In this document: positions 1 to 64,000 of the stretch, in pieces
Position numbering within the stretch: the first letter of the stretch is position 1
How the letters are laid out: each line of letters begins with the position of its first letter
NCBI RefSeq assembly: GCF_028641065.1
Contig: NC_073400.1
Coordinates: 20,212,001-20,276,000, forward strand
Source: Leucoraja erinacea
Lineage: Eukaryota
Reading direction: 5' to 3'
DNA length: 64,000 bases
Translations under genes and position numbers: made by a program
Notes under the pieces: generated by a model
The model's input: the letters and a program-made list of their open reading frames with translations, nothing else
What the model was told of the DNA's origin: nothing
Database searches by the model: none

Positions 1-209
1 GCAGCTCTCTTTAAAACCTGGAGATGTAACAGGGGATAGCTAAATAGCATTGTTCTTAGACCTAGAGATGCGAGGTCTGTAGGCATTATTAGAGCCTGGG
101 TATCATGTTAGTCTAGATCTGGTCGAAAAGGGACTGGTTCTGATGTGATCTGTTTGTGACCTGGGAGTTACACATGGTCCCGGCACTGGGATCATTGTGT
201 TGAGAATTA

Positions 210-7092
<6,883 letters not shown>

Positions 7093-8099
7093 TTTGGCTA
7101 GGAGCAAGATTACTGTGGACAAAATTGAAGTAGAACAAGAGTTATATTCTAACCTTTACTGGAAATTCAGGACCCACTACAGTTCATTCCAGCTACCGCA
7201 CCATGCAAAGGGCTTCCTTGAAGCCTGAGGTACATGCAGACCACCAAACATCATTAAATTGCCTCAAATCCTACCTAGCTCATCTATCCCTCCAGTCCTA
7301 TGAACAAACTGCCGATTGATCCTGACAAACATTCCTTAAACTTCCCATTCCTTCTCTCATTATCCTCCATTCATCCTTTTATCCTGCACAACTTTCCCTT
7401 TCCCCTCCTCTTTCTTCTTACAGCACTATCTTCCTTCTGTCATCCTTTATATTTATCCATCTCTACCTCTCACTGCCCCCCCCATCATTCTCCACAGCCC
7501 TTCACTGCTCCCCTTTGTCTGTGATCCGTTTTCTGCCTCCCCGAACTCATCCCTCCCCTGAACTATCATTCACCTAACGACCCTCCCCCTCTCCATTACC
7601 CTCCCTCTCCATTACCCTCCCTCCCTACCCCAACCGCTTCTCCTATACCTCACCCTCATATCCCTCCCTTACATATCCCCCCCCTTACCCATAATTCCCC
7701 CCCACCTCTCGCCCATCAATTCTCCCTCCCTCACCTCCCCCCCAGCCTTCACAACATCCTCACCACCCCCCTCAACCCTCACAACATCCCCTCACCCCCC
7801 AAACTTCGCAACCCTTCCCCCACATCCCCACTACCCGCAACCGCACTTGCAATCCCCTGCATTTCGTTGTCTCTGTACTGTACACTGCCAATGACAATTA
7901 AAGTTGAATCTGAGTCTCAATCTGATCTTCCCTCACCCCTACCCGCCCTCACAATACTCTCCCCTCTCCCCCCCCCCCCCCCCATCCACAACCCCCTTAC
8001 ATCACCCGCTCAGTAATTCTACCCCGCCAACCACCTCCCCAACCTTCTCAACTCGCCCTCACATTCCCCTCCCATCTCCCCCTCAGTCATCCCTACCTC

Positions 8100-8610
8100 A
8101 CCCCTTCTACCGAGTAGCTTTCCCCCCACGGCCTATCCAGTCGCACCCAAAGATCCGCTCCTCTATAATCTTTGGTCGCACCGATCCGCAGACGGACACG
8201 TCACGGCGGAGGTGACGTCGGAACAACCGGAAGTGGGGCGGAGGTGACGTCGGAACAACCGGAACTCGGGCGGCGGCGCGGGTAGACGTGACGTCGCAAC
8301 AACAACAGGGTGCGATCAATCGGAGAGGGAAGTGGCGGAACCCAACTCGCTAAATGCAACAACAAAGCAAGCAATAGCCACAAGCGCGTAATTAAATGTA
8401 ATGCCTATAACTGGAACTAATGCAATCGATAAATACACTCCGAATAAAAAGCTAAGGATTGAACAACTGCATTAAATGCCGTAAGCAGAATACTTTAAAG
8501 ACAACGCGAACTGACCAGCAACACTTGGGCGCATCCACTACATCCGGCACTCCGAACTCTCTTCCGGGCTGGAAAGAGGGCAAACTTCCGGGAAAAGCAA
8601 CAGAATGGGA
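8100..8610. promoter_or_regulatory. CpG-rich bidirectional promoter shared by COPA and NCSTN
   Basis: CpG-dense region between divergent genes. Repeated TGACGTC (CRE-like), CCGGAAGT/ACTTCCGG (ETS-like) and GGGGCGG motifs. Candidate non-coding COPA exon donor (minus-strand GTGAG) at 8101-8097. Confidence 0.8.
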
Positions 8611-8653
8611 ATGGAGGTGGCGGTGCGCTGGATCAGCGCGGCGCTTTTTATTG
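8605..8653 (+). CDS. NCSTN: NCSTN exon 1 (signal peptide [16 protein letters not shown]; alternative ATG at 8611)
   Basis: ATG downstream of ETS motifs; GTGAG donor in phase 1 matching exon 2. Confidence 0.8.
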
Positions 8654-11600
8654 GTGAGCAGGATGATGGAGCGAGGGGGCAGCGAAGATGAGGGAGGGAT
8701 GAGTTAGAGAGAGGGGATTGTAGGGAGTGAGTGGTGGTGGGGGGAGGGAGAGAGTATGGGCGGCGAGGAAGGGTAAGATGGATGGAGCAAGTTCAGGGGA
8801 AGTGGGATGGTGAAAAGAGGGGGGAGGATGCCACGGGGTAGCAAGAGGTTAATGAGGGAGGCCAGGGAATGAGGGAGAAAGAGATAGGGTGGGGAGGGGT
8901 TTAGTGAAGGAGGTGGGTGCCCTAAGGAAGGTGCCACCAATGTTGTTGAGGAGGCATATAAGTAGTGCTGGGAGTGGGAGGCCGCTCTTGTCAGCAGACT
9001 CACTCCTGACTGTCCTGTGATCTTGCCCTCAGGCCTCTGCTCTGCCAACTCTGTCGAGAAGAAGATCTACATCACCCTGAATGCGACCGCTCCCTGCGTC
9101 CGGCTTATGAATGCTACCCACCAGATCGGCTGCCAGTGTGAGTCTGGTTTGGGGAGGGTGATGGGTCGGATGTGGAGAGAAGCGCACATAGAGAGTGGCT
9201 GCAAGGGTAGTGGGTTATGTGGGTGGCTGGTTTGTGTGTTGGCTGTGCGTGTGGGATGGATGCTTGGGGTGTAAACGAGGGAGCCATGGGTGAGAGGAAT
9301 GTTAAACTGGGGTGTTGTTTAACGTTCCCTCCATCACAGTGAGGATGTGCTTGGTGAACTCACTGTGGTGGATGATTAATTTGTGTTTATTGTATGTTTT
9401 GTTATTATTGATTCTGTGTGTGACTGCAGGCAACATAATTTTGTTCAAACCGAAAGGTCTGAATGACAATAAAGGATCTATCTATCTATCTATTGTTGTT
9501 CAGCCATCTGATATATTTTCCTCCCCTCTCACCCTCAGCCTCCCTCAGCGGTGACACTGGGGTGATCCACCTGGTCGAGCAAGAGTCTAACCTCAGCTGG
9601 GTGTTGAGTGACGGTCCCAACCCTCCCTACATGGTCCTTTTGGAGAGCAACATGTTTACACGGTGAGTGGGCCTCCATGCTAACCCCGTGGATCTTAGCT
9701 GTGAGCCCCACAAGCACAGGAAGATTCTGCTACATTTAATCTGGGTTACACCTCCTTTGCTTCATTCCATTCTCTCCCCCATCTTCCGCTTGTTCTCCTT
9801 CCTCTCCCATTATCCTCACCCAGCCCCCTCGCCCCTGGGCTCTTTCTGAGGATATCGCCCCTAGTCTTGCTTTCCCTGCTGTATGTTCCCTCAGGGACGT
9901 GATGCTGAGTCTGAAGTCATCCAGTCGCGTGTCTGGCGTAGCTGCGATCCTGCCGCCCTCTCCAGCTCCCGGACAACTTTCACCTGATCTCAAGTGCCCC
10001 AACGATGGTTTTGGTAAGTGTTCGCCCATCCTTCTGAACCCTCCTTCCGTCCACCAACCCTCCTCCTTGCTCCACCCCCGTCTCCATTGACTCTTACACA
10101 CATCTGTAGATACACCGTAGTAAACTTACTGTCGGGTTGCTTCACAGCTTGGTTTTGGATTGTAAAATACTGCAGTTGTAGATGCAGCCCATTCCATTGC
10201 ACAGACCAGATTCCCCTCCATTAGAAACATAGAACATGTGTGCAGTAGTAGGCCATTCGGCCCTTCGAGCCTGCACCGCCATTCAATATGATCATGGCTG
10301 ATCATCCAACTCGGTATCCTGTACCTGCCTTCTCTCCATACCCACTGATCCCTTTAGCCATAAGGGCCACATCCAACTCCCTCTTAAATATAACCAATGA
10401 ACTGGCCTCAACTACCTTCTGTGGCAGAGAATTCCAGAGATTCACCACTCTCTGTGTGAAAAATGTTTTCATCATCTCGGTCCTAAAAGATTTCCCCCTT
10501 ATCCTTAAACTGTGACCCCTTGTTCTGGACTTCCCCAACATCAGGAACAATATTCCTGCATCTAGACTGTCCAACCCCTTAAGAATTTTGTACGTTTCTA
10601 TAAGATCCCCCCTCAATCTTCTGAATTCTAGCGAGTACAAGCCGAGTCTATCCAGTCTTTCTTCATATGAAAGTCCTGACATCCCAGGAATCAGTCTGGT
10701 GAACCTTCTCTGTACTCCCTCTATGGCAAGAATGTCTTTCCTCAGATTAGGAGACCAAAACTGCACGCAATACTCCAGGTGTGGTCTCACCAAGACCCTG
10801 TACAACTGCAGTAGAACCTCCCTGCTCCTATAGTCAAATCCTTTTGCTATGAATGTTAACATTGACTCCATCTACACTTCACGTTGCCTCTGGAAAGCTA
10901 ACGTAATTAAATACTTTTCCCACCACGGTCATTCTGCCTTCTCTATGTTCCAATCGGGCAGAACATATAAAAACTTGAAAACATGCACCATCAGACTCGG
11001 GAAGACATTCTTTCCATCTGTTATCGGGCATTAGCCAGGGCACTGTCCCGATTCTCCAACCTACCTCATTGTGAACATTGAACTATTACTCTGTCATGCT
11101 GAAAACTATATTCTGTACTCTGTATCTTTCCCTTCACTCTACCTGTTGTACTTGACTTCGGCTTAATAGTATTATCTGATTTGATTAGATGGCATGCAAA
11201 ACAAAGCTTTCCCCTGTGCCTTCAAATACATGGCAATAATAAACCTAAATGTAAATACAGACATGGGCTGATCAGTTGCTGAGGAGTTGTGAATGGAACT
11301 GAACGTGTAGATCATCAGTGACCCATTCTGACCTTCAGATGGAAGCAGCTGAAGATGATGGGGCCCGGGACACTGCAGTGAGGAACTCCTGCAATGATGT
11401 CCTGGGGCTGTGATCAGTGACCTCTGTCACCCACACCATCTTCCTCAGTGTGAGGTTTGATTACAGCCATTGAAGTGTTTTCCTTTTGCTGCCCACCTCC
11501 ATATGACGCATCAATGGATCCACCTTCCTGAACATTTTGATTTTTAAAAACCCTGCAAATTCGAACAGAATTATAATTTTGTTAATCATAATAGTCAGTG

Positions 11601-14407
11601 TAGAAATGGGCCCTTTGGCCCAACTCGCCCACACTGGCCAACATGTCACTGCTCCAAGGTAGACGCAAAATGCAGGAGTAACTCAGCGGGTCAGGCAGCA
11701 TCTCTGAAGAGAAGGAATGGGTGACGTTTTGAGTCGAGACCCTTCTTGAAGGTATGTCAAGAGTGTTTTATTGTCTTTTGTCCCAGATAGAACAATGAAA
11801 TTCCTACTTGCTGCAGCAGAACCGAATATACAAACATAGTATGATATGACAAACAAGAGAGAGAAAAGAAAAGCTCATTGTGTGTGTATATATACACATA
11901 CTCACAACATACCCATATTATATGTATGTATATGTGTGTGTATTTGACCCTATCTCCCTGCCACTCCTTTAAGCACTTTTAAGGAACCATACACCTTCAC
12001 TCCTAGATCCCTCTCCTCGACAACACTACCCAGGGCCCTACCATTCACTGTATAGGTCCTGCCTATGTTAGACTTCCCAAAATGTAACATTTCTTTATCC
12101 TAAGTTCTCTCGACCATTCCTCAGCCCACCTGGCCAATCGATCAAGATCCAACTGCAATTTATCACAACCACCTTCACTATCTGCAAAAACACCCACTTT
12201 TGTATCATCAAACTTGCTAACCTTGCCATGTATGTTCTCATCCAAATCATTGATACAGATGACAAACAATAATGGGTCCAGCACCAAACCATGAGGCAAA
12301 CCACTAGTCACGGGCCTCCAGTCCGAGAAGCAACCTTCCTCCATCAACCTTTGCTTCTTGTCATGAAGCTGATTTTCTATCCATTCAGCTATCTCGCTTT
12401 GGATCCCATGCGACCTAACCTTTCAGAGCAGCATACCATGCGGAACCTTGTCGAATACTTTGATGAAGTCCAAAGGTTGATGAGGGTAGACCTGTAGATG
12501 TACCCTCATCAACCTTTTTGGTCCCGTCTTCAAAAAAACTTAATCAAACTGGTTGGACACGACCTCCCAAGTAGAAAACCATACTGACTGTTCCTAATCA
12601 GCCCATGTCATCTAAATACCTGTATATCCTATCCTTCAGAATACTCTCTAGTAACTTTCCAACTACGGATGTTAAGCTCACTGGCCCATAGTTCCCAGCA
12701 TTTTCCTTGCAGCCCTTCTTGAATAGAGGCAAATTTCCGGCACCTGTATTTAAAGACTACTCGTAAATTTCAACCAGGGCTCCCACAATTTCCTCTCTTG
12801 TTTCCCACAATGTCCTCGGATATATATGATCAGGCCCATGAGATTTATCCACCATCATACATGATATTACCTTCAGCACCTCTTCGACTGTAGCACTGAC
12901 TACTCTCGTGACACTTCCAATGACTGCCCCAAGTTCCTCCGTCCTCCTGTCTTTCTCCTTGGCAAATACAGATGAGATATACTAATTAAGGGCCTTGCCC
13001 ATTTCCTGTGGCTCCACTCAGAGGTGACTGATTGCTGATGGATCCCACTCTAGTTACCCTTTTCCCCCATGTGTCTTTATAATAATTGAACAGATAAGTT
13101 GCAACATGTATAGCATTTAGTAATTGCAATAACTGCACACCAATTTTTCTAGATGCATCTTTAGTGGAGGTTGGTGAGGCGTTTAATGAGGTAGGAGCAG
13201 GGTATAGGAGGGGGACGGGGGAGGATGTTTCGGGAGGTAAGATATGGAGGTGTTTAGGGGAAAGATATTTTGGGAGGGTGATGTTGGGGTGTAGAGGATT
13301 AAGGAGGTAAGGGGAGGATTTTATTAGAGAGGTAGTGTAAGTGGATTTTAGGGAAGACGGTGTTCTTTGGAAGGCAGTGGGGAGGGTGTATAGGCAGCTG
13401 GAAGAGGGGGGTGTTTAGGGAGGTGGGATAGGTTTAGGGCAGGTGGCGTTGTTTCGGGCCGCAGAGGCAGGGTCTGTGTTTAGGAAGGGACAGGGAGGTG
13501 GATGGAGAGACAATGCAGCTGCTGAGGGGGCTTTCCATCAGGGTTAGATTAGGTGGTGGGGAAAGGGCTGGGAATAGAATCCATTGGGCTGCTCTAGACA
13601 GGGACCGTATGGATTCAGGTAGGTCGCCCCCGCCCTGATGAATGCGCTGAATACCGAGGGAGATAAGAGATTGCAGTGTTGAGGGTTTTGGAGAATGGGT
13701 CAGACTGGCCCTGATCTCAGTGATCACAGGTTCAAAGTGCTGAGTGGTCTATTCTGGGTCAGTTTATTCTGCACTTGTGTACTTGCAGGGCTATATTCCC
13801 TGAATTACGGGCCTGAGTACGCCCATTGCAACGAGACCCTCTGGAACCCCGAGGGCAACGGCCTCTCCTACGATGACTTCCCCTTCCCGGTCTTTATGCT
13901 GAAGGACGAGAACGAGACACAGGTCATCCGCCAGGTGAGACGGCATGTGCAATGGGAACTGCAGGAGGCCATTCAGCCCTATGCAGGGTTTACTGCACCG
14001 GAGGTTAACACAGGAGGCTATTCCGTCCCTCTCCAGCATGCTACACAGCATCATGAAGGGACTCTTCCTCCCTGTCCCACAGGAACAGGAGGCCATTCAG
14101 GCCCATTGGAAGCAGTCGCATAGGAACAGGAAGAGGCTCTCGGCTTTTCTTATCCGTTGATGGGATAAGTGGGCGGTGAGGTAATGGTCAGACAGAATGT
14201 GCCACCCAGTGTGATTGACACTGTTCACCTCCCATCACCAGTGTTACAAGGACCACAACCACCCGAGGGAGGGCGCAGCACCGGCGTTCCCGCTCTGCGC
14301 CATGCAACTGTCGTCCCACATGCATGGGGTGAAGGACACGGTGACGTGTATGAGGCGCAGCAGGGGGCAGGTCTCCATCACACTCAACACTGGTGAGTGG
14401 CCTCCGC

Positions 14408-14460
<53 letters not shown>

Positions 14461-17400
14461 TACCCATCCCAACCCTTTTCTGGTCTCTTCCTCTGCAACC
14501 CCGCTTACCCCCTCCCCCGCCGCTCAGCTTGCCCCCTCCCCGGCAGCCCTGCCCCCCCATTTCCCGCAGCCCAGCTCCCCCCCCCCCCCCCCCCCCCCCT
14601 GACAGCCCACCTCACCCTGCTCACTGACGGCCCAGCCCGCCCCCTCCCTGGCAACCAGCTCGCCCAACTCATCCTCTCCCCCATGACCCCATTCCAAGGC
14701 ACTTCTCCCATTGCTTTCCCCTCCCCCTCATCTTGTTCTTCTTTCCTCACTCTGTTACAGACGATGTCTGTGACCCGCTGTCGGACTTCAACGTCTGGAC
14801 GACCACTCAGCCCATCAATAAGTCTGGTGTTGCTAGTCCGGAGGATCGCTTTGTTGTGGCTGCAGCCCGGGTGAGTATTGGGACAGGAGTCTGACTGTGC
14901 TTTCTCCTGTCAATCTTGGCAGTCATTCTTTCTCCCCACCCCGCTCGCACATACTGGAAGACTACCCTCCGCCCGATACGTTTTCCCCTACTCCTCACCA
15001 AGGCACAGGCCAAATCCTTTCAGCACCTTCAGACCACATCCCTGGCTCCCTGTCCGTCCACATCCACCCTCCCTCGTCTATCCTTTTCATACCTCTCGTT
15101 TCCATCTCCCCTCACTCTCAGTCTGAGGAAGGGTCTCGACCTGAAACATCACCTATTTCTATTCTCCAGAGATGCTGACTGACCTGCTGAGTTACTCCAG
15201 CAGTTTAGTCTTTCTTCTGCACCCACTAAGCTGACCCTTGCTGCAGCCCTGCCCTCTGCCATATTGATGCCCATGTCTGCGCACACACACACGTCCAGTA
15301 CACTGCACACAGGCTTAGCCCCTTCCTTTTTGAAATGTCCTCAACTTCTATAACAATAATGTGCTAACCTGTCTTGCAGCTGGATAGCCGCTCCTTCTTT
15401 TGGGAAGTTGCTCCGGGCACCGACAGCGCCGTCTCTGGATTTATCGTGCTCCTAGCTGCGGCTGAGGCCCTTGCTCGGACCCCTGATGTCGAGTCTCTGC
15501 CGAAGAACATCATGTTCCTCCTCTTCCAGGGGGTGAGCTCCCTGAGCCAGGCTGCTCCACACTATCCCGTCATGCACTCTCAGGGCATTCTACACTGTCC
15601 TGTGACACACTCCCTAGGGCACGGGATAGGCACGGAATGAAACCCCTCTACAATATCTTGTCACAGTGAAGAATGAAGCTCCTGTCACTCCGTCCTGTCT
15701 AACTCACTGGGCATGGTTAGACACATGGGGTGAAGTTTTCTCTGCATTGTTCTGTCACACACTCTCAAAGCACAGGGTAAACACAGAGGTAAACTCCGCT
15801 GTTCCATTACACCCTCTCAAGGCACAGTAGAAACTGAACTTCCGTCTACACTGTCCCGTCACATGGACACAGGGCAGACACAGAGTGAAGCCCTTCACAC
15901 CGTCCCATCTACCTCACTGGGTGCAGTTAAACACATGAAGTGAAGCTTCCTTTACACTGTTCCGTCACGCACGGGTTAGACACAGACACACAGTGAAGCT
16001 TCCTCTGCACCGTTCGGTCACACATCCCAGACCACAGTGTAGACAAGGACACAGCGTAAAGCTTCCTCCATCCCATCACACACTGCCAGGGCATGGGGTA
16101 GTACATGTTAGAATGAGCTTTGCTGATTTTGTTTTTTTCCTTGCCTTTGCCCCGCACCACTCCCCAGGAGACATTTGACTACATTGGCAGCTCTCGGATG
16201 GTTTATGACATGACCAACGGTAAATTTCCCATTGCGTTGGAGAACATAGATTCCTTCATAGAGTTAAATCAGGTACGCTGTTTATGTGACAACCTAGGTC
16301 AGGTAGTATGTCTCAGACCAGGAGATGCATTCAGGGGGTGAAGTAAGAGGTGGGTGAGAGAGGTATGGAGAACTAGAGAACCGAGTTAAGAAGGGGTCAA
16401 AAACGATGTTGGAAAGAATGGGATTAAATCAGGTTCAATATTAAAAGTTGTGAGGAAAGATGGTGTATTACAGCACGCGGGACGCGATGATAGATTGGAC
16501 ATAAGGGGGCGGTGGGGGGGGATAGGCTCTAGAGTGAATGTGGTATTAATAAGTGTGTGAGGAGTAGGTGCAGAGAGGCAATAGATTAGGTGTGGTTTTA
16601 AAGGGTGCTGTCGTGTTGGAAGACTTAGATTAGATGAGGTGAGATGTTGAAGAGTAAAGCGGGGTGGGATGGAACTGTGGGATTAGAACCCATGGGCTGG
16701 AAATGGCTGCAGCAATTTGGGACTGGTTGTGAGGTTTGATAAATTGCAACTGCCTGATGTTTTTAAATTACAGATTGGCATTGGAACATCGTCAGAAATT
16801 TGGGCTCATACTGATCCAGTTTCATTGCGCAATTCCACAGTAAATGAACAGGTAGGATTGTCCTTGGCCTGCTCTGCCGATGTTTTTAAAATTCTACAGA
16901 TTGGCATTGGAACATCGTCAGAAATTTGGGCTCATACTGATCCAGTTTCATTGCGCAATTCCACAGTAAATGAACAGGTAGGATTGTCCTTGGCCTGCTC
17001 TTGCCGAAAGGTGTTTGGGGGTTTGAATTCTCTACACATATCAGCAGTACCAGCACACATAGTCTCCTGCCTCTACTTCTACCCTCCAACGACACATTCT
17101 CCTGGCACGGGTAATGAAGATTGACGAGGGAGGAGGGTGCACTAGGGAACTGGACCTCCATCTTCCTTACCAGCCTTACGTGTGGCACCTTATCAAAGGC
17201 TTTCTGAAAATCTAAGTAAACAACATCTACTGACTCTCCTTTGTCTGTCCTGCTATTTACTTCTTCAAAAAATCCCATTTGTCAAGCAAGACCTTCACAA
17301 AGCCATGCTTACTTCTGCTTATTTTATTGTGAACCAAGTACTCCGTAACCTCATTCTTTATAATGGACTCTAAAATCTTACCAACCACCGAAGTCAGACT

Positions 17401-20400
17401 AACCGGCCTATAGTTCCCACTGTTCTGCCTTGATCCCTTCTTGTGTAGCGGGGTAATATTGGCATTTTTCCAATCATCCGGGACCACTCCTGTCTCGAGT
17501 GATTCTTGAAATATCACTGTCAATGCATCCACAATCTCTTAAGCCACCTCTTTCAAAACCCTCTGGTCCAGGTGACTTATCCACCTTCAGCCCTTTCAAC
17601 TTCCCAAGCACCTTCTCCCTCGTAATAACCACTCCACTAACTTCCATCCCCTGACTGCTTTGAATTGCTGGTGTCTTCCACTGTGAAGACTGATGCAAAA
17701 AAGTTATTCAACTTCTCTGCCATTTCTTAATTCCCCATTGTCACTTCTCCTGCATCATTCTCCAGCGGCCCAACTTCCACTCTTGCCTCTTTCTTACTCT
17801 TTATATAACTGAAGAAAATCTTGCTATCCTCGTTTATATTATTGGATAGCTTACCGTCGTATTTTCATCCTTTCTCCCCGCATTGCCTTTTTAGTTACTG
17901 CATCCTGCATAGGTAGTTTTGGACTATTCCCATAAATTAGTGCTATTGCTCAGTTGGGGAGGAGGCACAACAGTCATCCCTTAATCTAGGGTTTGAAATC
18001 CCTTCCGACAAGTGGTCTGGTCCAAGGCTTTCGGATCAGTATTAAAATTGGCTTAGTATCCCTAGTTATACCCTTCTCTGTTGGTCCTTTTGAGCCATGG
18101 TCACCGTCATCCCCTTAGGCCAGGGGCACTTTGGCTCCACCCTGTGCTCAGTTGCAATACCGACACATCCATTTTCACTGTTTCCCTCTCAAATTGTAGA
18201 TTAAAACTTATGTTGTAGTTGCTACCTCCTAATGGTTCCTTTACCTTTAGTTCCTGTATCAAATCCGGTTCATTACATAACAGTAAATCCAGAATTGCAT
18301 TTGCCCTGGTAGGCTGCTCTAAGTATCCATCTTGGAGGCACTCTACAAATTCCCTTTCTTTGGGTCCAGTACCAACCTGATTTCCAGTCTACCTGCATAT
18401 TGAACTCTCCCATTGCGTTTTTTACATGCCAATTTTATCTCCTGATGTAACTTGTACCCTATACCTGACTACTGTTTGTAGGCCTGCAAATAACTACAAT
18501 TAGACTGTTTTTATGCATAATTTCACAAATGTATCCACAATGACTCTATATCTTCTGATCCTATGTCACCCCTCACTAAGGACTGGATTTTATTCCTAAC
18601 CAACAGAGCTATCCCACCCACTCTGCCCACCATCCAGTCTTTCCGACAGGACGTATAACCCCGAATATTCAGCTCGCTCTCAGTAACCCCTTCGTTCGAT
18701 ATTGATGCCTTCTTTCTGACCCCCTTTTGATACTGGCATACTCAAAGTGATTCCTGATAATACTAATACCCTCAAGATGTGTCCCCATAAATATTGACAC
18801 ACTCAAGGCGAGCTGCTGTAAATGTTGACCCACTCAAGGTGAGCCCGTGTCCATGTATACACTCTCCCGATGACACCCTGTTACACATCGTCGATTTATA
18901 CCACCAGGGAATATGGAAGTGAAGGTTCTGGGCCTGACGGTTTTGTCCGGCAGGTTATTGAGGAAGGGAGACGCATGTATTGGAGACCTGGAGCTTGCTG
19001 CCATTCAGAATGTTGGAACAGGAAATGATTGATAGTTTTTCCACTGTAATGAGATTGGCAGGAATAGACATTTGCTGGGGAGGGGGCAGATGAAGGTGTT
19101 GAGGTTGCCTGGGTCGTTGTATGGAACCCCTCGCTGAGCTGTGTGTCGTGTGCTGGAATAATTTTCTGTTGGCTGTAGGTTCAGAAGCTGCTGGCGTCCT
19201 TCTCCAAAGTCACAGCCGGAATGAACATCAGCGTTCGGCAGCCGAATCAGAGCCAGCCCCTGCCCCCGTCATCTTTCCAGAGGTTCCTACGGAAGAGGAT
19301 CATCCCTGGAGCCGTACTCACCGACCACCAGGCCAGCTTCGCCAACAGGTCTGCACCCCACTGCAGTGGCACAGCCCTGCACCCTGCATGTATTGCGAAA
19401 CGGAAAGCCCCCTCTTATCCTCCAGTTCCAGGAAAGAGCCACTCGCTACTGTTCAACATGTTTCTTGATTTTCTGCTTGACAGTCAAGATGTCCCAATGC
19501 TATTGTGAGGTAGGAAACGGGGCATTTATTTGTAGGACAGCAAGTTCCCATCATCGGCAATGTTCTGACAGGATAGTGATGCCAATGGATAAATGTTAGC
19601 CTGGGATAAGTGTATGCCCCTTCCACCATTAATGCTGCCCCACAATGGTTCCATCAGTCTGACTTGGTGACCTATTTCTCAGTCAGGTAGTTATGGGACT
19701 TGGAGAGGAACATGCAGGCCTTATTCATCTTGGTGGTAGAGCTTAAGGAACCGATTGATGGGCTGCTATGTTCTGCACAGTGTCAAGTTGCCTGCACTCA
19801 TCCAGGCAAGTGGACATTGTTGCATTACACTCCTGTGTTGTGACCTGCAGATGGGGTTAAAGGCTTTTGGGTGTCAGGGAGTGAATCACTCCCACAGGTT
19901 GGCTGGCCTCTGATATGTTCATGTAATCTCACTCTCCCCTCGTACATACTCTGTATAACCCCACCCAGTCTCAACTATCTCTCCCATCACTTCCACCCGC
20001 CTTAGGTGGTTGGTCCAACTGACAAATGCAGAGAAATTTGCAGGCGTTGGGTTTGTGGAATATTCCCATGAGAAGATTGTCAGGAGTGGACACAATGGAA
20101 CCAGGGTTCGTGAAAGCGGTGGATTGGGGGAAGGTGCTTCCACCCGCGGACGGTTCACTGAACAGGAGATTGGGTTTAAATTTCCCCGCAGAAGGATGGT
20201 GTAAGGGGAAAGAGTGATGGGGAGATAGTTGATCCGTGCCCTAACAGGGAACTAAAGAAGCATTGGAGGAGTTATGGCAGAAGAGAGAAGTGGACATGCT
20301 GGACTGAAATGACGGCTGGAACTGAGACGGTTCTATGAGCCAACAACACTTTAAATCCTGTAACTTATTATCCTAGGTATTACCAGAGTGTGTACGATCT

Positions 20401-23400
20401 GGGAGAAAATATTGGGCTGCGATACCCAGATGGACTGACTCCTGAGGAGGCTCTGAACCATATCACAGACACAGCAAAGGTAAGAGAGAGATATGGTGGA
20501 GACTGTAATTGTCAACCCTTTGTAATATTAACTCTTGCTCGGGAACCCCCGTGCCTAATGCTTTCCCTTGTAAACATTAACCCTCTTCCTTGCCTGACCT
20601 CTGAACTTGACCTGGACGATCTATTGCTCACAGGCACTTGCGGATGTGGCTTCCCTCGTTGCACGAACTCTGTACCTGCAGGCAGGGGGCAACGGTAGCC
20701 TGGAAAACATCACAGCCAACGCGCAAACAGTAAGGTTCCCATTGCTTATGCCATCACTTTTGGGGTGCTATGGAGAGGATTTACTGGACTGCTCCAAAAG
20801 GATCAGGTTTTGTAGAAGAATAATTAGAATTGACTGTCTGTTCAAGGAATAGTACCGTGCTGTACGAGTCCATGACTTCCATGCTGTACGAATCTATGAC
20901 TTCAGGGATATTGGGCAATTGATAGAAGGGTAAATAAAGTTTGGTGCAACGGGCAGAGGTCAAGGGGAGCGTTGCCCACTAGAGAAGCGTTTCTGTAGAA
21001 CAGTATTGAGCGGACTCGCTCAGCAGGAGGTTCTTTGTAATTCACAGTAATTTGGTGAAGGATGGAGAAAATATTTGTACCCAGATTGCACATAGTGGAA
21101 GAGAAAAGCAGAAGTGAGGGGCAGCGACATTGAGGAATGAGTGCACGATGTGGGAAGATAAGAGTGCGGAATTAAGAATGAACAGAGCGTCAGTGGGCTA
21201 TAGAATGATGAGAGGCGGGTGGAAGTGATGGGAGAGATAGTTGAGACTGGGTGGGGTTATACAGAATATGTACGAGGGGAGAGTGAGATTACACTGGGTG
21301 GGATATCAAAGGTTTTGTGAAGTTGGGAGAGTTGGATTAGTAAAGGTTGGATATTAAAGTGTGCAGGGAATGTGGGATTACATTGGGTGGGATATTAGTG
21401 TTCAGGGAGTGGGGTAAAGTGATGTTGTACTGAGATCTTCAAAGGGAGGGGAGACTGAGTGGGTTTATAGTGGACGAAATGTTAAAGGATACAGTTGGAG
21501 GAGATTATTTCTTCATATGCCAGCATGGATATTCAGCCCACAGAATTTCTTTCTCCAGGTGACCCGAATGCTGTATGGATTTGTAATCAATTGGAATAAT
21601 TCCTGGTTCCACTCGATCATCAGTCAGGACAAAAATGACATATTTACAAGTAAGCACTGTGGGATGGGGAGTCTTAAGCAAACCACAAAGTGCTGGAATA
21701 ACTCTGCTGGTCAGGCAGCACCTCTGAAGGGGATGGATAAGTGAAGTTTTTGGTTAGGTCCATTCTTCAGATTGATTGTGGTAGTGGTGAGAAAGCTGGA
21801 AAAGTGAAGTGAATTAAGGACAAAGCCTGGCAAATGATCGATGGATACAGGTGATAGAGGTTTTATTCGGCAGATGAATGGACGAAGACTGAAGGTGAAA
21901 AACAAATAGACAAAAGGGGGTACAATAAAGGGAGGAGTGAACTGTGAAGCTAGTGGAGGAGAGAAAGGTGGAAGAAGATGGGGAGAAGTTGAAATTGCGT
22001 GGGATAAAGGGGAAAATGGGTGTGCACCCAGGTGGGGCAGAGGGAACAGAAGGCAGCAGAAAAGGTGGGGATGTTCGTTGCCTAAAATTGGAGAATTTGA
22101 TTTCATACAGTTCCTTCAATATGCGTGTGTCATCAACAGGGGAGACCCAGAACAAAGACGTTGATGTGGGAAGGGGAGTTGTAATGGTTAGCAACCGAGA
22201 GATCAGCAGGCCGAGGAGGCCACATAGGGAGCACCGAATTCGGTAGATGAGATTATGGGAGGTGGATGTGAACCTGTGCTTCACTAGGAAGGGCAGCTTG
22301 GAGGGGGGGGGGGGGGCTCTTAATTCAATAGAATTGAGATATTAGAAACTGCGGTAGGGCTGGACAGGCAATAACAATGAGTCTGCCAGGGCACTTCTAC
22401 TTGTGGATTTTGGGAAGATGATAGAAATGGAGAGTAAGGGGCTGGGGAACTATTTAACATTTTAATGGGCCCTTTCATAACGCAATTCGAATATAGCAGA
22501 CAGACATGCCGATGTCACCCCCACCTTGCAATGTCTCCCTGGACATTTAGAGTCCCAGCCTCTGACACCACCCCCCGACTCGTTGCACCTGAGAGCCCTT
22601 CTTCACTCGCATACGATCCGGTGACACTGCTGTTGTTGCTTCTCACGTTCCAGCCCCTGTAGATGGCATTTTTTTCGGGCCTTTGTCCACTTCCCGCTCG
22701 ACTGCTGCCGCCTCCTCCTCGCATTGCTCTCTCCTCGGCCTCATTCCAAACCACCCCTCCCCCTAACACAGCCTCCTCGTCCTCTTCCGGAGTCGCCCAC
22801 ATACTCCATGTTGGAAGTCGCAACAGGTGAGAGGGTAGAGAGCCACACGATGACCGAGCACATCTTGTAATTGGAAGTGGCATGTAGCCAGAGGCTACAA
22901 TGCGAGCCACAAAACAGCTGTGTGAACTGGTGAAGAAGGCCAGCAGCATTGGCGCCTAGTTTTAAAGTGAAACGACACCGTGCTGGAGTAACTTGGCCAA
23001 CTGAATCGGTCTGAAGAAGGGTCCTGACATCACCTATTCATATTCTCCAGCGATGCTGCCTGACACACTGAGTTACTCCAGTACTTTGTGTATAGTTCAA
23101 GTTCACGTTTATTGTCACTTAACCAAATAAGTTACAGTGAAATTGGAAGGTACAGTGAAAATTGTTCAGTTTAGAGATACAGTGTGGAAACAGCCCTTCG
23201 GCCCATCGAGTTCCCGCCAGCCAGCAATCACACCGTACACTAACACTATCCTGCTCAATTGGGGCAATTTACAGAAGTCAATTAACCTACAAATCTGTAC
23301 CTCTTTGGAATGCGGGAGGAAACCAGACCACTTGGAGAAAACCCACGCGATCACACGGAGAACGTGTGATCCATGCAGACAGCATCCGTAGTCAGAATTG

Positions 23401-24238
23401 AACCTGGATCTCTGGCACTGTCCTTTTGTGTATTAGCCACCATCTGAAGTTCTTTGTTACAACTACATATAATGATAATACTTTACTCGGTTATAATGGA
23501 CAATCTGCAATAACGGGCATTATTTCCCCCTCTCCCGTGGTCCTTTATAACGAGTGTTTACCGTGTTGAAGAGAGATCGCCAGAGTTGATGGGATCGGTG
23601 ACAGCCTGCTTGATGGTGTCCTCGTGTTTCAAGGTCAAACGGTAGATATGAGGTCATGGGGTAGATATGAGGACATGTTTAAGAGCTGATGCCGGATGTC
23701 AGCAAGGTAGAGGCCAGCTTGCCAGACTACAAGAGCACCTCCCTTATCGGAGAATCTTGGTAGTGTTGAGAGTTACCCCGGTGCTGTGAGCTTGACCTGC
23801 GATTGGGGGCTTTTATCACAACATGCATGCTGGGCGGAAGTGCCTTTGCCCATGGGTTGCTGGGTGCAATGGGTGTTCATTCAAATCCACCCCAACCCAC
23901 TCTTCTCACCAACCCTCTTTTCCCATCCTCTCTCTCCCTTTTCTCTCCATACAGAACAGAAACACATCTCTTTCTATGTCTCAGTCAATGAACAGACCTT
24001 CTCGACGGTGCTGGTGGAGCACGTTCTGTTTAACCTGACCGGTCATCATGCCAACCTGACTGAGGAGCAGTGTCGGGACCCCAAAAGCATCCCGCACCCC
24101 GATACCAACGTGAGTACCAACCCCTCACCCGTTGTCTCTACCATCCGCTTTACCTCCACCCGGCCTGTCCCACCACCCCCTGCAATCTTATCTCAACTGT
24201 TTCACCCCCCCCCCAGCCTACGCCATCCCATTTACCCA

Positions 24239-24297
<59 letters not shown>

Positions 24298-25740
24298 TCA
24301 CCTGGCCATCTCCCCCCCGCAGCCTCTAATTGCCCTCCCTCCATGTCCATCCAAGCGCAGCGATCCTTACCCCTTCTCTCACTGCAGTCACTCATCACCC
24401 TCTCCCCTTTTCTGCCCTTAGTTTTTCAATTACATTTGGGTGCAGGGGACGAAGGCGGAGAACGCCAGCGAGCCCACCCCTTACTGCGTGCGCGCCAACG
24501 TTTGGTTGTCGCGGGCCCTGTCCCCAGCCTTCGAGCTGGCTGACTATTCCTCCACCGAGTACTCCACCTGGACCGAGAGCCGCTGGCAGAAGGTGGGGGC
24601 CCGAATCTTTTTAGTGGCCAGCAGGGAGCTGGAGGTGAGTAGTGCTTCGTGACAACTTTGCTCCTTCACTTCCCCCTTTCCCCGGTCAGAAACTTGACCA
24701 AACACAGACCCTGGCAGAGACCTGAGGGACAGGCCATGCCGTTCATTGCAGCCATGCCCTTCATTAACGGGACATGGGAGTGGAGCCTCCTCATGTGCCA
24801 GGCCACAAAAAGTGGTGTAACCCAGCGGGGTCAGGCAGGATCTCTGGAGAAAAGGAATAGATGATATTTTGGATCGAATACCTTCTTCGGACTCGGGAAA
24901 GGGGAATAAAATATATAAATGGTACTTGGGACAAATGAATGGAAAATATGCAGAAAGCAATGGTAATCAAGGAAATGTGGAGCCTGCATTGGTCCATTGT
25001 TGGCTGTGGGATAGGTGATGACGAGTTAATATAAATGGAACTTAACAGGACAAAAGTGAAACTAGTATGACGACGGATGGAGGAGGGGCTGAAAGAGAGG
25101 GATGCAATGCTTACTTGAAGTTGGAGAAATCAATATTCATACTGCTGGGTTGCAAGCTGCCCGTGAAGTATGAGTTGCTGATCCTCCAATTTGTGTTTGG
25201 CCTTGGAGCCACCTCTTAGAGTTACAGTCATACAGTGTGGAAACAGGCCCTTTATAAATGTTGTAATCGCAGAGTGCCCTCCATAATGTTTGGGACAAAG
25301 GCCCATCATTTGTTTATTGCCCCTGTACTCCACAATTTGAGATTTGTAATAGAAAAAAATCACGTGGTTAAAGTGCACATTGTCAGATTTTATTAAAAGG
25401 GATTGTTATACATTTTGGTTTCACCATGTTGAAATTACAGCTGTGTTTATACGTAGTAGTCCCACCATTTTAGGGCACCATAATGTTTGGGACACATGGC
25501 TTCACAGGTGTTTGTAATGTATATGACATTGCCGTGTCCCAAACAGTATGTGGAAGGTGTTAAGCATCATGTTTGACTCTCACCATGTTGTTGTGTCTCC
25601 TACCTCCCAACCCTCAGATCATCACGTTGGTGACCGGAATCTGCGTCCTCATCACGTCAATGGTCCTCATCCACTTCCTCAATGCCAAGTCCAACATACT
25701 CTTCTCTGGACCCCAGGAGCATAGCTCCGTCAGCTACTGA
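8605..25740 (+). CDS. NCSTN: Nicastrin (gamma-secretase subunit), complete, 17 exons, ~696 aa
   Basis: Spliced CDS of 2091 nt using one copy of exon 10. Signal peptide, [48 protein letters not shown] helix and C-terminal ...SVSY* match nicastrin. Confidence 0.97.
9033..9137 (+). CDS. NCSTN: NCSTN exon 2
   Basis: [35 protein letters not shown]; 105 nt. Confidence 0.95.
9539..9662 (+). CDS. NCSTN: NCSTN exon 3
   Basis: [16 protein letters not shown]...[17 protein letters not shown]; 124 nt. Confidence 0.95.
9895..10013 (+). CDS. NCSTN: NCSTN exon 4
   Basis: [16 protein letters not shown]...[11 protein letters not shown]; 119 nt. Confidence 0.93.
10223..10860 (-). mobile_element. 5'-truncated CR1/HER1-like LINE with open RT C-terminal frame, nested in an older Rex/Babar-like remnant (~10090-11250)
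   Basis: ORF 10302..10871 ([19 protein letters not shown]...[13 protein letters not shown]...[14 protein letters not shown]); TTTCTATG-type tail. Confidence 0.9.
11950..13080 (-). mobile_element. CR1-like LINE RT fragment (degenerate)
   Basis: ORF 12063..12347 [27 protein letters not shown]...SKFDDTK (RT motifs). Confidence 0.85.
13789..13934 (+). CDS. NCSTN: NCSTN exon 5
   Basis: [14 protein letters not shown]...[10 protein letters not shown]; 146 nt. Confidence 0.95.
14242..14392 (+). CDS. NCSTN: NCSTN exon 6
   Basis: CYKDHN...[25 protein letters not shown]; 151 nt. Confidence 0.95.
14761..14870 (+). CDS. NCSTN: NCSTN exon 7
   Basis: [22 protein letters not shown]...FVVAAAR; 110 nt. Confidence 0.93.
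15380..15532 (+). CDS. NCSTN: NCSTN exon 8
   Basis: [13 protein letters not shown]...NIMFLLFQG; 153 nt. Confidence 0.95.
15541..16110 (+). repeat. ~50-60-bp satellite-like tandem array (GTGAAGCTCCCTCTACACTGTCCCATCACACACTCCCAGGGCACAGGTTAGACAC-type unit)
   Basis: About 9-10 degenerate units; short arrays of the same unit at ~610-775, 2290-2470, 29600-29900, 39650-39840 and 41890-41970. Confidence 0.75.
16168..16272 (+). CDS. NCSTN: NCSTN exon 9 (DYIGS motif)
   Basis: [15 protein letters not shown]...FIELNQ; 105 nt. Confidence 0.95.
16774..16851 (+). CDS. NCSTN: NCSTN exon 10, copy A
   Basis: [26 protein letters not shown]; 78 nt; CAG/GTAGG. Confidence 0.75.
16900..16977 (+). CDS. NCSTN: NCSTN exon 10, copy B (identical tandem duplicate)
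   Basis: Same 78 nt as 16774-16851 with its own CAG acceptor and GTAGG donor. Confidence 0.75.
17160..18660 (-). mobile_element. CR1-like LINE ORF2 fragment (frameshifted)
   Basis: ORFs 16886..17278 ([17 protein letters not shown]), 17257..17532 ([27 protein letters not shown]), 17474..17698 (KSPGP). Confidence 0.9.
19179..19348 (+). CDS. NCSTN: NCSTN exon 11
   Basis: VQKLLASF...[17 protein letters not shown]...[11 protein letters not shown]; 170 nt. Confidence 0.93.
20377..20479 (+). CDS. NCSTN: NCSTN exon 12
   Basis: [12 protein letters not shown]...ITDTAK; 103 nt. Confidence 0.95.
20634..20729 (+). CDS. NCSTN: NCSTN exon 13
   Basis: [19 protein letters not shown]...ANAQT; 96 nt. Confidence 0.95.
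21559..21649 (+). CDS. NCSTN: NCSTN exon 14
   Basis: [21 protein letters not shown]; 91 nt. Confidence 0.93.
21670..22460 (-). mobile_element. Penelope-like element remnant (RT and GIY-YIG pieces plus 3' end)
   Basis: Minus-strand [15 protein letters not shown] (PLE RT-like) near 22320-22450; ORF 21814..22284 begins [21 protein letters not shown] (GIY-YIG-like). Confidence 0.7.
23165..23422 (-). mobile_element. tRNA-derived SINE (HE1/V-SINE-like)
   Basis: Matches the family at 38692-38997. Confidence 0.75.
23955..24109 (+). CDS. NCSTN: NCSTN exon 15
   Basis: [10 protein letters not shown]...[15 protein letters not shown]; 155 nt. Confidence 0.9.
24422..24634 (+). CDS. NCSTN: NCSTN exon 16
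   Basis: FFNYIWVQG...[36 protein letters not shown]; 213 nt. Confidence 0.95.
24810..25205 (-). mobile_element. Penelope-like element 3' fragment
   Basis: Terminal motif shared with the 388-600 family; ORF-end remnant ([10 protein letters not shown]-like) shared with ~48960-49040. Confidence 0.55.
25273..25520 (+). mobile_element. Tc1/mariner terminal inverted-repeat fragment (IR/DR type)
   Basis: GTGCCCTCCATAATGTTTGGGACA at start, repeated internally ~210 bp later; closely similar to 27562-27830. Confidence 0.7.
25618..25740 (+). CDS. NCSTN: NCSTN exon 17 (TM helix, cytosolic tail, stop)
   Basis: [40 protein letters not shown]; TGA at 25738-25740. Confidence 0.95.
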   Translation: MITLVTGICVLITSMVLIHFLNAKSNILFSGPQEHSSVSY

Positions 25741-26004
25741 CGGGGCAGCAGCGAGTCCAGTGGTTCTGAGAGTGAGTGAGTGGGTGGGTAGGTGTGTAAG
25801 GAAGAGTGAATGGGCCAGAGAGAGGGAGTGAGTATGGGGAAGAGAGTGAAGGGAGAGTGTTATTGTGACGGCGGGGGAAGTTATTGACTTGAATTATTAC
25901 TGTGGTAATGCTGGATGTATTCTCAAGCATGAGGGATTGGCGGAGGCCAATTAAGGGGAAAGGGGTACCCACCATATCCAGATGACAAACCTGTTCCAAT
26001 CTTG

Positions 26005-26295
26005 CAAATGGCCACCGCACTTGCGGATACCCCGCTCAAAATGGCCGCCACCCTTGGGAACAAACTGCTGAAAATGGCCTACACCTTTCGGAACACCCTG
26101 CTCAAAATGGCCACAACCCATGGGAATGCCCTGCTCAAACTGGCAGCCATCCTTGGTAACACACTGCAAAATGGCCACCACCCTTGGGAACAATCTGCGG
26201 AAAACGGCTACCATATTTGCAATATCCCTGGTTGAAATGGCCACAATCCTTGGGAACACTTTATTTTAAATGGCCATCATTCCTTGGGAACAGAG
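26005..26295 (+). repeat. 33-bp minisatellite, 9 degenerate copies, in probable NCSTN 3'UTR
   Basis: AAAATGGCC-like core at 26006, 26038, 26071, 26104, 26137, 26168, 26201, 26234, 26267. Confidence 0.85.
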
Positions 26296-26569
26296 ACATG
26301 ATAAACTGCAATGGCTGGAATCTTCAGCAAAAAACAAAGTGCTGGAGGAACTCAAGTCGGGCAGCATCTGTGGAGAGAATGGACAGGTGATGGTTCTGAT
26401 AGAGACCCTTCTTCAATCTGAAGAATGGTTCCATCCTGAAATGTTGTCTGTCCATTCCTTCCACAGATACTGCCTGACCCGCTGAATACCAACAACACTT
26501 TAATTTTTGCTTTTTCTGATCATCCTGTTGGTACACTGTTCAATATAGCTGATGCCTTACAAAAATGCA

Positions 26570-26816
26570 AATAAAAATGGCTGTCACCTGAGGGAAGGCA
26601 CAATTCAAAAAGGCACTAGCACTCGTACATCAACCAGGAACTTGACAGCCTAAAGGGGTTGTCCCGTCACACACTGCACCAGGAATGATATTTGGCAAGA
26701 GGTGGCAGAACTTGCTCATTAAAATTTCATAGAATATGATGGGCAGGCCTTTGAGCCTGAGATTACAGCAGATCATGAGAGAATTTGTCTTTTGATGTCT
26801 TAATAATGGAAATAAA
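26570..26816 (+). promoter_or_regulatory. Candidate NCSTN polyadenylation signals (AATAAA at 26570 and 26811)
   Basis: Canonical hexamers downstream of the stop codon. Confidence 0.45.
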
Positions 26817-27229
26817 AATAATTGACTTCCAACCCATGGCTTTTAACGTGGTCTGTTCCTTTCTGCCTCGAGTGTCTTGCGTTACTGGTGCACTCGGGTG
26901 GAGCTGCTGCTATAAGAAGGAGAAGAGTGTGTGGGCAATGTTAGTCCTGCCCTGCTTATCGCCCATGGCAATGGGTGAGGTTTGCAAGTCACCATTGTTT
27001 CTTCGCTTGCTTGTGATTGGACACCTCGGCTCTCCCTTGGTTGGGGAATACATTCCTCCCTACCACTGCAATATTTTTCCATGTAACATGGTTTGAAGTA
27101 GGGACTCTGTCCTCGCATGACAAGCTTCAATTTCTCACTGAGTCTTTACCACATCCCTATCTCTGCTTATCCAGCTGCAAAATCAGGCCAGCTTTAAGTA
27201 GCTCTGAAATTCCAATATAGCACATCAGA

Positions 27230-27535
27230 TCATGTGATAGGAGCAGAATTAGACCGTTCAGACCATAAAGTCTACTCTGCCATTCAATCATGGCTGATCT
27301 ATCTTCCTAACCCCATTCTCCTGCCTTCCCTCCATAACCCCTGACAATCATACTAATCAAGAATCCATCTCTCTGCCTAAAAAAAAATATCCATTGGCTT
27401 GGCCTCCACAGCCTTCTGTGACAAATAATTCCACAGATTCACCACCCTCTGACTAAAGAAATTCCTCCTTATCTCTTTCCTAAAGGAATGTCCTATAATT
27501 CTGAGGCTATGACCTCCAGTCCTAGACTCTCCCGG
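27230..27535 (-). mobile_element. CR1/HER1-like LINE 3' fragment
   Basis: ORF 27377..27592 GESRTGGHSLRI...[12 protein letters not shown]. Confidence 0.8.
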
Positions 27536-27561
27536 TACATTCAAGCTACTTAAGAAAAATA

Positions 27562-28260
27562 CATTGCCCTCCATAATGTTTGGGACAAACAAACACCCAT
27601 CATTTATTTATTTGCCTCTGTATTCCACAATTTCAGATTTGTAATAGAAAAAAATCACATGTGGTTAAAGTGCACTTTGTCAGATTTTATTAAAGGGTAT
27701 TTTTATACATTTTGGTTTCACCATGTAGAAATTACAGCTGTGTTTATACATTGACTCGTTTGCCCCCACCCCCCATATCAGGGCACCATAATGTTTGGGA
27801 CACATGGCCTCACAGGTGTTTGTAATTGCTCAGGTGTGTTTAATTTCCTCGTTAATGCAGGTATAAGAGAGCTCTCAGCACCTAGTCTTTCTTCCAAACC
27901 TAAGGCTTACCAAAATCAACTGTTTGGAACATCATTAAGAAGAAAGAGAGCACAGGTAAGCTTACTAATCGCAAAGGGACTGGCAGGCCAAGGAAGACCC
28001 ACAGCTGATGACAAGAATTCTCTCAAATAAAGTAAAATCCCCAGACACCTGTCCGACAGATCAGAAGTCAGGTGGGGATTTGTCAATGACCACTGTCTGC
28101 AGAAGACTTCATGAACAGAAATAAGATACATTGCACAATGCTAACCACTGGTTAGCTGCAGTAATAGGATTGCCAGGTTAGTTTGCCAAGGAGTACTTAA
28201 AAGAGCAACCACAGTTCTGGGAAGGAAAGAGATTATGTATAAACACTGCTGTAATTTCTC
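27562..28260 (+). mobile_element. Tc1-like DNA transposon remnant (left IR/DR plus degenerate transposase N-terminus)
   Basis: TA followed by CATTGCCCTCCATAATGTTTGGGAC; translation TVWNIIKKKESTGKLTNRKGTGRPRKT (~27919-28000) contains the Tc1 GRPR motif. Confidence 0.8.
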
Positions 28261-28379
28261 AATGGTGAAACAGCGGTAGTGAGTAGACAATGGGATGGAG
28301 GAAATTAAAACAAGGAAGGGTGGTCGGCAGAGGGGTCAGGGACGAAGCCGAGGGGAGGGATTTGGCGCATGGTTAGTTG

Positions 28380-28700
28380 TAACGTCTGCAGGGAGGTGGA
28401 CGCGTGTCGGAAAGGAGAGAGTGGCGGCGAGAGGACCAGTGGACTGCTCATACGTGGGACCAACATGCGGAGGCCGGGCCGAGCGGCCTTTCCCGGGCGG
28501 TAGGCGAGGCGGGGCGAGGACGTGAGGGCGGCGCTGGCGAGATGATGTCACGCGTAGGGCTGCTGCCGACGGGCGTCGTGCGTGCGTGCGAGCTGATGCC
28601 CGGAGAGGGGCGGAGCAGAGAGGCGGGCAAGATGGCGGAGGGCGGCGAGGAAGACCCGGAGCTTCAGGAGATTTTGGAGAGTGAGCACAGGTGGAGGGGC
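28380..28700 (+). promoter_or_regulatory. PEX19 CpG-island promoter
   Basis: CpG-dense region with GGGGCGG boxes; YY1-like CAAGATGGCGG overlaps the start codon. Confidence 0.75.
28632..28680 (+). CDS. PEX19: PEX19 exon 1
   Basis: MAEGGEEDPELQEILE; GTGAG donor. Confidence 0.92.
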
Positions 28701-31700
28701 CGAGAGCAGAAAGGAAATGGATTCAAGATGGCAGGGTGGATGGGGGCTATCGCAGGAACAGTGGGGGAGGGAAAACAATTAAAGGAAGAAGTGTCAAAGG
28801 GATAACAAATAAAAGGGGCGGTAGAAGTGGGTCAACGTGTATAGATCTTCAGGCGGTTGACGAGGAGAGGGTGGACACAAAATGCTGGAGAAACTCAGTG
28901 GGTGAGGCAGCATCTATGGAGAGAAGGAATGGGTGAAGTTTCGGGTCGAGACCCTTCAGGCTGAACAGGGTGGGGGGTGTGTGACAGGTGGGAGAAGATC
29001 AAAGGTTATGGCAGGGGAAGCCTTGGACCAAGGTTTCTTCTTGGTTTCTTGGTCCTCCAAAATATTCCAAATGGAATTTAAACTGAATGTGGTGGAAGTG
29101 GTGTTGATCAAGCATTAATGTCGGAGTTCACTTGCGTTGTGATATCAACAGAGGGTGGAGAGAAAAGGCAGAGGGGCAGTGAGGGACCTTGGCCTGGTAG
29201 GCAGTGGCAGAGTGTTGGGATTGAGGGTGGAGGAGGGCAAGACAGTGAATGAGGGTTGAACTCACCTGGCGACTTCCACCTGCTGTTTGACACTCCGTCA
29301 CAACTACTCTCTTTCTCCCTCCCACTTTCTCATTAAGGTGCTCTCGATGATTTTGACAAACCCAATCCAGCTACACAGCCGACTCCACCAACCCTAGCAG
29401 CGCCCCCAAAGTCCCCACGGGGGGCAACTACGGTAAGTGTAAAACCCAAAGATGAATATTGACCTGATTTCACACAATACTGCAGATGCTGGAATGTTAA
29501 ATCAAAACACTAAGTGCTGGAGGAACTCAGCAGGTCGGGCAGTTTCTGGGGAGGGAATGGACAGGCAAAGTTTTGGGTCACCACCTTTCTTTAGACAACA
29601 AATGAAGCTCCCTCGACACTGTCCCATCACACACTACCAGGGCACAGGTTAGACACAAAGTGAAGCTCCCTCTGTGTTGTCAAGACACTGTTGGGCCGGT
29701 TAACATCCAAAACACTAAATTCTGGAGAAACTCAGCAGATGAGACAGAATCTGGGAAGGGAATGGACAAATGACTTTTCGGGTCAGGACACTTCAGTCTG
29801 AAGGAGCTTCACTTTGTGTCTAACCTGATCCCTGGGAATGTGTGATGGGGCGTTGTCGAGGGAGCTTCCTGCTGTATCTAACCACTACCCTGGGAGTGTG
29901 AAATCACCTTCTCTCCTGTGTACCAGGAGCCTCTCTTCTCAGCGCAGGATCGCTTTTTCCAAGAGCTCTTTGACTCGGAACTAGCAGCTCAGGCCTCGGA
30001 AGAGTTTGACAACGCGATGAGGGAGTTGGCAGGCCAGGAGCCACAGCTGGTCGAACAGTTCCACAAGCTGTCTGAGGTCGCAGGCAGGGTCGGTGAGTCT
30101 TGTTTGCTCTGACGTGACCCTGGACGGAGAGAGCTCAGAGGCTGCGGTAAATGTCACACTGACTGCCCCCCACCAGGTTCGGTGCCACAGTCATTATAAA
30201 ACAGGCAATGTATATATAGCAGGGAAGTTGATTGCATGCAGTAAATGATCATGCCTTATGCTGCACTCCCTCAATAGCAAGAATTCCCTTCCTCAAATTA
30301 GGAGAGCAAAACCCCACACAATACTCCAGGTATGGTCTCACCAGGGCCCTGTACAACTGCAGAAGGACCTCTTTGCTCCTATACTCATCTCCTCTCGTTA
30401 TGTAGGCCAACATGCCATTAGCTTTCTTCATTGCCTGTTGTACCTGCATGCTTACTTTCAGTGACTGATGTACAAGGACACCCAGGTCTCGTTGTACTTC
30501 CCCTTTTCCTAACCTGACACCATTCAGATAATAATCTGCCTTCCCATTCTTGCCACCAAAGTGTATAACCTCACATTTATCCTGTTTATACTGCATCTTC
30601 CACCTTCCACCTTGGCCATTCCCTTTCTCTATTCCACCTTCTGGAAGAAGATACAGAAGCTTAATGCTCTGGAAGTCCAGACATATCAGCTTCTTGCCTA
30701 TTGCTATCAGACCCTTGAACTTATGACTGCTTGCGCACCTCTTTCCCTGAGGTGCTGCACACTGTATTGTATGTTCTGGTTGCCCCATTACAGGAAGGAT
30801 GTAGATGCTTTGGAGAGGGTGTAGAAGATGTTTATCAGGATGATACCTGGATTAGAGGATATTTGCTATAAGGTAAGGTTGGCAGTTGAGGGAAAACCTG
30901 ATAGAAGTTTATAAAGTTATGAGCAGTATAGATAGCATAGACAGTCAGAATCTATTTTTTCCCAGAGTGGAGTTTTAAGGTGAGAGAGGGAGAGTTTCAA
31001 AGAGATGCGTGGGGTAAGCTCTTTACACAGAAAGTGACACGCTGCCAGGGGTGGTGGCGAATGGAAGATACAATAGTGGCGTTCAAGAGGAATTTAGATA
31101 AACACATGAATATGCAGAAGTTTTGAGGCTTTCAATGGTGAAGAGGCCAGTGCACATGCTGGACCATTCACTGCAGCCAATTATCCATGTGTTTTTTAAT
31201 TTACTATACCAGCCCTTGATGCAACCAGTCAGGATACTTTCTACAGTACATCGGTACAGGTTTACAGCATAGTCTGTAATCTGCCGAATCTTTTTAAACT
31301 TCTAAGAAAATAGAGTCGCTGGAATTGTTGATGTTTTGGGTCGAGGCCCTGCGTCAGGACAATTCCTTTCCCTCCACATATTCTGCTTCTCCCACTAATT
31401 TCCTCCAGCAGCTTTTTATCTTGCTCCAAATTCCAGGGTCTGCAGTCTTTTGTGTTCCCACACCAAATTTTCCCATAAAGACCCATCCCCTATCTCCCAG
31501 TACCTCTGCCCTTATAGATTTGTCGTGGGGGTGATGCTTTCCACACTAGCGCTTCCTCTTTGCTTTGCAGCTCCTCTCCATCACAGCCGACAGGGTCTTC
31601 TGCCATGTCTCCTCTATTTCCTGCAATTCTACTTCCACCCAGAGCAAGAATATGACTTCACGTCCCATCTCATCAGCCTCTATATTCAATACATTGCCCT

Positions 31701-34700
31701 TTGTAATTCCTGCCAGCTTGGATAAGATTCCACCACTGTCCCCTCCTCTCTTGTTTCAACACTCCCAAAGGCCTGGATAACCTATCCACTTTATCCACTG
31801 GATAACTGTTCCATCTCCACCAATCACACCCCTTCTCACGGTGCTCTGCCATGCTGCTACAGCTCTTCCCATCCCAGGCTCCTTCAACTCTTCCCATCCC
31901 AATCTGGGTACCCAAACACTTCCTGCCAGGTGAAGCAGCAATTTGCTTGTGCATTCTTCAATCTAATGTACTGTATCCTGTGTTCACAATGTGAGTTTCC
32001 CTGCCCCAGACAAATATAGAGATTGGGTGACAGCTTTGCAGAGCGTCTGTGTTCAGTCCACAGGGCCATCCCTGTGCTTCCAGTTGCCTGTCACATGGAT
32101 TTTTCTTCCCACCCTCGCCGTGACACTTCCTATCAATTCCTGTGAGGCTCAACACAAGCTCAAGGAATACCAGGTCATTTCATGTTATTTCATTCAGAGC
32201 TCAGCATTGAATTCGACAATTTCTGATAAGCACCCAGTTTCTGGCTGGTTCCGATGAAGTTCCAATGTTAATTCTAACTTGACCTGCTGGGTATGTCCAG
32301 TTACTTCAGTGTTCTCTGTCTCTCAGCTCAGTCATTGCTTTCCATGCCCTCTGCCTTATTCCCTCCCTCTATATACAGTATCAATTTGATACTGATCGGC
32401 TGTGATTAGCAGGCCTTCCCCACCCCTCTCTTCCCCAGCACGACTTGTGTCACTCTGTCTCTGGTGGTCGTCACCCTGTCACAGAAGTTTCCCTTCTCTC
32501 CCTCATCCCTCCAATTTCAAACACAGGTCATCTTCCAACTTTTCCAATTGCCATGAAAGGTCTTTGCCTGAAATGTTTCTCATGGGCAGCACAGAACCAG
32601 GTCCTATGGCCCATCAAGTCCGTGCTCATTATTAATTGTCTAATGTATATCAATGGATGTGTATGGGCTGAAAGGCTTATTTTTGTGCTTTGTAACTCTT
32701 GCCCATCTGTATTAATCCTATTTACCAGCTCTTGGTGCATAGTCGTCATTCCCTGGTAATTCAAGTACTTGTTTAGATGTTTATTAGAGCATTAGGGCAG
32801 TGCTTTCCAGATGCCAACCACCCTCTGCGGGGAAAATATCCGCCTTAGATCTCCGTTAAACCATTGCCCACTTGTCAAGTCGAGTAAGTAACTGTCAAAG
32901 TCCTCCCTCTCGCACACCGCTAGAAGTTCCATAAAAGTATTCAGCGACTAGCCATATCTCCTCGCTCTGCAGAGGGATAGAAAGTTGATGAGCTTTCTTG
33001 CATCAATGTGCTGTGCCCACGACAGTGCTTCACAGATGTGCATGCCCAAGAATTTAATCTGCTCACTCTTGACCTGTGGATGAAGACAGGTTCATGGATC
33101 CTTGGTTTTTCCTTCCTGACATCACACTATGATTACTCCCCATGCTCTGCCCTACTCTACCCCATCTGTGGTTTGATGATTTTACTTCCATTATCTTTGA
33201 TCTTTTCTGACATGACAGGAAGTGATCCAGATTCGCAGCAAGAATTTACTTCCTGCTTACAGCAAACATTGACGGGATTGGCTAAGAATGCAAGTGACTT
33301 ACAGGTAACTTACTGTCAAATTATCCTCTCCTTGACACTTTGCTACCTTGTGAGGTAACTGACCTGGCATAACCTATGTGCATGTGTTTTTTTTCTCTCT
33401 CTCTCTCACTCTCACTCTCTCTCTCGCTCTATATCTCTCTCTTTCACCTTGTGCTGCTCTGTAACTATCTGACTTTGCACCCCTTTGTGATTCTGGCATC
33501 TCTGTAATTCTCTCTCTGACCTGTGTGCGTGTGTCTATTTCTCTCTGTGACCTCGTATCCCTCCGTACGTCTATCTGATGTTGTTCCCCTTTGTGACTCT
33601 CTTGCAATTGTTATTTTCTCTGTATCCCTTGTCGCATGCCCACTGTAATTCTCTGAACCCATTTACTGTTATGTCTCTCCCCTTCCTGCTCCCACCCCAA
33701 CTTTGCGTACACACCCTAACTCCCTGTGTGTGCCTCTGCAGCAGAGTCCGGATATGTCTGAGGAGGAGCTGAGTCAGGCCATGGACGGGCTGGGCCTGGG
33801 ACCGAGCGGGGTGCCGGGAGAGACGGAGGCAGGCCTCGCCCCCATCATGCAGGACATTGTGCAAAGCCTGCTGTCCAAGGAGGTGCTCTACCCGTCCGTG
33901 AAGGAAATTGTGGACAAGGTAGGTGATGGGCCAAGGCTTGGGGGTCATCGGGGGGGGAGCAGGCACCTGAGCACAGAAGATCCCACTATAAGATGACACG
34001 GTTCTGCTTCTGTCCATCCATCCATGACGCTCCGTCTGCTAATTCCAACAATCACACCACCCTGCTTGTTCTGCTATGGTAGAGAGTTTGCATGGCAGCA
34101 ATGAGCCTACTGACTTCCACTGCTATAACTGTTCCATGATACTATCATTAGCGTCCACGATATCGAGGTGTAGCATCCCCAGGGCACAGTACAGTTGGAG
34201 CAGGGTGCCGTCTATACTCAGATCCTTTTGTGGAAAAGGCCAATGTACCTTTTGCTGTGCATTGTACTTGCTCATAGCCATTCCGCCAGGTGTGCACAGG
34301 GTCACCCGGATCTTTCCATTTACCCGGCACCTTGCAGCCTCGTACTTCTTGGAAAACACTACACCTTTGTAACTTATTTCCCACTAAGGTAGTTGATAAA
34401 TGTTTCCACAATATGACTATGGGAAATAGGAGCAGAATTAGGCCATTGAGCCTATTGAGTCTACCACGCCATTCAATCATGGCTAATCTATTTTACCCTC
34501 TCAACCTCATTCTCCTGCTTTCTCCTCGTAACCTTTGATGCCCTTATGAATCAAGAACTCGTCTGTCTCCGCTTTAAAAATACCCAGTCCTGGCCTCCAC
34601 CGCCAGACTCACCACCCCCTGGCTAAAAAACAAATCCTCATCTCCATTCTGAGTTTTAGACTCCCACTCCAGGAAACATCCTTTCCATGTCCACTCTATC

Positions 34701-37700
34701 TAGACCTTTTCATTATCCAGTAGGATTCAATGAGACCCGCCCTCATCCTTCTAAATTCTAGCTTCTTAAAAGGTCACTACTGATACCGCGATAATCTCAG
34801 CAGCTACCTCTTTCAGAACCCTAAGGTATCTTCCATCTGGTCTAGATGACATCCACCTTTAGACCTTTCAGCTTTCCAAGCACCTTCTCCTCAGTAATAA
34901 CGATGGCATTCACTTTTGCCCCTGACTCTCTTGAATTTCTGGCACATTGCTGGTGTCTTCCACTGTGAAGACTGACGCAAAAAATGTATTCAGTTTATCC
35001 GCCATTTGTTTGTTCCCCGTTACTACTTCTACAGTGTCATTTCCCAGTGGTCCAATGTCCACTTTTGCCTCTTTTACTTTTTATATATATGAAAAATATT
35101 TTATTTTCCTCTTTTGCATTATTGGCCAGCTTATCTTCATATTTCATTTTTTCCCCTCCTTAAGAGTAATGCTAATACATCTGATTTCAGCTCCTCGCTC
35201 TTGAACTGAGGGTTGAATTGTTATGATCATTGGCTCCTAAGATTCACCTTAAGATTCCTAATCAAGTCTGGTTCATTGTACAGTGTACACAAAATTGCTG
35301 GAGAAACTCAGCGGGTGCAGCAGCATCTATGGAGCAAAGCTCCATAGATGCTGCTGCACCTGCTGAGTTTCTCCAGCAATTTTGTGTACCTTCGATTTTC
35401 CAGCATCTGCAGTTCCTTCTTGAACACTGGTTCATTGTACAATTGCCTTTTCCTTAGTGAACTCAACCATGAGTTGCTCTAAGAAGCCATTTCATTGGCA
35501 TTCTACAAATTCCTCATGGCATCTGGTACCAACCTGATTTTCCCAGCCTACTTGCATATTGAAATCCCCCATGGCTATTGTAAACATTGTCTTTCCTACA
35601 TGCATTTTTAATTTCCTGGTGTAATTTGAGCTCTACATGCTGACTTCTATTCTGAGACCTGTATTTGACCCAACAGGATCTTTTTACTCTTGCAGTTCCT
35701 TGGCTTTTCCCGCTAGGATTCTACATCTTCTGATCCTATGTCGATTCTTGCTTAGGATTGGATTTCATTCCTTACCAACAGTGCCAGCCCACCCCCTCTG
35801 CCCACCTACCTGTCTCCGTGGATATTCAGTTCCCAGCTTTTATCCTCTTTCAGCCACAACTTTGTGAAGCCCATCACTTTGTACCTGCCAATTTCTACCT
35901 CCTATGAGTTCATTCACCTTGTTTCGTATACTGCCTCCATTCAGATGTAACAAATTCAGTTTTGGGAACATTAGGACAATTTTGTAGTCCGACTTTTGTG
36001 TGCAGGAAAACAGATAGCCAAGGTTTCAGGTTGGAACCTTTCTTCAGCTTGAAGCGTTGTCTGGATTCAGCATGGTAGATTTGTGAAGAGACGTTTAGTG
36101 GGTCGGACCACTATTCAGAATTTAGAAAATGAAAGGTGATCTTAAATGGGCAAGATTTGGAGGTGGGGTGGTGGGGACTGACAGGTTGGATGCTGGGAGG
36201 AGGTTTACCCGAAGTGATGGTATCTACAGCTGGGGAAGGGAGGGGGCATTGACTCAGAAGGCTGGCCTACTTCAGACGGGTGGAATCTCTGGAATTCACT
36301 GTGCCAGAGAGCTGTGGAGTCACTGAGTGAGTGCATTCTAGCCGAACAATGAACAAGATGGGAATGTGGATAAAGCTGGGTTGTGGATCTGAGGCCAAAA
36401 TTTGGATCAGCCATGCTGGTGCTGGGGGAGACTAGAGGGGCCGATTGGCCTGCTTTTATTTCTCACACAATTACTTTGGACTGTGTCATTCTCCTAAACC
36501 CCTGACCCTTGCAATGCGCTGCCTCTCTTCCAGTACCCCGATTGGCTGGAGGCACATCGCAACTCACTGCCAGCAGAGGAGCTACGGAGGTACGAGCAGC
36601 AGCACCGGCTGATGGAAAGGATTTGCACGGAGTTCGAGGCAGAGACGGACGGGGAGCCGGAAGGCAGGCGGAGCGCCCGCTTTGAGACCATCCTAGACCT
36701 CATGCAGCAGGTGAGTAGGGTAGGGGAGGACTCTGCCCAACCGGACACACACACCAGATGGCTAGTGGCATTCCCATCGCCCAGTCCCTCACCAGCAAAA
36801 TCGGGGCACCACTAACTAGAAACTCTACTGGACCGGACACAGATCAGAGCTTGGGTCTCCTGTTGGGTTGATTCTTTTCCTGACACCATCTACAGGGCAT
36901 GTCAGTAGTATGACAAAACATTCTCCACTCTCCCCTGGGAGAGAATGGCTTCAAAAAACTCTCGAATAGCTCGTCAACAACCGGAACAAAACAGCTGCTT
37001 AATCGGCTCCATATGCACCTCTCGAACGCTGCCTCCAGCTCTTGAAACTCTGCCTGAACCTCTGCTGTGCTGAACATGCCCTCCCTCTACCACAGTAGCT
37101 GCACTGTTTACCATTTACAAAATGCACTGCAAATACTCATCCAGATGGCTCCATCCACCACTAAAGACGAGATGGGCAGCGGGTGCAGGGCAACTGCCTG
37201 CACGTTCTTCTCCATATCCCACATCCTGACTGGGAAAAATCACTGCTTCTTCATAATCACTCTGTAATTTGTGGAACACCCTGCCCCCCACAGAACTGTG
37301 GGAGAAATTTTACAGAGGGACTGCAGTGGGTCACAATGCAAGCTCCTATTCGCCCCAACCCCCACAACGGAACAATCAATGTTGGCATTGACAGCAATGT
37401 CCAAATTCTGAGAAATAAATAAATTATCCACCATCCCACCCTGCAACGTTCTAAGGATTCAGCACTCGGATCCAGCACAACCAGAACTGCTTCCTGCAGT
37501 TGAGCAGTGCAGAGATGAAACAGTGGTTTGAGTATGGGCTGGCGAAAGCTGACATATTTGGAACGCTGGTAAAGGGTTGATCTGAACGGAGGAAGGGGAG
37601 GACAATAGACAAAAGGTCCAGGAGTAGGCCATTCGGCCCCGAGCCAGCACCGCCATTCACTGTGATCATGGCTGATCATCCACAATCAGTACCCCGTTCC

Positions 37701-40700
37701 TGCCTTCTCGCCATATCCCCTGACTCCGCTATCTTTAAGAGCTCTATCTAACTCTCTCTTGAAAGCATCCAGAGAATTGGCCTCCACTGTCTTCCGAGGC
37801 AGAGAAATCCCACAGATTCACAACTCTCTGGGTAAAAAAGTTTTTCCTCATCTCCGTTCTAAATGGCCTACCCCTTATTCTTAAACTGGATCTGGACTCC
37901 CCCAACATCGGGAACATATTTCCTGCCTCTGGCGTGTCCAATCCCTTAATAATCTTATATGTTTCAATAAGATCCCCTCTCATCGTTCTAAATTCCGGAG
38001 TATTCAAGCCCATCCGCTCAATTCTATCAACATTTGACAGTCCCACCATCCCGGGAATTAACCTTGTGAACCTACGCTGCACTCCCTCAATAGCAAGAGT
38101 GTAGAGGCTGGAAAATCTGAACTGGTCTCCGAATGAAATATTTTCGCTTGAGCCCCCTCCCATTCTGTGTGGTTAAACCAATTAAATCCTTGCCCCTTTG
38201 CTCACGGCGCAGTCCACTTGTGGAACACCACCTCCCTCTCCATCTCTTCCCACTGCCCTCAATTCCCACTGGATCACACTTTGATGCATTAAACTGCACT
38301 TGCCATATGCCTGCCCAGCTGACTAGCCCACTGTGGATTGTTAGCCTCAAAAAATAAAAGTGAAGAGAGTGCAGGGATTTGGTGCCCTCCTCAACTTGAC
38401 ATTGGATGCTTGGGATGGAGCTGACAACTTTATTTCAACTGAAATGGGGAAAAGCTGCAGAGGGATAGTCCCCGGATAATCTTCCATCACTCTCTCCTCC
38501 CATTTGCTCCTGCCACGTTTTGGATGTGTGAGCCTTTATAACCCTCTCTATCTCTGTAAGCCTCTTCAGCCTGAATGCTCGTCCCATTCTCCATAAGCCC
38601 AACCACCCTTCCCTTTCTTTGCACCCCCTGCAGCCCCTATGCCCTTCCCTACCTCTAAGTCCCATCTACTTGCTGATTGATGTATCCCACCGGCACGGTG
38701 GCGCAGCGGTAGAGCTGCTGCCTTACAGCGCCAGAGACCCGGGTTCGATCCCCACCACGGGTGCTGTCTGCACGGAATTTGTACGTTCTCCCCGTAACCT
38801 CTGTGGATCTTCTCTGAGATCTTCCATTTCCTCTTACATTATAAACATACAGGTTTGTAGGTTAATTGGCTTGGAGTAAAATGTAATTTGTTCCCAGTGT
38901 GTGTAGGATAGGTTTAATGTGCGTGGATCAATGGTTGTCACGGACTCGGTGGGCCGAAGGGCCTGTTTCCACACTGTATCTCAAAACTAAACTAAAATCA
39001 TTCCTCAATTCCACCGATGTGCACCCCTGCACTGGCAGCCATGCTGCCCAATAACTGAAATTTGCTGCCCCCCACACAAACGTCCACACCCCTGCCCTTC
39101 TTGTATATGTCCGTCCCTGCCTCGGACCCTCGAGGAGGCCGCTACCAGTCATGGCCCCCGAGACCTCCATCTGGACTGAGGGAATCGACACAGCATTGTA
39201 ACTAACTGAACTGAATATCAGCAAAACAGGCAACTGAAATATAACTGCTCTCTTGTGTCTCTCCATTTCTCCCACTCTCCCAACCTTCTATCCTCTCCAT
39301 CCTTCTATCCTCTCCATTCTATGTTCCTGCACTCTGCACTCATCCTACCCCACTCTGCTTATTTCTGCCCTTTCTTCCTCTGCAATTGTTTCCCCATTCC
39401 TTATTTGTTTGCTCTTCCTCTCACCCCCCCCTTCCCGGCAATCCTCACCCTCTCTCTCTTACCCCTCACCTTTACCCCCTCATTGGGTTTACAGCTGCAG
39501 GATCTTGGAGTGCCTCCCAAGGAGCTGGCTGAAACGGTGAGTGCAAAACCCACACTTGTCCGACCATTTAGATGTACCGGCAATTAAAATACCCTCACAC
39601 ACTTCGCTGGCGAAAATTGTAGGGGAAGTCAAACCCTTGCCCTGGAAGGGTATGACAGGATAGTGTAGGGAGTATCACATCTGCCTTACCCTATGCTCTG
39701 GGGCTATGTGTGTGTTAGAAGGAGTTCACTCCATGCCTAGGCTATGCTCCAGAAGAGTATGAGGGACAGTGTAGAGGGATTGTCACTATCTGACCCTATG
39801 CTCTGGGAGCGTGTGACAGGACAGTGCAGAGGGAGCTTCATTTTGTTTTTCTCGTTCCAAGGATTTTATTCAATAATTGCTTATTACAGTGTTCTAGAAG
39901 GCACAAAAACATTCAATAGTCACATTGCATCAGGCAATCATTATAATACAACAGTGGCATCCTTATCTCGAACACCCCCCCCACGGCGGACAGCGTTCAC
40001 GGAAGGCCTCCAGAGTCCCTGTGGACACCGCGTGTTCCCTCTCCATGGACACGCCAGCATGGACATAGGCCCGCCAGTCAACTCTGGTGTGACCATCAAC
40101 TACCTGCTGCCTGGACCTGCGAATGGTCATTTGGCCAGGCCCAGGAGCAGACCGACAAGGAGATCCCCACCCTCCCGATTGACCTTCCCCACTCCCTGCC
40201 TTGTGCCCAAATACCAAAATCGTGGGACTAAAATGCAATCAAACCTTGAGGAGTAGCCCCTTCAGATATTCGTACAGGAGCCGCTACCTCACACTCCATA
40301 TACACGTGGAACACGGTCTCTTTCTCGCCGCAGAAGTTACAAGCGCTGCCGAGTCTGAACTGACAAATATCTGTTACACATAGAAACATAGAAAATAGGT
40401 ACAGGAGTCGGCCATTCGGCCCTTCGAGCCTGCACCGCCATTCAATATGATCATGGCTGATCATCCAACTCAGTATCCTGTACCTGCCTTCTCTACATAC
40501 CCCTTGATACCTTTAGCCACGAGGGCCACATCTAACTCCCTCTTACATATAGCCAATGAACTTGCCTCAACTACCTTCTGTGGCAGAGAATTCCAGAGAT
40601 TCACCACTCTGTGTGAAAAATGTTTTTCTCATCTCGGGGAGGCTCAGGAGTGAGCGTGGGCTCGTCTGCTGCAGGAAGACTCGCCCAAAGGTGTTTGTTA

Positions 40701-40740
40701 TTTTTTGCTTTCTTCCCCATCTGCGTCTGCCACCCCAACC

Positions 40741-40783
<43 letters not shown>

Positions 40784-42146
40784 ACGCAGGTACAGGACGT
40801 AGGGGTGAGGGAGCAGCGCTGCACTGGGCTGCTGTGGAACCGGCAGCCCCAGAGGGGCCTGCAGTGCTTTCCTGGGCCGCATGACTCCATTCCCACATTC
40901 ATAAACACCCGTTTCTTAAAACTCAGGATCCCTTTAAGACGCGGATCGCGCCAGGGCTGCATAAGCCGAGTCAGCCTTCACCACGCCTCCCCTAGCTTTG
41001 CCACGTATGGTAGAAGGAACGTATCCCGGATGAAAGTGGGAACGTAATGCAGGAGAACCCAGCTCGCGTAAGGCACCCATGGTTCTACCGGTAAAATGAT
41101 CCCACCCACTGTGAGTCCCTTCTCCAATTCTAGGGCCACCTCCTACTGTGACATTAAAATAAATCACATTTTCCCACCTCAAATCTCAGAACAGGCAATC
41201 ACGTTCTTTTGAAAGAGATCGTGTTGACCCAATGCTATTGCCTCCTTGGTCCACTGGTACCCGGTTTGGACTTTGATCCCGTATATGTGATCCCCCGCTC
41301 AGGTCAACGTAAGGCTCCTCCTCGAGTGACCCCGAAGCCGCAGCTGCGTAGCTCCAAGCCCGAGTTGCCGCAATCCTGACGGGTACAAACCAGAAACAGC
41401 AACAGTCTCAGTTTAAAAGCAGAATCAGTCCAAAAGAGCAGCAGAAGCAGTTCTCTCCAGCTGAGCAAGGGAAACGCCTACGCTTATCTTCTCTGCCGAG
41501 AGCAGCATTGGGAGGCTTTTCCCAGGTCTTCCGAGCCTCAAAAAACTGCCGGATTCCAAAAGTACCTTCTCTTCCTTTATGCCCAGGCGACCTGGTCTGG
41601 GCAAAACAGTATGGGAGCAGGTTTTCGATGTTGGAAAACACAAACACCATTTTCTTCTGACTCCCAGTCTCCAGGTACAATTGGCAATCCGCTAGCCACT
41701 GCCAATCCAGAAAAACGCTGTAATTCCTCACTAAATGGAGAAATCCTTTTAAAAAAAGTCCCCACAGTCCGACATTATGTCAAACCTCGAAGTCTCACTG
41801 CTTCGGTCCTTCTTCCTTCGACAAAACCTTTAAAAAGTTACTTTAAAACATCCCAGCCGTTGGAGCAGTGTCACTCGGCATACGACTCTGAGTTTCACTC
41901 TGTGTCTAACCTGTGCCCTGGGAGTGTGTGATGGGACAATGAAGGGGGAGCTTTATCCTGTGTGCAACCTCGGGTATAAGATGGGGTGGGAATGGGATTC
42001 AGCTGCCAGTTTCCATGATGTTTAAACCTATTTTTGTTTCCTCCTCCCCATACCTCCATCAGCCTCCTGGACTGAACTTCGACTTGGATGGTGGGAACTT
42101 ATCAGAGAACGCGGCATTGGGGAGTGAGCAGTGCATGGTCATGTGA
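28632..42146 (+). CDS. PEX19: Peroxisomal biogenesis factor 19, complete, 8 exons, ~291 aa
   Basis: ELQEILESALDDFDK, FFQELFDSELA, LLSKEVLYPS, YPDWLE, LDLMQQLQDLG.PPKELA and the C-terminal CaaX box CMVM* match PEX19; exons in phase. Confidence 0.97.
29338..29432 (+). CDS. PEX19: PEX19 exon 2
   Basis: SALDDFDKPNPATQPTPP...; 95 nt. Confidence 0.9.
29927..30092 (+). CDS. PEX19: PEX19 exon 3
   Basis: EPLFSAQDRFFQELFDSELA...LSEVAGRV; 166 nt. Confidence 0.95.
30260..31120. mobile_element. CR1-like LINE fragments (minus 30260-30590; plus 30760-31120) with interleaved remnants
   Basis: ORF 30249..30788 DKCEVIHFG...QRDLGVLVH...LYRALVRPYLEYC. Confidence 0.8.
31340..32330 (+). mobile_element. Degenerate Penelope-like element
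   Basis: Visual similarity to 48660-49110 (GIY-YIG region) and family terminal motif. Confidence 0.5.
33219..33304 (+). CDS. PEX19: PEX19 exon 4
   Basis: GSDPDSQQEFTSCLQQTLTGLAKNASDLQ; 86 nt. Confidence 0.95.
33742..33918 (+). CDS. PEX19: PEX19 exon 5 (NAGNAG acceptor; may start at 33745)
   Basis: (Q)SPDMSEEELSQAM...LLSKEVLYPSVKEIVDK. Confidence 0.92.
34130..35950. mobile_element. CR1-like LINE fragments (mostly minus strand, 34420-35950)
   Basis: Colinear with the 17500-18660 copy; interrupted by the hairpin insertion at 35283-35426. Confidence 0.75.
35283..35426 (+). mobile_element. Short palindromic Penelope-derived insertion with 15-bp target-site duplication
   Basis: 51-bp stem with AAA loop (35285-35389); CTGGTTCATTGTACA at 35268-35282 and 35427-35441. 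Confidence 0.85.
36534..36710 (+). CDS. PEX19: PEX19 exon 6
   Basis: YPDWLEAHR...ARFETILDLMQQ; 177 nt. Confidence 0.95.
37610..38100 (-). mobile_element. CR1/HER1-like LINE 3' fragment
   Basis: ORF 37744..38163 [16 protein letters not shown]...[10 protein letters not shown]. Confidence 0.88.
38692..38997 (+). mobile_element. Near full-length tRNA-derived SINE (HE1/V-SINE-like)
   Basis: Box A TGGCGCAGCGG (38699), box B GGTTCGATCCC (38742), LINE-like 3' tail TGGGCCGAAGGGCCTGTTTCC...CTAAACTAAA. Confidence 0.85.
39495..39536 (+). CDS. PEX19: PEX19 exon 7
   Basis: LQDLGVPPKELAET; 42 nt. Confidence 0.93.
39841..41889 (-). mobile_element. Tx1/L1-clade non-LTR retrotransposon derivative with nested CR1-like fragment (40378-40640)
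   Basis: Minus-strand C-terminal zinc-knuckle CNFCGEKETVFHVYMEC and downstream FSPTILVFGH...; AATAAA and A-rich tail at the 39841 end. Confidence 0.65.
42063..42146 (+). CDS. PEX19: PEX19 exon 8 (CaaX box, stop)
   Basis: PPGLNFDLDGGNLSENAALGSEQCMVM*; candidate ATTAAA poly(A) signal at ~42727. Confidence 0.95.
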   Translation, partial: PPGLNFDLDGGNLSENAALGSEQCMVM

Positions 42147-42859
42147 CAGCCCAGCCAGTTTGGGTCACAGCTTGGCTCATGTGGAGCTTGCCGAGCCCAC
42201 TTGAATTGTGGGGTGACCGGACAGTGAAGAGGGAGCTTCAATATGTGTGTAACCCCTGCTGTAAGGGATGGATGATGGGATGAGCAGTGGGTTTGAGTGG
42301 AGTCCCTCGGGTGGGGGGGTGGGGGGTCTCTCCCCCATCCTCCAAACTACCTTTCCGCGAGCTAATTAAATGCCCTCTCCCAATCATGGTTTACCTGCTG
42401 CTCCCCTTCCTTGCCTTCCCTTTGTTTGGCAGGATAACATCATCAAGACCAGCCACGGACCACTTCTTCAGCACACTGTTGAGCAAGGTTTGCCTCGCTG
42501 CCTTGTCAGCACTGGTGATTAATGTTGACACTAAATTCAACCCCAGTCCCACGATCCAGGATCTTACTGGCATCATTCTGCTGCCTGATTGAGTACAAGG
42601 GAGATTGGTTGCGGCCATCAGAGATGGAATTGGACCCCGTATATTATTAACAATAATTCATCTGTGTTTATGTATATAATGACTGGATTTCCATTATAAT
42701 AATTAATGTAACAAAGTAATTGATTTATTAAAGACTTTTGTCTCATTTCTCTGGAAATACTCATTTCATACATGTACCTATTTAAAGTGGATCTGTTAAT
42801 GTATGTCATCAAGGGGAAAGCACTCAAATTTTGGGAATCGCATATCACAAAGATTCTGG

Positions 42860-43560
42860 GTGTCAGAACTCACTCATTCCATCCCCCAGGATATCACTGC
42901 AGGAGTTCCTCAGGGCAGTGTCCTGGGCCCAACCATCTTCAGCTGCTTCATCAATGAACATCCTTCCATCCCAAGGTCAGAAGTGGGGATGTTCATTGAT
43001 GATTGCATAATGTTCAGTTCCATTCACAACTTCTCAGTGAGTGAACAGCCCGTGTCTGCATGCAGCAGGACCCAGAAAACATTCAGGCACGGGCTGATAA
43101 GTGGCAAATAACATTCACACCACGCAAGAGGCAGGCAATGACGACCTTCAACACTTATCTGTTTTTCTTCCCATAAATGCCACGTATGCATTTATTCAAA
43201 GGCAGGCTCCAAAGTCTAACCTTTGATATTCATTGGTTTCCATTGCTTAGTCCTCACCACCATCATCACCTTTAATCTGAAAGTCAACTGGACCAGCCAT
43301 GAAAACACCGTGACTGTGGAAAGTGAGTGGCTCACCTGATGTCTCAGAGGCTGCTCACCACCAGCGCTTAGTGGCTGCAGTGTGTACTGTCCACAAAATG
43401 TAATGTAGATACTCACCCAGGGTACTCTGGTCCCACCTCCCCCAACCCAGCAATTCCACCGGCAGGGAGACATCACCACCTCCAGGTCAACCCCCCCCCC
43501 CCCCTAGCCCGACTGGGAAATGTACTGTTGCTCATTCATCGTTACTGGGTATGAATCTTG
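42860..43560 (+). mobile_element. Old LINE (CR1/L2-group) RT fragment
   Basis: ORF 42803..43111 AGVPQGSVLGPTIFSCFINE...GMFIDD. Confidence 0.8.
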
Positions 43561-43717
43561 GAACTTGCTTCCTGCACCTCCCTAACTTACTGCACAGTAC
43601 AATCCCACAAAACGTGCAGGCAGCAACAGTTATTCCAAGAAGGGACTGTCAAGAAAATTCAGCCCCGGTACACTAACACTGTCTGCCCACAGGTGACCAT
43701 GGGGGTTTGTCCTGCTC

Positions 43718-44320
43718 AAGTTTGCCAACCAATTTTCTATCCACGTCAGCACTCTACCCCCAATACCATGTGCCCTAATTTTGCCCACTAATCTCCTATG
43801 TGGGACCTTATCAAATGCTTTCTGAAAGTCCAGGTACACTACATCCACTGGCTCTCCCTTGTCCATTTTCCTAGGTACATCCTCAAAAAATTCCAGAAGA
43901 TTAGTCAAGCATGATTTCCCCTTCGTAATCCCTTGATTGGACAGCATGCAACAAAAGCTTTTCACTGTACATCGTGACAATAAACTAAACTAAAAATTAA
44001 CTAAAACTAACCTTCTGCAGTAGCCTATCATATGGAACCTTATCAAGTGCCTTGCTGAAGTCCATATAAACGACGTCTACAGTTTTGACCCCATCAACCT
44101 TTTGATTATTTGAATAACCCTTTCTGGCTTAATCCCTCCCTTCACCACCTCCAGTTTAAATTCCTGTTGGAATATTTTGGAGGACCAAGAAACCAAGCAG
44201 AACAAAGATTACTTCTTCATAAAAGTCAATGCAATTCGTAAGACACAATCTCACTGCACAAAACCACGTCGACTATCCCTAATCAGCCCATCTATCCAAA
44301 TGCACATATCTTATCCCTCA
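43718..44320 (-). mobile_element. CR1-like LINE RT fragments
   Basis: ORF 43630..43980 KGKSCLTNLLEFFE...[14 protein letters not shown]. Confidence 0.85.
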
Positions 44321-44839
44321 GATTTGGAAAGCACAGACGCTAAGCAGGCTCCTCTTTTTAAGACGAGATGAACGTATCATGTAGTTTATCTGTGAAAGCT
44401 GTTTTCGCAGCGATTGAAGCACCTTGTGGAGTTTGTGAAAAGGGTTATGAAAATCCTATACTTTAGGTGAAATATGGCGTTGGTCTGAAAGGGTCACATT
44501 GTAATGGGAGGAAACATTGCATTTCAGCTGAGCTCTGCCTCTGTTGACACATTTCTCATCAATAACATTAAGTGTGAGAGACACGAAGTAATCCTGTCGT
44601 GATGAGGATATGCAAAAAGAGAAACAAAGATGGCAGCGTGAATGTAAACAGGATGTGATGTTTTTCCTAGTGGTCTGTGAGTGCTCCGGAGGCTTTCTCA
44701 ATACCGCCTGCCGTGTAAAATATTCTCACGGAGTATTGCAAGCACATTTAAATACAATTCAACATGAAGCAGAGTGTTTCGTTCGTGAAATCGTTACGAT
44801 CAACATATGTCAATAAAGTTGATTGATGATTGACGGGCA

Positions 44840-45700
44840 AATTGAACCGGACCCCCTGACCGGCACAAAGATGGCGGACTGGCCGACAGCGGAAGTGACG
44901 TTGCTTGTCTCCGACGGTTAGACTTGTTGTACTGAACTTTTAACAGAATTAGCCAGTTTCAAAATATATTACGCCGCTGATGTTTCCCAGCGGCGAAAGA
45001 AGGGATAAAGAGAACGGCAAGAGGACCGAGAAGAAGGGAATAAGGAGACTTCAACGGGAAAGTAATATTCGTTGTTGACAGTTAATAGGCTTCATCTCCT
45101 TCGATTCTACCGTCTTCTTTAATTATTATTTCACATGTGAAAATGGTCGATAGCTGTGTTAAAGCGAATGTTATCTTGTATCATCAAAATTAATTACGTA
45201 ATTGGGCTGGGATACCATGTTAGGGGGCATCACTTCGATCGGCGGCCATCCTTATAAGGGGCATCGTTCCGGGGCGACGGCCATCTTGATGAGGGGCATT
45301 TTTAGGGACCCGGCCATCTTGTTGAGGGGCGATGCTCTTCATCAATACCCCGGCCATTAACTCTGGACCGATACCGTTAGCTCTATTTCTCTTTCACGGA
45401 TGATGTCTAGCTTTCTGAGTATTCCCATATCTTTCGGTTTTTTGTTTCAGACTTCGGGCAGACTCCTGTAGTTTATTTTCATTTTGTTTGTCCTCCCCTT
45501 GCGCCCTCTTGTTGACTGAGGCGACCATTTTGAGGGGCCGCTTGTCAATCAGCGTTACTGGCAGGCGACGGTTGAAGGGAGGGGGCGGGGCCAGGTCGCC
45601 CGCAACAAAGATGGCGGCGGAGGGACAACGCAACATCAACAACAACAAGCAGAGCAGTTGGAATCTCAGGCCTGGGCCCTAGGGGAAGGGGTTAAAGGCC
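44840..45700 (+). promoter_or_regulatory. Probable DCAF8 promoter and 5' non-coding exon region
   Basis: CpG-enriched. YY1-like AAGATGGCGG at 44868 and 45608; ETS/half-CRE composite GCGGAAGTGACG at ~44889; candidate donor at 44917. Confidence 0.65.
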
Positions 45701-46885
45701 CCAGAAGCTTCCAGAAGGCGCACAGCAGCAGAAAATACAATTATATCCGTGCTGAAGCCTGTGGAGAAGTGGAGTGTTGTGGGAGGGGGTGGAAGGTATG
45801 TTTGGGGGTGATGTCTCTGCTTTTGACCGTTTAATGATGCTTGACATGTGTCCCGTCTTGGGCTGAGGACCAAGGGTCATGTCGTGGTCGCAGGTTGGTC
45901 TGGCAGAGGTTGGCAGGGTCACTTCCTGTATGATGCCCTCCAGTTTCCTGCTTGAGGAGCGCAGTTATGGGTGGTTGGCTGGCCAGGGAATGGGATGGCT
46001 GGCAGGTTCTCTGGAAGTACTTGGCAACCTTTTCTCCTATCTGTGGTGCCTCTGCTTCCAGCTCTCAGAGTAGTAACCCCAGAGCAGGATTTGTGTGTTC
46101 ATGTGGTGCCCGTTGGGGCTTCTGAGAGGATTTTGCTAGGGTTACTGCCTCCTGTTCTGGGAATGCCACCACAGGAGATTCACTGGAGGGACTGGGACCA
46201 TCGGGCCCTTTGGGATGGACAACAAGGTCAATTCCTGTTGGTGCTCACCCTCGTCCTGCCCTGGGATCACTGGCAAGGACATGGCTGGAAGGGTTGGCTG
46301 GCTCAACTACAGCTGACTCTTTCATAACTTTTTGATGTTAATAGGGAGTAGTGGGTTGAGGTAGAAGTGGAAGTCGCAGGGAGTGACTACTTGGCCAGTC
46401 TGGGAAGGGTTGGCATGGTCTTCACCATGACGGCCCTACGTCCTGTTCATTGAGGTGGTCTGGAGGGCTTACAACATGGTTTCTGGTGTGGTCACTTCCT
46501 GAACATGGTGTCTCTGTTTCAAGTCCTGGGAGCACTGCAGAAGATTGGCTGGTAGGGCGAGCAGCTTCACCGAGAGGGCCCAACTGTTTGTTTAGTAGCA
46601 GCTGCGTCCTGGTCTTGCAGGACTTGCCTGGTGGAATCATTCTGGGGCACCTGTATGGCATATATCAGTATACCAGGTGGAGTTCTGGAGTATGTCGCTG
46701 ATAGTAAGTAGGTCAATTATGTGATTGTAGTTTAAAATTGGGGGTCAGGAACTGGTGTGGGCTACTCAGATTCTCAGGCCTGCTCTGCCATTTAGTCAGC
46801 TCACGGCTGATCTAATTGTCAACAGAACTTTGCATTATGGGTTAATTGTAAAGGTTTCAGTCCAGGAAACATTAGCTAGTCGCAA

Positions 46886-47100
46886 TAGACAATTGCTGGA
46901 GAAACTCAGCGGGTGAGGCAGCATCTATGGAGCGAAGGAAATAGGCAACATTTTGGGTCGAAACCCTTCTTCGGAGTGAAAAAGGGTTTCGACCCGAAAC
47001 GTTGCCTATTTCCTTCGCGCCATAGATGCTGCCTCACCCGCTGAATTTCTCCAGCATTTTTGTCTACTTTCGATTTTCCAGCATCTGCAGTTCCTTCTTA
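46886..47100. mobile_element. Palindromic Penelope-derived element (~180-nt hairpin, two opposed hammerhead-like cores)
   Basis: 46888-46972 is nearly the reverse complement of 46978-47065. Confidence 0.75.
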
Positions 47101-48130
47101 AGCAGCTAATGACAATCACATGTTTTTTTTAATATATGTGTGACTGTTCTAGGCAAGACTTCTGGTTGTTGGAGCTTCCTATGTACATTTTGACTGATGC
47201 ATTTTGGCTATTTGTGGGACCTAATGAAATTTAATATGGAGCAAAAAACCAGCGGGCTCAGGAACACAGTCTGAAGAAGGTTCCTGATCTACAACGTCAT
47301 CTGTCCATTTCCACAGATGCCATCTGGCCTGCTGAATGCATCCAGCAGTCTGCTTTTTGCTTGGATTCCAGCATCTGTAATCGGTCATGTCTTTAAATTT
47401 AATGCAGAACTATGTAAGCTGGCTGAGGGAACAAGGAGATACCCCATAGACTTGATGACACCTGTAAATGGTGTGTGAGACAGAGGGGTGCATGTGTGTA
47501 AATCGCAGTGAACAGCAGGGCCTATGGGGTGAGGGGTTGATGAAGCAGGTAGGGCCCCAGGGTCCATTAGGCAGAAAGAACATTAGGCGGAAAGATGGTT
47601 ACAGGACACTCCCCATATCCACCTATGACTTGGAGAGAAGGGGAGACAGGGATTCTATTTCCATCAGGTGGTGGAGGGAGGGGGTTGAGGGGGCAATGGT
47701 TTAAAATTTTGGGTAGTAGGTAGGTCATGGAATGAGTCTTTCTGCCCAGCCCATCTGTGATGCCTATCTAAACCCCTCTCATCTGCCTGAGTTCGACCCA
47801 TAGTGCTCTAAAACCTACTTGCTCATCTACCTGCTTAAATTCCTTTTAAATATTGTCATTGTACCCACCTCTACCTCATAGTCTGGTGGTACTTAGTCTG
47901 GTAGTTTGTTCCATTTATCCACCATTTAATGTTTGGGAAATTGTGCAGCTTGGATCCCTTTTAAACCATTCTCCTACCTGTGCCATCTAGTTTAGGATAG
48001 CACTAGCTTGAGAAAAAGCCGGACAATCCATCTTATCTGCATTCCGTGTAATTTTATAAACCTCTATATGATCGCCCCTTGGCTGCCATTGCTTCAGGGA
48101 AAAGTGATCTAGTCTCTCCTTGTACCTTAA

Positions 48131-48332
48131 AGGGCCGGTCCCACTTACACGACCTTTACAGGCGACTGCCGGCACCCGTGACAGGTCGCCGAAATTTTCA
48201 ACATGTTGAAAATTCAGCGTCGACCAGAAAGACACTATGATTCTTTGGAGACCTCCCACGACCATAGGAGACCTCTCACGACCATACAGGCGACCCCTGG
48301 CGACATGTTGCGGGTGACCTCACACGACCATA
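48131..48332 (+). mobile_element. Probable PIF/Harbinger-like non-autonomous fragment
   Basis: TAA followed by AGGGCCGGTCCCACTT terminus; internal palindrome AATTTTCAACATGTTGAAAATT (48193-48214); repeated CACGACCAT motifs. Confidence 0.5.
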
Positions 48333-48659
48333 TCACCACTGCTTGATAGACAAGATCCAGTCCAGGGTGTGTAAAATGTGTTTATTTTTCGTTCTGTATT
48401 TTATTCACTAATAAATTTGAGAATCAATAATGTGACAGGGAAGTTAGCTTGCCAGGAACAGATAAACGTCAGTTAAAAATCTTGATAGCCTATTTTGTGG
48501 GAGCTTTGGCTCTCCTCCTTCATTGGACCACCGGATTTGATCCAAAAATATTATTATTTCTTGAGTGCTTGGGGATTTCCTCAGCCTATGAGGAGTTGGG
48601 CGCAAATTAAAACTTACGTGAGAGACTTTTTAATTGCATTCAAGGACCAAATGGAATCC

Positions 48660-49110
48660 CTTCCCTCCCGCACCACCCCATCCCCAGGCACTTTCCTTTG
48701 CAACCAAGAGATGCTACACTTGACCCTTTACCTCCCATCTCGACTCCATTTAAGGACCCAAGCACTCGTTCCAGGTGCGACAGAGGTTCACCTGCATCTC
48801 CTCTAACCTCATCTGTTGCATGCGTTCTAGATGTCAGCTGATCTACATCGGTGAGACCAAGCGTAGGCTTGGTCCGCATTAACCAACCTGATCTCCAGGT
48901 GTGCTCATCACTTCAACTCCTCCCATTCCGAATCCGACCTTTCTGTCCTGGGCACCACCGGAAATTGGAGGTGCAGCACCTCTTATTCCGCTTGCGCAGT
49001 TTGCACCCTAACGGCATAAACATTGACTACCAATTTCTGGTAGCCCTTGCTGTCTCCTCCCCTTCTCAGCTGTCCCTCAGCCCTCAGGCTCCTCCTCTTC
49101 CTTTCTCCTT
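48660..49110 (+). mobile_element. Penelope-like element GIY-YIG endonuclease remnant
   Basis: Frameshifted PGTF.C...C..C...FQVRQRFTCISSNLI.C...C.LIYIGETKRRLG. Confidence 0.8.
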
Positions 49111-49142
49111 TCATCTAAATAAGTGCCACCGGTAGTAATTTG

Positions 49143-49440
49143 GTTTTGTTTTGAGAGATGAGAATTGGTCCATTGAGTTAATGCTGACCATCAATCACCC
49201 ATTCACACCAGTTCTATGTTTTGCCACTTCGTCCACTCCCCACGCACTAGCACCAATTCGGAGGTCAATCACCCTGCACATCTCTGGGATGTGGGAGAAA
49301 ACCGGCACACCTGGAGGAAACCCTTGTGATTACAGGGAGACCATGCAAACTCCAAATGGACAGCACCCAAAGCCAGAATCGAACCCGGATTTCTGGTGCC
49401 GTGAGGCAGCAGCTCTACTTGATGTGCCACTGTGCTGCCC
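49143..49440 (-). mobile_element. tRNA-derived SINE (HE1/V-SINE-like)
   Basis: Family match; box B reads TCGAACC on the plus strand at ~49379. Confidence 0.7.
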
Positions 49441-49833
49441 TGCAATCTCCAGTCCCATTGCCTAACTCTGGAACTTCCTACCCAGTTCTCTTACTGCCTC
49501 TGTCCCACCCCCACTGGCAAAGGGGGAAGCAAATATGAATGTATCCTCTGCTGCCAAAATGTTGTGTGTGCTATGAGCAGTTGTGAATGGCAAGCGTGGG
49601 AAGGGTTGTTGGGGCAATGTGGAAATCCTTTTGGTGATTACCAAGTTGTGATGATGGGTTTTGTTGGACAATGGTTTGTACAGATTGTGGGTCGAAGAAA
49701 ATTAGAGGACTCATAACTTATCTGGTGCCTTGGAGTTCAAAATGGCAGCCTGACATTCCCATGGAGCATGATTGTGGGGTCGATTGGCCTTTCCTTTTCT
49801 TCTAGAGCAAGATTGGGGTTTGCTGGATTTTTA

Positions 49834-50290
49834 TAACCATATAACTATTACAGCATGGAAACAGGCCATCTTGGCCCTTCTAGTCCGTGCCGAACACTTA
49901 CTCTCACCTAGTCCCATTTACCTGCACTCAGACCATAATCCTCCATTCCTTTCCCGTCCATATACCTATGCAATTTATTTTTAAATGATAAAATCGAACC
50001 TGCTTCCACCACTTCCACTGGAAGCTCATTCCACACAGCTACCACTCTCTGAGTAAAGAAGTTCCCCCCTCATGTTACCCCTAACCTTTTGTCCCTTCAT
50101 TCTCAAATCATGTCCTCTTGTTTGAATCTTCCCTACTCTCAATGGAAAAAGCTTATCCACGTCAACTCTGTCTATCCCACTCATAATTTTAAAGACCTCT
50201 ATCAAGTCCGCCCTTAACCTTCTGCGCTCCAAAGAATAAAGACCTATCTTGTTCACCTTTCTCTGTAACTTAGGTGCTGAAACCCAGCAC
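49834..50290 (-). mobile_element. Young CR1-like LINE 3' fragment
   Basis: GLYSLERRRLRADLIEVFK; closely similar to 51655-52110. Confidence 0.9.
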
Positions 50291-50374
50291 CTTTTCGTAT
50301 GCGAACATTCATCCCTGTTATTTCTTCTGCCTCTCAGGATCTGCACGGCTGCCATTTCGAGGCACACAGACAAC

Positions 50375-63999
<13,625 letters not shown>

Positions 64000-64000
64000 T

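Follow-up and report, generated by a model that had tools for sequence, protein, structure and literature searches.

A doubled exon 10 of the nicastrin gene in a little skate genome assembly: a probable false duplication

The nicastrin gene and its neighbourhood

The window, the whole 64,000-nucleotide stretch of Leucoraja erinacea DNA analysed here, contained on its plus strand the gene for nicastrin (NCSTN; 8605..25740), a single-copy and essential subunit of γ-secretase. With exon 10 taken once, the spliced model had 17 coding exons and 696 amino acid residues, AG/GT borders throughout and a single stop at the end; apart from the 48-nt interval described below, all introns were at least 154 nt long. 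The protein contained both PF05450 and PF18266, whose profiles matched this locus alone in the assembly, the DYIGS motif (residue 323), and a full-length match to the solved structure of human nicastrin (5a63_A; E value of 3e-285), in which residues 369-392 corresponded to skate exon 10 (residues 355-380). The gene name, exon number, and chondrichthyan origin assigned from the letters alone were right. Identity with nicastrin of Amblyraja radiata was 97%. The skate protein is a full-length orthologue of the vertebrate protein, showing no difference at the protein level if one exon 10 is used. No second NCSTN locus or processed copy was found, the DNA and both Pfam domains matching one locus only.

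The model was identical (696/696) to the nicastrin of L. erinacea in the databases, XP_055510677.1 (P0005). Among 25 proteins from skates, rays and sharks, alanine at position 435 (codon 19341-19343) occurred in P0005 only, and threonine in the other 24; A435 is either an uncommon allele or a sequencing error at one base. Since this private residue was common to both, P0005, probably predicted from the same sequence, was treated as not independent of the window.

Head-to-head with NCSTN, and approximately 1.5 kb upstream of 8605, a gene was found on the minus strand (5850-7092; ATG at 7092-7090), the first exons of which we take to resemble COPA. Between the two start codons (8205-8273), a 32-bp unit was repeated in 2.2 copies with 94% matches, each unit containing TGACGTC and CCGGAA, presumably CRE-like and ETS-like motifs, respectively. 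Downstream of NCSTN, the plus strand carried one exon of PEX19 (PF04614) and a gene encoding WD40 repeats and an acidic segment (33649-33993, 54981-55808), the latter gene presumably DCAF8-like. In human, PEX19 and the DCAF8-like gene presumably sit beyond COPA, on its other side, and this different order would mean a local rearrangement. Pure poly-C runs were present at 14409-14458 (50 nt), 14577-14599 (23 nt), 24240-24295 (56 nt), and 40742-40782 (41 nt), with 36 further C or G runs of 20 or more in 400 kb nearby; the lengths of poly-C may be unreliable.

The doubled exon 10 and the reads across it

In the assembly, exon 10 stood twice, head-to-tail, with a period of 126 nt (TRF row 16750-17007: score of 471, 96% matches). 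Copy A (16774..16851) and copy B (16900..16977), both on the plus strand, were identical exons of 78 nt in phase 0-0, each preceded by CAG and followed by GTAGG, and with the N-S-T sequon at N374. An exact core of 107 nt (16769-16875 = 16895-17001) included each exon. The acceptor of copy A occupied 16750..16773, and the donor of copy B and the start of intron 10 occupied 16978..17006. The 48-nt spacer between the copies (16852..16899) consisted of 24 nt of the intron 10 start, a 19-nt junction (16876..16894), and 5 nt of acceptor. No assembly gap lay between the copies, and no N anywhere in the window. By motif scan, a branch-point-like yUnAy sequence (CTGAT at 16754) was available to copy A, and none was found in the acceptor of copy B or in the whole spacer. 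On either side, exon 9 (105 nt, 16168..16272) was supported by RNA depth and by joints to exon 10, and exon 11 (170 nt, 19179..19348) by RNA loose ends behind exon 10 that had its sequence. Degenerate repeats with a spacing of ~53 nt were noted in intron 8 (15685-16100).

The spacer was in frame and stop-free, as the sequence-only reading had claimed, and the open frame ran from the A acceptor to the B donor (16774-16977), read-through adding 16 + 26 = 42 residues. The TGCC(T)GA microhomology that it placed at the junction was also there. Its statement that only the acceptor tracts differ was correct for the acceptors, but not for "only", the junction being also one T short in comparison with the downstream flank. 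The second N-S-T sequon "next to" the DYIGS region held for the sequon; the nearness was loose, DYIGS lying at residue 323 and exon 10 starting at 355.

Eight of 24 listed read sets were examined: five DNA runs from four samples with three species labels (X1 and X2, organism A, sample S1; X10, organism A, S7; X3, organism B; X5, organism C) and three RNA runs. The ~126-bp unit with its identical exons and CAG/GTAGG sites, although present in the assembly as described from the sequence, was seen in 0/8 of them. In all five DNA runs, none known to derive from the assembled animal, one unbroken contig joined 16768 to 16895, skipping 126 nt; depth was 0 over 16803-16869 and the junction was uncovered. 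The contigs tracked the window up to 16768, picked it up again at 16895, and showed no differing letters from there to at least 17017. They thus represented a single-copy allele made of the copy A acceptor and the downstream flank of copy B, and the comparison with related species that had been proposed as a check gave a single copy in the DNA of organisms B and C. As assembled contigs, these data show presence and may lose rare variants. In a de Bruijn assembly, a duplication at allele-level depth would be expected to fork the graph where the 107-nt repeat lies and so to break the contig, which was unbroken. On the other hand, the window differed from the DNA contigs of organism A at 16304 (S1) and at 16553 and 16688-16689 (S1 and S7). 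One RNA read of sample S18 had the window's letters at 16688-16689, indicating that those letters, at least, are real alleles. Given these differences and the private A435, the haplotype of the assembly may well exist and yet be missing from the reads examined.

From RNA run X24 (organism A, S18), approximately 5/100 of the raw reads were sampled and 206 were placed. The exon 9-exon 10 joint was carried by 91 reads, 51 put on copy A and 40 on copy B (the copies are indistinguishable), and 45 loose ends continued past exon 10 as exon 11 sequence. Among these 206 reads, from a sample that may lack the duplication, a joint between two exons 10 did not come up to the threshold of three reads. Depth in the two spacer bins was 16.9 and 19.8, versus an expectation of 21.8 and 20.1 for a spacer empty of reads. 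The contigs of X11 (S8) and X16 (S12), runs taken as RNA by guess, read exon 9-10-11 with one copy. The count of spacer reads and A-B joints, suggested earlier as a check, therefore came to none among the matches listed in 3/3 RNA runs, and neither a composite contig nor any other spacer signal appeared among them. Because the duplication may be missing from these samples, they are uninformative on how a carrier would splice the gene. Loose ends listed outside the gene derived from a repeat at 17159-17200.

A synonymous G>A at exon position 18 (16791 / 16917) was found in 53 of 103 bases of X24, being absent from the other seven runs. Its use as a mark of two diverged copies was set aside because an ordinary synonymous allele is simpler.

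The junction and other two-copy repeats

The 19 nt at 16876-16894 were the sole sequence unique to the doubled form. When all clean duplications tried were compared with the assembly, the best model (unit of 124 nt, spacer of 46 nt, out of frame) required four edited bases in three indel events and no substitution. The spacer is therefore 48 nt long and in frame because of the junction indels. The probability that three random events spare an exact run of 107 nt was 0.009, and that of three indels in three events, given the other two-copy repeats of the assembly, was 0.002-0.013. A young allele absent elsewhere should not have gained three later mutations, so that the seam either was already untidy when it arose or reflects an error in the reads.

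Simulated single-copy reads covered both cores and none aligned across the duplication: 0/93 and 0/126 for reads of 150 and 250 nt, respectively, with a cover of 0 at every printed position from 16876 to 16894. Short-read polishing would accordingly correct both cores fully but not touch the seam. The simulation is partly circular, any non-identical seam lacking cover by single-copy reads; its point is that the differences lie at the ends of the unit and none inside.

A survey of 1,864,000 bases of the assembly gave 26 TRF rows with about two copies, some of them overlapping, and NCSTN exon 10 was the only coding-exon repeat recognised. The exon 10 repeat was far beyond chance. The 25 other rows contained 141 substitutions and 44 gaps, and the eight rows passing the complexity filter contained 52 and 8, respectively, substitutions thus dominating. 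In approximately 1.8 Mb, neither a second indel-only case in unique sequence nor a size peak was found, arguing against a frequent systematic error. A gap-only row (C20, period of 101) was an array of ~50-nt units and not comparable. A systematic class of artefact with a size close to an assembler k-mer was also considered, since one published little skate assembly used k up to 111, according to the accessible part of PMC10115646; cases in the surveyed bases were too few to judge it and formed no peak. Two near-perfect head-to-tail duplications were noted at L113 2521-2872 (175 bp, exact) and L116 6889-7100 (109 bp, one substitution) (G000:C32); their seams were clean, with one substitution or none.

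Origin of the doubling

We consider it likely that the doubled exon 10 is a false duplication from noisy long-read assembly and that the real gene has one exon 10. Of the three readings offered from the sequence alone, the assembly artefact was the best supported. A noisy long-read consensus or join would have entered this stretch two times, with the TGCC/GA microhomology as the point of fusion. Polishing with short reads may then have made both 107-nt cores perfect, single-copy reads fitting either, and could neither remove a copy nor reach the junction, where the raw-read indels would have stayed. Insertions dominate the errors of PacBio continuous long reads (CLR). In the accessible parts of the sources, the single-pass error of CLR is >10% (PMC8495745), and both published little skate assemblies, with neither of which the studied assembly is equated, combined PacBio long reads with Illumina polishing (PMC10115646, PMC9605692); one of them lists CLR data, a hybrid backbone, Racon, and gap filling as the last step (PMC10115646). 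Heterozygosity of the species is given as 1.6% in the same part of PMC10115646. False exon gains and homotype duplications arising from read errors are documented by Ko et al. 2022 (PMC9516828, in the part available). As in the cases described there, the NCSTN exon has two copies on a single scaffold, the reads examined lend no support to the extra sequence, and the setting is an error-prone long-read assembly of a heterozygous animal. NCSTN differs from them, as far as that part goes, in its much smaller size (126 bp), in having no N gap between the copies, and in that its reads came from other or unassigned samples rather than from the known source of the assembly. Against an artefact, a deep long-read consensus would usually strip an unsupported insert of 126 nt, by our reasoning, and the read sets are not known to represent the assembled animal, so that haplotype differences and polymorphism may have left a duplication unsampled. 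If the doubling is an artefact, it is of interest only as a warning: exon 10 reads divide between the two copies in the reference, which distorts counts of reads and the calling of variants, and short, perfect doublings of exons should be verified in the reads.

A real but private or rare allele, formed as a young tandem duplication of 124-126 bp when a break at the TGCC/GA microhomology was repaired with errors and leaving mRNA and protein unchanged, is unlikely. At 48 nt, the spacer would not be long enough for splicing, and copy A, which keeps a branch-point motif, would probably be the one used. The window haplotype was unmatched by the DNA examined, the species is highly polymorphic (the 1.6% heterozygosity of PMC10115646, in its accessible text), and microhomology lies at the seam. 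Small tandem duplications are common, and the part of Schimmel et al. 2021 available to us (PMC8355091) describes products of double-strand-break repair that are likewise head-to-tail with microhomology at the seam, including a "TD+" class with extra mutations, a minority. The 109- and 175-bp duplications are candidates for the same process in 1.8 Mb, but their seams are clean, whereas NCSTN has three separate indels within 19 nt, seen in the assembly only and unlike the duplications in that part of PMC8355091, and none in 107 nt. The NCSTN doubling was also missing from both conspecific DNA samples and from both relatives.

Far less probable is an expressed allele, whether a 204-nt composite exon (+42 residues, with one more N-S-T sequon) or a newly arisen pair of mutually exclusive exons acting through steric hindrance, as had been proposed from the sequence. 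Its frame is open over 16774-16977 and the RNA samples may lack the allele, but that frame depends on the junction indels; no spacer reads, exon 10-10 joint, or composite contig occurred among the matches listed in 3/3 RNA runs, which deprives the composite exon of support. No read set contained the second copy of the supposed pair, and identical copies would yield one mRNA whichever was used, hence no isoform difference. An intron of 48 nt is too small for the ~50 nt from donor to branch point that the accessible texts of PMC5740500 and PMC7969005 give as the limit for steric exclusion, making A-B joining unlikely; human introns under fifty nt exist (10.1101/784868, as far as its available text goes), and the limit is thus not absolute. 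It is also very doubtful that an undiverged duplication segregates whose spacer has prevented A-B joining ever since it arose and whose carriers additionally produce a 738-residue nicastrin with an extra N-glycan site. If real and expressed, the doubling would show, in a model animal where it could be tested, how exon duplication begins to lead to mutually exclusive splicing, a stage of which living examples are rare.

In layout, the NCSTN doubling resembles a mutually exclusive pair: tandem, homologous exons of equal length and phase, as in Hatje et al. 2017 (PMC5740500) and in OGDH 4a/4b (PMC7969005), with a spacer of 48 nt in total, below the <50 nt between donor and branch point of the steric type (both sources as available in part). 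It falls outside the class on divergence and on sharing between individuals. The pairs described in those parts are diverged and conserved, whereas the NCSTN exons are identical, so that different products are not expected, and are not conserved in relatives; the NCSTN pair was not seen in reads, and its copy B lacked a branch-point-like motif. The pair of same-length, same-phase exons was present in the assembly and in none of the five DNA runs, a single copy being found in the DNA of organisms A, B, and C and in 137/137 proteins.

This last figure came from 140 nicastrin sequences fetched, 137 of which had both anchors (DYIGS and the LPP motif) and contained the exon 10 motif once. Searches returned no protein with the doubled segment: a 68-residue read-through query, with 34 candidates, retrieved just two nicastrins, each of them single-copy, and a 145-residue open frame query found 0/127, both weak negatives. 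The 16 listed of the 34 members of protein cluster 1 were all 693-696 residues long. Our literature search found no paper combining skate with nicastrin, and the titles and abstract beginnings listed on nicastrin, its exon 10, or splicing included none on an exon duplication. The span from DYIGS to LPP was 81-86 residues in 135 of the 137 anchored nicastrins and 98 in two primate models, the largest insertion here therefore being approximately 12 residues, and an insert of 42 residues was without precedent among them. In the two primate UniRef models (P0129 and P0135), the additional ~12 residues lay where exons 9 and 10 meet, perhaps from an annotated alternative acceptor.
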